This document shows positions 1-64,000 of a stretch of 64,000 nucleotides of DNA, piece by piece. The notes beneath the pieces were generated by a model. The model worked only from the letters and a program-made list of their open reading frames with translations, was not told the origin of the DNA and searched no databases. The translations under genes were made by a program, and so were the position numbers. Location: the NCBI RefSeq assembly GCF_963921235.1, contig NC_086108.1, positions 87,854,001 to 87,918,000 of the forward strand, in the 5' to 3' direction. The DNA comes from Mobula hypostoma (lineage: Eukaryota). The first letter of the stretch is position 1. Every line of letters begins with the position of its first letter.

Positions 1-160
1 GGGGGCCAGAAGTAAGAAGCTGGGAGGCGATAAGTGGAAAATGTAACGGGTTGAAGGAGTAATCTGATAGAGAGTGGGCCATATGAAAAAGGGAATGAAA
101 AGAGGCATCAGAATGAGATGATAGGCAGGTGAGACAAAGGGGTAAGAGGGGAACCTTAAA
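1..160 (-). mobile_element. Penelope-like element 3' (purine/pyrimidine-rich) fragment
   Basis: Resembles the PLE tail copies at 59530-59830 and 62926-63172 (ggttgaagg..aatctgatag..gggccat..ggggcacca-like). Confidence 0.55.
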
Positions 161-459
161 ACCTGGCCACCCTCATGACTATTACTCTAATACATTAGGA
201 ACTTTGCCAAAGCTACAAATTTTCTGCTCAAAAAATCTCTGGAATGCATTTTATCAATTGCTCAGTAATAGAACTGATGACTTCATTGTTGTCATATCCC
301 CTCATACTATATGAGGTGTGTGAGTCTTATTAAATGTCAATTGTAATATACACCACAAGAGAAATGGATTGCAAAACCTGCTTTTATTCAGATCACACAG
401 GACTCAGCATGAATTCTATTTGCTGGTTTTGTAAATAGAGATTTTTTTTTAATGTAATC

Positions 460-3125
460 GGAGAGAGATGCAGCTCTTTCCAGTAAGACTCACCATGATG
501 GCTTGTGTGTTTAAATCAATACGGAATGGTGCAAGAACTCTGTGCTGGTTTCCAGATACTGCTCATCGCTAGTGGAGTTTGTGACTGTTAGATGCAGACC
601 ATTTTATTTGCCACGGGAATTTACCATTGTCCTTATAGTCGGTGTGTACATTCCCCCCAGCGCTAATGCTAAGGAGGTGCTCTGTGAACTGTATGGGGCT
701 ATTAGCAAACTGCAGAATGCACACCCTGATGGACTGTTTATTGTCGCCGGAGATTTTAACCACGTGAAACCTAAGTCAGTGCTTCCCAGATTCTATCAGT
801 ATCTGGACTTTGCAACAAGAGGGGAGAGCGCGTTGGATCTTGTTTACACAAACATTCCTGACGCGTACTGGGTGGAGCCCCGCCTCCACCTCGGTTACTC
901 AGACAACATCTCTGGGATTAGCATTATCCCGGCATACAGACCACTCGTCAGGCGCTCCAGACCAGTTCAGAAGCAGATGAAAACCTGGCCAGCAGGAGCC
1001 ATCTCTGCTCTTCAAGACTGCTTTGAGCACACTGACTGGCACATGTTCAGGGAGGCTGCAACCGATGGCGACTCTACCAACTTAGAGGAGTGCACGGCAT
1101 CAGTGACTAGCTACATTAGCAAGTGCATCGATGACATCACTGTGGCCAAGACCATCACTACACACACTAACCAGAAGCCATGGATGACCGTGGAGGTGCG
1201 TGCACTGCTGAGGACCCGTGATTCCGCCTTCAGAGCAGGCGACAAGGCAGCCCTAACAACAGCGAGGGCCAAACTGTCCCGGGCCATCAGAGAGGCAAAG
1301 CGTGTACACGCCCAGCGAATCCACAGCCACTTCCAGGACAGCAGCGACACACAGCGCATGTGGAAGGGCATTCAGGACATCACCAACTACAAGACAACAC
1401 CACCTGCCTGTGCTGGTGATGCCTCCCACCCAGATGCGCTGAACAACTTCTATACTTGTTTTGATCCGGAAAATGACGTGGTGGCAAGAAAGACCACCCC
1501 TCCTCCAAATGACCAGGTGCTATATCTTACCATGGCTGATGTGAGGAGAACCCTGTGCAGGGTCAACCCACAGAAGGCTGCTGGACCAGACAATATTCCT
1601 GGCAGAGTGCTTAGAGGATGTGCAGATCAGCTAGCTGAGATTCTCACTGACATCTTCAACATCTCCAAGCAGCGCCATTGTTCCTACGTGCTTCAAGGCC
1701 ACCACCATTGTCCCCATGCTGATGAAGTCTTCAGTGTCCTCCCTCAACGACTACTGTCCCGTTGCACTTAAGTCCATCATCATGAAGTGTTTCGAGAGGC
1801 TCGTCACGAGGCACATCAAGACCCTGCTGCCTCCCTTACTGGCCCCCCTGCAGTTCATGCACCGTCCCAACTGTTCAACAGACGACGCCATTGCCATCAC
1901 CCTCCACCTGGCCCTAACCCACCTGGACAAAAAAGACATGTACGTTCGAATGCTGTTCATAGACTTCAGTTCAGCATTCGACACAATCATTCCTCAGAAA
2001 CTGACTGGAAAGCTGAGCCCACTGGGCCTGAACACCTCCCTCTGCAAATGGATCCTAGACCTCCTGACGGGAGACCTGAGTCAGTCTGGATTGGCAACAA
2101 CATCTCCAACACCATCACACTGAGCACGGGGGCCCCCCCAGGCCTGTGTGCTCAGTCCATTGCTGTTCACTCTGCTGACCCACGACTGTATTGCAACACA
2201 GAGCTCGAACCACATCATCAAATCCACCGATGACACAACCATGGTGGGTCTCATCAACAAGAACGATGAGTCAGCATACAGAGAGGAGTGCAGCGGCTAA
2301 CAGACTGGTGTAGAGCCAACAACCTGTCTCTGAATGTGAACAAAAGAGATGGTTGTTGACTTCAGGAGGACATGGAGTGACCACTCTCCACTGAACATTG
2401 ACAACTCCTCCATAGAGATCGTTAAGAGCACATAATTTCTTGGTGTTCACCTGGAGGAGAATCTCACTTGGTCCCTCAACACCAGCTCCATAGCAAAAAA
2501 AAGGCCAGCAGCGTCTCTACTTTCTGCAAAGGCTGAGAGAAGTCCATCTCCCAGCCCCCATCCTCACCACATTCTACAGAGATTGTATTGAGAGCACCCT
2601 GAGCAGCTGTATCACTGCCTGTTTCGGAAATTGCACCATCTCGGATCGCAAGACCCTGCAGCGGATAGTGAGGTCAGCTGAGAAGATCATCGGGGTCTCT
2701 CTTCCCACCATTATAGACATTTACACCATACACTGCATCCGTAAAGCAAACAACATTATGAAGGACCCCACACACCCCTCATACAAACTCTTCTCCCTCC
2801 TGCCATCTGGCAAAAGGCACCTAAGTATTCGGGCTCTCACGACCAGACTATGTAAGTTTCTTCCCCCAAGCCATCAGTCTCCTCAATACCCAGAGCCTGG
2901 ACTGATACCAACCTACTGCCCTCTACTGTGCATAATGTCTTGTTTATTATTTATTGTAATGCCTGCACTATTCTGTGCACTTTATGCAGTCCTGGGTAGG
3001 TCTGTAGTCTAGTGTAGTTTTTTGTGTTGTTTTACATAGTTCAGTGTAGTTTTTGCATTGTTCATGTAGCACCATGGTCCTGAAAAATGTTGTCTCATTT
3101 TTACTGTGTACTGTCTTGACTTGAC
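460..3125 (+). mobile_element. Rex1/Babar-type LINE, 5'-truncated, frameshifted APE endonuclease + RT
   Basis: ORF 542-1771 has [30 protein letters not shown] and [13 protein letters not shown] 1716-2123 has [18 protein letters not shown] and [15 protein letters not shown]. The C-terminus (HPSYKLFSLLPSGKR) is followed by a 3' UTR ending in ttgacttgac. Confidence 0.9.
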
Positions 3126-3129
3126 CTGG

Positions 3130-4750
3130 ATGAGGGTGGTGATTAAGGATAACATTGGATTAAGTATATAATCAGATGAACAGAAAATGGTTATAAATGG
3201 AGTGAAAACAGCAAGCCAGAGAATTGGAAGACTTACGGTAAGTGGGAAATGTTAACGAAAAGATGAAGTGGCAGAAGACAGACTGTGGGAGTTAGTAAAC
3301 AACAAATACAGGAGGGCTATAACTGCTACAGTAACAATGCAGAGAAGGGAGTACCAACAAGGTGATCACGAAAAGAAAAGATATTTGGACAGATTAAAAT
3401 GGAATATTGGGGCACTTCTGCTTACATCTTCACCATGGAAGACTTAATAAATGTAATGACATCCTAAAGACTGTTGACGTTAAGATAATTACTATTTCCT
3501 CTCCAAAATACCTGAGATGTTATGGAGAATAAAACCCAAATGCCTTGGGCTTAATTGACTGTTGGCCAGTGTTTGAGATGTTGAGGTATTAGAACATAGA
3601 ACAGGGCAGATCTTTATTTATTCCCCTCCCGTCTGCTTTATTATCAAGGTCTTTCCCTTTAATAATAGAGTATGGGGGCTAAATAAGTGAAAATACAGTA
3701 GAAGAGACCCTTGATTAAATACCACTGCTCTTTAAAGGGCTGAAAGGCGTGCAGACAACATAGCAATGAGGTGAAGTCTAGACAACATTGAAGATCAATA
3801 AATGGCATTTTTCCAAGTTAATAGTAGTCTGTCACTAGTGGAAAACCCAACTTACTTGACTAAACAAAATGAGGAAGCAAAACGCAACAAATGCAGATAT
3901 TCTGGTGATCCTAATCTCCGTGGGAAAGCAAATGACAAGCACAGCCTGTAGAGGACTCAGGCACGTTGAGAAAATGAGCAAAAAACAGCAGATGAAGCAC
4001 AATGTGTGAAGGTTCTATTTTAAGCAGTTGTGGAAAGAATAGGATGGAAAGATAGAAAGAATGAGATAGTGACTTAAAAACTGGTAAGAAACCAGCAGTC
4101 ATTTGCCAGCAGGTGGACCATTGTTGAAGAGATGCAGCTGTTTCTGCACGTGGGTGATTTATTAGTTTCCTTATGTGAGGGAGCAGGTTGAGGCTTTGAC
4201 GTTCTTGTTGCTGTTTCTCCGTGCGGATGATATATTAGATTTTTGTGTGAGGGAGGAGGTTGGAGGCTTGGGGATCTACGTTCTAGCTGCCGTTTTCCAG
4301 GTGAGTGATCTGTTAGCTTTTGTGCCAGCTGGGTTGGGGGTTTGGGATTTGCAATTTGCAAGTTTTTGTTTCTTTTTCTTTTCATGCAGTGGGGCAGGGG
4401 GAGGGTTGATGTCTTTTCTTTCAACCATTTCTCGTTTTTCTATATTTCATGGCTAGCTGGAAAAGACAAATCATGCAGTTGCATTCTGCATACATACCTT
4501 GATAGTAAAATGAGCCTTTGAAACTTTGAACCTTCAATAGGAACACAAATGGGTACTGTCTTTATGGCAGAACATTGGTGCAAAAGGAACGTTGCTAGGA
4601 GTCTACAAAGTTCTTTTGAGATTACATTTCAATTGCCATGTTCAGATTTGGTTTCCTTACCCAGGGAAAGGCAAGCTGAGCTTGAAGTCAGTGCCACATA
4701 GTCACCAGGTTAGCTAAGAAAAAGGGGGTTGTCCTCAAGCAATTAACTAG
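3130..4750 (+). mobile_element. Highly decayed CR1 LINE, interrupted at ~4130-4530
   Basis: Patches are colinear with the young CR1 at 45665-47812, e.g. 3421 catcttcaccatggaagac, 3830 gtcactagtgg, 4605 tacaaag..gttcagatttggtttcc. Confidence 0.5.
4130..4532 (+). mobile_element. Non-autonomous LINE-like 3' UTR/SINE fragment with (TTTGAA) tail
   Basis: Ends in ctttgaaactttgaac and resembles the Rex1-type 3' UTRs at 29300-29495 and 36330-36550. Confidence 0.5.
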
Positions 4751-4765
4751 CCCATGCATTAGCAC

Positions 4766-5642
4766 TTCAAGTTCAAGTTTATTGACATCAGACTGTATGT
4801 ATGTGTGTACCTATATAAAAATAAAATCAAACGATGTTCCTCTGGACCACAGTTCACACACAGTACATAAAACAAAATATTACCATAAAGTTAATACAAT
4901 TAAAAATGCACGTGGTACGCAGTACAGGTAAACAGTAAACAGCATGCTGTCCCAAGTGACGAGGCCCCGATGGTGGCAGTGTATTCATTAGTCTCACAGC
5001 CTGAAGGAAGAAGCTGAAACCCAGTCTGGCAGTCCTAGTCCTGGTGGGCATACCTCCTGTACCTCCCTCCTGATGGTACTGGGTCTAAGAGATTGTGGAA
5101 TCAACAATGCTTTGGGCCCTTTGTCTGCAATGCTCCTGGTAAATGTCAAAAATAGGGAGGAGAGGTACCCTGGTGATCCTTTTGAGGATTTTACTATCCT
5201 CTGTAGGGTCTTGCTGCCCGATGCTTTGCAGCTTCCATACCACACAGCAATGCAGTCAGACAGGACACTCTCGATGGTGCCCCTGTAGAACACTGTTAGA
5301 ATGGGGGCGATGAGCCTTGCATGGCCTCAGTCCCCTCAGAACGTGTAGACACCACTGTGCCTTCTTGACTAGTGAGGTCGAGTTGTAGGTCCAGGTTAGA
5401 TCATCCATTGCATTCACACACTTTTCACTCTTTCCATAGCAAAACCATTGATGTGGAATAAAAAGCCTTATAATCGGTGAATTTGATGGTGTGGTTTGAG
5501 CTGAATCTGGCAGTGCAGTCGTGAATCAGTAGCAGGCTGAGCACTCAGCTCTGGGGGCACCAGTGCCCAGCATGCCCAGCATGGAGCTTGAGATGTTGTT
5601 GCCAACTCTGACCAACTGGGGTCTTTCCGTCAAGAAGTCCAA
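4766..5642 (-). mobile_element. Rex1/Babar LINE 3' fragment
   Basis: Minus ORFs FYRGTIESVLSDCIAVWYGSC and RTARLGFSFFLQAVRLMN; ttcaagttcaag tail at the left end. Confidence 0.8.
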
Positions 5643-6692
5643 CAGTAGAACAGTGATGCACAAAACATAGCCCATAGGCCGCATATCTGCTGCACAAGAC
5701 TGGTCTGTCTGCCCTGCTGACAGCGAAGCATCTTACTCCTCAGGGAACTGGCTGCCTATTCCTGCCACTGGTTCTTGGGAGTCTTCAAGATGCTCCCAAA
5801 GCTGCGGCCGGTGGTGTTTTCAGCCGAAATATATGGTAACCAATAGATACATCGGGGAAGCAACTTACTATCTCAACATTCCCCAGTCAATCTTCCCTCT
5901 GCTGCCCCACACTAGACCTGGCAACAAGAAGCCAGTGGAGTGATACTCTGGTACTACATCAGATCTAGTGCAATCGTCTGGACCCAGCATCCAGATTCAG
6001 GCATAGACCACCACTGAATGAAACTGTGGACTGATACTGGAGGCACAAGTCACTATAACACTTCAACACAAATGGGCACAGGCTTGGCAAAATGGAGAGG
6101 AGAACTGACCAGTGGAGCAGTGATGGAAGAAGAGGAATGGAAACAAGTAGATCAGTGTGTAGTCAGTGATTTGTGTAGCGAGCTTAACAGGGGCATCTTT
6201 AAATAACAGTTATATATTGTTAAAATAAGGCAAACTGAAGCCATCAGGGTTAGCCTGGATTGGAAATTCAGCCCTCCTACAGAAAATGTGTGTGCGACAC
6301 TGATTAAAAAGAATGGGAGCTGGAGCTCTAGCAGATAAATTTCTTTTAAAGTTCAAAGGAAGATTGATGGAGTAAACATTTTTTTCCAGCAAGAGGCAAG
6401 AATTAGAGTTATAGTCTCAACATAAGTAATTGAGATTATCCATTAATAACTGAGATTAATTTTTTTTAAAAAGCATAGTGCTGCAAGTCTTTGAAATTTT
6501 ATTAACTTGACTTCAAAGTGGCTTTACATTCAATTACTAAACACATACAAGGATGACATGGATATCATGCAGTAATACAGTACGGGAACAGGCTCTATGG
6601 CCTAGTTCAGCCATACCGACCGAACACAGTACCAGGTTCTTCAGGACTAAGGGAATATGTTTATCAGAAGTAGCATGGATACGTACAGTGGA

Positions 6693-7675
6693 TCAGAATC
6701 AGATTTAATATCACTGGCATATGTCATGAAATATGTTTTGCAGCGGCACATTGTCCAATTGTGCATTTAAATAAATAAATAGAGGTAGTGTACATGGGCT
6801 CCTCGTCCATTCAGAAACCTGATGGTGGAGGGGAAGCAGCTTTTCCTGAAACATCGAATGTGTGCCTTCAGGCTCCTGTACCACCTCCAATATGGTAGCA
6901 AAGATGGAACGTCCAAGGTAATGGGGTCCTTAATGACGGATACCGCCTTTTTGAGGCATTGCCTCTTCAAGATTGTCTCAATGCTGGGGAGGCTAGTTTC
7001 TCATGATAGAGCTGGCTGAGTTTACAATTTTCTGCAGCATTTTCCAATCCTGTGCCAAATGGCGATGCAACCAGTTAGAATGCTCTCCATGATATATCTG
7101 TAGAAATTTGCAAGAGTCTTTGGTGGCATACCAATTCTCCTCAAACTCCAAATGAAATAAGACACTGTCATGCCTTCCTTGTAACTGCATTAACATGTTG
7201 GGGCTAGGATAGATCTTCAGAAATATTGACACCCAGGAACTTGAACCTGCTCATGCTTTTCACTGCTGATCCCTTTGGTATGTGTTCCCTTGACATTCCC
7301 TTCCTGAAGTCTACAATCAATTCCATGGTCTTACTGATGTTGAATGCAAAGTTGTTACAACACCACTCAACTAGTTGGTGGATCTCACTCCTGTATGCCT
7401 CATCATCATGTGAAATTCTACTAACAATGGTCGTGTCATCAGCAAATTTATAGGTAACACTTGAGCTGTGCCTAGCCACACGAACGTGGATATAGAGAGA
7501 GTAGAGCAGTGGGCTAAGCACACATCCTTGAAGAGCACCAAGGTTGATGGTCAGCGAGGAGGAGATGTTATTTCTGATCCACACACACTGTGGTCTCACA
7601 GTAAGGAAGTCAAGGATCCAGTTACAGGGAGAGGTACAGAGGCCCAGGTTTTGGAGCTTGTAATCAGTTTTGAGG
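6693..7675 (-). mobile_element. Rex1/Babar LINE RT C-terminal half and 3' UTR (3' part of chimera)
   Basis: [45 protein letters not shown]; tail cagaatcaga at ~6693. Confidence 0.88.
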
Positions 7676-7975
7676 TTCATGTAATAACCTTAATGTATAC
7701 AGAGTAGATTCTGGTTCTTTACACTCACAAAAGCCAAATGTTTGCAAATTTCCTGAAGCTCCTTGAACTCTCTTCCAGCTTAAAACCAAGCCACATTTCG
7801 CAAGCGACTTCCTGATTAACATATCAGCAGCCTTCTCAGATACATTGCCTGTGAAAACTGTAGTTAGACCACTGCTTTCATCACTTTCACACTTCCTCTG
7901 AGCAGCATGATCCATTCCTTGGTCTGATATGCCTTCCAACCAGAGGCACAAAGGTTGGCATCAACACCAGTTTGC
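7670..7975 (-). pseudogene. RBM25: RBM25 fragment (pre-RRM and RRM), apparently intronless, frameshifted, copy 1
   Basis: VLMPTFVPLVGRHI..DH..TTVFTGNVSEKAADMLIRKSLAKCGLVLSWKRVQGASGNLQTFGFCECKEPESTL.LRLLHE matches the vertebrate RBM25 RRM as recalled (TTVFVGNISEKASDMLIRQLLAKCGLVLSWKRVQGASGKLQAFGFCEYKEPESTLRALRLLH). Confidence 0.92.
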
Positions 7976-8016
7976 CCTCTGTTGGGCAACAGTTCATGTT
8001 GTACAGCATGGAGACA

Positions 8017-8465
8017 GCTGTGGCATCATTCTGTACCCTTCTTAATTCACTTTCAGTTGACTCTGACAGGGAATGTGGAATGCAAATGGCGGATGGATCT
8101 CCAATCAAGTTGTAGTTGTCTCAGCCAATCACACCCCCACAATGCTGGCCCCTGTTTTTAACAACATAAAAACCCAAAGTGGCTTGTTGTATTTCACTGT
8201 TACAAATGTCATTCCCACACAAGTTATTTTTTATGTTCTTAGTTGGTTATCTGCTGGCTTCAGATAACTTTAGTATCTTTGAAATGCCATTCAAATTCAT
8301 TTTGTGGAATGACTGAAACAACCGAGTCAGTGTCCAATTCCATTTTAATTAATTTGTCATTCACTTCTGATGTAAGCCATATTGCTTGTCTATTGTTAAG
8401 TTTTCACATTGTAAATCTCAAGGCTACTCAGTCCCATGTCATTCTCATCACTATCAGTTGTTTTC
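8017..8465 (-). mobile_element. Ty3/Gypsy pol fragment: aspartic protease region, decayed
   Basis: Manual minus-strand translation across indels gives IWLTSEVNDKLIKMELDTDSVVSVI (DTG motif mutated to DTD, 8308-8343), VGMTFVTVKYN, GFYVV, LWGCDWLRQLQLDW (retropepsin GxDWL) and ESTESELRRV..ATAV. Confidence 0.8.
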
Positions 8466-8968
8466 CCAAAATCTCCCTACACCAGCTTTAAAAGACTCAA
8501 ACAACCTGTCTTGACAAAGAACAGTGAAGCCACCGGGCTGCAATGCTGCATCCAAAATGGCAGAAGTGAGCCATGTTTCCATGAAGCAAAGTACACAGCA
8601 GTCCCTGATGTCCCATCTGGTGCAGCAATGCTGCACTGAGTTCTTCAGTTTTATTTTCATTCACCAGCAGGACAGTTGTGTGTGGGTGGTCTACGGCCTA
8701 TGCATTTCAATCGTACCTATAGACCAGCGCGTTTTCCCCACCCGTTTTCTTTAAAAGGAACTGCACTCATGACCTGAGCCTGTCAACCAGAGTCCATTAA
8801 TTTTAAGGATTGATAGATTTTGTTTTAATTGTCTTAAATCAATGTTGCTTATTGAAGTACCCATGGTTGTGACTTGATTTCAGCTGTAGTAGTCCTAAAC
8901 AGGGATATTTTATGTTTCCCATCAGAGGTACATGCAAAGAGACACCAGTTATTGACGCCATTTTGGGC
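8466..8968 (-). mobile_element. Rex1/Babar LINE 5' end with N-terminal APE endonuclease (5' part of chimera)
   Basis: ORF 8454-8660 has DIRDCCVLCFMETWLT..DAALQPGGFTVLCQDR, a typical APE N-terminus; 5' aaaatggcgtc at ~8955-8965. Confidence 0.78.
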
Positions 8969-9129
8969 TGTCATCATTCACATTGCTAACGAATGCACAT
9001 TGCACAGGTTCAAGGAAGCAAATTAATGCAGGAGAAGGATATTTAGCCCTGAGACCATTTAATAAGATCATGGTTGATCGTGTGCTTCAAGTCCAAGGAT
9101 CAGATATCAGTAGTATCACCAAAAGTTAA

Positions 9130-9372
9130 ATATAATTGATTCTGGTAATTGGCACAAATTGGAAACAGTACATTTTGGCCCAATTAAGCGGCCGCCCCAA
9201 TTAGCCCAAGTTTCATGGAAATTGTTAAGATGGTATAAGAGATAAACTGCTTTGAATTGAGTAACAGATTGTGTATTTAAATGAATTACAGAAAAAATTA
9301 GCACACTACCAATGCTATTACAGTACTATAAAACTATGTATTAGTTCCTAATTTTTAGTGTTTGCTGCTGTG
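9130..9372 (+). mobile_element. MITE-like DNA transposon fragment (pogo/Tigger-like), related to 62333-62532
   Basis: cattttggcccaatt..gccccaattagcccaagtt matches, in reverse, 62465-62500; that copy ends in TA+CAGTGGAT. Confidence 0.5.
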
Positions 9373-9862
9373 TATGGGTGATCTAGGGAGGGGTACACCT
9401 CTGGTGAGGGGGCTTTTTCATCCATTCTGGGGTAGCTCACTCACCTTTGGTCCCTTCTGGACCTCATCTTTCACCTGTGGCTCCAAGTAGTTGTTTGCAT
9501 GTAACAGTGGCCACACTCTGGGTCACTGCTTCGACGGGCAGACCAAACCAGGTGAAGATAGCTGACAGACCTCATACCCCGGTGAGATAGGGACATGCCT
9601 GTCCTAACACGCAACGTCAGCTCCACCATACTGGGCGCATAAAATCAATGAGGAGATCCAACGGCCAAGAAGGTGGCTCTGCAATGCCTTGTGGAGAGTG
9701 AAGCACATGACAAGGCACAGAAGTAATCGTGGTTATCCACTGCAACCAAGATAGACCTCCAGATCGGGATGACTACTCATACGACTAGATCTGAACCTCC
9801 AAGGTCAAGAGAGTGGAACTGTCCCAATGCAACAACTTCTCCACTATAAAAACTGTCCACAC
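9373..9862 (+). mobile_element. Older copy of the (CAA)n-tailed RTE-like retroposon family of 57415
   Basis: Colinear similarity to 57415-57900 (agggaggggta.cacctctggtg, cacctgtggctcc, ggccacac, aaaccaggtga, cggtgagatag). Confidence 0.75.
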
Positions 9863-10068
9863 TTAGCTGTTAGACACTGCACCATGCTATGCAAGTTCAC
9901 GGGACTGATGCCAGTTAGAAACTGCTCAGCAAGCCTCCTGCATCAATTGAGCGGCATAGTGTCCCAAATAAATGAAGGGAACCCGGGCTCTTTTCTTGAT
10001 TAGCTCTTGGTCTTCAAGAGTTGTCCCAAAGACTATCGAACATTGTTTAAACAGTCTCAATGACTCAC

Positions 10069-10156
10069 CTCCTTTTAAGAGCACTTCGTAAACCTGGGCA
10101 AACCGTGACCCCACCTCTGCCAACATTGTTGCCTTTCAAAGTGGTACTTCCAAAGC
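10069..10156 (-). other. Candidate 88-nt exon of an unidentified minus-strand host gene
   Basis: Acceptor tcccttttgtattgtatcccttag| and donor AG|GTGAGT in non-repeat sequence. Contains ACAATGT opening MLAEVGSRFAQVYEVLLKG; the phase-1 frame is also open. Confidence 0.55.
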
Positions 10157-10957
10157 CTAAGGGATACAATACAAAAGGGATTAAAAGTCAACATTTTATA
10201 TGGCCATTACAATAAACAAATCACAATAAAATTTAAGCCAAGCCACAAGCAGCATTTAAATCAATGTTAACACTCTTACTGTGAGTTTGATTTTTTTTTA
10301 AATGAGAAGGAATTTCATGAACTGAGTTTTGAAAAGGAGACAACTGATAATAAAAGACAAAGCAAAAAGTTGAAGAGAAATAAATTTCATCAATCTGCTT
10401 TTTTTCTTTAAACACAATTGGGGAACGGATAATTTAGTTCAGCAAGTAAAACAATGAAAAATCTGGGAAAAAAATTTGGTTGAATAAGAGGAACAATATT
10501 TAAAAGATCTGTTTATGAGGAAAGTGGCAGAGAGTGTTGGAATAGAGAGTACAAGATGTCATAAACCTAACAAAGCTTCAGCAATGACAGGCCCGAGGCT
10601 GGACAGAGGCATATTTTATTTATTTAGAAATACAGTTCAGAACAGGCCCTTCCTGCCCAACAAACCGCATCACCCAGGAGCCCACTTATTCAACCCTAGC
10701 CTCATCACAGGACAATTTACAATGACAGAAAGACCTATAGACAGGGAATTGGAAGCCAGTTGAGCTTCTGGTTAAGACTTGGGCAGTAGCCAGGAGATGA
10801 AAACAGAGGAATGAAGTCATTTGATTTTTCCCAAAGTTTAACAAGACAACATGGTACAATTATTCAGCAGGTCCAAGAGGATGCTGTGGAGAAAAAGACC
10901 AGGACAGTGGGCTCACTGAAAGGAAATCAGATTTGAATCTGAAATTAAAACAGAAAA

Positions 10958-11185
10958 ATCACAAACACGAGAAAATCTGCAGATACTGGAAATCCAAAGA
11001 AACACGCAAAATATTGGAGGAACTCAGCAGGTCAGGCAGCATCTATGGAGAAGAATAAACAGTCTACACTTCAGGCAGAGACCCTTCAGAGTCCTGATGA
11101 AGGATCTCTGCCCGAAACATCAACTGTTTACTCTTTTCCATAGATGTTGCTTGGCCTGCTGAGTTCCTCCAGCATTTAGAGCGTG
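10958..11185. mobile_element. Palindromic Penelope-derived short element
   Basis: Two inverted PLE-end arms centred ~11090, hammerhead-like core on the right arm, 13-bp TSD ttaaaacagaaaa (10945-10957, 11186-11198). Confidence 0.8.
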
Positions 11186-12229
11186 TTAAAACAGAAAATG
11201 CTAAAAAAATACTCAGGAGGGAACATAGCTTCCGTTACAATAGAAACAGAGCTAACATTTCACGACAAAGATCCATGATGAGAATGGTTCTCATGAAGTA
11301 TGTATATCTGAAATGAATTGCTCATTTCTTTTTCCATAGATACTGTCTGGCCTGCTGAATGCTTCTGCTATTTCCCTTTTTATTGTTCCTAAGCATAAGG
11401 ACACCAAAAATACAAAACAAAGTGGGTGACAAGGCAGATCAGAACTTCCAAAAGGTACCAAAGTGAAAGAAGATTAAAGATGGCTGGAAATTTGAGGGTG
11501 CCATTGTTAAGGGATTGCTCCACAATCCCAGAGCTGGGCAATGTAACTAAAAAGTAGAATAGGATACAAAGAAGACCTTTACAAATGGATTTAGGGATAA
11601 GAAAGGTTATAGTAGTATAGAGCTCCTCAGTACTTGGTGCTCAGTACAACCCAGTTGTATTAAATACAAAATTAAATCAATTCTTGTAAACAAAATTATC
11701 TAAGATTTTATGTTAAGTTAATGCCAACATCCAACACATTTATTTTAGGTCAATTATCAGCTTCCATCATGAAATTTACTTCAAACGTTTGACAAAAGAA
11801 TCAATTTGCAAAGCCAAGAGTGAACATTGAGGATAAGAGTGAAATGAGAGGGAAAAGGAAAGTGCTGATGGAGGAAATGGAGATTCAGGGATAAACAAAG
11901 TTAGCAGAAAGAGAAGAAAGGATCTGAACACAAAATCACTCACTCTCACATTTCTCTGGTTTGATTGGATTGCCTTCCCCTTCAGAAGAATGAAAAATAC
12001 TTTGGAAACAAACAAATTAACACAGGAGGCCATTTATTGCCTTTAAAAGTAGAATAAAAGTTTAATATGATCCACAGCCACTTTAAAAGTCAGTCAACTC
12101 CTTAAGCTAAAGCCTTATTTTCCAGAAGTTAAAATGAAAGGTGGCAGTTTGTGAAGCAGTCTGAGGAATTCCAACCCCACAAGTAATAAATAACTACTAA
12201 CTTGTTTTGATACTGTACAAGGTTGCGTC

Positions 12230-12760
12230 CACAGGTTCAAGCACCAAGAGGAACCCAATTTCGATAGTTATCTCCTGAGTGGGGCAGTGGTTTGCATAGA
12301 AATCTGGAAAATAAATAGGACCAATTGAATAAAAGTACATTTCGGATCATCATCCATCCTTCATGCAATCAACACCGACAAGACTGGCATCAGCTGATTC
12401 TCTCTCACACACAATTGTCCTGGAGAAAATGGTAGTGCTCAGTCTTCTTGATCTGTTGCATTCCTCCTGATAATGATACTCCCACAATGCTCCTGGGGAG
12501 GAAGTCCTTAGCCTCAAACCCAATAATGGTATTTCCCTACTCACGATGCTGTGCAGCTTGTCAGGAAACATGTCACTGCAGGTTCCCACACATCTGCAGT
12601 CTTTTGGTGGTAGAGGCTTTGGCTTTGCTACTATCATTGCATATTGTCCAACTGCAAAGATACACAAGTGATTTCTCGTACACATGTTCCCATCCATCTC
12701 ACTTTTCTATTCAACTCAGACCAAGTGCCCAGCCCAATTATTATTACTGATGTCTTTGGT
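12230..12760 (-). mobile_element. Decayed CR1/L2-type LINE 3' fragment
   Basis: Weak resemblance to CR1-like C-terminal/3' UTR sequence; no intact frame. Confidence 0.4.
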
Positions 12761-13546
12761 CTGTGACGGGAATCTACGAAGTCTCTTGCACCTGAAAAAC
12801 CCTCATGCCTAAGAGCAACTCTCCTGATTACTGGGTGATCAAATAATATTGCATGGCATACTACCCTATTCACTATTCCGGAATCTCAATTTTTCTGGCC
12901 ACATGGATTCATTAAAATCAACAGAATACAGGATTAATCCCCAGGCAGGCAGTAGAGCTACAGGGAAGACTTATGCCCAGGTTTAAAATAAAGGTGACTA
13001 AGATTGATATTAGAAATAACTTCATACACCCAAGTCCTCAATATAGACTGTTAGCAGTGTGCATTTTTTAACATATGTAATACAGATACACACAGAAGAA
13101 TTTATGGCCCATCTGTAATTATCCTTGAACTGGAGCAATTAATTCACTTTGCATTGGATATAAATCACCTTGCAGACCTCCAAATCCAGCCCTGGCCTCG
13201 TGCATGCCCTCTACCCTAGTGCATGTGAAAATAGATGCAACTGCAGAAGAATTATGGAGTTGGGAAGAACAGTTCGAAAAATAAATTACATTCATTAGGA
13301 TGAATTAAGTGCGGCCTGTGAACGTCGTCGACTTCACATGCAAATTGCAACCATTGTTTCATTAACAATAGCTCCACAACCAGTCTACATACAAATCTAC
13401 GTGTTTAGTAGTCAAAAATCAAATCATTAAACTAAAATCTTGTAATAGAGCAGTGAAATATAAGCAATCTTAATTGTAAACCATGATGGAGTTCTATGAA
13501 CTGTTCATGTGTACGGGTTTGGAGGGAGGAAAGCTTTGCTCTTTTT

Positions 13547-14322
13547 CTAGGAAGAGGTACAGTTGACGTTTAAGGGCGAAATCCTTCGTCAGGACTAACT
13601 GAAGGAAGACTTAGTAAGAGATTTGAAAGTGGGAGGGGGAGGGGGAGATCCAAAATGATAGGAGAAGACAGGAGGGGGAGGGATGGAGCCAAGAGCTGGA
13701 CAGGTGATAGGCAAAAGGGATATGAGAGGATCATGGGACAGGAGGTCTGGGGAGAAAGACAAGGGGGGGCGGGGGGAGACCAGAGGTTGGGCAAGGGGTA
13801 TAGTCAGAGGGAGAAAAAGGAGACAGAGAAAGAATGTGTGTATATAAATAAATAATGGATGGGGTACGAGGGGGAGGTGGGGCATTAGCGGAAGTTAGAA
13901 AAGTCGATGTTCGTGTATTTATTTATATACACACATTCTTTCTCTCTCTCTCTCTCTCTCTCTCTCCTTTTTCTCCCTCTGTCCCTCTGACCATACCCCT
14001 TGCCCATCCTCTGGTTCCTCCCCCCCCCCTGTCTTTCTCCCCAGACCTCCTGTCCCATGATCCTCTCATATCCCCTTTGCCAATCACCTGTCCAGCTCTT
14101 GGCTCCATCCCTCCCCCTCCTGTCTTCTCCTATCATTTTGGATCTCCCCCCCCCCACTTTCAAATCTCTTACTAACTCTTCCTTCAGTTAGTCCTGACGA
14201 AGGGTCTCAGCCTGAAACGTCGACTGTACCTCTTCCTAGAGATGCTGCCTGGCCTGCTGCGTTCACCAGCAACTTCGATGTGTGTTGCTTGAATTTCCAG
14301 CATCTGCAGAATTCCTGTTGTT
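13547..14322. mobile_element. Penelope-like element: two divergently inverted pLTR-type copies
   Basis: 13547-13910 (minus; includes NIDFSNFR* of the GIY-YIG C-terminus) and ~13915-14322 (plus) are near reverse complements; same family as 61805-62330. Confidence 0.88.
14190..14225 (+). ncRNA. Minimal type I hammerhead ribozyme (PLE type)
   Basis: AGUC-CUGACGA-AGG(GUCUCAG)CCU-GAAAC-GUC^GACU: complete core, stem I AGUC/GACU, loopless palindromic stem III (ACGU). Confidence 0.75.
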
Positions 14323-14904
14323 TCCTGTTGTTCTTTGCTGTTTTGTTGTGGTTGTTCTGCCAGGCATTGTGGGTGCCAAAATGTGGTGACGCTTGTGCGC
14401 AGACTCCAACAAATTTTGGCTGCTCACGCAAAAAGATGCATTTCCCTGTATGTTTCAACGTACAGCACGTGTGCTAAATAAATCTGAATCTACTGGGAAA
14501 GTGAATGAGATGCAGGATTAGCTATGACAAAATAGGCTCAAGAGACCTGGTCGCCTATTCCTGCTTTTATTTCTCAATCCCCATCTTCCTTTAAGGAGAA
14601 CTACCTTTAAATGCCAACATTGTAACCAGTGTTATCATACCATCCATTCAGCAATGGAACCAATAAATGACATTAATCCAATGAGATCTAAAGTGCAGAC
14701 TATACAAAAGGATGATCAATACGAGTCATTCCTGCGTTAAATGGATGCAAACTAAACAAAGCTTCATTATCTGTGATGTGCAGTGAAAGTAGTTTATCGT
14801 TACAGATATTTCACCAAGTTTAAAAAGTAAGTTGCATTTTTCAAGAGCCAAGTTAATGACAAATTCAAACAGACACCGAATACAAAGTGACAATAAGGTT
14901 CAGA

Positions 14905-15030
14905 ACAGCACACACAAAATGCTGGAGGAAGTCAGCAGGTCAGGCAGCATCTATGGAAATAAAGAGTAGGCATTTCAGGCCGAGACCCTTCTTCAGGACT
15001 GGAAAGGAAGGGGGAAGATGCCAGAGTAAG
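14905..15030 (-). mobile_element. Penelope-derived 3' end fragment
   Basis: cacacaaaatgctggagg..cagcaggtcaggcagcatctatgg..tttcaggccgagacccttcttcaggac, as in other copies. Confidence 0.75.
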
Positions 15031-15467
15031 GCTCCGGGTCAGAAAAACAAAACTACACCAAATTCAAATTGCACTTCAAAATCTTACGTTTAACGTAGTG
15101 TACTCTTAGGGGAAGGAGGGGACAGTCACTCTCACAAACACAGCTCTGGTATAGCACGACCGAGTGGAGAAAAGAAGAGCATTTAGTTCTGAATATTCTG
15201 CCAAAGAAGGAATAGTTTCAGGACATCCGTGGAGCTGAATCCCTCGAGTGTATGGGGGGAGAAAGGCAGTGAAGCAAAAGGCAGCAAAACAACATTTTAT
15301 CAGCTGAAGAATGCTGCATTCTACAAGTGTTTACATTGAATGCGTTATACCGAGTGTCAGCTGGGGCTCTTTTAGCAGCCGTCTTGCCCTCACATCAGAA
15401 CGCTGCCAGATCCCAGGGACTTCAATGCAAAATTTCAGGCCATCATTTTAGTGCACTGGTTCCTTAA

Positions 15468-16045
15468 GGTTGTTATAGCCAGGGGGTGACAGTGGGGATA
15501 AGCTGCCACCACCTAGGAAATGCTCCCAATAGTCTGCGTCTCAAATTGCCTCCGACAACCAAGTCCAGCTCCTGGCCCTCACGTGTGGCTTAGTTACTAA
15601 GCCCACCCTTTCTACAGACAGAAGAAGGGGCAAAGGCAGATTACTGGTGTCTTAAAACCAGTCACTTCAGGCAGTTGGGGGCTTGTCAACCATGGTTGGC
15701 AGCACATTTAAAAGGAAAACTGATCTCCAGCCTCCACTTCCTTGCAGCTAAACCTATCCATGGGGAAGGCTTCAGGAGTAAACCCCTAGGGAAAATCCAG
15801 AGCTGGAGTCCCTAAGGCAGTCCTACATCGAGTTCAACGTTGGCTGGTAATTTCTGCAATGTTGCTGGTGCCAAACTGCATTGATCTCTGCCTTTCCTTT
15901 CAATTCATCAGCTGCGGGAGCCTACTACATGATTAACAGGTTTTTCTCCAAATTGTCCAGCCCTGGCTTACATACTGGCTTGCGTATCACACAGACAGCT
16001 GGGACGCAGCAACCACGGTTGGCCCTGACCGACGGAGGGCCTCAT
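15468..16045 (+). mobile_element. RTE-derived non-autonomous retroposon (5' UTR-like + 3' end)
   Basis: GC-rich insert inside a V-SINE-like remnant; ctcctggccctcacgtgtggcttag..ctaagcc, ggagtaaaccc, 3' ggttggccctgaccgacggagggcct. Family assignment is from pattern only. Confidence 0.55.
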
Positions 16046-16669
16046 TCCGGTGTCGTACTGAGCGAATGCCAAACTCGCTGCCAATGTCTTTCCAATGACA
16101 AAACTAAGGCTAGGGCCACACGAACTCTTCTGAGTAAAAGACACCATAGCAATATTTTGAAGAGGAGCAAGGGAATCTTCCTATCTGCTCTAGTGAATAT
16201 TTATCACAATCAACATTTTATCTAACAGTTTACTTGCATGGAAAATTCTTGTGCCCAGGTTATTATTACAATGACAACACTTCAAAAGTAAATTGGCTGA
16301 AAGGTGCTTTGCAACATTGTCAAAGCCACATGAAAAATGCCACAGAGTTACAAGGTTACAGAATTGAAGCAGACCATTCAACCCATTGAGTCTATACAAG
16401 AAAATTTTCATCCCTTCTTCCATAACTCTTTTGAACATCATGATTACATCTGCCTCATCTATCTCGATGCGCAATCACAATCCTGCAATACATTCTGGAT
16501 CAAACTCATTTAAAAGTTCTCTCTCCTATTCACTCTTGGTTCTTAATTCAATCACCTTCATCCTGCATCCTCTGGTGATGAACCCCCCCCCACCCTCCTG
16601 ACAATACTTCCCTCTAATAATATAGACTGAATTATACAAATATTACTAAACCTTTGAAAACTGCCACAG

Positions 16670-16912
16670 ATCACCAAGACTGTAGCACTCCATATCTCGC
16701 CCATCCAAGTTTTTCTTAAATGTTGAAATCAAACCCACATCCACCACCTGTGCTTGTTCCACACTCTCTCCACCCTCAGAATGAAAAAGTTCTCCCTCAT
16801 GTTCCCCTTAAACTCTTTACCATTAACCCATGATCTCTAAATTAGTCTCACCGAACCACGGTGGAAAAAAGCCTGCTTGCATTCACCCCATCGATAGCCT
16901 TCAATTTTATGT
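16670..16912 (-). mobile_element. CR1 3' end fragment
   Basis: ttgttccacactctctccaccctcagaatgaaaaagtt is antisense of the FF..RVE.VWN motif. Confidence 0.7.
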
Positions 16913-16994
16913 AGTTTTGATATTCATGCTGCACCATCCTCTGCTATGATTACATGTCGATTATGATGAGAAACCATCATCATAAACATAGAGA

Positions 16995-17135
16995 CCACAG
17001 ATGTTAGAACATGGAGTAAACAAATCTGCTGGAGGAACTCAGTGGGTTGAGTAGCAATGTGTGGGAGGAAAAGGAATGGTCAACATTTTGGGTTGAAATT
17101 CTGCAGCAACATTCCTCCAGCAGATTGTTGGTACT
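16995..17135. mobile_element. Decayed palindromic Penelope-derived element
   Basis: aatctgctggaggaactcag...cctccagcagatt inverted arms. Confidence 0.6.
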
Positions 17136-18839
17136 TCTGTCACTGTTACTTGCTTAGATAAACAGCAATCCGAGTTCCGGATGCTAATCCAGCAAAGATG
17201 CTGTGGAGGGAGTAGCAAGGTGGCAGCCTAGTGAGATACAACTGAATAGTGGACATGACAGACATATTTGTCATTCTTGCCAAAGAGAGGCCTCAGCCAT
17301 TAATACCTCAAATACTTTTCTATTGAGAGAGGAAAAGGACACGAGTGACTCTGTAATGGGGGAATTAAACTGTTGGGTTGCCAGTGAAAATAGATGGAGC
17401 TGTTTACACATCATGGTATATATGAGCCTTCATTGCATTGATTGCATAGAATGAGAGACTGTGCTTGAGAAAAATGTCATAGCACTAGGCAATGAAGAGA
17501 TTGTGTCAACATCTATGCTTTGGGGTATACAAGATCTGTCCCAACGAGCTACTTACTGGTCAGGTGGACTTAAGGGATCTTAAGAGATATCCAGTAGTCC
17601 ATAGCTCACAGTGTCTATCAGATGAAGTTACACTCCAGAAGAGTAGTCAAGGAAAAGTTCACAACTAATCCAAGACAAAAATATGACTTGGGATGAGAAT
17701 ATAGTTTAAAAAGAGAGAAAAAACAGGCACGGGAGTTGAAACACATTGAATATCTCAACCAAGAATGCATCTTTCAGGAATATAAAGCATGTTTTTTTTT
17801 GAAAGCCTTCAGTTTGCACTGTTCATGACCTGGTAGCAAGAGCTACTTATGTTGGCCTCAAAGAAGGACCTTCAACATTGTAAGTCATTACTGCATAGAA
17901 AGGCATTAAACAAGTCAGGAAAAGTGGGTTGTCCTTCACACTTCATTTGAGTTGTCCAATATTAGGACATCATTTGCACGGTGATCAATAGGAATATTCC
18001 TTTTCATATTACCAAACAACTTGAAGAGACACAATTCAGATACACAAGTCAACCAGTTCAGTGAAGCATCATTGAAAGATGCTCAATTAGTATACTTTCT
18101 TATACTGTCCATGTTGAAAGTTAGAAGGCAGATCCTGTCATCCCATCCGTCCCCAAATTGTCTCTAACACTCGGTTCTGTTGTATCTGTCGATATCCTCT
18201 GCTGCATCCTGGATACAAGCACAGGCATCCCTGCTCAAGGCCTCCAATGCAATCCAAATTTGATTCAGCCATTTCAGTAACTCCATAAACAAAAGCACTT
18301 TCTCAAGACTCATGCAATCACAGTCTCACAAAAGCACGTGCAATTTGCCTGAAATGATCTTATGTTTCTCCAAACATGTACTTATTGATGTTCAGTCAAT
18401 GCAATGTATCTACAATGCAAATGGTGAACTGAGAATCACTCAAATTCTGACTATGCTGGATGCCTTGAGCAATTATGCAGCGAAGACAATTTAAAAGAGT
18501 TCCAAAGTTCCAATTAGTGCTATTACACAAAGCTTGGACTTGTTAATGTCAGCTCAACACAATACATTCAGTGGGCACCAAGCAATTACAACCAACTGAG
18601 CATTGAAGACAATCCAGGGTCAGATTGTCAGAAGTAATCAACTTTGTAACTTCCAATAGGGCCAGCACAAGAAAGAATAAGTTCAGTATTTACAATCAAG
18701 CTTCAAAACTGTTCCTTTATCTCCTCTCTGCACCTGGATCCTCAACTTCTTTAATAAGGAGACCACAGGTCAGTGCAAATCAGGAACATCTCCTCCTGCC
18801 TAACAATAAACATAGGCATACCTCAAAGATATGTGCTTA

Positions 18840-19650
18840 GCTCACAGGTCTACTCTCCCTGTACTCACAACTGTGTCTCTAGGTACAGCTCAAATGCAAT
18901 CTGTAAATGAGCTGATAACACCACTTGTTGGGGTACAGGAATAAGATAGATCAACTGGTTGGGTGATGTCACAACAACAATGACCCACTCAACATCAGCA
19001 AGATAATGGAATTGATTGCGGACATAAGGAAGAGAAAGTTGGGAGAACACATCAATCCTTTATGGATGGTCAGGGTTAGAAAGGGTGAGCAGCTTCAAAA
19101 TCCGAGAAGCTATCTTGGGACCAGCACATTGATGCAATCACAAAGGCGGTATGCCAGCGGCTCTGCTTCATTAATTTCAGAAGATTTAGTATGTTCAAGA
19201 CTCTTGTCAATTTCTGCAGATCTATCTTGGACAGCATTCTGAATGGTTGCATCACCCTCCAGTAAGGAGGCTCTTATCAGGAGACCAGAAGAGGCTGCAG
19301 AGGGTTGTAAACTCAGCCAATTCATCATGTGAACAACCCTCACCACCACTGAGGACATCTTCAATAGGTGCCTCAAGAATGCAGCATCCATCATTAAGGA
19401 CCATTACCATCTGGTACAGGCCTTCTTCTCATTACTACCATCGGGGAGGAAGGACAGCAGTCTGAAGACCCACACTCAATAATTCAGTTTCTTTCTGTCA
19501 TCAGCTTTCTGAATAGCCCATGAACAGTATCTGGTTCTTCCTCCTTTGCTCTAGTTTTGGAACTTAGAGTAATTTTTTATGCCTCAACTATATTGCTCCC
19601 ACAAAACAACTAATTTCATATCATACCGAGATAATAAAACTGATTCTGAA
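18840..19650 (+). mobile_element. Rex1/Babar LINE 3' fragment, decayed
   Basis: DQKRLQRVVNSA, gcagcatccatcattaaggacc, ctaccatcggggagg; 3' aataaaactgattctga. Confidence 0.75.
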
Positions 19651-19734
19651 ATCAAGGCAATGTGTAAGCAAAGACAAAGATTGGGGAAATTAACGTAGAA
19701 AATACAATTGAAATCAGCATTTAATTATAAATTT

Positions 19735-19925
19735 AACACATTTCACATACCTTTGTTATCAAGGAATGTATAAATTATAGACCTTGAGATTTGCTTGCTC
19801 ACTGGTAACCACAGAGCCAGAAACCCAAAAAAACCCAATTAAAGAAAAAAGACCACTCAATGCACAAGAGAAAGAAAAAACACTGCAAATCATGCAAACA
19901 ATTAAAGCGAACAGCATTCCCAACC
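19735..19925 (-). repeat. Short LINE-tail repeat (family also at 27085-27262 and 60640-60870)
   Basis: Shared caactttgag..gccaca..aacccaaaaga..actcaatg..aaatcatgcaaac segment. Confidence 0.65.
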
Positions 19926-20189
19926 AATACATTCTATAACTAACAGTATGTTAATAGCCTGCATTACAATAGGTTAGAAAATATGAAACACTGCATCTAT
20001 GGTTAGGCTCAATTACTGCAACAACAGTATGTGGAGAAGGATTAGGTACGCAATTTATTTATGGAAATGATCTTTGGAAGTATCTGTACCTGAAACGGAT
20101 AACATAGTGACGTTAAAATTACACTAGTATGGTGTACCGTGGGAGAGATCAAAAATAAATGTGGTTACTTTTAGAATATCAGAATATTT

Positions 20190-21648
20190 AGGTTCCAGAG
20201 GATTGGAGGGTTGCGGATGTTGTTCCTTTATTCAAGAAAGGGAGTAGAGATAGCCCAGTAAATTACAGACCAGTGAGGCTTACCTCAGTAGTTGGTAAGT
20301 TGTTGGAGAAGATCCTGAGAGGCAGGATTTATGAACATTTGGAGAGATATAATATGATTAGGAGTAGTCAGCATGGCTTTGTCAAGGGCAGGTCATGCCT
20401 TACGAACCTGATTGAATTTTTTTGAGGATGTAACTACACACATTGATGAAGGAAGAGCAGTAGATGTAGTGTATATGGATTTCAGCAAGGCATTTGATAA
20501 GGTACCCCATGCCAAGGCTTTTTGAGAAAGTAAGGAGGCATGGGATCCAAGGGGACATTGCTTTGTGGATCCAGAACTGGCTTGCCCACAGAAGGCAAAG
20601 AGTGGTTGTAGACGGGTCATACTCTGCATGGAGATCAGTCACCACTGGAGTGCCTCAGGAATCTGTTCTGGGACCCTTACTCTTCGTGATGTTTATAGAT
20701 GACCTGGATGTGGAAGTGGAGGGATGGGGTTAGTAAGTTTGCTGATAACACAAAGGTTGGAGGTGTTGTAGATAGTGTGGAGGGCTGTCAGAGTTTACAC
20801 TGGGACATTGATAGGATGCAAAACTAGGCTGAGAAGTGGCAGATGGAGTTCAACCCAGATAGGTGTGAAGTGGTTCATTTTGGTAGGTCAAATATGATGG
20901 CAGAATATAGTAATAATGGTAAGACTCTTGGCAGTGTGGAGGATCAGAGGGATCTTGGGGTCAGAGTCCATAGGACACTCAAAGCAGCTGCGCAGCTCGA
21001 CTCTGTGGTTAAGGCAGTGTACGGTGCATTGGCCTTCATTAATCATGGAATTGAATTTAGGAGCCGAGAGGTAATGTTGCAGCTATGTAAGACCCTGGTC
21101 AGACCCCACTTGGAGTACTGTGCTCAGTTCTGGTCGCCTCACTACAGGAAGGATGTGGAAGCCATAGGAAGGGTGCAGAGGAGATTTACAGGGATGTTGC
21201 CTAGATTGGGGAGCATGCCTAATGAGAATAGGTTGAGTGATCTCGGCCTTCTCTCCTTGGAGCGACGGAGGATGAGAGGTGACCTGATAGAGGCGTATAA
21301 GACGACGAGAAGCATTGATCGTGTGGATAGTCAGAGGCTTTTTCCCAGGGCTGAAATGGTTGCCACAAGAGGACACAGGTTTAAGGTGCTGGGGAGTAGG
21401 AACAGAGGAGATGTCAGGGTTAAGCTTTTTACTCAGAGAGTGGTGAGTGCGTGGAATGGGCTGCCGGCAACGGTGGTGGAGGTGGATACGATAGGGTCTT
21501 TTACAAGACTTTTGGATAGGTACATGGAGCTTAGTAAAATAGAGGGCTATGGATAAGCCTGGTAATTTCTAAGGTAGGGACATGTTCAGCACAACTCTGT
21601 GGGGCCGAGGGGCCTGTATTGTGCTGTTGGTTTTCTATGTTTCTATGT
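20190..21648 (+). mobile_element. CR1/HER1-type LINE, 5'-truncated RT, frameshifted
   Basis: [60 protein letters not shown]; (TTCTATGT)2 tail. Confidence 0.93.
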
Positions 21649-22039
21649 CTAATATATGCAAGTCTAAATAATTAGTTCATTGCATAGTTTCATATAAGCA
21701 AATAGTGAACTGCCGGTTTAATTTTTGTTGAAAGTTGAAGGTTCATATGTGTTTGTTACTTTAAAAGTCAGCAATGAAATATGAAAGTGTGCACCTTAAG
21801 GAGCTATGCAGACTTAGTAATATTGCTTTCGATGCATTATTGTATCACGTATTGGTGTTGGTTGAGTATTGACCACCATCAATTAAAGAATGTTTGGCTA
21901 ATCACCCTTTTGGCAGCACTGACACAGCAGTGCTACTCATTCATAGCTCTGGTGTACTGGGATCTGAACTCTCGTGGAGAGTCTGAATGTCTTCCCTGTG
22001 ACCATACAGGTTTCATGATTGTAGGTACGAGAATGCGGC

Positions 22040-22525
22040 CACTGCTGGAACAGACTTTAGGCCACACTGAAGTGGCAGGGACCAGGCCTGAGAGGGGAAA
22101 ACAAACTGATGTTTAGCTGATTTAAGCACAGAGGCAGCTTAAAAGATTAAGGCATCAAGGCAAAAGACAAAGGACAAACCGGTGCTCAGATCACTACTCC
22201 TTCAGGCTTTATTCACCTCAGCAATGAACTGACTTTGCAGCTGTGGCCTGCAGCCATCAACATTTGCCTGAGCGGTGACCTGACTAACTGTGGATTCACT
22301 TTCGGGGACTCTCGGTTAATGTTCTGTGTGTTATTTGTTTACTTTTTTTATTTATATTTTGCACAATTTTGTTCTTTTTCTCACATTGAGTGTTTGATGG
22401 TCTTTATCGTGCGGCGGTTTTTGTGGATTCTGTTGTTTCTTTGCTTTGAGGCTGCCTGCAAGAAGATTAATTGCAAGGTTGTACATGGAAAACATACTTT
22501 GATAAAAATGTATTTTGCACTTTGA
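22040..22525 (+). mobile_element. Non-autonomous Rex1-like element/3' UTR
   Basis: 3' UTR gcctgcaagaag..aaggttgta..atactttgataa shared with 29420-29490 and 36470-36545. Confidence 0.6.
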
Positions 22526-22689
22526 TTACCTGGTTTCCTAGCACATCACAAAGCTGTGCAAGTTGGCAGATTAATTTGGCTCCTGAAAAAATACCCCTGG
22601 TGTAGGTGGGAGCAGGAGGACCTGGGAGGAATGCCAGAATAGATGGGATTGCTTCAAGAGAAGTCAGTGACTCAACTGGCCAGAATTAC

Positions 22690-23520
22690 AGAATAATAGA
22701 GGCTTTACTCTCATTACACAACAATGTATAGATAAGGAAGCAATCAGGTCCCTTCACAATCCCCTCTATCCCAAGCACAGAAGCCCCAAATTCTCCAATA
22801 TATCCACATGATTAAAGTCACTCAGGTTCAGAATCACTTTGGCAAATCTTTTCTGCAGCTTCTCCAAAACCTCTCCCCAGAAATGGACACAATCCATTCA
22901 TGACCAATCTATATTTCATAAAGGTTTATTTTGACTTTGTTCTTCACCATTATTTCTCAAGCCAGGAACTTGCATACTTTCTCAACACATCCTTCAATTT
23001 TCGTTTACCTGTACACATATAACCCAAATCTCTTACCGCCAGAACTTCATTCTTAATTGAGCTGTTTAGTTGAGTAATGTCTTAGATATTCTTTTCTACC
23101 TAATATTTACATCTATATACTTTTTTAACATAGCACCTGTGCTCTCAGTTCGTGGTGCTTCAAAATTTGTGCCATCCACAAATTTGGAAATTGTATTATT
23201 CTAGTGAGCTTCCAGTCAGTTTTCTATCTATGCGGCCACCATACCTTTCATTACATGGGCTTAATTTCGGACGACAGGCTTATTATGCTGCACTTCATCA
23301 AATGTAAATCCATATGCATTTCCCCTCTATGGCTCTCTATTCCCTGAGAGGGAAAAAAAAAGGTAGTCAAACATGATTTCCCTTTAACAAACCCATGTTG
23401 GCTTTCTATGATCAATTCATATATGTGCAAGCACATGTTAATTTTGTCCTTGGGGTTTTTAAATAAGTTCTCACCACTATGGTTAAAGTGACTGGGTTTA
23501 GTTTTTTTTTAAGAAAAAAA
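22690..23520 (-). mobile_element. Old CR1 RT fragment
   Basis: Minus ORF ESQHGFVKGKSCLT; decayed colinear RT pieces to the left. Confidence 0.65.
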
Positions 23521-23584
23521 AAAGATGCAACACAAGGATGTACACCATTAAAAAAAGTACAGTTGAAAAATACCCATTTAATCC

Positions 23585-23760
23585 AATGTAAAACACTCAA
23601 AATGCTGGAGGAACTCAGCAGGTCAGGTTGCTCTATGGAGAGGAAAAAGAGTCGATGTTTTGTGTCTTGGCCCTTGGCCTGAACTGTCAACTCATTAGCG
23701 CTTTTCACAGATGCTGCCTGACCTGCTGAGTTCCATGTGTTACTCTGGATTTCAAGCATT
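23585..23760. mobile_element. Palindromic Penelope-derived short element
   Basis: ggaactcagcaggtcagg...cctgacctgctgagttcc inverted arms. Confidence 0.75.
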
Positions 23761-24395
23761 GTCAAAACCATGTGTTTGTTTACCCATTTAATCCAGTTCC
23801 ACACAAGCAGCATCCTACCTTAATTCATCTAACACTTCTGGCACATTCGATTCCTTCCCAGTTCCCCTTACACACATCTGTACGTTTTTGCTGAAACCTG
23901 CAGTTCCACATTCTAAACAAATTCGTTAGTTCACTCTGAATTTCCTCTCAATTTTGACTCATGTTTATAAGTTTTCTTCCTTTGGAGTTCTCTCTGCAAT
24001 GTCGAATGTTATGCAAGAGAAATGTTAAGTGAGTATGAAACAATTATCAGTTTATCAAAGGATAGCAGGGAGATAAATCTTACAGAACCACCCATTCCTG
24101 TGCATCAGGAGAGGAAACAGGAAGTATTTGGTGAGTCAAGAGGAAGGGCTCTTGAAAGTTTAAAAGGGTTAAGTTGTTAGCAACTCTTCGATAATGTGGC
24201 ATGTCAGTCGAACCAGACCAGTTTTCACAGTTCACCATCAACTCACAAACCTTCCTAGTTCAAACTAAAAGCAAACTCTTGAACGCAGATGAATCTCCAC
24301 ATTCTTACTCGCCAGACAATCCAAATAAAAATTACTAGAGTGGGGCAGTGTACACCATGGACCCAAGGAGACAGCTTTGTGTGGGAAAGGTTTAC

Positions 24396-24453
24396 CTTGG
24401 AAAAGGAAGTTGTAGAATACTGGTAATCCATTGCTAGGATATGCTGTTGAAAC
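24396..24453 (-). other. Weak candidate 58-nt exon
   Basis: gtgtcgttactag| acceptor and AAG|GTAAAC donor in unique sequence; weak polypyrimidine tract. Confidence 0.25.
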
Positions 24454-24599
24454 CTAGTAACGACACGATTACAAATTCAAGTTTCCCATGTCATATTTGT
24501 CCAGGCAGGAATGACTACTAATGTATTAATTGACAGCAACAGGCAATTATTTAAATTTCACATCCTCTCAGCCCTATCAGCTGACTCAAAAGATCATTT

Positions 24600-25085
24600 C
24601 ATTTTCAAAGTGAAAGTAAATTATCAAAGTATACATATGTTACCACATACTCCATTTAAATTCATTTTCTTGCAGCCTTTACAGGAAATTAAAGAAATAC
24701 AAGTGTATTTATGAAAGATGATACATCAACAAAGACTGGCAAACAACCCATGAGCAAAGACAAATTTTGCAAATAAAAATAAGCAAATAGTACTGAGTCT
24801 TAGGCTGTGGAATCAGTTGATAGTTGAGTTAATTATGCTAGTTCAGGAGCCTGATGGTGGTAGAATGACAACTTTACTGAACCTGGTGGTGCTCTGATTA
24901 ATACCTCCTGACTGATGGTAGTAGCAAGAAGGGATTTACAGCCTGGATGGTGGGGGTCCATGATGATGGATGCTGCTTTCTTGTGGCAGCGCTTCTTGTA
25001 AATGTGCTCATTGGTGGGGAGGGCTTTGCCTGTGATGGACTGGGCTGTATGCACCATTCTCTGTAGAATCTTCCTGTGCCTGTCT
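24600..25085 (-). mobile_element. Rex1/Babar LINE 3' end
   Basis: RKILQRMVHTAQSITGKALPTNEHIYKKRCHKKAASIIMDPHHPG. Confidence 0.8.
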
Positions 25086-25619
25086 TCTGAAGAGACAGGG
25101 TCCTTTTCAGTTATTTCGAAATGAACCTGCTTCTTCTGTTTTGTCATTAGTCTCTCCAAATGCAAACACAAACACAGAGGACCCAAGGTCAGGGTGGATG
25201 GACATCAGATTCCAAACATGGGCAAAAAAAAAGCGTTTCTTTTGGGCCACGGAAAAGCAAAAATAAACATATAGAGCTAAGGATTCTATTTTGTATATTT
25301 TTTACCACCGAATCACAAACAAAATTTCCAGGGAGAGTTTGTTGAAAACTCAAAGTACCAGCCAATAACAATGAAGACCAGTCAAGAGGGCCCTTCTCAC
25401 TCAAGTAATAAAAGTTATTCAACCTATAATTCTCAATTATCCTATGAAGAAATGAATCAGAGTATAAAACAGTGGAAAAGTACAGAAATCAGGCATTTTA
25501 AACGTTTACTTTAAATATGAAGCAGGAATGTAGCGGGTTGGTGTAAGAGAAGACAGAGGGGTTTACTTTATCCAGTCTGCTGACTAATAAAATTCAAACA
25601 ATGTGAAGGGAGCAAATAA

Positions 25620-25714
25620 CATACATAAAAGTTGCTGGTTAACGCAGCAGGCCAGGCAGCATCTCTAGGAAGAGGTGCAGTCGACGTTTCAGGCCGAGAC
25701 CCTTCGTCAGGACA
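25620..25714 (-). mobile_element. Penelope 3' end containing an intact minimal hammerhead (25679-25714)
   Basis: Minus strand reads GUC-CUGACGA-AGGGUCUCGGCCU-GAAAC-GUC^GAC. Confidence 0.8.
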
Positions 25715-25751
25715 AATACAAGTCCAGATTGCAACTAATTGCTACCTTCAC

Positions 25752-26415
25752 TTCAAAGTTCAAAAATAATGTATTAACAAAGTACATATGTCACCATTTA
25801 TTATCCTGAGTTTCATTCTCTTGCAGGCATTCACAGAACATAAAAAACAATAGAATGAATGGAAAACCACACGACAAAGATGGACGAGCAATCAATGTGT
25901 AAAAATAAACAGTGCAAATACAAAGAGTAATAACAATAAATAAACAAATATTGAGAACAGGAGTTGTAGATTCTATAAGAGAGAGTCTTCTCAGTGTTGG
26001 GGAGAGTGAAGTTATCCCCTCTGGTACAAGAGCTTATGGTTGAGGGGTAATAAATGTTCTTGAATCTGGTGAAGTGGTACTCGACGCTGCTGTACCTCCT
26101 TCCCGATGGCGGCAGCGAGAAGAGAGCATGACCTTAGACGATGGAGGTTCTTGCTGATGGATGACGCTTTCCTGCAACAGCACTCCTTGTAAATGTGCTC
26201 AATGGTGGGCTGGGCTTTACCTGTGACAGACTGAGCTGTACCCACTACATTTTGTAGGTTTTTCCGTTCAAGTGCATTGGCATTCTCATACCAGCTCATG
26301 AGGCAACCAGCCAGTACACTCTCTACTGCGTGTCTATAGAAGTTTGACAAAGTTTTAGATGATGTGCCGAACCTACACAAGATTCTAAGAAAGCAGAGAC
26401 ACTGCTATACTTTCC
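25752..26415 (-). mobile_element. Rex1/Babar LINE 3' end
   Basis: TLSNFYRHAVESVLAGCLMSWYEN..LQNVVGTAQSVTG; ttcaaagttcaa tail. Confidence 0.82.
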
Positions 26416-26499
26416 ACCACACTTGCCAAAACTCTTAAATTCTACTAGTATCAGAAGAAAAAAAAGTACTAGAATTTAACTTCAAAAATGAACCCCTCA

Positions 26500-26628
26500 T
26501 TCTAATCTCTTACTAGCTCTTCTCTCAGTTAGTCCTGACAAAGGGTCTCGGCCCGAAACGTTGACTGTACCTCTTCCTAGAGATGCTGCCTGGCCTGCTG
26601 CGTTCACCAGCAACTTTGATGTGTGTTC
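26500..26628 (+). mobile_element. Penelope 3' end fragment with mutated hammerhead core
   Basis: agtcctgacaaagggtctcggcccgaaacgttgact (CUGACAA instead of CUGAnGA). Confidence 0.8.
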
Positions 26629-27084
26629 CCTCAGTTAAGAAACGACCGGTAAATACGTACATTTCCCATGCATCACACAGAATTAAATTGTCAACTCATC
26701 ATTTGCATGGTTCTTGCACAGTAAATTAAAAACCAAACAGGAATTTTAAATTAAAAAGTAAAGCATTTGATTATCGGTTTTATTTTTTTTAGAACATTTT
26801 TAAGCACCTTTAATGTGGGAAGATCAAAAGGCCGAAACAGTTCATCACTCATCAGGGAAGTGGATGGAATGAAAATATTCAACTCCATAATAAATAAAAA
26901 TTAAGGCCAGTTGATTCAAAGTTACATTTTACTGGTGCTTTCTGTACTGCAGAATGAAAAGGAAATAAAATTAGTCAGTTTCATACATGTAGGCCTGGTC
27001 TATGCTCAACATTCGATATAGAATTAACTAGCTAGTACAAAAGGGATAAATGATTCCCTTTTGGTTCAGAATGCCGCAGAACAG

Positions 27085-27262
27085 TTCAGTAGTTTGCATG
27101 GCTTGTGGTTCCCCCCACCCCCTTTTGTGCATTGAGTGTTAGTCTTCTATTTTTATTGCTTTTTTTCTTAACTGGGATCTTCTGGGTTTCTTGCTTTGTG
27201 GCTACCTGTGAGCAAGTCTCAAGGTTGTATAATTCATACATTCTTTGATAATAAACGAACCT
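27085..27262 (+). repeat. Short LINE-tail repeat
   Basis: Reverse-complement similarity to 19735-19925 and 60640-60870. Confidence 0.65.
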
Positions 27263-27624
27263 TGCTGAAGCTTCTGGTGTGTACTGCATACAGAAGAAAT
27301 TTCCATTCTTGTGTTAGTTGAGAAGAATGCTGTGAAGTGGAATTCCCCACAAAATTGGTTGCAACTACAGGTAGTTTTAATTACTTATCAGCCTTCAAAG
27401 GTACTCTCAATTTATAGATAAAAACTAGGACAAAAGATGTCAATGAATTCAATCCCTCTCCATGAAACTAATTGTTGTCCACCAGGGTAATGACAAAATG
27501 ATTTTATGTCAAGAAATAGTTATTAAAAATTGATTAAAATGAATACATTTTGAAAGAAAATTCCCTGATTCAAAGCTAGGCAAAACAAGAAGATTGGACT
27601 TGCCCTTAACAGCAAACTTCCATA

Positions 27625-28200
27625 AGCCCATTAGATATAGGAGCAGAATTAGGCCATTTGGTCCATTGAGTCTACGGCACCATTTCATCATGGCTGATCC
27701 AATTTTCCTCTCAGCCCTAATTTCCTGCCTTCTCCCCATATCCCTTTGTGCCCTGACCAATCAAGAATCTATCAACCTCTGCCTTAAATATACATAAAGA
27801 TAGGACCTCCACAGCTGCCTGTGGCAAAGAATTCCACAGATTCACCACTCTCTGGCTAAAGAAATTTCTCCTCATCTCCGTTCTAAATGGACGCCCTCTA
27901 TTCTAAGGCTGGTCTTAGACTCTCCCACCACAGGAAACATTCTCTACACATCCACTCTATTAAAGCCTTTCACCAATCGATAGGTCACCCCTCATTTTTC
28001 TGAAATCTAGTGAATACATGCCTGAAGCCATCAAACGCTCTTCATATGACAAGCCTTTCAATCCTGGAATCATTTTCATGAACCTCTTTTGAACACTCTC
28101 CAGTTTCAGCACATCCTTTCCAAGATAAAGGGCCCAAAACTGCTCTCAATACCAAGTGAGGCCTCACCAGTGGTTTATAAAGCCTCAATGTGACATCCTT
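27625..28200 (-). mobile_element. CR1 3' fragment
   Basis: LRLYKPLVRPHL; antisense of EMRRNFFSQRVVNLWNSLP; CR1 3' UTR. Confidence 0.85.
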
Positions 28201-28539
28201 CCGAAGTGGTATAACTGCAGCAAGTGCCAAGCTCCAGTGGCAGCAACAGTAGCAGAAGGATGTTGGAAAGGTGTCCTCACTCAGGCGATGCAGCTGCAAT
28301 TGGTACAGAGGGGACTACCACCAAAACGGCACAGGTACAATAAATGATCTTGCAAGGAGACATGTTTACTCCAAAAAAAAATTCCAGTACTTGAAAGTGA
28401 TAGGAACTCACTTAATTTTAAGAAACTACAATCTGCAACACTGAATGAATATTCACCTCATATTAAATGAAGCCTCTATACCATTCCTGTCTACCTTCTT
28501 CAATATTCCAAATAGAGCTTAAGTTTTTATTTTATTTAT

Positions 28540-28742
28540 TTAGAGATAAAGCACAGTAACAGGCCCTTCCAGCCCAATGAGCTTGTGTTGTCCAATTACA
28601 CCCACGTGACCAATTAACCTGCTAGTCTTTCGATTATGGGATGGGGACAAGACCAAAGCACCTGAATGAAACCCAAGCGGACACAGGGAGAATGTAGAAA
28701 CTCCTGACAGACAGCGGCAGAATTGAACTGCCATAACACTAC
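28540..28742 (-). mobile_element. V-SINE/HE1-like SINE
   Basis: Antisense of ggagtttctacattctccctgtgtccgcttgggttt plus HER1-like tail gaagggcctgttactgtgct. Confidence 0.75.
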
Positions 28743-29089
28743 ACTAACTTTTTTTCAGTTATGCATTTCACAGCCTTCCTGTATAATTTCAGATCTTCTC
28801 CTGTCTTCCACTGTGCAGCTGTGATGATGTTACATATACCCTTACAGCTTTACCCTTACAGCCCTGCACTCCCACCTCCCCATTTGTTCATTCCCTCTAC
28901 CCTTTCTCATACTCATTAATTACTGGAAATCTATCACACCAGTAGCATTTACAGTCCAACCATAGTAGCCTGAACAGAGTGACACTGGCCATTTCACAGG
29001 ATATTTAAGAGTCAACCGCAGTGAGTCCAGAGACATAAACAAACCAAACCAGGTTTAGGCGGCAGATTTCCAGCCTTGAAGGATTCCTT

Positions 29090-29495
29090 CAAGGACCCCT
29101 ACCATTTAGGCCATGCTACCTTCTGCCATCAGGAAGGAGGTACAGGAGCCTTGGGTCCCACACCACCAGGTTCAGGAACAGTTATTACCCTTCAACCATC
29201 AGGCTCCTGAACCAGCGTGGATAACTTCACTCACCTCAACTCTGAAAATGAGTCTTAGATTGTGGAATCAGTTCAAAGACTCCACAAATCATGTTCTTGG
29301 TGTTTTTTGGTGTACTTTTTTGTATTTGCTCAGTTTATCTTATTCCGCACATTGATTGTTAGCTTGTGTGTAGCTTTTCATTGATGCTACAATTTTTTTT
29401 TCTGTTCTACTATGAATGCCTGCAAGAAAATGAAACTCAAAAAGTAATGTATGGTGATATACATGTACTTTGATAATACACTTTGAATTTTGAAA
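29090..29495 (+). mobile_element. Rex1/Babar 3' end
   Basis: ctgccatcaggaaggaggtacaggagcc..accaggttcaggaacagttattaccc; tttgaa tail. Confidence 0.8.
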
Positions 29496-31644
29496 ACTTG
29501 TTGCAAAACCAAATTTTCATCAGCAATGCCTGAGTTATTAAGCAAATTTAAATTCCAAAGCTCCGTGCTGGTGATTTAGTCAATCCACAACCATCACATC
29601 CTGCTCTCATCTGCTTGGGAGATATTTTCCACAAATTAGCAAGCAAATACACATGTCAGTGTAAAACAGCATGGACCAGCCCTTCAGCCCAACTCATCCA
29701 TGCTAACCATGGTCCCACCAAGCTAGTCCCACTTGCCCACTTCCTTCTAAACTCCTATCTATCCATGTACTTATCCAAATGACTTTAAAGTCTGCAAGCG
29801 AACCTTACAGTCACAACATTTTTAAGCCTAGTTATTGGAAGGACTCAAGTAACTTTTGCTTCCTTTCTGTCCAAAGTTTAAAGTTCTTCAGCCACAAAGA
29901 GATGGTTTTAAGAAAACCTTAGCACCTCATGCACATGCCTTTGGATGCAAGGCAGCTCGACTCCTCCCAAACAGTTAATGTTGGCTTTTCTGAACTACAA
30001 GAGAAACGTACCGCATTTCATGCTGGAACAAATGGAATCCAGAAGACACTCAAAGCATTCCTGATATCTTTTTCCAATCTCATGTCATACATAACCACAA
30101 AGATTCTTCCAACTATACTGATCTAACCAATGGAGAGTCTAATTCCCTTAGCCGACTGCATTCCCCTTATCCCAATTTATCCGGGGCGGGGGGGGGATGA
30201 AAATTGTCCATTGTTCCCTGCTGTTGCTGTGCTACACCTGCTCCAAGATAAACCAGCCAGTGTTAGACCATGCTGAGATCATGTGCAACTGAACAGGCCT
30301 CATAACATACCACTGACGTAACATAAGATCAATAGAACAATCGCTACTCCCTCCTTTGGGGAGCATCCAGTGCACGTTGGATCCACTTATCTTTCAAACC
30401 TTACTGGGATCAGGAAGCCATGTGACATTTCAAAGCACGATACAAAAGAACTGGTAGTGACAACAGAGCACAAACATTTCCAGCAGCGATTCCCAGGGAG
30501 GCATTTGTGGTTAAAACATTTTCACCAGGAAGCAGCCTACCACAGGTAGCTCATTACAGAAATAGTTTGAAGGTGAAGTAAAGCAACTACAAACTGTTTA
30601 TTCGGAACAAATCAAACCATGTACCTTCACTTTCCACCACCCCGAGCGAGAATGGGAAATAGTGGTCACACCTGTCTGAAGTGGCAGATCAAACAGGTAC
30701 ATCAAGTACAATTGTGGAGAAACCATTACCCTAGTACTAGTTTTTCCAAGAGAGAAACCCCACAAATTGTTCCAGCAGATCCTGAACACAGCAGTTATAA
30801 GACCTTTTCTTACATCAATATCCCTTGAAGCCTGAAGAGTCAAATTGCAGGCAGTTTTTCTATGCATGCCTACTTTAAGTCAACAAGGAGTCAGACAATG
30901 ATTTAAAGTAGGCCACACGGTAGAATTACAAAGGCAGCCCAGCCCTCTCGCAGCCATATCTGTCAAACGTAACCACGCACACCTGCTTGGTCGCCAATCA
31001 AACCATAAACAGCCTGTGACATAGAACCGAGTTTACGTGGAACAGTTCTGACAACACACCGGTTATAGAAACACATCGTACGAGATGAACACAAACCTCT
31101 CCAGCATCATCTAGCAACTTGGGCCCAGGTTAGGCTGTCAACCTGTCACTCTGTCACTAGAGGCCAGTCTGACACACCTCAACGTGCAAGGTATGTCCAA
31201 AATGTAGATAAACAGGTTTGGTGTGATCAGTCACACCTTACACTCACTCTACCAGAATGAACCCGAGCACAGGCAGGTGTACTCTCCCAACTACAACTAC
31301 CTAACCTAGGTATTCTTTAAGCAACCCGCTTTCTGTTTGCATACATGGGTAGAGTTAAGTAGAGCACAATATTTCCCTAAATAGACTGTTACATCACCTT
31401 ACTATACAAAGTTCCATGTGTAGCCACTCATTGAACTACCAATGGATGAAAGGGAGGATGGTGATTGTACATTCAACAAGGTAGGCTCGATCCCCCATGG
31501 CCAGAGGTTGCAACCAGGCTGACACCAAAGAGAAGTAGGTGAACTGCTGGAAGGTTGCTGACTTTCAAAAAGATCTTTCTGCCCTGTCAGCTGGGATGAG
31601 TAGACTCCAGAAAAACACTTCACAAGAGCAAGACTTTTCCCCCT

Positions 31645-31965
31645 TCCCCGAGGGAGAGTCTAGGAGAGTGCAGAGCCTCAGAATACAAGGACATCCCTGT
31701 AGAACAGAGATGAGGAGGAATTTCTATAGCCTGAGGGTGGTGGATCTATGGAATTCATTGTCTCAAGTGGCTGTGGAGGCCAAGTCTTTGGGTATATTTA
31801 AAGCCAAGGTTGCTGGGCTTCAGATTAGTAAGGGTGACAAAGGTTACAATGAGAAGACAGGAGAATAGGGTTGAGAGGGATAATAATTCAGCCATGATCG
31901 AATGAAAGAGCAGAATCAATGGGCCAAACGGCCTAATTCTTCTCCCATATCTTATGGTCTTCTCC
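31645..31965 (+). mobile_element. CR1 3' end
   Basis: SLRIQGHPCRTEMRRNFYSLRVVDLWNSL. Confidence 0.85.
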
Positions 31966-32602
31966 ACACATCATAATCAACAATCAGCTTCAACTGAAGC
32001 ACATTAACTGCTGATCATTACACTGCTGCTTGGCCAGCTTGCTACAACATTTGCTAGTCAAAGTACCCAATTGCCTGGGGAAAAAAATGTGGAACTTCCC
32101 GAAGTCAAAAAGTGTTCGATAAGGTCAAGACAGCTATCAACCATCTCTATAAAGGGAACAAAAGAATCTGATATATAACCGAAGTTGAAGATAACAGTAT
32201 CCACATAATGAAATAGTCCACTAGGCTTCTCACCGAAGCCACAAGTTTATGACTCCGAACAACTTTGCCGTTAAAATCTCAGCTAACCGAGCCTTCACCA
32301 CAAATATGGCCAAACATAATCTTTTGAAAATGGGGAAGCAAACAATCCCGACTCTGGAATGTTACAATGGACTGCAGGATCATTGTAGCGATAATCACCT
32401 ACTTGGGAAAACTTAAACTGCTCCCTCCACCGCGTCGCTGCTCCATTGCAGGCTGTTCTTGTTTTTTTATCCTTTCTCCTGAGCAACAGACTTTCTTGCC
32501 TGTACACTGAAGCCGGCAGAGTTTCCCTATTCCCCACACACCTCCCCACCACAGCTTCGCCGTCAATTAGTTCCTGAAAGTCAGAGGGAGGAGAGTGCTC
32601 AC

Positions 32603-32675
32603 CTGATTTCAGAAGTCCTCTGGTGCTTTGATGCACTAACTGACCCTGTGGTGCCCGTAGCCACCTGCCAAGAAG
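32603..32675 (-). other. Candidate 73-nt exon (probably 5' UTR)
   Basis: Long polypyrimidine tract ttttttttttccctttttatcccctccccctcc..ttgcag| and donor CAG|GTGAGC. Confidence 0.45.
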
Positions 32676-32739
32676 CTGCAAGTGTTGGAGGGGGAGGGGA
32701 TAAAAAGGGAAAAAAAAAATTAGAGAGCCTGGTACAGCA

Positions 32740-32960
32740 CAGTGCCAAGGCCCCACCCCTGTATGAATCATCCATTCAGTGGCAAATTTCTTAAACAAAC
32801 AGCCCCAGCTCACAGTGGAGGTCCCGCCCCACATTGCTCTGGACAAATCCACTTTTCGCATAAACAAACAATTCATCCTTTTGAACTCCCTCCCCTCCCA
32901 GTCAACGAATTGCAGTTAACCCCCGCCACGCCAACAGGGCCAGGCCACCCCTACTCGCTC
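32740..32960. promoter_or_regulatory. Possible promoter-proximal/regulatory region
   Basis: Repeat-free stretch with CCCCACCC and two CCCGCC(C) GC-box-like motifs upstream (minus strand) of the 32603-32675 exon candidate. Confidence 0.25.
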
Positions 32961-33425
32961 AAGTCAGATAGGTTAAACTTGTGAATCGTCTCTGCGGAGA
33001 CCTCTCACTCATCTGATCAGCACGCAGGCAGTCATCAGCCTCTGACACAGCTGGCTAACTGCCCTTTTCACATTACCGCCCTGTTGCATGCAACAGCAGC
33101 ACTATAAATAGATGCAACTCCATTGCTGGCAGAGGTAACCCTGAACTACTTCCAGCTGTTCCCATCCCCCCACCCCAACATTCCTCTGCTGAATCTGGAA
33201 GTTGCATCCAAACAAGCATACAAAATACACATCTCGGCTTCCTGCTTGATCCCGTCCTTCCCCAGAGAAGGAGGCCCAGAATGAAGCCAGGGTTCATTAC
33301 CTTCAACTATGCCAAAACCTTTGGAAGCATAGTAGTCTGACTAGGACCAATTCCAGAGCAATGAAACTGGTATAATATTGCATCTAAAGTTCTTTCTGAT
33401 TGAGAAAGAGAAATTACATTAAAGC

Positions 33426-33628
33426 CTAATCACAAACACAAGAAAATCTGCAGATGCTGGAAATCCAAGCAACACACACAAAATGCTGGAGGAACGCAGC
33501 ATCTAGAGAAAAGAGTATAGTCAACGTTTCATGCCGATACAAGGGTCTTGACCCGAAACGTTGACTATACTCTTCCATAGATGTTGCCTGGCCTGCTGAG
33601 TTCCTCGAACATTTTGTGTGTCTGTTGC
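33426..33628. mobile_element. Palindromic Penelope-derived short element
   Basis: Inverted arms (agagtatagtcaacgtttc / gaaacgttgactatactct); 12-bp TSD ttacattaaagc (33414-33425, 33629-33640). Confidence 0.85.
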
Positions 33629-33761
33629 TTACATTAAAGCTGTCTATTTTACTACATTAGTTTCAAAACAACTTCTCGATTAAATATTTATATAAGTACC
33701 TGGATTAACAATTGAAGGATTCTAACCTACAAGACCATGGACTGAACAACAGGTAGTAGCA

Positions 33762-34365
33762 GCACTTGTGCTCCATCCACAAAAGGCAGGATTTCCCAAT
33801 TGCCAACCATTTTAATTCCAATCCCGATTACCATTCCGACATGTTGTTCCATAACCTCCTCTACGGCCATGATGAGGCCACTCTCAGGTTAGTGGAGCAA
33901 CACCTCAAATTCTATGAGTAGCCTCCATCCTGATGGTATGAATATCAATTTCTCCAGCTACTGGTAATTATTCCCTCTCCCCCCTTCAATTCCCCACTCA
34001 AGCCGCCTTCTTCTCTTCATCTATCACTTCCTCTTAGTGCCTTTCCTCCCCCACCAATGGTCCACTCCCGTCTCTATCAGATTCTTTCTTCTCCAGCCCT
34101 TTACCTTTTCCAATCACCTCCTAACTTCTTCCTTCACCCCACATCCTCCCTCACCCACCTAGCTTCACCATCACCTTCCAGCTTGACCTGCTTCCCCTCC
34201 CTCCACCTTGTTTTTTTTTCTGGCGCCTTCCCCTTTCCTTCCAAGTCCTGATGAAGGGTCTTGGCTGAAACATTGACTGTTCATCTTCCATAGATGCTAC
34301 CTGACCTGTGGAGTTCCTCCAGCATTTCGTATGTGTTGCTCTGGATTTGCAGAATCTCTTGTTTA
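33762..34365 (+). mobile_element. Penelope-like element 3' part (GIY-YIG C-terminus + pLTR)
   Basis: PIANHFNS..HSDM..DEATLRLVEQHL..PDGMNINF, then pyrimidine-rich tract and cctgatgaagggtcttggctgaaac. Confidence 0.82.
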
Positions 34366-34819
34366 GCAGTAAACTAAGTAGTTTTTTTATACTAATGGAG
34401 GATCAAGTGGATTCTTTCGATCTCAGCCTTTTAAATAATTCTTTCAAAGGATCAGCTCACCAGAGTTAATTCACAAAGATTTCAAAGTCAAGCTTTCCAA
34501 GCAGAAGTTTCAAATGAACTTAAATCATTCAACCTTCTGATGATAGGACCCTTAACTTTGGATTCAATGCTCATTCTCACCTTCAGTTCATAACCAAGGT
34601 AGCTGTCCTAATCTTTCTCTTTTCTGCATGTATTACCTGTGTCCACATGCCTACATCTTTTTTAAACTCACACTCCAGACAGCAACCTCGCCTTGGTCAC
34701 CCTCTTCCGTCATCTCTAACTGTTTATCTCCCCCATGTGTTCTCACCCTAGTTCCTCATTGTCCCTCTTGATAAATGTCCTATAATGGTCCTAAATAAAC
34801 AAGATTCACTCTTACACCC

Positions 34820-35280
34820 ACATGTTGAGTTTATGAATTCTCACTATGAATCCATGGCATTCTCCCAGATCTTCCAGTTTCCCCTCACATCCCAAAGATA
34901 TACAGATTAGTATGTTTATTGATAAGCCGGCTGGTGGCGTAGTGGCATCAGCACTGGATTTCAGAGCGCTGGCTCCAGAGTTCGAATCCAGCCGGCTCCC
35001 TTGCACACTTTCCATCCGTGCTGGGTTGAGCGTTGAGCTAGCAACTTGGCTTCGTAAAAATAAGAAAGCCTGCTAAAAAAAATGCCGTCATGACTCCACT
35101 TGGAGTTAAGGGCTTTCTTCTTCATGTTTATTGGTTATTGCAAATTACGTCAATATTGTTTGGTGACAAGAGAGAATGGGTACTGAGAGAGAATAGTTAC
35201 AGAGAAATGGGGGAGTGAGTGGAGTTAGGATTGATAGAATTGCTCCGAGGGCCAGTTTAGATTCAATGGTTATGAGTACA
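34820..35280 (+). mobile_element. Old V-SINE, host of a nested SINE
   Basis: gagtttatgaattctcac..cagtttcccctcacatcccaaaga, resuming after 35133. Confidence 0.55.
34922..35123 (+). mobile_element. tRNA-derived SINE
   Basis: Box A tggcgtagtgg, box B gagttcgaatcc, (CTT)n tail, 10-bp TSD atgtttattg (34912-34921, 35124-35133). Confidence 0.85.
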
Positions 35281-36087
35281 AGTCAGAAGACAACTTAAAA
35301 TAATATTTCATCACATCCAAGGTATCCAGCAACTGGTGATGACAGAAGATGCAGGTTTAAGGACAAATGATGTACAGCTGGCTTAGTTATTCAGCCACCG
35401 GTGAATGTGGCAGGACAGTTAAGCCTGCCGACCTCTAGTCACGGGATGTTCCTGAAATGAGAAACTTCTCTTCACCTTCCCCCCGCCCCCCACCCAGCTG
35501 ATCATCTTCTTAACCACTGTGTTCTGATAATGCCCCAGATCCACCATTTCCATAAGGCAAAGACCATCTAGTTAGCAGCCAAAATGTTCCCTTTTCACCT
35601 CGTGATAATCTCCTCTCCCCTGTTGTTGAGCACACTTTTGTTAACAGTACTCTCATTCCATCCATTAGTTACCAGTCAACCTCTGCAATGCTCCTCTTCC
35701 CAGCCTTTTACCTCTCCAGTTTCAGGCCCAACCATTATTTGCATGGCCCTGCATATATTGCTCTAACCTCCTCTAGCCAGCCATACAAATGAAGAGCGAG
35801 ATCAGACGAGCAGTCCCATCACCCATCGCACACACAGCTATTATACAAAACAATGACTACTGATCCAAACAAACAAGTTTGACCGATACGAAAAACGTTT
35901 CAACAATAGGTCATTTATCAAGAGCTTGCTCCAAGACAGGAGAGAACCATGAATGATCAATTAACAGATGGCCTTTTGCACAACCTATTTTATCTCTGGA
36001 GCTTGAAGAGGACAGATACAACAGGGTAGTTCTGGTGGACACAACAGCCATAGAATTGTTACTAGCAATAGGAGCAGATTGTTACTA

Positions 36088-36550
36088 GCATTGTCACAGG
36101 AAAGCAGCATCCATCATCAGGGATTCCCACCGTCCAGATCATGCCGTCTTCTCACTGCTGCCATCAGGAAAGTGGTACAGGAGCCTTTGAACACACACCA
36201 CCACCAGGTTGAGGAACAGTTATTACCCCACAATCATCAAGCTCTTGAACCAAAGGAGATAACTACACTCAACTTCACGTGCCCCATCATTGAAATGTTT
36301 CCACAACCTATGGACTCACTTTCAAGGACTGTTCATTTCATTTTTTTGATATTTATTGCTTATTTATTATTTCTTTCTTTTTGTATTTGCAGTTTGCTGT
36401 CTTTTGCATGCTGGTTGAATGCCCAAGTTGGTGTAGCCTTTCATTGATTCTACTATGGATTTATTGTGTATGCCTGCAAGAAAATTAATCTCAGGGTTCT
36501 ATAAGGTGACGTAAGTGTACTTTGTTAATACATTTACTTTGAACTTTGAA
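36088..36550 (+). mobile_element. Rex1/Babar 3' end
   Basis: gaaagcagcatccatcatcaggga..ctgccatcagga; ctttgaactttgaa tail. Confidence 0.8.
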
Positions 36551-37419
36551 TATCACTGCAAGGCTTTAAACAAGTGTAATATTTATACCCTTGAGATAAA
36601 CATCTCCACTAAGTATTTGGAAAGCTTCTAATTGTAATATTGATTATGATAATATCTCAGATGACAATCACACATGAGTAACAACAGGTGTAATTCAAGT
36701 ATTTTACAACTGAAATAGCTCTGTGCTGGAGCTCCTGTGTACTCTGAAGGTCATTCCATGACCGATAAATTCCTAATCTCAATACCAATCTTTACAAGCC
36801 ATAAATCCCCAAGTGACATTGTGCTCTCTTTCTCCCTGTCGTTTATGCTATTGGCTGGCTTTGAGTGAGGGGTATGGGGAGTGGGATGACACTCAAAGAG
36901 TAGAACCTTAATAGTTTCAGAACGTTCCCTTCTATGAAGTGATCTGGAATCCAAATACTGGATTATATTAAATCTGTAAATGGCATGGGCCCCCCCTTGC
37001 ACATGCGCTAGTCACTTCTGAGTCACTGATCGGAACTGCAAGACTCTTGTACAGTACAGGCAAAAAAAAACAGCCTGAAGCCAATTACTCATACATAAAA
37101 CACATTTCTACAACTGTAGCAGTATGGGGAGGAAGAAAGTCAACTTAAAAAAAACACTAACCTTTAAAGCAAGTAGCCTACAAGCCAAGATGATTGCAAA
37201 TATCAATTTATCAATAAGAACATTTTAAAATACACCACACCTATGGCGACTTTCCATGTGAACAGTAAGCTTGGTCATTATAACAAGTTTTATTTAGCAA
37301 TACTCCACCAACAAGTGGAACTTGTTCCACCCGTGTTGCCAAAGAGATAAAAGGCAAGGAAATTGAAAGAAGCTTCCCAACAAGATTCCATGCAAAAGAT
37401 AGTGTTTTAGCAGTCAAAC

Positions 37420-37662
37420 TACTACAGCGCAGTAACAGGCCCTTCTGCCCATCTAGTCCATGCCATCCTGGTTTCTGCTGTTCCCATTTACCTGCACCTG
37501 GACCATAGCCTTTTACACCTCTCACATCCAAGTACGTATCCAAACTTCTCTTAACCATCACAACTGAACCCATATCTACCACTTCCACTGGCAGTTTGTT
37601 CCACACTCACACTACTTGAGTGAAGTAGGTTCCCCTCAAAAGGTTCACCTTTCACCCTAATC
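37420..37662 (-). mobile_element. CR1 3' end
   Basis: WNKLPVEVVD...KRSLDTYLD..VKGYG. Confidence 0.8.
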
Positions 37663-37664
37663 AT

Positions 37665-37930
37665 AGAGGCATGTGACACAGAAAAGCCCCTTCAGCCCAC
37701 TGAGCTGACAGTTAGCATCTTTATTCTCCCCTCATATTCTACCACTCACCCACACACTAAGGAGAACCTAATGATAATAATAACCTACCAACCCACGTCT
37801 TTAGCATGCAGGATGAAACCACCGTACTGGAAGAACAAACAGTTTGAGGTGAATGAACAAACTCCACACAGCCAGCATGGAGTTTAGGACTGAACTCAAG
37901 TCACTGTAGCCAACGTAACTGTATGCAGGC
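37665..37930 (-). mobile_element. Decayed V-SINE
   Basis: Antisense of gctgtgtggagtttgttcattc..ggtttcatcctgcatgctaaagacg. Confidence 0.6.
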
Positions 37931-38433
37931 TGACATCAGAATGTCAGTCAAATAAGAACAGTGCTTTTGACTGCAGCTTCCTAATGAAAGCTATTTATTA
38001 ATTGGCTACAAAAGCAGGAGCTTTGCAGAAGAACCCCAGAATCATCACAAGCAGACATATTGACCATTAGTGTGCAGAATGTACCTTGTGAAAATTTAAT
38101 TAAGATATTCATCACACAAGAAGCGAGTGTTATACACTCTGGAGCGAAATACCATTCCTTCCATTGAAATCTCAATCTCAGAACATTTACACACCAATTC
38201 ATGGACTTGAACAGATAGCCATACTTTTACAATGCTAAGTTTTCTTTCAGACAGAAAAAAAAGCAGAACGTTACAGCACAGTACAGGCCCTTTAGTTCAC
38301 ACTGTTGTGCTGACCTTTTAACCTACTCCAAGATCAGTATAGCCCTTCCCTCCTAAATAGCCGCTCTCCATTTTGTTTTATCCTGCATGTGCCTAAGAGT
38401 TTCTTAAATGTTTCTAATGTATTTGGCCTAATA

Positions 38434-39230
38434 CAGGGGTTCTTAGCGTGGGGTCCACAGACCGTGGATTCCAGGGTGTCCATGAACTTGGATGGGAAAA
38501 ACTTTACTACTTTATTTCACTAACCTCTCACTGAAATTTAGCATTTCCTTCAATTATGAACGTAGGCAACAAACCACCGTAGTATTAACAGTACCTGTGA
38601 CTTTGTCACCAATAGAAATCACCGATACTTCCGTGTCCCATTATCTCAAAATATATCATTTGTAGCATGCTCATCACTACTTCGAAATTATGATAGTTAC
38701 TAGAGCAGCCACTAAATTGAATGATCATAATCTTCGTGTCTGCAGACACTCGTGCAACGTAACTGGCCAAATCTCAGGCAGCCCTGCACCTAGAAGTCAT
38801 TCAGCCACCAAATAGTGGAGTTGCGTGTTTACACATTTGTGACTCGGACACCTACGTTGGTCTCCATTGTTCCCTATCTACAACTACTTGATCAATGCAC
38901 AGGAGGTAAGTTATTCTTATTATTTGTTAAAATTTTGCAAATCGGTACAGTTCATATGTGAATCCTTAACTCTCAGCAAGGCCGCAAAGCCTTCTGTAAT
39001 ACCACGCGACTCCATGCGCAACGACAGACAAATTCCAAATCAGCCCTGGTGCCTGAGCTACTAATGTAAATCAATTTTTCTTTTAATATTGTGATAACTG
39101 TATTTCAATATAATTGCCTTCTTTCGTGATCATGTTTTAAATATTTAAATATATTATTCTAAGAAGGGGTCTATAGGCTTCATGGGACTGCCAAAGGGGT
39201 CCGTGGCTTAAAAAAAATTAAGAGTCCCTG
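38434..39230. mobile_element. Non-autonomous hAT (Charlie-like) DNA transposon
   Basis: Imperfect TIRs CAGGGGTTCTTA / TAAGAGTCCCTG; 8-bp TSD gcctaata/ccctaata. Confidence 0.8.
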
Positions 39231-39339
39231 CCCTAATATATTATTCCTTACAGAGGACCAGAACTAGTCACTAACAGCTAACCAGAAAAGGCCCCCTTCC
39301 CCCACCATGCCCCCCCCAACTCTTTGCCTCCTGCCAGTC

Positions 39340-40100
39340 AGCCTAAGAGTTTCTTAAATGGCCCTCATGTATCTGCTTCTACCATCAATCCTGGCAAAGC
39401 ATTCCCTGTGCTTACCAATCTGTGTAAAGAACTTACCTCGTCATTCCTCCCATACTTTCCTCCAATCAACATAAAATTATGCCCCCATCTATTAGCTATT
39501 TCCACAATGGGGAAAAGTCTCTGGCTATCCATTCGATCTATGCCACTTCTCATCTTGTACACATCTATCAAGTCACCTCTCATCCTCCTTTGAGAAAAAG
39601 AAAAGCTTAGCTCACTCAACCCATCTTCATAAGACATCCTCCCTAATCCAGGTAAACCTCCTCTAAAGGCATCTGTTAGTCTTGTGAGACCATGGATCTG
39701 CACCTGGGAAGTCTTCACTCTCCAGGGCGCAGGCCTGGGCAAGGTTGTATGGAAGACCAGCAGTTGCCCATGCTGCAAGTCTCCCCTCTCCACGACACCA
39801 ATGTTGTCCAAGGGAGGGGCATTAGGACCCATACAGCTTGGCACCAGTGTCGTCACAGAGCACTGTGTGATTAAGTGCCTTGCTCAAGGACACAACACGT
39901 TCCTTCGGCTGGGACTCAAACTCACGACCTTCAGATTGCTAGTTGAATGCCTTAACCACTTAGCCACGTGCCCACACAACCTCCTCTACAACCTCTCTAA
40001 AGCTTCTACATCCTTCCTATAATGAGGCAACCAGAACTGAACACAATATTCCAAATATGGTAACCAGGGTTCTATAGAGCTGCAAATTTATCTCATGGAG
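39340..40100 (-). mobile_element. CR1 3' fragment interrupted by a SINE
   Basis: LPGLGRMSYEDGL..RRMRGDLIDVYK and INLQLYRTLV on the minus strand. Confidence 0.82.
39666..39977 (-). mobile_element. tRNA-headed SINE with RTE-like tail, full length
   Basis: Minus: ggcacgtggctaagtggttaagg (box A), gagtttgagtcc (box B); 11-bp TSD aacctcctcta (39655-39665, 39978-39988). Confidence 0.88.
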
Positions 40101-40819
40101 AATATTTTGCAGACAATAAGTCCTTTTGCTTTGAAGTACAGTTTTGTATATATTGTTGGAAATGCAGCAACCAATTACTACACAGAAAGATTCCACAAAC
40201 AGTAACATGTTAAAGATCAAATATCAGAGAAGGGAATATATATCCACTAGAAATGAAATAACTGCCACTTTTCCTAAAGAGTTCCATGATATCCATTGTC
40301 CAGCCCAAACTGTAGACTGGGCCTTGGTTTCAACTGTCACATTTAAAGACAGAATCTCTTCAGTTTAAATATTCTCCATTATGGTTTGCATTCCAGAGAA
40401 ACAGTTCACATCTCATCCCTGTCCACAGTCCACATGAAGTTCAATCCATCTCATATCCAGGTTTAGAAAACTGCTTCAATTTCGAAAATGCAATCATCCT
40501 AAAATTTATTCCAACATTCATGCTCTTTATTTAGAAAATCAACTGGGCTTTGTGAAGAAACAGATAATATGCAATGAAACAGGAGACCCTAAAGCAGACC
40601 TTAGTGAAATCAAGAAGCAAGTCCAATGTAAATGGTTTAGGAGTGGTCTACAGTGACACAGCGGGCATAACTCAGAAATCACACTGACAATGCATATTGA
40701 CTCACATTAACGTGCAGTTTTTCCATAGCTGAGATTCTCATCTGAGCTAAACTAATTTCCCTGTGTTTGGCCTATATTTTTCCCCTCTTCCTATCCATGC
40801 GCCTGTCCAAATTTCTTTT

Positions 40820-41157
40820 AAATTGAAAGGTCTGGATAGATTGGAAACAAAGAGGATATTTCTAATAGTGGAAGAGTCTAGGAGCAGAGGGCACAGCCTC
40901 AAAATAGGATGCCCCTTTAGAACAGAGATGAGGAAGAATTTCTTCAGCCAGTGGCTGGTGAATCTGTGGAATTCATTGCCATAGATGGCTGTGGAGACCT
41001 TGTTATTGGCTGGATGCATTCTTGATTAGCAAGGGTGTCAAAGGTTACGGGGAAAAGGCAGAAAAACTAGGTTGAGAAAGAAAATAAATCAGCCACATTG
41101 GTGGAGCAGACTCAATGGGCCAAATGGTCTGATTCTGCTCCGAAGTGTTATGGTCTG
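40820..41157 (+). mobile_element. CR1 3' end
   Basis: KGLDRL..SRSRGHSLKI..FRTEMRKNFFSQWLVNLWNSLP. Confidence 0.85.
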
Positions 41158-42351
41158 AATGTCATTATTGTACCTGCCTCTGCTACTCCTTTTGCAGTGG
41201 TTCCATACTGACCACCGATTGCATGAAGAAGTTGCCACTCGGGACCCTTTTAAATCTCTCCCCTCTCACTTTTCAATCTCTGCCTTCTACATAGAGCATA
41301 GAGCAGCACAGTACAGGCCCTTCAGCCCTGTAGTGAATTACTGCCATAGGTATGGCAAATGCAACGATGGCTTTAGGAGCAATAGCAAAGCCATTGGTTA
41401 GAAGGAGGAAGAGGATTATTATTCGAATTGTAATATACTTGAACTACCAAATTCCAGAGTGTTTAAAAATAATCCATCCAAACTAAATCGGTTTGTTCAG
41501 AAGGTTCTGTCCATAAATGGATATGAAACTTCAATGGGAAAATTTTGTTTAAGCTAAGAGGCTGGAACCCTGATCAATGCCAAGTTACTTAAACATATCC
41601 AGTTGGGTGACACAAGGCTTTGCAAATGATATAGTCATTATAGGAAGGAGGGGTCAGCCAGTATTTGCATTCCTAATTGCCATCTTGAGCAGTATGAGGA
41701 ATAGCACGCATCAGGTACAACTTCAAATCAAGATGATACCAGGCTTAGAAGTTGACCAACATTTCACTGCTGATGTTTCCATGCAAAAGTTAAGAACAAG
41801 TCTTTCATGAACCGCAGAAGGCTTTCAGGAGGCAATGGAAGAGACTCTTCGACATCTTGATGGGTGCTTTCCATAAATATCATTGGAACATCCCTAGAAG
41901 GACCAATTAATAGCATCTTACTTTGGCATTGCAAGCCAGAGCAGGTTAATGTACAAGTTGACCTGCAAACCTGGCTTCCTGTAGGCACCTGCAGCACAAC
42001 ACCCATCCCAATCTACTGAGGAGAGATTCAAAAAGTTACTAAGCAGCCTTCTTTGAACAGGGTTGGGCATTTGAATGAAGTTCAATCAGAGCAAAAAATT
42101 TGATCTTTAATGCTGATGACAAAGAGACGTAGAACTTTGAATTCAATAAGCCTTCAGGTTAAGAAAATGAAAAATGTTAAACAATGACTCTCAGCAGTGG
42201 TTCCCCACAAGCCTTCGTCCTCAGTCCCCTACTCTAATCCCTATACACTCATAAATGCATGGCTAGATTCTGACCTAACACCATGCAGATGATACGACTA
42301 GTGGGCTCTTTCTAAAATAACAATGAATCAGAGTTCAGAAAAGAGTCAGAG

Positions 42352-43312
42352 AGATGGAGACCTGACATGACGTCATGACTCCCTTTCTCTTCACCATTTA
42401 CACCTCGGACTTCAACTACTGCACATAGTCTTGTCATCTTCAGAAGTTTTCCGATGACTCTGCCATAGTTGGATGCATCAGCAAGGGAGATGAGGCTGAG
42501 TACAGGGCTACGGTAGGAAACTTTGTCACATGGTGTGAGCAGAATTATCTGCAGCTTAATGTGAAAAAGACTAAGGAGCTGGTGGTAGACCTGAGGAGGG
42601 CCAAGGCTCCGGTGACCCCTGTTTCCATCCAGGGGGTCAGTGTGGACATGGTGGAGGATTACAAATACCTGGGGATACGAATTGACAATAAACTGGACTG
42701 ATCAAAGAACACTGAGGCTGTCTACAAGAAGCGTCAGAGCCGTCTCTATTTCCTGAGGAGACTGAGGTCCTTTAACATCTGCCAGACGATGCTGAGGATG
42801 ATCTACGAGTCTGTGGTGGCCAGTGCTATCATGTTTGCTGTTGTGTGCTGAGGCAGCAGGCTGAGGGTAGCAGAAACCAATAGAATCAGCAAACTTATTC
42901 GTAAAGCCAGTGATGTTGTGGGGATGGAACTGAACTCTCTGGCGGTGGTGTCTGAAAAGAGGATGCTGTCCAAGTTGCATGCCATCTTGGTCAATGTCTC
43001 CCATCCACTACATAATGTACTGGGTGGGCACAGGAGTACATTCAGCCAGAGACTCATTCCACCGAGATGCAACACAGAGTATCACAGGAAGTCATTCCTG
43101 CCTGTGGCCATCAAACTTTACAACTCCTCCCTTGGAGGGTCAGACACCCCGAGCCAATAGGCTGGTCCTGGACATTTCATAATTTACTGGCATAATTTAC
43201 ATATTACTATTTAACTATTTATGGTTCTATTACTATTTATTATTTATGGTGCAACTGTAACGAAAACCAATTTCCCCCAGGATCCATAAAGTATGACTAT
43301 GATTATGAATAT
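42352..43312 (+). mobile_element. Younger Rex1/Babar subfamily 3' fragment (nested)
   Basis: LFTIYTSDF..QKFSDDSAIVG..LNVKKTKELVVD..YKYLG..RKSFLPVAIKLYNSS; (TATGA)n-like tail. Confidence 0.85.
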
Positions 43313-43950
43313 GACAACAACCTTTCCCTCATTGTAAGCAAAATCAGAGCTGGTCATTGGTTTCAGGAAGGGGGTGGTGTAAATGTTTCTGTTTACATCA
43401 GAGATTGAGAGGGTTGAGAGCTTCAAGGTTTTAGGAGTGAAATCAAATGCCTAACCTGGTCTAACCATATTGGCACTGCAGCCAAGAACTCTCACTGGTG
43501 CCTCAACTTCCTCAGGAGGCTGAAGAAATTCAGCGTGTCCCCTTTGACCCTCACAAATTTTTGTCTGGATGCATACTGCTTGGTTTGGCAACTGCCCTGC
43601 TCATGACCACACGTTATGAATGCAGCGCAGTCCATTGCAGGAACCAGCCTCCCCTCCCTGGACCCTGTCTACACTTCTCACTGTCTCAGTAAAGCTCCCA
43701 GCATAATCAGAGACCCCGTTTGCACTGGACATTTCCTCTTCTCCCTTCTCCCATCATGCAAATGGTACAAAAGCCCGAAAGCACGTACCACCTGACTGAA
43801 GTGCAGCTACAATCCCACTGTTACCAGACTAGTAAATGAATCCCTAAGCACCAGGCAAGACAGCTCACCAAGCCTCTAATTCTTCAGGAGGCTGACGAGA
43901 CTTGGCCTGTCCCCTTTGACCCTTACCAACTTGTAGCAATGCACAGTTTG

Positions 43951-44156
43951 TGTTGTGTTTTGAAACTTCAAAACATTAATTTAATTCCAAAGGAAAACAA
44001 AAGATCTTGTACTTAAAGCAAAGCATGCACACATCACGTGGTAGCATCATGATGTATGCAATGATGTATTTTACATGTAACTATAATGAATGATATAAAC
44101 ACTTAAATATCTTTACAAGATTACTCAAATATTACTGTAATATTAAATACACCACA
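43951..44156 (-). mobile_element. Solo LTR of a Gypsy element (206 bp)
   Basis: TG...CA ends with short inverted termini tgttgtg/caccaca; TSD gtttg/gttta; left end aligns with the LTR remnant at 62854-62910. Confidence 0.75.
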
Positions 44157-44274
44157 GTTTAGTATGACAATTACTCTGCAGGTGACTACTAGAACTGCGG
44201 TCACAGCTTAGCACATCACGGGAACCAGCCTCTCCTCCTTGGACTCTGCCTACCCTCCTTGCTGCCTCAGTAAA

Positions 44275-44578
44275 TGTATAGGCATCCATTAGTCTTGCAA
44301 GACCATGGATCTGCGCCTGGAAAGTCTTCACTCTCCAGGGCACAGGCCTGGGCAAGGTTGTATGGAAGACCAGCAGTTGCCCATGCTGCAAGTCTCCCCT
44401 CTCCACGACACCGATGTTGTCCAAGGGAAGGGCACTAGGGCCGATATAGCTTGGCACCAGTGTCGTCGCAGAGCAATGTGTGGTTAAGTGCCTTGCTCAA
44501 GGACACAACACGCTGCCTCGAACTCACTACCTTCAGGTTGCTAGTCGAATGCCTTAACCACTTGGCCACGTGCCCACT
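44275..44578 (-). mobile_element. tRNA-headed SINE with RTE-like tail (same family as 39666)
   Basis: Near-identical to 39666-39977; 10-bp TSD cctcagtaaa (44265-44274, 44579-44588). Confidence 0.88.
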
Positions 44579-45352
44579 CCTCAGTAAAACAGCCAGCATA
44601 ATCAAAGACCCAACCCCAGACATTCTCTCTTCTCCCCTCTTCCACAGGGCAGAATATACAAGCACCTGAAAGCATGTACCATCAGGCTCAAGGACAGCTT
44701 CCATCCCACTGCTGTAAGATTATTGAATGGTTGCCCAGTATGACAGGCGAACTCTTGACCTCAATCTTTCTGTTTCTTGCACCTCGTTAACCTGCACTTT
44801 CTCTGTAGCTGTTGCACTTCATTCTGCACACTGTTCTTGTTTACAATATTCCTCCTCAAGCACTGTGTAACGTTTTGATCCGTATGAACGTTATGCAGGA
44901 ATGAGCTTCTTAATGGATCTCAGTACATGTGACAATAATGAACAAATTCCAACGCCATTTGGTCCACAAGAGCTCATGCGACAGAATTAAACTTTGGTTT
45001 TAAAGCTGAGTGTAATCGCCCCATAATCCCTTCCATTCAGATTTGCAGAAATTTTGCCAGAATCATTCTTTTAGAAAGAGTCCCAAATCAAGCCTTCAGC
45101 TACGTTATGACATCCTTATGGAATAGTGGATTGATGCAGGGCTACCTCAAGTTCAAATGTCATTGAACCATACACATGTATATAGTTAAACGAAACAGCA
45201 TTCCTCTGAGGCCAAGGCGCAAAACACAGTACCTACAGTCAGACACAGCATTACAATAGCACATAGTCACAAAAATAATATTAGCACAAGTCTCTGAAGG
45301 GTGTCCCCTGAAGGTTGATAGTGTATGGGATGTTGCTTGGTTCTCTGTCAAT

Positions 45353-45664
45353 ACCAGATTGATTCCTGGGATGGCAGGACTTTCATATGAAGAAAGACTG
45401 GATGAATTGGGCTTGTACTCGTTGGAATTTAGAAGATTGAGGAGGGATCTGATTGAAACATATAAGATCCTAAAGGGATTGGACAGGCTAGATGCAGGAA
45501 GATTGTTCCCGATGTTGGGGAAGTCCAGAACGAGAGGTCACAGTTTGAGGATAGAGGGGAAGCCTTTTAGGACCGAGATTAGGAAAAACTTCTTCACACA
45601 GAGAGTGGTGAATCTGTGGAATTCTCTGCCACAGGAAACTGTTGAGGCCAGTTCATTGGCTATA
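45353..45664 (+). repeat. 312-bp copy of CR1 C-terminal segment (matches 47423-47734)
   Basis: Direct comparison shows 5 substitutions and no indels. Confidence 0.95.
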
Positions 45665-47906
45665 ACAAAACAAACAAAGGTTCTGAACTTAAAGAGGGGT
45701 AACTTTGAAGGTATGAGACGTGAATCAGCTAAGATAGACTGGCAAATGACACTTAAAGGATTGACGGTGGATATGCAATGGCAAGCATTTATAGGTTGCA
45801 TGGATGAACTACAACAATTGTTCATCCCAGTTTGGCAAAAGAATAAATCAAGGAAGGTAGTGCACCCGTGGCTGACAAGAGAAATTAGGGATAGTATCAA
45901 TTCCAAAGAAGTAGCATACAAATTAGCCAGAGAAAGTGGCTCACCTGAGGACTGGGAGAAATTCAGAGTTCAGCAGAGGAGGACAAAGGGCTTAATTAGG
46001 AAGGGGGAAAAAGATTATGAGAGAAAACTGGCAGAGAACATAAAAACGGACTGTAAAAGCTTTTATAGTTATGTAAAAAGGAAAAGACTGGTAAAGACAA
46101 ATGTAGGTCCCCTGCAGCCAGAAACAGGTGAATTGCTTATGGGGAGCAAGGACATGGCAGACAAATTGAATAATTACTTTGGTTCTGTCTTCACTAAAGA
46201 GGACATAAATAATCTTCCAGAAATAGTAAGGGACAGAGGGTCCAGTGAGATGGAGGAACTGAGTGAAATACATGTTAGTAGGGAAGTGGTGTTAGGTAAA
46301 TTGAAGGGATTGAAGGCAGATAAATCCCCAGGACCAGATGGTCTGCATCCCAGAGTGCTTAAGGAAGTAGCCCAAGAAATAGTGGATGCATTAGTGATAA
46401 TTTTTCAAAACTCGTTAGATTCTGGACTAGTTCCTGAGGATTGGAGGGTGGCTAATGTAACCCCAATTTTTAAAAATGGAGGGAGAGAGAAACCGGGTAA
46501 TTATAGACCGGTTAGCCTAACGTCGGCGGTGGGGAAACTGCTGGAGTCAGTTATCAAGGATGTGATAACAGCACATTTGGAAAGCGGAGAAATGATCGGA
46601 CAAAGTCAGCATGGATTTGTGAAAGGAAAATCATGTCTGACGAATCTCATAGAATTTTTTGAGGATGTAACTAGTAGAGTGGATAGGGGAGAACCAGTGG
46701 ATGTGGTATATTTGGATTTTCAAAAGGCTTTTGACAAGGTCCCACACAGGAGATTAGTGTGCAAACTTAAAGCTCACGGTATTGGGGGTAAGGTATTGGT
46801 GTGGGTGGAGAATTGGTTAGCAGACAGGAAGCAAAGAGTGGGAATAAACGGGACCTTTTCAGAATGGCAGGCGGTGACTAGTGGGGTACCGCAAGGCTCA
46901 GTGCTGGGACCCCAGTTGTTTACAATATATATTAATGACTTGGATGAGGGAATTAAATGCAGCATCTCCAAGTTTGCGGATGACACGAAGCTGGGCGGCA
47001 GTGTTAGCAGTGAGGAGGATGCTAAGAGGATGCAGGGTGACTTGGATAGGTTGGGTGAGTGGGCAAACTCATGGCAGATGCAATTTAATGTGGATAAATG
47101 TGAAGTTATCCACTTTGGTGGCAAAAATAGGAAAACAGATTATTATCTGAATGGTGGCCAATTAGGAAAAGGGGAGGTGCAACGAGACCTGGGTGTCATT
47201 ATACACCAGTCATTGAAAGTGGGCATGCAGGTACAGCAGGCGGTGAAAAAGGCGAATGGTATGCTGGCATTTATAGCGAGAGGATTCGAGTACAGGAGCA
47301 GGGAGGTACTACTGCAGTTGTACAAGGCCTTGGTGAGACCACACCTGGAGTATTGTGTGCAGTTTTGGTCCCCTAATCTGAGGAAAGACATCTTTGCCAT
47401 AGAGGGAGTACAAAGAAGGTTCACCAGATTGATTCCTGGGATGGCAGGACTTTCATATGAAGAAAGACTGGATGAACTGGGCTTGTACTCGTTGGAATTT
47501 AGAAGATTGAGGGGGGATCTGATTGAAACGTATAAGATCCTAAAGGGATTGGACAGGCTAGATGCAGGAAGATTGTTCCCGATGTTGGGGAAGTCCAGAA
47601 CGAGGGGTCACAGTTTGAGGATAGAGGGGAAGCCTTTTAGGACCGAGATTAGGAAAAACTTCTTCACACAGAGAGTGGTGAATCTGTGGAATTCTCTGCC
47701 ACAGCAAACTGTTGAGGCCAGTTCATTGGCTATATTTAAGAGGGAGTTAGATATGGCCCTTGTGGCTACAGGGGTTAGGGGGTATGGAGGGAAGGCTGGG
47801 GCGGGGTTCTGAGTTGGATGATCAGCCATGATCATAATAAATGGCGGTGCAGGCTCGAAGGGCCGAATGGCCTACTCCTGCACCTATTTTCTATGTTTCT
47901 ATGTTT
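45665..47906 (+). mobile_element. Young CR1/HER1 LINE, 5'-truncated, with uninterrupted RT ORF
   Basis: Open frame to the stop at 47812: [46 protein letters not shown]; (TTCTATGT)2 tail; no endonuclease domain. Confidence 0.95.
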
Positions 47907-48204
47907 CATGGCCGGATTCATCCACCACAGAGACCGGCAAGGGCATGTTGGTTCACTCACTATTTGCTACAGGCACAATCTTGTGTTACCTCCTTCAGAG
48001 TTTGACAAACAGTAGTGCTTCCGAGCTCTCGGTGATGGAGGCTGAAGTGACCCTCCCAAAGAAAACCTGCATTCGTTTTTCTTCCAGCACGGCTCAACGC
48101 GGAGAGCGCTGAATCTTCAGCTGAGGAATAAAAAGAGGGTGGCAAATGGAGAAAATTCCATTGCCAATGTCAATAATCAGACATCTCTGAATAAGCAGCA
48201 GCCC

Positions 48205-48300
48205 TATAAAACTTAGATTAGAGTACTGTGTTCAGTTCTGGTCAACTCATTGTAGGTAGAATGTGGGAATTTTGGAGTGGGTGCAGTGGAGATTTACAAG
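48205..48300 (+). mobile_element. CR1 fragment
   Basis: ttagagtactgtgttcagttctggtc (LEYCVQFW). Confidence 0.7.
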
Positions 48301-48624
48301 GAACAAAAATGCACAAGGAACCTTCATAAGGCTGAAGCAAATGGATAGAGCCTGTACGAGTTAAGGCTTTATAACCTGGAGGTGGCCTGTATATGAATAG
48401 GTACTGAGATAATGTACTGTTTTGTATGGGGAATCAGGGAAGGCACCGAGGCGTCATTCCTCGCTAGAATGAATGGGGATGCAAGAATTAATGAACATTT
48501 AAAGTGATAGAAAATAAGTGCAATGTCAGACTGACCCATTGATCTATAATCTTGGGGTTAAGGAGGAGAACAAAATAGTCAGGAGATTGATTGAAAATAG
48601 AAGCAGCACAGGAAATAATAGCAG

Positions 48625-48800
48625 TATTATAGCACCAGCATCTGGGGATTCAATTCCGAGACTGCGTGGGTTTCCTCGGGGTGCTCTGACTTCTTCTCCC
48701 ATATTCCGAAGACATATGGGTTAGTAGGTTCGTTGGTCACATGGGTACAATTGAGCAGCATGGACTAGAAGGGCCTGTTTCCATGCTGCATCTCGAAACT
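48625..48800 (+). mobile_element. V-SINE/HE1-like fragment
   Basis: gactgcgtgggtttcctcggggtgctctg..gaagggcctgtttccatgctg. Confidence 0.7.
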
Positions 48801-48884
48801 TAAATGTAAAGACATTTAAATCAGGTAAGTTGACAGTCGACAGACCCATCCTTAAATCCAGATGACAGGTCTCGGCCCAAAACC

Positions 48885-49210
48885 ATGATTGTGTGGATAG
48901 TCAGGGGCTTTTCCCAGGGCTGAAATGGTTGCCACAAGAGGACACAGGTTTAAGGTGCTGGGGAGTAGGTACAGAGGAGATGTCGGGGTAAGTTTTTCTC
49001 CTCAGAGTGGTGAGTGCGCGGAATGGGCTGCTGGCAACGGTGTGAAGGCGGATACAATAGGGTCTTTTAAGAGACTTTTGGATAGGTACATGGAGCTTAG
49101 TAAAATAGAGGGCTATGGGTAAGTCTAGTAATTTCTAAGGTAGGGACATGTTCGGCACAACTCTGTGGGCCGAAGGGCCTGTATTGTGCTGTAGGTTTTC
49201 TATATTTCTA
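48885..49210 (+). mobile_element. CR1 3' end (subfamily of 20190-21648)
   Basis: MVATRGHRFKVLGS..RLLDRYMELSKIEGYG, near-identical to 21320-21640. Confidence 0.9.
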
Positions 49211-49239
49211 AAATGGTGGCTGACCATTTTCCTCCATAG

Positions 49240-49420
49240 ACGGGTAGATTTAAAGCAGAGGTGGGTAGATTCTTGTTTGGCAAGGGCGTCAAAGATTACG
49301 GGGAGAAGGCAGGAAAATGGGGTTAAGATGGAAAATCAATCAGCTAGGATCAAATGGTGGAGCAGTCCCAATGGGCCGAATGGCCTAATTCTGCTCCCAG
49401 GCCTTAATAGTCATATGGTA
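49240..49420 (+). mobile_element. CR1 3' UTR fragment
   Basis: tttaaagcagaggtgggtagattcttg..atgggccgaatggcctaattctgctcc. Confidence 0.75.
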
Positions 49421-50419
49421 TACAACATGAGTGCCTTGACTGACAGGGTGCTGGTCCACAAGGCTCAAAAGATGAGTGCTTAAAAATCCCGAGTTTGAAA
49501 AAAATTTGTTGCTACATTTCGAAAATTCAGCCCATTATTCTGCAGAACAAAAAAGCACAAAGAACCTTCACAGGGCTGAAGCAAATGGATCGAGCCTGTA
49601 CAAGTTCAGTGTAACCACATATTATCAACCATTGTCATGCTCAATATTTGTAGAGGTTAGACAACAGATAAAACATTACCTTCTCCAGGCAGCCTTGGGT
49701 GTTAAATCCACAGTTAGTAGTTTGCTCAACAGACTGCTGGCACTGATTAAACTGGTTAACCTATTCCTCCCTGGTGTATCCCAAAAATTATACAGATCCT
49801 TTTCCAAGCCCAGAGCTCAAATGTATGATCATGGTTGAATGACATTCCTACAGGCGAATACATGGAATACATTCCATGGAATGTATTGTACTAGTTAACC
49901 AATGATTAGGGATCAGCTGAAATTATTCTGCTCTGCTCGAGTAGCCTGCTTGTGCAAGAGAAACTTAAAATGTCAAGCCAAGAATGTCAAGTATGCTTTT
50001 CTATTGTGTTGAACAACAGTAGTTAGTGAGCGCCAGAGAAGGGAAGAGGTGGAAACAGCTTTGCACTCACTGATTTCTTAAGAGTATGCCATAGATGGCT
50101 TTTAATTATAAGATTTACTTTAACCAACTCAGATGCATCCAGGAATGTATCTTAGCAGAGGTCAATGCCAACTCAACACCAACAGCAGGCTACTACCAAG
50201 TGCAATGCAACGGCTTTTCCAGAGCTTCAAACATTTCTGATGATGAGGTTAGGCAGCCCAGCTCTCCGTTTTAACACTGCCATTCATAACTTGAGAGCTT
50301 ATTGGAAGGTAAAGCAGTACCTAGCCAAATTTCACTTCCGAGGAGTATTGATCATGTGTTCTTACCTACTCTTTCATTCACCTGTTTAAACAAAATACAC
50401 TCATCTTGCCAAATCTTTT

Positions 50420-50645
50420 AGTTATAGTCCCGGGGAAAATTGATTTTCATTACAGTTGCACCATAAATAATTAAATAGTAATAAGTAAATTATGCCAGGA
50501 AATAAGTCCAGGACCAGCCTATTTGCTCAGGGTGTCTGACCCTCCAAGGGAGGAGTTGTAAAGTTTGATGGCCACAGGCAGGAATGACTTCCTATGTCGC
50601 TCTGTGCTGCATCTCGGTGGAATGAGTCTCTGGCTGAATGTACTT
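50420..50645 (-). mobile_element. Rex1/Babar 3' end (subfamily of 42352)
   Basis: Reverse complement of 43035-43285. Confidence 0.85.
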
Positions 50646-50924
50646 TTGACGGTTTATTGTCTGCTTTTATATAAACAGAACCACCTCATGTCCAACTTTA
50701 GCATGAACTCCAAATACAAAATTCAAAGCAGATTCAAGATGTGATCACTTTCTAATACTAATTTACTTTCCCCAAGATTGGAATCAACATGATCTCAAAT
50801 ATTTAACCCTACAAATAGTACTCCAAATCCAACCTCCCTTTCTTCCTCTTCTTCAAAGTCCTGGTATTTCTTGCACACCCCACCCCTTTATTTCATACTA
50901 TTTGTGCATGGGGTGGCATGGTGG

Positions 50925-51200
50925 GGGGGGAGGGTAGCATAACACTTTACAGCACTAGCTTTCACCCATCTGGGTTCAATTCCTGCCTGTAAGGAGTTTG
51001 TTCTTCCCATGGATTTCCTCCAAGTCCTCTGGTTTCCTCCCAAATTTAAAAAAAGATGTATAGTTAAGATTAGTGAGTGCTGGGCATTCATGTTGGTGCC
51101 AGAAGCGTGGCAACACTTGCACAATCCTCACTGATTTGATCTGATGCAAAATGACTCATTTGATTGCAGAATTCGATGTACATATGACAAATAAAGTCAA
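50925..51200 (+). mobile_element. tRNA/V-domain SINE with LINE-like tail
   Basis: gggttcaattcc box B, gtaaggagtttg..ggtttcctccca, tgacaaataaag end. Confidence 0.7.
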
Positions 51201-51719
51201 TCTCTTTAAGAAATTATTGTTTGAAATGTGGGGGTGGGGGGAAATCACCCCTACCACAAGCTCCTTTATATACTTTGCCATTCATTAGCCATGGCTTACC
51301 ATCCCTCTGTGTAAGCCATGGCACTTCCTCCCATAGTCCATTGCGATAAAATTAGACGGCCCAAATTTCCTGGGCCATCACATCCTGTGAGACGTCAGCT
51401 AAGTCCACATCGCAGTTGCTGATGCCCTCACATTTCCCAATCCAAATTTCATTGGTAAATTTGAGTGCCCTGCTGTAATATTTGTTTTTTAATACCACTT
51501 CTTAACAAACCTCACTGTTGTTTCCACCACACATTTCATGTTGTTTTATTTGCTGTGATCATGCAGTTACCACAGAGTGTCATCCACTTTATAAATTATG
51601 AAACTTTGTGTAGCACATACGCTCTAACACGTCTTTGCTAGAATTATTTCCATCCTTTTTTATTATCTTTCACCATTTAATTGCTTAAAGCACTTCAGAA
51701 AGGCCAAGAGTTGCAGCAA

Positions 51720-52120
51720 GAAACCGAAAGAAGCTGCAGAGGGTCGTAAATCTAGTTAGCTCTGTCTTGAGTACTAGCCTACAAAGTACCCAGGACATCT
51801 TCAAGGGGCGGTGTCTCAGAAAGGCAGCGTCCATTATTAAGGACCTCCAGCATCCAGGACATGCCCTTTTCTCACTGTTACCATCAGGTAGCAGATACAG
51901 AAGCCTGAAGACACACAGTCAGCGATTCAGGAACAGCTCCTTCACTCTGCCATCCGATTCCTAAATGGACATTGAACCCATGAACACAAAAAAGGAATAA
52001 TGAGGTATTGCTCATGAACTGTTCAGAAATTTAATGGCAGAAGAGAAGCCGTTGTTTGAGTGATTGAGTGTGGGCATTCAGGCTCCTGCATCTCTTCCCC
52101 AATGGTAGTAATGAAAAGCG
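51720..52120. mobile_element. Two converging Rex1/Babar 3' fragments
   Basis: Plus: KAASIIKDLQHPGHALFSLLPSGSRYRSLK (51767-51964). Minus tail fragment ~51990-52120. Confidence 0.75.
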
Positions 52121-52239
52121 GTAACCTTGAATATTTCTACATACTTTACTAATGATAATCCATGTGTGACCTCCAAGGATCCATGCCAAACACCTTTTTA
52201 CAAACTAGGTTCAATGTTCTGAGTAACCTTTACCTATCA

Positions 52240-52510
52240 CAGAGTCATAAAGAAAGAGGCCCTTTGGTCCGAAGTCCTTTTAAAAAAAAATTCTCTCCAC
52301 ATTCCCATTAACTCTCCAGGTTTCGACCACTCACCTACTCACAAGGGACAAATTACACTGGCCACATAATCCAGCAATTCCCACATCTTTGGGATGTGGG
52401 AGGAAATGTTCCTGGTCACAGAGGATGTGTCAACTCTACAAAGACAGCACTGGAGGTCAGGAACGAACTTGGTTTGCTGGAGCTACAAGGCAGCAGCTCT
52501 CCCTGGGTTG
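52240..52510 (-). mobile_element. Decayed V-SINE
   Basis: Antisense of tttcctcccacatcccaaagatgtg and box B-like aagttcgttcc. Confidence 0.6.
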
Positions 52511-52619
52511 CCCATCTCTACTGGTCAATAAGTATAGTCAGCTAAACTACCAGTAGTTCCATTTACTGGCCTTTGAGATACAGTATATTATATTTCATCT
52601 CGCCTGAAGCCTTCAGTAC

Positions 52620-52965
52620 GAGCAGAGATAGGGTAAAGGCAAGCAAGCTTTCTCCGCTAAGGTAGGGTAAGACTACAACCAGAGGTCATGGGTCAAGGGT
52701 GAAAGGTGAAAAACTTAGGGGAATATGCAGGAAAGCTTCTTCATTCAGATAGTCATGAGTGTGTGGAACGAACTGCCAGCGCAAATGGTGCATGCAAGCT
52801 CAATTTCAACATCTTTTTTAAGAAAAGTTTGGATAACTACATGGGTGGTAGGGGTAGGGAAGGCTATGGTCCTAGTGCAGGTCTATGGGAGGACGTAGTT
52901 TAAATGGCTTGGCAGGGACTAGAAGGGCCGAAGAGCCTGTTTCTGTGCTGTTCTCTTCTATGACT
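52620..52965 (+). mobile_element. CR1 3' end
   Basis: accagaggtcatggg..gtgtggaacgaactgcc..gaagggccgaagagcctgtttctgtgctg. Confidence 0.78.
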
Positions 52966-53844
52966 TTGTTTGAATACTTCCAGGTTCACAGTACTTTTCA
53001 TAAATGATATTGGGAGAAAGGAATTGAACGTGCCCTTGCTTAAAACTGAGCAATAAACTGGCATATCGATGCTCATGTCCACCTTGACGTCAATCTCCTT
53101 CCAGTTTTATCGAACCTTTACACCCCGTTGCTACTTGACAGAATTCCACATTTGCTACACATTTAGATTTAATCTTGCACAGGCATTAGATTGAAGATTT
53201 CTAGACTCACTCAATGAACTCATTCTTACAAATTTAACGGCTTATTGATCTTTCGCCTCACTGCCAATGCGCAATTATGTGCACCTGCACGCATCCCTTA
53301 ACAAGAACCTGAGCAATCAGTGTGTACAGAGAAACAGAGACAGACACCCACTGTTTACACTGGCTTCAGTAATGCTTGGCCTTCCTCTGACTTTCCCTTT
53401 TGTTCACAGGTACAGCAGTTAAGTTACTGGACTAATTTTCAGGAGGCTCACAGACTAATAATTCGTAGTCCAAAGTTCAGATCCCAACCTCGCAACAGTA
53501 GAATTTAAAGGACTAGTCATTAGCAGCAACTGCCACAAAAAGCATGAGACTGTCAAAAACAAACCTGGCTTACTCATGCTCTTTAAGAAAGCAATTGGCC
53601 CTCATACAACCAATGTGGTTCACTCTTAAAATGCCCTCTGAAATCGCCTGGCATTCCAGTTGTTCAATGACAATTAGAAATGGGAAAAGAGTGTAGACCT
53701 TCCCAGTGATGTCCTGATCCTGGAAAAACTGTTAACACCTGCTAGAACATACACAATTGGGTTATTGAACACCAACAAGGCTGTATGTTTATCATGCATT
53801 TACACAAATTAGCACACCAAAACATTAATAGCCCCTTAAGAAAA

Positions 53845-54070
53845 TGGGTGGCTTGGTAGCGTAGCCAGCAACCCTGGTTCAACTCCCGTCATTGTCTGCA
53901 AGGAGTTTGTACATTTTTCCTTTGACTGCTTGGATTTTTTCCAGGTGTTCCAGCTTCCTTCCACATTCCAAAGACGTATGGGCTAATAGGTTAATTAGTT
54001 GCATGAGTGTAATTGGGCGGCGTGGACTCAAGGTCCAGAAGGGCCTGTTACTGTGCTGTATCTCTAAAAA
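53845..54070 (+). mobile_element. V-SINE/HE1-like SINE
   Basis: ggttcaactccc, aggagtttgtac..ccacattccaaagacgta, gaagggcctgttactgtgctgtatctctaaaa. Confidence 0.78.
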
Positions 54071-54217
54071 TAACTATATAAAATACAATTAAATTGTTCA
54101 CCATAAAGATCAACCCAGCTTCTGAAGGCCGAGCACTGTTTTATCATGTGCCCAATATTCAGGCCAAGTAACCCTGTAAAGTCTATGTAACCTAGCAATG
54201 CATCTCCCACAAAAACA

Positions 54218-55262
54218 AGATTAGATTAGATTCAACTTTATTGTCATTGTGCTGAGTACAGATACAAAGCCAATGAAATGCAGTTAGCATCTGATTGACC
54301 AGAAATGCAAAGAAGATTGTTATCTATAAAATAACTGTGAATAAAAAGTAAGTGCTACAGCACACAAATATAAAAGTACTGAGACAGTACGATATGGGTG
54401 CAATACTGCTTAGCGCTGTGATGTGAGGTTCAGCAGGTTCACAGCCTCAGGGAAGAAGTTTTTCTTGTGCCTGCTGGTTCGGGAGCAGAGGCTCCTGTAG
54501 CACCTACCGGATGGGAGGAGAGTAAAATTCCATGGTTAGGGTGAGATGCATCGTTGATAATGCTTTTCACCCTGCCCAGGCAGCATTTATGGTAGATGTT
54601 CTAAATAGTGGGCAATTGGGTGCCAATAATCCGTTGGGCAGATTTCACCACCCACTGGAGTGCTTTGCGGTCTGATACGGGACAATTGCCATATCACACT
54701 GAGATGCAGTTGGTGAGTACGCTCTCAATGGCACAGCAGTGAAAGCCCATCAATGTCCTGGGACAGAGGTGAGCCTTGTTGATGCTCCACAGGAAATAAA
54801 GGCGCTGTTGTGCCTTTTTGATCAGGATGGAGGAGTTCAGGGACCAGGTGAGATCCTCGGAAATGTGGACACCAAGGAATTTGAAGCTTGATACACGCTC
54901 CACTACAGCCCCGTTGATGTAGATGGGGACGTGAGTGTGGCTCCTGGCATGCCTGAAGTCCACAATGATTTCCTTGGTCTTCTGGGTGTTAAGGGCCAGG
55001 TTCTTGTCGGCACACCACGTGGCCAGGTGCTGGACCTCGTCCGTGTCGGCCGCCTTGTCATCCCCTCTGATCAGGCCAACCACCGCGGTGCAGTCTGCGA
55101 ACTTGATTATGGAGTTAGAACCATGTACAGGAAAGCAGTCATAGGTGAAAAGGGAGTACAGAAGAGGGCTCAGCACACAGCCTTGAGGCACGCCGGTGTT
55201 CAGGGTGAGAGTGGAGGAGGGGAGATTGTCTAACTTAAACTGATTGGGGTCTGTTAGTCAGA
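54218..55262 (-). mobile_element. Rex1/Babar LINE RT-3' fragment
   Basis: [49 protein letters not shown]; (AGATT)n tail. Confidence 0.9.
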
Positions 55263-56079
55263 AAAATAAAAGAGCACCTGAGTAGAACCAGTGTTAATTC
55301 ACTTCCACTGTGCTAAACCACTGCCCGTCAACGAGTGAGCCCAGGTGCTTACTGAATCTGCGAATGCAGCCTGTTCAATTTCACTTTAAATTAGAAAGCT
55401 GGATGGAGTGTGGAATGCGATAGAAGGCACACAGTGTTTGCCCGCACTCCAATCCACAGCCAGCATGCCAGCCGGGCAAAAGGGGACAGCCTTCCTCTGA
55501 ACTTGTTCACAATGTTCTAATTATGTTCTACGTGAAAACCTCCTGCAGATGTCACCTCAGTAATAAAGGCCACACGCCCTCAGAGAGTGGTCAGGCCACA
55601 TCAGCTTCATTCCATCAATTCCAGGCACTGGATTCAGGATTAATCTTACCATCTCCCAAAAATGAAGAAATGACAACACTATTTTGTCCCTCATAAAAGA
55701 GTATAGTTAAGTTCCCAGCCCCATTTCCAGACACCACCAAAGTACCAATCTTGTCGGAGTACAAACGTGGGTTTGAATCAAGGTTAGGCTCCCTCGCCAC
55801 ACGCTATACCCATCACCAAAGCATCTGGGAAAGTTCAAAAGTCCAGCAGTTCTTCCAATCATTAATCCCACTCCATGGAGCGGGGCAGATGCTTCTCCCT
55901 CTCTAAATGCTTTTTCTGCCAATAGCAGAGTGCTGTGCAAGCTATTTGCATTGCTAACACTTTTGAGGGTACAGATACAAAGTTAGATTTTTAAATGTAA
56001 AATTTGAAATTCTGGAAATTTACTGACAAGAGAATTGCAAGTCCCAAAGCAGAGCTGAAAAGTGCCAGAACTGTTACAG

Positions 56080-56190
56080 GACCTTCCACCAAAATGTTGA
56101 AACCATACACGTCCCAATGAAGGGTCCCAGCTCTGAAATGCCAACTGTTTATCCCACCATAGATTTGCCTGACTTGCTGACTTCTTCCTG
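56080..56190. mobile_element. Decayed Penelope-derived fragment
   Basis: cccaatgaagggtcccagctctgaaatgccaactg..atagatttgcctgacttgctga. Confidence 0.55.
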
Positions 56191-56519
56191 CTTTTAGAGG
56201 ACAGCTTTTGGCAAGTGCCTTCGGCCTTCAAGCTGCCAAAGCTTTCAACTATAAATAATTTATTTTTCCACATATTTGACATAAAAATACAAGTTTGCTG
56301 TTTCCTTTAAATCTTCCGAACAATGCAGAATTTATTCCTCCCATGCTTTTCTCTACAATGCAGATTCTTGATTCCACTGCAGCCCACACCACTGCCTTCA
56401 CACCAGGACCAAATCCAGACAAATCATCAGTTTACTTGACATCTTCTCTCAGTGGACAGATACCCTGACCCTCGGGGAACTCCTTCACAACCACTCATCC
56501 CCGATATTCATTACGCACT

Positions 56520-56795
56520 GGTAAGGGTGGCACAACCAGTAACGCTGCCGCTTCCCAGTGCCAGATCCTCGGGTTCAAATCCTGGTCTTGGTCTATGCGC
56601 AGTTTGCACATCTTCTCTGCATATCCCAAAGACCAGCAGTAGGGCAGGTTAATTGGTCCCCAAGTGCGTGCAGGTGAGTAGCCTAAGTTGGGAGGAGTTA
56701 AAGAAATGGTGAGGGAGGGGAGTGGAATTTAATATTAGTATAAATAGGCAGCTGATGGTTGGTGAGCCAAGGGCCCCACTTCCATGCTATGTCTA
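56520..56795 (+). mobile_element. Decayed V-SINE
   Basis: gggttcaaatcc box B, agtttgcac, atatcccaaagac. Confidence 0.6.
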
Positions 56796-57169
56796 GAATC
56801 ACTATGACATTGATATTTACATCAAGTGGCACTAAACTCAGGTGAAATGTGATTGACGTTGATTGACGGTTGAAAAGTGCACATCACATCCATGAACTAC
56901 TGTGAACCATCAGCAGTAACACAAGTATACAACCCAACAGTCTTTCCTCACAGCCCGGTGTGTCCCTTCGTCCATCATAGCAACAAGCCAGGTGATTAAC
57001 TTCGGTTCAGTGAGGGACACAGAAGATTGCACTGAGCAGCAGCAGGCATGCTTTAAAAATGAGGTGCCAGTCTTCTGAAGCTGCAAAACAAGTCAGCATG
57101 CAAGAGAGAGAATTGAATATCTCACAGGCAATGGAGATCAAAGCTCTCCAGGCCTGCAATATCAAATGG

Positions 57170-57340
57170 AAACCACTGATGTTGGAGTCTGGAGTAACGC
57201 ACAAAAAGCTGAAGGAACTCAGCAGGTCAGCCATCATCTGTGATAAAGGGTCTCAACCTGAACATCACGTGACCATTTTCCATCACAGATGCTGCCTGAT
57301 CCAATGTTCTTCCAGTTTTTTGTGTGTTTCCGCAATATCT
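57170..57340. mobile_element. Decayed palindromic Penelope-derived element
   Basis: gcacaaaaagctgaaggaa...ttcttccagttttttgtg inverted arms. Confidence 0.65.
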
Positions 57341-57414
57341 AGCAATGAATAGTGGTGGACAATCAGACAGCAAATGGAGAGGGTGCAGTCTTCAACAACT
57401 CCCTTATTCTCAAT

Positions 57415-57989
57415 GGGGTGTATGGGGTGTCAGGGAGGGGTAGCACCTCTGGTGGGGGAACATGTCGCGTCCTTTTCAGGGCGGTTAGTCCACCTTTGGT
57501 CCCCACCTGGCACTCAGCTCTCACCTGTGGCTCCCCGTAGCTGTTTGCATGCGACAGCGGCCACACCCCGGGCAACGGCTTCGACAAGCCGGCTAAACCA
57601 GGTGAGGGTAGCCAACGGGTCTCAAACCCTCGGTGAGATAGAGAGTTGTCTATCCCAGCATGTGAAGACAGACTCCGGCGGATTGAGCGGACGAGACCAA
57701 TGGATGGTCCAACAGTCAAGAAGGCGGTCTCTGCAAGCGTCGTGGAACGGGTAGAGCAGGACAAGACACAGAAGACGTCCTGGTCATCCACTGCATCTAG
57801 TCCCATCTCCAGCCGTCTAGACTCTGTCTTGCCACTGGATCCAGATGGGAATTGGGAAGAGAGAGTGAGGCTGACGCTGCGCAACTCTCCCTCACTTAAA
57901 TCCAAATCACGCGCTAGTCTCGACACCATCATTATGGTGTCGAGGTCCTCATCGACGCCAACGATGGACGAACAACAACAACAACAACA
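57415..57989 (+). mobile_element. Full-length CpG-rich non-autonomous retroposon with (CAA)n tail (RTE-like)
   Basis: TSD tattctcaat(g) at 57405-57415 and 57990-58000; (CAA)6 tail; related older copies at 9373 and 61480. Confidence 0.85.
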
Positions 57990-57999
57990 TATTCTCAAT

Positions 58000-58535
58000 G
58001 ATAACAGGAGCCAGCATGTGAAACAAGAAACTGAAGCAACTACATTCAGCAAGAGGAGATAAAACATTCTAGCAAATTCCCAAACCAGAGCATAAACCAG
58101 TCCCACGACATCACGGGGCACAACTCAGGAATGTGAATTTCCTCCATTGGCCTGGTCTAGGGTGGATGCCCTATGTTAATCTCTGTGCCAACCAGACTGA
58201 CAAACATCATCTCATACATCCACTGCCTCCACCACAACTTCAAGGGGTTTCCAACCGCTGCAGATATCCAAAGCTGTTCCAGCAGCACCTCTAATTCAGT
58301 AAAACGAGGGCAATGCTGCATCCAGAGTCAAACCTCTTCCAGAAATATGTTGCTGCTTTTTCCAACGTCGGACCAAAATTCTGCATCTCCTCGTCCAGAG
58401 GAATTTCGCCACACTGACCGGCGGCCCACTGAGCTGGACCCATCACAAAAGTGGACAATACATTTCAGCTTCACCAATGACATCGAATTTTCCCCAAGTG
58501 AAAGATTAATCAGAGGCAACAAATAGACAGTTCAC
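58000..58535 (-). mobile_element. Very old LINE (CR1/L2-like) remnant
   Basis: Weak motif resemblance only. Confidence 0.3.
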
Positions 58536-58544
58536 AGAACTGCT

Positions 58545-58800
58545 GCCTGAAGGAAGCAGCAACAACCCGAGTTCAGTCCTAACGTCTGCTGGTCCTGTCT
58601 GGAGTCTGCATCTCCTCCCTGTGACTAGGCCGGTTTGCTCCAGGCGCTCGGCTTTCCTTCCACATGCTTGAGTTGGTTGGTTAATTGACCACTAAAAATT
58701 GCTTCCAGTGTGCAGGCGAGTGGGGCGTGGGGCAACAAAAATGAAATTACGATAAATGCATCTTAATGGTCATTGTGAAATCCGTAGGCCAAATGAGGCC
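58545..58800 (+). mobile_element. Decayed V-SINE
   Basis: gagttcagtcc, ggagtctgcatctcctccctgtgac..ggctttccttccacat. Confidence 0.6.
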
Positions 58801-58814
58801 AAATTGCTCCCAGG

Positions 58815-59470
58815 AGGGGGGAGAAGATGGTGGCGCGACTGCAGCGCGCACGGCCTCTCCGGCGATGAATATCTGTTATCTGTCAAGTAGGGGACCGTGC
58901 ACAATTCTGATTTGATGGAGACAGACGTGACAGCACAGAGGAACATCTGGAAAACTTCTGAATTGCCGCTTTGCTGCCGCTGCTACTGTGTGGTAACCAG
59001 AATCTCCGGAGCTGAAGGCCCTGAAATCCTCGGCTTTGCGTGTTTCAGCGGCCGGGGAGAGGTCAAAGGCCCTCAGGAGGCTGTATCGGAGAGGCTGTTC
59101 GGTAACTCAAAGTTTTCGGACGGATGGACTCAGTGTCGGCTGTGGTCGACTGCTTCCAAGGTATCGGCAAGTGATGGTGCCTGGAGGTTTATGGCAGGGA
59201 GTTTCTTCCTTTTGCCGCCTGCTATCGGGGACTCGGGACTTTGAGACTTTTTTTTTTACTGTGCCCATGGTCTGTTCTTCATCAAATTATGGTATTGCAT
59301 TGCGCTGCTGTAACTACATGTTATAATTATGTGGTTCTGTCAGTGTTGGTCTTTGGTCTGTCCTGTTTTCTGTGATATCACTCCGGAGAAACATTGTATC
59401 ATTTCTTAATGCATGTATGCATTTCTAAATGACAATAAAAGAGGACTGAGTGTTCTCATAATCTAATCTA
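58815..59470 (+). mobile_element. Short non-autonomous Rex1-like element, apparently full length
   Basis: 5' gagaagatggtggcg, CpG-rich body, LINE-type 3' UTR with gacaataaaa and (ATCTA)2 tail; no coding domain. Confidence 0.65.
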
Positions 59471-59526
59471 AAAAACTCCTTGCAGTACAATATTTCTCCC
59501 TCCCTCCCTCCACGCACAAGCGTACA

Positions 59527-59830
59527 GACACAAAATGCAGGAGAAACTCAACAATTTAGAGAGCATCTATGAAGGGGAATAAACGTCAACATTTCAAACT
59601 CAGACCATTCAGACAGGAAGGGGTAAGAAACCAGAATAAGAAAGGGGGGGAGGGGGGGAGGAGGAGGAGTACAAGCGTGAAGATAATGGGTGAAGTCAGG
59701 TGAAGGGGCAGGTGGGTGGGTAGGGAAGGGTGGATGAAGTAAGAAACTTAGAGTTGATAGATGGCTGAAGGAATCTGACAGAAGAGTTTGGATCACAGGA
59801 GAAAGGGAAGGAGGGGCACCAGAAGGAGGA
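59527..59830 (-). mobile_element. Penelope-like pLTR fragment
   Basis: cacaaaatgcaggagaaactca..gcatctatg..gtcaacatttc, followed by a purine-rich tract. Confidence 0.72.
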
Positions 59831-60639
59831 TGGCTTAGACGGACAATGTTTTAATGATTTCAGTTTGGAGATCATCAGCCAGAGACAGTCTCCCACCTCC
59901 CATCAGGGTTAATAGTCAACTTGCTCATGAGTTTGTCAAGGCCAATCGTTGCCATTGGACACTAATCAGGAGACATACTCCATGACAGGCACCAGTGAGA
60001 TCAGAAAGCTTTTTTTTAAAAAAACCTGCTGAAAAGCTATGCCAAAAGGTATCCATTTCTATAGTTAGTTATTACCTCAGCCCATGTCCTGTATTTTTAA
60101 TAACTCGGGCAGCTGGGTTACGACAACAATTAGGGCATTGTCCATGTAACAGAATAAGCAGCATTCTGACAGAACAGAATAGAGCCAGGCCCAGTCTTCG
60201 TTGTTATGAGCTGAAGCAAATAAACCTGGTAGCAAAATCAATGTGCATGGGTTGGCCCCAGTTGCAGTTTCCTCATAAAACTTAGGAAACTTTAAGAATG
60301 TATACGAAAACCATCAACACCTGTCGGAAAGTGTGATGCAAACAGATCTAGTGGCTTACATAATGAAAACTGAATGGGGTGCTGGCAAAAATTATAGTGT
60401 TGCAGCACAAAATATCTAGACAACACTTTCAAGCAAACATCACTGACACGATGGGCCAAACATCCACATCCTTTGCTATATGATGAAATGCTCTGATTCG
60501 ACAGAAATCTCATTAAGCTCAATCAGCAGCACAAAAAATGATCAAAGCAGCAAATTACCCAATCCAGCATGATCATGGTTGTTTACACCACAGTTGGAAT
60601 GGATGTTACAGCTACATTACAAGTACAAAATATGTAATA

Positions 60640-60870
60640 GCTTCAAAGTACATTTATTATCAAAATATGCATCCATTATACAACTTTGAGGTTTGTCTCT
60701 TTACAGGCAGCCACAAATCACAGAAACCCAAAAGACACCATAAAGACTGTCAAACACTCAATGTGCAGAGAGAGGGGAAAAAAAGCAAATCATGCAAACA
60801 ATAAAAGCAAGCAAATAGCATTTAGAACAAAAGTGAGTCCACAGACACGAAGCCCGGAGCAAGGACTTTA
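60640..60870 (-). repeat. Short LINE-tail repeat
   Basis: Same family as 19735-19925 and 27085-27262. Confidence 0.65.
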
Positions 60871-61119
60871 AGAAAACCTAAAAGAGGCCAACAAGAAATA
60901 GGAATAATTTTACAATGAGAAATCATGAAGCAAGCTTTGAGTGTTGGCGAGAGTATGAGAGAACAGAGTTGAGGCAATGTGAACCTTCCAGGAAATGAGA
61001 CTTATCAAAACTCTGCACAGTAGATGATAACTCCATTTAAACATATTTCAGCCAGACCCAAAATTTAAAAAGCACAGATCTGACATTGGAGATTAAGATT
61101 GGCTTTATTTGTCATATGT

Positions 61120-61410
61120 TAAAGGTATCCGTTAGTCTTGTGAGACCATGGATCTGCGCCTGGAAAGTCTTCACTCTCCAGGGCACAGGCCTGGGCAAGG
61201 TTGTAAGGAAGACAGGCAGTTGCCCATGCTGCAAGTCTCCCCTCTCCACGCCACCGATGTTGTCCAAGGGAAGGGCATTAGGACCCATACAGCTTGGCAC
61301 CATTGTCGTCGCAGAGCAATGTGTGATTAAGTGCCTTGCTCAAGGACACAACACGTTGCCTCGGCTGGGGCTCGAACTCACAACCTTCAGGTCGCTAGTC
61401 CAATGCCTTC
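61120..61410 (-). mobile_element. tRNA-headed SINE with RTE-like tail, slightly 5'-truncated
   Basis: Near-identical to the 39666 and 44275 copies; TSD tcatatgt/tcatacgt. Confidence 0.85.
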
Positions 61411-61479
61411 TCATACGTACATCAAAACATACAGTAAAATGTGTTGTTTGCATCAAGAACCAAAGACCAAGGACTTTCT

Positions 61480-61770
61480 TGGTAACTGTAGATGACCATG
61501 ACTTCTTTTGGGCCTTGTCATGCCCTTCGTTCTCCATGAAGCATTGCAAAACCATCTTCCATAACCACCTGGGTGTGTAAATCGCTGGATTTGCACACCC
61601 AGTCCACCACAGTTAACTTCACGCTACGACAGGCATGTCCCTTTCTCACCAGGGTATGAGGCCTGCAAGCTACCCTCACTCGATTTAGCCCGTGTGTCAA
61701 AGTGGTGTACCAGCTCGTGGTCACTGTTGCATGCAAGTAGCTACTTGAAGCCACAGATGAGAACTGAGTC
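61480..61770 (-). mobile_element. Old copy of the 57415 retroposon family
   Basis: Minus: actcagttctcatctgtggcttcaagtagct..gctaaatcgagtgagggtagc..cataccctggtgaga. Confidence 0.7.
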
Positions 61771-61804
61771 AAAATTATTAGAAACTAATACAGTTTTATT
61801 GTAG

Positions 61805-62332
61805 CAACACACATAAAAGTTGCTGGTGAACGCAGCAGGCCAGGCAGCATCTCTAGGAAGAGGTACAGTTGACGTTTCGGGCCAAGACCCTTCGTCAGGA
61901 TTAACTGAAAGAAGAGCTTGTAAGAGATTTGAAAGTGGGAGGGGGAGTGATGGAGCCAAGAGCTGGACTGTTGATTGGCAAAGGGGATATGAGAGGATCA
62001 TGGGACAGGAGGCCCAGGGAGAAAGAAAGGGGGGGAACCCAGAGGATGGGCAAGGGGTATAGTGAGAGGGACAGAGGGAGAAAAAGGAGAGAGAGAAAAA
62101 GAATGTGTGTATATAAATAAATAACAGATGGGGTACGAGGGGAAGGTGGGGCATTAGCAGAAGTTTGAGAAGTCAATGTTCATGCCATCAGGTTGGAGGC
62201 TACCCAGACGGAATATAAGGTGTTGTTCCTCCAACCTGAGTGTGTCTTCATCTTTACAGTAGGGGAGGCCATGGATAGACATATCAGAATGGGAATGGGA
62301 TGTGGAATTAAAATGTGTGGCCACTGGGAGAT
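61805..62332 (-). mobile_element. Penelope-like element 3' part (GIY-YIG C-terminus + pLTR with hammerhead-like core)
   Basis: PVATHFNSTSHSHSDMSIHGL..LRLEEQHLIFRLGSLQPDGMNIDFSNF*; cctgacgaagggtcttggcccgaaacgtc. Confidence 0.9.
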
Positions 62333-62532
62333 ACAGTAGTTTTATTGTACTGTATTGGTAGTGTTCTAATTTGTTCTGCATTTCATTTAAATGCATAATT
62401 TGTTACTCAGTTAAACAGTAGTTTATATATATAACTTTTATACCTTTATAACAACTGCCACGAACCTTTGGCCAATTGGGGCAGTGAATTGGGCCAAAAT
62501 GTTCTGGATCTGGTATGTACCAATCCACTGTA
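62333..62532 (-). mobile_element. MITE-like DNA transposon end (pogo/Tigger-like)
   Basis: Reverse similarity to 9165-9330; ends atccactg+ta. Confidence 0.55.
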
Positions 62533-62853
62533 AATGCAGTTCTGTGGTTAGTCATCTTGCTATAGCAAACAGCAATTAATCTTGTTTCTGATTAAGTTGA
62601 CTATATTTGCCATGACAATGCTGCTTTCATTTGCTTCGCATGGCCACTACTGGTAAAACTGCACTTTCATCCACAGCACCAAATGCTTCAAGCCAAAAAA
62701 CCAACTGCACTTTTTGAAATGGGCTGCATTCCTCTCAGCTCAAGAGTGTTCACTGCTCACCATTTATAATTGATTGCCAGGCCACAGAGATAATCAAGGT
62801 TAACCATAGAACATCAACAGAAGTTGCATCTAGGACAGAAGTGAAAGGGGGTC

Positions 62854-63520
62854 TGTTGTGTTTTGCAACATCAAACCATTAAACTAGTTCAAAAGAAGAC
62901 ACAGGAGTCCAGGTTTGACTGAGTTTACAGTTGATGTTTCAGGCCAAGGTTCCTCATCAAAACTGGAAAAAAAAGTTGAGAAGTTAGAGCAAGAAGGTGG
63001 GGGGGAGGGGTGGAGGAAGTACAAGGTGGTAGGTGATAGGTGTAACTGGGATGGGGAGGGGCAAAGAAAAGGAAGCTGATTGGTGAAAGAGATGAAGGAC
63101 TGGAAAGGGGGGAACCTGATAGGAGGGAGTACAAGACCATGGAAGGAAAGGAAGGGGGAGGAGCACCAAAGGACAACACTCCTCCCTGCTTAGCTACAAG
63201 CTCCAACTCAATGTAGAATGCATCTCACCTATTTACAGAGCATATTATCAACAAAACTACTATATACAGACATTCACATTAGTAAATTTTAAATTTTCCG
63301 TTTCAGGCCTAAAAACTTAATTGCTGTGTAGGATTTCTTACTTTTTTGGAATAATGCCTTTCATTACATGGGTGATGATCTCTCTGTTTGGCAGATGAGA
63401 CTTGTTGCTGTGAAAACAACCACAAGTTCTAGGGCCTCCTCCATGGTGTTTGTAGGAGATGGCTCTGAGGCTGCAGGGATTTGTTCTGACAGCTCTGGAC
63501 ACCTTTCCTCTTCTTTTAGT
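62854..63520 (-). mobile_element. Gypsy 3' end: pol-like C-terminal tail, PPT and disrupted 3' LTR
   Basis: Minus: P/E/S/T-rich tail EERCPELSEQIPAASEPSPT..SQQQVSSAKQ..NERHYSKKVRNPTQQL* (cf. Gypsy RRYP.R.R.PP.RL); PPT aagcagggaggag (63179-63191) directly followed by TGTTGT; LTR end 62854-62925 matches solo LTR 43951. Confidence 0.75.
62926..63172 (-). mobile_element. Penelope-like pLTR fragment inserted in and replacing most of the LTR
   Basis: cagttgatgtttcaggccaaggttcctcatcaaaactgg plus purine-rich tract, as in other PLE copies. Confidence 0.72.
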
Positions 63521-64000
63521 TTGTGCATCTTGACCTTGGAAAGATGCATTTAGCTCACTGGAGTATTCTATTATTAATCGTTCTATTGCTCCGTTTATGA
63601 TCTGAACTCTCCTCTTGGTTTCCTCGTCCACAACATGTGACTATTCGAATTTTCTGTTTGTATCTCTTGTCTCTTTTCTTTTCAGCCTTCCATTCATCTA
63701 GCTGGGATTTAGTCTTTATGTCTAGTTTGACAAGCAGCTTTTTGTCTCCCACTTAAAGTTCCTGCAATAACCTTAATGCACACAGTAGATTTTGTTTCTT
63801 TATACTCACAAAAGACGAGTGCTTGCAACTTTCCTTAAACTCCTTTATCTCTCATCCAGTTTTAAACAAAACCACACTAGGCCTGATTAACATATCAGAG
63901 GCATTCTCAGATCTATTACTTGCACCAACTGTTGCAGCTGAACCATTGCTTTCATCACTTTCACACTTTCTCTGAACAACAAGGTCTTCCCTTGCTTTCC
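63521..64000 (-). pseudogene. RBM25: RBM25 fragment (RRM and following helix), apparently intronless, with stops and frameshifts, copy 2; runs off window
   Basis: QRKCESDES..ASDMLIR..CGFV*NW..GKLQALVFCEYKE..ALRLLQEL*VGDKKLLVKLDIKTKSQLDEWKAEKK..DEETKRRVQIINGAIERLIIEYSSELNA, matching RBM25 as recalled (IGEKKLLVKVDAKTKAQLDEWK..DEETKRRDQMIKGAIEVLIREYSSELNA). Confidence 0.92.

What the first reader, a model, noticed from the sequence alone, without database searches (positions are those of the whole stretch)
6693..8968. Four-part chimera: Rex1 LINE 5' end + Gypsy protease + RBM25 + Rex1 LINE 3' end
Seen: all four parts are co-oriented (minus). The LINE keeps its 5' end/N-terminal endonuclease (8466-8968) and its RT C-half/3' tail (6693-7675), but the middle of its ORF is replaced by the PR-RBM25 piece. 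There are no LTRs or TSD at the internal junctions. At the RBM25-RT junction the bases cctcaa (7670-7675) fit both RBM25 (LHELQ) and RT (PSKL), which looks like microhomology. Inference: double template switching during LINE reverse transcription, or microhomology-mediated repair, moved an LTR-captured host gene into a LINE chassis. Since both LINE termini remain, it could have been re-amplified as a non-autonomous LINE, a second round of gene capture across TE classes.
Basis: partly seen in the sequence, partly recalled or inferred. Interest (0 to 1): 0.75.

Follow-up and report, generated by a model that had tools for sequence, protein, structure and literature searches.

The report
One-off LINE / Gypsy-RBM25 mosaic copy
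A dead jumping-gene copy (Rex1-like LINE) in a ray genome has its middle replaced by a 0.8 kb piece of another jumping gene that carries a stolen host-gene fragment (RBM25); it is real and old, but it is a single locus that was never copied again, so it is a curiosity.

Summary
The four co-oriented minus-strand parts are there. They are a LINE 5' region with the endonuclease N-terminus (about 8968-8457), a decayed Ty3/Gypsy protease (8457-8056), an intronless RBM25 N-terminus plus RRM (8020-7670), and a LINE RT C-half with tail (7675-6693).

- **Source of the insert:** the protease-RBM25 piece comes from an abundant Gypsy-RBM25 family, roughly 1,000 copies by contig depth. Earlier notes of this scan report that family elsewhere in this genome.
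- **RBM25/RT junction:** RBM25 is cut short here. The bases CCTCAA fit both sides at 5-6 of 6 positions.
- **3' end:** the LINE ends at 6693, exactly where more than 1,800 paralogous contigs end. It abuts single-copy DNA.
- **Re-amplification is not supported:** the endonuclease/protease junction (point depth read at 8480) is covered only at single-copy depth in three related species.
- **Same subfamily:** the two LINE halves match the same full-length LINE proteins. This shows the same clade only, not the same subfamily.
- **Target-site duplication:** none is detectable.

The mechanism stays open. The candidates are two template jumps by the LINE reverse transcriptase, break repair that captured Gypsy cDNA, a nested insertion followed by deletions, and two separate LINE copies. 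Double template jumps by LINE enzymes are already published. This is a one-off example of a known kind of event, and its interest is low to moderate.

The parts
8876..8968 (-). LINE 5' region upstream of the endonuclease (5'UTR or ORF2 N-terminal extension). It is multi-copy, about 300 copies by depth.
   Evidence: depth 3019 from 103 contigs at 8904. Joints 8614->8876 and 8658->8876 in 3-6 contigs of organism A (X1), and in 1-6 contigs of B (X5) and C (X9), tie this segment to the endonuclease part in other copies. The true 5' terminus is not established.
8659..8875 (-). Low-copy stretch of the LINE 5' region that many other copies lack or have in a different form.
   Evidence: depth 196 from 19 contigs at 8694. 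Joints skip 8659-8875 or 8615-8875.
8457..8690 (-). LINE apurinic-type endonuclease N-terminus (VNENKTEEL..DIRDCCVLCFMETWL..QDR..GVGRFWENN), with one frameshift.
   Evidence: 45-49% identity to the endonuclease N-termini of P0082 (aa 10-56) and P0038 (aa 130-168). The homology ends at the ENN codons, 8465-8457.
8447..8466 (-). Junction J1, LINE endonuclease to Gypsy gag-end/protease. It is unique to this locus.
   Evidence: point depth at 8480 is 6.7 (A), 10 (B) and 6.3 (C), which is single-copy. Paralogous Gypsy contigs stop aligning at 8450-8457. Endonuclease paralogs reappear at 8501. The exact breakpoint and any overlap are unresolved.
8056..8457 (-). Decayed Ty3/Gypsy gag-end and aspartic protease, with several stops and frameshifts.
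   Evidence: motifs; RVP clusters at 0.94; depth 40,000-65,000, so thousands of paralogs.
7670..8020 (-). Intronless RBM25 fragment: N-terminal region plus most of the RRM, truncated after LLHEPQ.
   Evidence: 72-75% to RBM25-like proteins; 76% DNA identity to the second copy at 63758-63981, where RBM25 continues with VGDKKLLVKLD...; depth 10,000-13,000.
7670..7675 (-). Junction J2 overlap CCTCAA, shared by RBM25 (L/P-Q) and the LINE RT (P-Q).
   Evidence: Five or six of six bases are shared. I estimate about 0.5-2% by chance.
7207..7675 (-). LINE reverse transcriptase C-terminal half, starting at ..P(Q/S)KLITKLQNLGL.
   Evidence: RVT_1 9.6e-12, profile positions 88-205; 16,152 relatives; relatives have [13 protein letters not shown] just upstream, which is missing here.
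6693..7206 (-). LINE ORF2 C-terminus, 3'UTR and short tandem-repeat tail (TCTGAT-type). The 3' terminus is at 6693.
   Evidence: C-terminal matches; 1,806 contigs in organism A diverge exactly at 6692/6693, and depth is above 100,000.
5661..6692 (.). Single-copy flank next to the LINE 3' end. It does not contain the rest of the Gypsy-RBM25 element.
   Evidence: depth about 10 in A and about 8 in B. The organism B contig 5500-6721 spans the same edge; no match to the second Gypsy-RBM25 copy.

Best explanation
This is one dead, fixed, single-copy mosaic. A Rex1-like LINE copy keeps its 5' region with the endonuclease N-terminus and its RT C-half with the 3' tail. About 1.5 kb of ORF2 core (roughly aa 65-573) is replaced by 788 bp taken from the inside of a Gypsy element that already carried a spliced RBM25 fragment. 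I think the most likely origin is a single retrotransposition event. The LINE reverse transcriptase copied the LINE RNA from its 3' end. At CCTCAA it jumped to a Gypsy-RBM25 RNA and copied about 0.8 kb. It then jumped back to the LINE RNA near the start of ORF2. The product was never copied again. Shown here: the parts, their order and strand, the junction overlap, the family origin of the insert, and the uniqueness and age of the locus. Inferred: that one enzyme made it in one pass.
For: - All parts are co-oriented, as template switching requires.
- The 3' terminus at 6693 coincides with the family terminus and abuts single-copy DNA. The LINE part was therefore laid down by its own integration mechanism, not into a pre-existing Gypsy element that continues downstream.
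- J2 has a 5-6 of 6 base overlap, and the LINE-type base sits at the one mismatched position. That is expected if the nascent cDNA annealed to the acceptor RNA.
- The donor RNA family is abundant, about 1,000 copies.
- Both LINE halves match the same full-length LINE proteins at similar identity.
- Both internal junctions join element interior to element interior, with no LTR edge.
- Double template jumps by LINE reverse transcriptases are documented (PMC2104539; 10.1101/2025.02.02.635956).
Against: - No target-site duplication brackets 6693-8968.
- The true LINE 5' end is not established.
- Subfamily identity of the two LINE halves could not be tested.
- Published chimeras have the foreign RNA at the 5' end. 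I found none that return to the LINE template.
- J1 could not be resolved to the base.
- J2 was not seen in independent reads.
- Every sequence feature found here is also compatible with repair-based or multi-step origins.
Confidence: 0.38

Rival explanations
1. Nested insertion plus deletions. A complete Gypsy-RBM25 element integrated into a full-length LINE in the same orientation. Two later kilobase-scale deletions each removed one LTR with the neighbouring Gypsy and LINE sequence, and these created J1 and J2.
For: - The window is packed with decayed transposable-element fragments, about 11 LINE pieces in 64 kb.
- The locus is old. It carries many stops and frameshifts and is shared by three species about 2% and 6% apart, so there was time for several events.
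- Microhomology at a deletion joint is common.
- No target-site duplication is needed.
Against: - It needs four events, with two independent large deletions that each end inside the Gypsy element and inside the LINE.
- No LTR or integrase-type edge survives.
- Shared orientation is only a 50% expectation.
Confidence: 0.25
2. Break repair with capture. A full-length LINE copy suffered a double-strand break with loss of about 1.5 kb. The gap was bridged by a Gypsy-RBM25 cDNA fragment, or by copying from an ectopic element, using microhomology-mediated end joining.
For: - Interior-to-interior junctions.
- The 5-6 base overlap at J2.
- An abundant Gypsy family as the source.
- Capture of LTR-retrotransposon cDNA at breaks is known from yeast (my own knowledge, not checked here).
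Against: - Shared orientation is only a 50% expectation.
- Captures of 0.8 kb in vertebrate germlines are rare.
- Nothing in the sequence separates this from template switching.
Confidence: 0.2
3. Two unrelated LINE copies. An older LINE 5' fragment already joined to a Gypsy-RBM25 fragment lay here. A second, ordinary 5'-truncated LINE then inserted, and its 5' end attached inside RBM25 by microhomology, deleting the target DNA in between.
For: - 5'-truncated LINE copies are very common here, above 10,000 by depth.
- LINE pieces occur about every 6 kb in this window, so a co-oriented neighbour within 1 kb has a chance of several percent.
- Microhomology at LINE 5' junctions is standard (for example PMC2666801, title and abstract only).
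Against: - LINE 5' ends are rare, a few hundred copies against more than 10,000 3' ends.
- Both halves match the same LINE proteins.
- J1 still needs a separate rearrangement.
- It requires a target deletion that removed exactly the rest of the Gypsy element.
Confidence: 0.15
4. Amplified non-autonomous LINE family. The chimera was transcribed and copied in trans, so other loci share both junctions.
For: It retains a LINE 3' tail, which such LINEs need for recognition, and a 5' region.
Against: -: at 8480, next to J1, only single-copy depth is seen in four runs of four species at 80% likeness or more. All neighbouring parts reach hundreds to tens of thousands of copies.
- No look-alike stretch was found in the scan index, though such a blank counts for little.
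Confidence: 0.02

Closest known systems
Bipartite and tripartite chimeric retrogenes made by LINE reverse-transcriptase template switching (mammalian U6/L1 and similar; Magnaporthe MGL-LINE / Mg-SINE / WEIRD; PMC2104539; 10.1101/2025.02.02.635956)
   Same: Co-oriented copies of different transcripts are fused directly. A LINE 3' end is the 3'-most part. Two junctions imply two jumps.
   Different: Here the enzyme would have returned to the LINE template, giving a LINE-X-LINE sandwich. The middle part is an LTR-retroelement RNA that carries a host gene. No target-site duplication was found, whereas the fungal tripartite case has a 14 bp one.
The Gypsy LTR family of this ray genome that carries spliced RBM25 in place of pol (earlier scan notes, e.g. 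s1-141904, s1-141810)
   Same: The focal protease-RBM25 segment shares that family's protease/RBM25 joint and is 76% identical to the copy at 63758-63981.
   Different: Only an internal 788 bp fragment is present. It has no LTRs and no gag body, and its RBM25 is cut about 300 bp earlier than in the family.
Ordinary nested or rearranged transposable-element debris, and LINE insertion-associated deletions
   Same: Interior-to-interior junctions with short microhomology, heavy decay, and a single locus.
   Different: The two flanking pieces are the two opposite ends of the same LINE clade, in the same orientation, each next to unique DNA. That points to one LINE copy and not to random neighbours.

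Membership tests
LINE-RT template-switch chimeric retrocopy | Parts are co-oriented copies of distinct RNAs fused directly, with no element termini at the joints | tested here: met
   All four parts are on the minus strand, and both joints are interior to interior.
LINE-RT template-switch chimeric retrocopy | The 3'-most part ends at the canonical LINE 3' terminus next to target DNA | tested here: met
   1,806 paralogous contigs diverge at 6692/6693, and the flank 5661-6626 is single-copy.
LINE-RT template-switch chimeric retrocopy | One target-site duplication brackets the whole chimera | tested here: not met
   The best flank-to-flank match scores below the shuffled mean. The 5' boundary is uncertain and this LINE type may not make regular duplications, so this is weak evidence against.
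LINE-RT template-switch chimeric retrocopy | Short complementarity at the switch points | tested here: inconclusive
   J2 shares CCTCAA at 5-6 of 6 bases. J1 could not be resolved for lack of Gypsy family sequence upstream of the protease.
Rex1/Babar-clade non-LTR retrotransposon | Apurinic-type endonuclease plus RT in one ORF2 | tested here: met
   The endonuclease N-terminus and the RT C-half each match P0038, P0082 and P0035, which carry both domains.
Rex1/Babar-clade non-LTR retrotransposon | Rex1-type RT motifs (the site of the Rex1 primer RTX1-F1, which encodes FSSAFNT) | tested here: inconclusive
   Relatives have FSSAFNTIIP directly upstream of the focal RT start. The primer is used as Rex1-specific in PMC4635592. 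The focal copy lacks that site because J2 lies three codons downstream. No phylogeny was made.
Rex1/Babar-clade non-LTR retrotransposon | 3' end made of short tandem repeats | tested here: met
   (TCTGATTCTGAT at 6693-6704). (loose-end consensus ..AATCAGA with variable repeats).
Gypsy-RBM25 LTR family of this genome | Shares the family's protease/RBM25 joint and RBM25 sequence | tested here: met
   paralogous contigs span 7742-8138, 7756-8131 and 7915-8219; 76% identity to the second copy in the window.
Gypsy-RBM25 LTR family of this genome | LTRs and integrase-made termini | tested here: not met
   There are no repeats flanking 7670-8457. The piece is an internal fragment, not an integrated element.
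Amplified non-autonomous LINE (chimera as a family) | Several loci share the chimeric junctions | tested here: not met
   Depth at 8480 is single-copy in organisms A, B and C and zero in F.

The most novel reading that the evidence does not exclude
A LINE reverse transcriptase of a cartilaginous fish jumped from its own RNA to an LTR-retroelement RNA that already carried a host gene, and then jumped back. This would have written a LINE-LTR-host gene-LINE sandwich in one pass. It would be a direct record of RNA-level recombination between the two retroelement classes, and of a host exon being handed from one to the other.
Probability: 0.35. Interest if true: 0.45.

Novelty: new member of a known kind. 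Interest (0 to 1): 0.27.

Why it matters
If the one-pass origin is right, the locus shows that LINE enzymes can use LTR-element RNA as a jump target and return to their own template. It would also show that a captured host-gene fragment can pass between retroelement classes. As found, it is a single inert locus with no sign of later spread, so its effect on the genome is nil. The abundant Gypsy-RBM25 family that supplied the insert is the more notable object, and other findings of this scan already cover it.

Tried and rejected
- **Pfam on short pieces:** nothing for the endonuclease and protease pieces, which are too short and broken.
- **Word-index search with the endonuclease piece:** no candidates.
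- **Word-index search with the RT piece:** the best relative is only 67% identical (sawfish), so no same-subfamily full-length LINE was obtained.
- **The look-up of encoding contigs:** A finer test of the two LINE halves was therefore not possible.
- **RBM25 search:** it returned only genuine RBM25 fragments and no Gypsy-RBM25 fusion proteins. One Logan-derived protein looks like the human RBM25 sequence. I did not fetch, compare or search its contig further.
- **Target-site duplication search:** negative. The apparent 8-base match at 9097 is the tail of another element, not a duplication.
- **Scan-index look-ups by sequence at both junctions:**
- **Apparent 5' truncation of the LINE at 18697 at the same site as J2:** rejected. 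That copy continues upstream (FS.IYNQASKL) with a small deletion.
- **Assembly error:** disfavoured for J1 and the outer edges, because contigs of three species cover them. J2 was not checked independently.

Full report
**What is there.** Reading the minus strand from 9100 down to 6600 gives four co-oriented parts.

1. A LINE 5' region. The endonuclease N-terminus (VNENKTEEL / DIRDCCVLCFMETWL...QDR...GVGRFWENN) runs from about 8690 to 8457 with one frameshift. It is preceded by about 300 bp of upstream LINE sequence, up to about 8968.
2. A decayed Ty3/Gypsy gag-end and aspartic protease, 8457-8056. The motifs are MELDTDSVVSVIP and GCDWLRQLQLDW. The atlas search places the first piece with retroviral aspartyl protease clusters at 0.94. 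Pfam found nothing in these short, broken pieces.
3. An intronless RBM25 fragment, 8020-7670. It covers the N-terminal region and most of the RRM, and is 72-75% identical to RBM25-like proteins of other vertebrates.
4. The LINE RT C-half (Pfam RVT_1 9.6e-12, profile positions 88-205), the ORF2 C-terminus and a short tandem-repeat tail that ends at 6693.

**Where the middle piece comes from.** Earlier notes of this scan list 25 findings that mention RBM25. The eight shown describe a Gypsy LTR family in this ray genome that carries spliced RBM25 in place of pol. One copy lies in this window at 62854-64000. The focal RBM25 stretch 7675-7907 is 76% identical to 63758-63981. In that copy RBM25 reads on past LLQEL into VGDKKLLVKLDIKTKSQLDEWKAEKK and further. 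The focal fragment is thus a truncated piece of the family's insert.

Contigs from four related species were laid on the region at 80% likeness or more. Paralogs span the protease/RBM25 joint (for example 7742-8138, 7756-8131, 7915-8219). Summed depth there is 10,000-13,000, against about 10 for unique flank, which suggests roughly a thousand copies. The piece came from that family and not from a fresh capture of RBM25.

**The junctions.**

- **J2 (RBM25/RT).** RBM25 homology runs to 7670 (...GAA CCT CAA; the second copy has CTT TAA). LINE homology starts at 7675 (CCT CAA AA- CTG ATT AC- AAG CTC, that is P-Q-K-L-I-T-K-L). Another LINE in the window has CCT CAG AAA CTG at the same place. Relatives have [13 protein letters not shown](S/Q)KLI.KL. 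The six bases CCTCAA fit both partners at 5-6 of 6 positions, which I estimate at about 0.5-2% by chance. The one doubtful base is of the LINE type.
- **J1 (endonuclease/Gypsy).** It lies within 8447-8466. LINE protein homology ends at the ENN codons (8465-8457), and paralogous Gypsy contigs stop aligning at 8450-8457. Without Gypsy family sequence upstream of the protease I could not measure any overlap.
- Neither junction is an LTR edge.

**The outer edges.** More than 1,800 paralogous contigs per run in organisms A, B and C diverge exactly at 6692/6693, so this is the canonical LINE 3' terminus. The DNA beyond it (5661-6626) is single-copy and shows no Gypsy-RBM25 continuation. This rules out a simple picture in which a 5'-truncated LINE dropped into a resident Gypsy-RBM25 element.

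On the 5' side, multi-copy sequence ends near 8960-8968. Joints in other contigs tie 8876-8960 to the endonuclease part, so that stretch belongs to the LINE. Whether 8968 is the true 5' terminus is unknown. No target-site duplication is detectable.

**Is it a family?** No. At 8480, beside J1, total depth is 6.7, 10 and 6.3 in organisms A, B and C. That is one contig each, the locus itself and its orthologs. The parts on either side reach 5,000 to 65,000. Organism B contigs also span both outer edges with few differences. The chimera is therefore real for J1 and the edges. It predates the split of three species that differ by about 2% and 6%, as estimated from shared 31-mers. It was not re-amplified. 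J2 itself was not visible in the contig pieces listed, so it rests on the assembly alone.

**One LINE or two?** The RT piece has 16,152 relatives. Three long ones, P0038, P0082 and P0035, match both the focal endonuclease piece (49, 45 and 36% identity) and the RT piece (54, 51 and 53%). On P0082 numbering the missing core is about aa 65-573, roughly 1.5 kb. This shows the same clade, not the same subfamily.

- The word search with the endonuclease piece was blank.
- The best RT relative is a 67% sawfish protein.

The clade is plausibly Rex1. The Rex1 primer RTX1-F1 encodes FSSAFNT, the motif that relatives carry three codons upstream of J2, and the tail is a short tandem repeat. I made no tree.

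Depth falls from above 100,000 at the 3' end to a few thousand at the endonuclease and a few hundred further 5'. That is the usual 5'-truncation gradient. LINE 5' ends are rare, which makes a chance neighbour less likely. Even so, LINE pieces occur about every 6 kb here, so chance is not negligible.

**Mechanism.** Four routes fit the data.

- **Two template jumps during target-primed reverse transcription.** This needs one event. It predicts the shared orientation and the LINE-type base inside the overlap, and it has published precedent (PMC2104539; 10.1101/2025.02.02.635956). It lacks a target-site duplication here.
- **Break repair that captured Gypsy cDNA or copied an ectopic element.** This needs two events, and orientation would be a coin toss.
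- **Nested Gypsy insertion followed by two large deletions.** This needs four events, but the locus is old enough for them.
- **Two unrelated LINE copies plus rearrangements.**

I put these at about 0.38, 0.20, 0.25 and 0.15. The sequence alone cannot separate them. An outgroup locus and subfamily consensus sequences would.

**Verdict.** This is a verified but ordinary-scale curiosity. It is a single, inert, ancient mosaic that fits a known kind of event.

One RBM25 search hit looked like the human sequence. I did not fetch or search its contig.

Noticed in passing
window 62854-64000 (minus strand): A second Gypsy-RBM25 copy, cut by the window end. Its RBM25 continues through VGDKKLLVKLD...DEWKAEKK and DEETKRRVQIINGAIERLIIEYSSELNAS (63752-63341). 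The family insert therefore spans at least about 650 bp of spliced RBM25 coding sequence.
   Followed up: partly
window 7754-8397: Contig depth suggests roughly 1,000 copies of the RBM25-bearing segment and several thousand of the protease segment in organisms A, B and C, each of which has a single-copy flank depth to compare against. Organism F (a low-coverage run) also shows deep coverage there. The captured-gene Gypsy family is thus abundant and older than these species.
   Followed up: partly
window 440-2814 (plus strand): A long Rex1-like LINE copy of another subfamily, 67-76% identical to P0038, covering the endonuclease from about aa 37 through the RT and C-terminus.
   Followed up: no
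window 18690-19650 (plus strand): A LINE copy 66% identical to the focal 3' part. It has a small deletion (about 24 bp) at the IIPSKLIT site, the very site where the focal copy has J2. The LINE has a near-repeat there (TCAAAACTG / TCCAAAACCTG) that may favour slippage or switching.
   Followed up: partly
window 13546-14295, 25613-25716, 26493-26638, 61795-62184: A repeat family with near-perfect inverted arms (13636-13774 against 14017-14155, 96% complementary). It was not identified.
   Followed up: no
window 9100-9363 (minus strand): Another high-copy element (depth 16,000-38,000) ends near 9097 with a TCTGAT-type tail like the LINE's. A relative lies inverted at 62331-62524.
   Followed up: no

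Follow-up and report, generated by a model that had tools for sequence, protein, structure and literature searches.

Tan et al. (2016; PMC5131818) reported LTR-mediated retrocopies in animals and proposed their continued copying as non-autonomous elements. In the sections of that paper considered here, a partial spliced mRNA replaces an internal part of the ORF while both LTRs are retained, both switch points show microsimilarity (median 6 bp), and two retrocopies are inserted at multiple sites. The RBM25-carrying hybrids reported below have the same organization, with 7 and 9 nt of microsimilarity, and their junction 17-mer occurs 266 times, from which more than 1,000 copies are estimated. 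Unlike the retrocopies in those sections, the hybrids vary in length, show signs of exchange with helper lineages, and are old and not polymorphic. The mechanism is known (Tan et al. 2016); what differs is the scale and the exchange with helpers.

Host mRNA carried and co-copied within a vertebrate LTR element is also known from CrocERV29 (KIT-ligand) and CrocERV31 (nectin3), captures which, in the relevant part of Chong et al. (2014; PMC4299795), are shared by related species. These are retroviruses, present as 9 and 6 copies, which carry whole ORFs under purifying selection, whereas the RBM25 hybrid is a Gypsy element carrying an internal fragment in neutral decay. Passages on maize Bs1 and human HERV-K/FAM8A1 (PMC7264820, PMC5131818) likewise describe LTR elements with transduced host gene sequence, in other hosts and lineages, Bs1 having pieces of three genes. 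The K02A2.6-like polyproteins of fishes (P0124 and P0126) comprise gag, CCHC, protease, RT, RNase H and integrase in a single ORF and end in a C-terminal motif similar to that of the hybrid tail; by comparison, the hybrid match stops at residue ~419 of 1319 and returns in the last ~65 residues. In retroviral oncogene capture the cargo is under selection. The RBM25 hybrid shows the testable features of LTR-mediated retrocopies and lacks the selected cargo of the oncogene and crocodilian captures.

No description of an RBM25-carrying Gypsy family was found in the literature, Repbase and Dfam lying outside the search. RBM25 does not appear in the main text, as far as it was available, of two vertebrate retrocopy surveys, nor in three supplements of one of them; the supplements of the bioRxiv survey lay outside the search. 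In the available part of 10.64898/2026.06.26.734816, the top retrocopy parents in cartilaginous fishes are MIPOL1, SUDS3, SDF2L1, SLU7 and ZNF276, not RBM25. These are not housekeeping genes, and we speculate that they might also be mobile-element cargo.

The RBM25 copy in the window

The window is the whole 64,000-nt stretch of Mobula hypostoma DNA that was analysed. Its last part (62854-64000, minus strand) is a decayed, 5′-truncated copy of a non-autonomous Ty3/Gypsy family carrying RBM25, and further pieces of the family lie elsewhere in the window. The features are as follows.

63503..64000, minus strand: spliced RBM25 cargo, short form, with indels and stops (from alignment to host mRNA)
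64000-63879, 63878-63822, 63821-63665 and 63664-63503, minus strand: exons 4, 5, 6 and 7, respectively, inside this cargo
63192..63502, minus strand: C-terminal tail of a Gypsy integrase with 3′ untranslated sequence (from the match to RT-bearing relative L163)
63179..63191, minus strand: polypurine tract (from sequence; other family copies also have one at the equivalent position before the 3′ LTR)
63173..63178, minus strand: start of the 3′ LTR, 6 bp, TGTTGT
62914..63172, strand not assigned: unrelated pyrimidine-rich sequence in place of the middle of the 3′ LTR, without match to family LTRs
62854..62913, minus strand: end of the 3′ LTR, last ~60 bp, terminating in CAACA, 78-88% to family LTRs
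43951..44156, minus strand: solo LTR of the same family, flanked by GTTTG and GTTTA, a 5-bp duplication with one mismatch
8026..8463, minus strand: second copy, decayed Gypsy protease region, 77-78% to family copies, residues 288-401 of polyprotein P0124
7675..8025, minus strand: second copy, spliced RBM25 cargo with its 3′ side cut off, mRNA nt 147-499, 86% to host mRNA

Alignment to the host mRNA (82% identity) reveals exons 4-7 contiguous and without introns, in keeping with the intron loss proposed in a first-pass annotation of the sequence. That annotation had also described the fragment at 64000-63521 as having no interruptions; introns are indeed absent, but the alignment contains nine indels, none of them a multiple of three and eight of them within the window, and three stops in the host frame. 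The RBM25 fragment had been thought to run straight into a P/E/S/T-rich tail with a RHY..VRNP motif. These parts are in place, but no two of them share a frame: exon 7 is in one, the P/E/S/T-rich sequence in a second and the motif in the third. The cargo extends 86 bp past position 64000, taking in a 48-nt cassette exon and the final 10 nt of exon 3. On its other side, the tail aligns, as anticipated, to the pol C-terminus of an autonomous type of element, with 77% identity to the integrase end of L163 across 330 nt, and it matches nine RT-type loci.

The polypurine tract, TGTTGT and the LTR end at 62854 are all located where they had been annotated. The far LTR was correctly placed with respect to this end and to the solo LTR at 43951, but it is reduced to 6 plus ~60 bp; the end of the pyrimidine-rich sequence between the two remnants resembles a repeat at 11095-11133 (39-bp match, E 3e-4). 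Gypsy protease had been expected beyond 64000. Within the family this expectation is borne out (80 of 94 copies), but the window copy keeps only ~100 bp of the protease end upstream of its cargo, and neither gag nor the protease core was found in the sequence past 64000. Nor does that sequence supply the 5′ LTR: the nearest candidate, 850-1080 bp past the window, was rejected since it is bordered on both sides by its own GTTAC duplication and is without a primer site, and it is therefore a separate solo LTR.

A Pfam search of eight window ORFs found no domain at this locus. The open frame of a sister copy matches RRM_1, and the named matches among the best 120 in a protein search are RBM25 or RRM proteins. 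The second copy, which was to provide the junction from Gypsy protease to RBM25, does so at 8463-7675, and QRKCESDES is common to both window copies.

Lone LTRs of the family were also observed at G000:C1:99876650 and 99906403 (both within the 200 kb that precede the parent gene), in L031 just beyond the window, and at L121:8734-8976, next to another copy. A separate feature of the window is an 850-codon open frame for a LINE-type reverse transcriptase (RVT_1) at 45260-47812 on the plus strand; it has a 300-bp direct repeat, 98% identical and 2070 bp apart, and appears young.

Family organization and the captured mRNA

For the family survey, the window fragment was used as query against the 3.48-Gb genome, and 40 of 2608 first-look candidates were scored; 10-kb regions around 19, and later 20 more, copies were then compared. 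Similarity between loci is limited to the unit between ~245-bp direct repeats and ends at the LTR ends. Whole hybrid elements are ~2.8-3.3 kb in size and consist of LTR, tRNA-Ser primer site, gag, protease, RBM25, integrase tail, polypurine tract and LTR, and the non-autonomous arrangement put forward in the first-pass annotation (LTR-gag-PR::RBM25-pol tail-PPT-LTR) is thereby borne out across the sampled copies. Direct LTR pairs of ~245 bp with TG...CA ends are present in 19 hybrid copies, and the elements have their own 5-bp target duplications. In 17 elements with outer ends clear enough to be read by eye, 62 of 85 bases are identical between the two 5-bp flanks, against a permutation mean of 26 and with none of 10,000 permutations as high; copies with missing or ambiguous ends, among others L050, L107, L110, L165, L167, L171, L175 and L176, were left out of this count. 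The primer site is complementary to the 3′-end of tRNA-Ser(GCT), matching a mean of 8.5 of 11 bases in 24 hybrid copies, which rises to 10.4 when C>T and G>A are allowed.

The portion of P0124 matched by the hybrids upstream of RBM25 (residues 1 to ~419) comprises gag, zinc knuckle and protease; RT, RNase H and the integrase core are absent between the protease and the tail. Alignment to the RT-type relatives and the polyprotein reveals that this part of pol is replaced by RBM25, not interrupted by it. The RT-type relatives, which possess the same LTR, gag-protease and tail as the hybrids, are colinear with P0124 (gag-PR-RT-RH-IN) and are themselves fragmented or deleted. P0124 and P0126 are Ty3/Gypsy polyproteins 57-65% identical to the family in gag, and homology to such K02A2.6-like proteins indicates the probable place of the family within Ty3/Gypsy.

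Both junctions recur, as had been proposed: the protease end adjoins the cargo in 80 of 94 copies and the tail adjoins it in 76, with no Gypsy sequence upstream in five copies and no tail within the examined flank in 11. When the protease end served as query, 18 of 30 loci continued into RBM25, one into a truncated RBM25 start, and 11 into RT. TGCCACA (7 nt) at the 5′ junction is common to the host mRNA and the RT-type relatives and is read in one frame in both; GAGAAGAAA (9 nt), likewise common to both at the 3′ junction, is read in different frames, and the cargo is out of frame with the pol tail. At random switch points such overlaps are expected by chance with frequencies of 7e-4 (at least 7 nt) and 5e-5 (at least 9 nt), and these microhomologies are the LTR-retrocopy signature of Tan et al. 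Open frames span the protease into the RRM in nine copies.

Many deletion derivatives arose from the Gypsy family to which the hybrids belong. The RT-type copies L160, L165, L166 and L171 have big internal pol deletions, L165 rejoining directly before the tail, and L114 contains an internal tandem duplication that takes in the end of the protease and the greater part of the cargo.

The parent RBM25 gene is intact at G000:C1:99840627-99791418, with GT-AG introns that are absent from the cargo. It was located by searching with the C-terminus of a fish protein; a search with the PWI domain matched putative SRRM1-like and PRPF3-like exons, not RBM25. The cargo spans RBM25 codons 49 to ~406 (~255 after internal deletion) and joins exon 3, a cassette exon and exons 4-10. 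It opens with the last 10 nt of exon 3; of 94 non-redundant copies, 64 start at mRNA nt 147 and 80 at 147-152. Long copies run to nt ~1218 in exon 10 (21 of 94 reach at least nt 1200), those of the most frequent class stop around nt 760 (38 of 94 at 700-799), and others have lost internal parts of the RE-rich exon 9. A query with the 3′ end of the gene gave three matches, all host exons, so that only the captured part of RBM25 was amplified. Because of the hybrid copies, RBM25 genes will be overcounted and reads mis-mapped, and the copies may escape retrocopy pipelines in which repeat-masked loci are discarded.

The 48-nt cassette exon (L091, G000:C1:99832586-99832633) is bordered by AG and GT in the gene, and its peptide is identical in RBM25 of Heptranchias perlo and missing from the bony-vertebrate RBM25 proteins compared. 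Among the joints listed for three RNA-like runs from two organisms, it is spliced to exon 4. All three runs also contain a 30-nt host microexon located after exon 3 (L201:8675-8705; G000:C1:99837475-99837504, minus), which is spliced between exon 3 and either the cassette exon or exon 4. The element is without this microexon and joins exon 3 straight to the cassette exon, as does the assembled protein P0145. The RBM25 splice form kept in the element may be older, or else rarer; in the former case the copies would preserve an old one. RNA contigs were also seen to link exon 3 to an upstream exon ending near 99839825 (G000:C1, L092), not to coding exon 2; this exon looks LINE-derived, and we take it to be possibly an exonised repeat. 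No protease-RBM25 fusion protein was found in 26 matches or in the best 150 of 1034, a result that is silent on other species. P0189 was considered as such a fusion and rejected, its upstream sequence being unrelated.

Copy number, age and distribution

Exact matches to the 17-mer spanning the hybrid junction number 266 and those to its RT-type equivalent 692, with no match to the controls. Since 10 of 80 sampled junction-bearing hybrids retain the 17-mer, the genome would contain ~2,100 copies (1,200-4,300), in line with the high copy number suspected from the two copies in the window. This estimate is probably low because the sample favours well-preserved copies, all sampled copies being top-scoring matches rather than random ones. 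The hybrid share is ~28% at equal retention and up to ~40% using the RT-type retention of 3/14; a share of ~60% (18 of the 30 protease-end loci) was rejected, the hybrid query being biased and the exact junction counts giving 28%. The family represents an LTR-made retrocopy grown to more than 1,000 copies in a vertebrate, and a large sample for dating, for tests of selection on cargo, and for helper-passenger recombination.

The sampled hybrid copies are old and broken. The LTR-LTR K2P distance has a median of 0.25 in 19 hybrids (0.18-0.36) and is 0.24-0.25 in four RT-type copies. Thirteen copies picked on their protease region lie 0.156 from the host mRNA and have 2-9 frameshifts each, and none of the best 40 of 2387 candidates exceeds 94% to host exon 7. 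The ~19 near-fixed synonymous differences between cargo and host amount to roughly 0.12 per synonymous site (an estimate), which is near half the LTR distance, and the capture therefore likely took place shortly before the burst.

In searches with one element at 80% likeness, the organism B run gave ~95,000 contigs; in organism D one contig crosses the hybrid junction and extends more than 200 nt to either side of it, and in organism E 4-7 contigs lie just within the cargo. Words from a host RBM25 stretch are present at 47-59% in organism B, 13% in D and 8% in E. From the element contigs in these organisms it follows that the family is older than the split of the host and organisms B, D and E. 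In the small run of organism C, no junction-bridging contig was among those listed.

Selection, recombination and origin of the hybrid

We consider it highly probable that RBM25 came to occupy the position of RT, RNase H and the greater part of integrase through one double template switch, after which the hybrid, with a neutral cargo, was copied in trans and altered by deletions and recombination before it died out. An RBM25 mRNA would have been packaged in a Gypsy particle, where reverse transcriptase switched onto the mRNA and back. The hybrid retained LTRs, primer site and polypurine tract, so that RT and integrase from elsewhere could have copied it in trans; these enzymes would likely have been those of the RT-bearing relatives, to which the shared parts, the equal age and the recombinant L167 (below) point indirectly. 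The short cargo form may have arisen by deletion between purine-rich stretches in exons 7 and 10. Through co-packaging with helpers, the single cargo would have recombined onto many gag-protease backbones, and the hybrid family would afterwards have become extinct.

Within the cargo, private changes (nonsynonymous/synonymous/stop, 2449/832/174) agree with a neutral expectation of 0.70/0.25/0.05, as do the shared non-CpG changes at 10-75% (64/23/1). A stricter CpG filter leaves 11 nonsynonymous and 3 synonymous shared variants (14-17 variants; low power), and many of the shared variants at 10-25% may be recurrent mutation. Frameshift-free cover of more than 550 nt is limited to 2 of 94 copies. 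The near-fixed differences between cargo and host (19 synonymous, 1 nonsynonymous) fit change in the host gene, the shark protein agreeing with the element at the lone amino-acid site. On these counts RBM25 is probably a neutral passenger. The analogy with oncogene capture that was drawn at first is unsupported because the cargo decays neutrally in the element and shows no purifying selection there.

Selection has nevertheless to be weighed, as synonymous changes are over-represented among the shared variants of gag-protease (49 nonsynonymous and 40 synonymous in 47 hybrids, compared with 76% nonsynonymous among private ones; p below 1e-4; 15 and 12 among linked shared variants, p 0.014; codon phase mapped on one copy, 260 codons). 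It is quite unlikely, in our judgement, that selection favoured a Gag-protease-RBM25 fusion read in one frame, with RRM and RE-rich region, or a purine-rich RNA, as an aid to RNA export, stability or packaging. The in-frame 5′ junction, the nine copies mentioned in which open frames pass through it, and the ~28-40% share of hybrids among copies with a protease-end junction would all agree with a selected cargo; yet the cargo and the pol tail are in different frames at the 3′ junction, the RE-rich region is often lost in large part, almost no copy is free of frameshifts over the length given above, the near-fixed differences are explained by the host gene, and amino-acid changes are not depleted among the shared cargo variants in either set, the smaller having low power. 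Unlikely too is a replication advantage of such a fusion or RNA that carried it by recombination in a sweep across Gypsy lineages to ~1/3 of copies; if true, this would amount to the domestication of a host RNA-binding module by a retrotransposon.

We read the gag-protease diversity as older, constrained variation of helper lineages, onto which one cargo recombined repeatedly. Compared within one set of 43 copies, gag-protease has 6.7 shared variants per 100 columns and the cargo 1.6, a fourfold difference in density, and of the 76 gag-protease variants 55 are also polymorphic in 14 RT-type copies. Another 19 of the 76 are nearly absent from the RT-type copies, from which we surmise that the hybrids had their own lineages too. 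Shared gag-protease polymorphism together with a near-uniform cargo suggests one capture and later exchange of backbones by recombination. Hybrids and RT-type copies intermingle in star-like trees (gag-protease, 61 copies; tail, 49) with distances of 0.213 within hybrids and 0.209 between hybrids and RT-type; since these trees do not separate the lineages, the case for recombination rests on the column counts, a projection onto one copy. The copy L167 (G000:C96:23886500-23896499) is of RT type, passes at the RNase H start into RBM25 nt 697-766 and thence into the tail, and is a direct helper-passenger recombinant.

Uniform cargo on varied backbones is also what several independent captures of RBM25 by different Gypsy lineages, at the identical two microhomologies, would predict. 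BLASTOPIA has a fixed switch-back site in the part of Tan et al. (PMC5131818) that deals with it, and the site before the tail was reused by the deletion derivative L165. We regard such captures as very improbable, as each would need both identical breakpoints and the identical splice form (exon 3 to cassette exon, the 30-nt microexon skipped), no other host sequence follows the protease in the 30 protease-end loci, and recombination of co-packaged RNAs sharing more than 1 kb, which L167 exemplifies, is simpler.

That LINE-made processed pseudogenes or segmental duplicates came to lie within Gypsy sequence by chance has a negligible probability: the genome is LINE-rich and some copies are without upstream Gypsy sequence (5 of 94) or tail (11 of 94, within the examined flank), but the LINE hallmarks (poly(A), 3′-anchored copy) are not seen, the cargo comes from within the mRNA, has fixed ends, stops inside the CDS and is followed by the Gypsy tail, the gene's 3′ end matches the three host exons only, pol is replaced and not interrupted, similarity ends at the LTR ends of elements with their own target duplications, and the recurring junctions refute this origin for the sampled copies.
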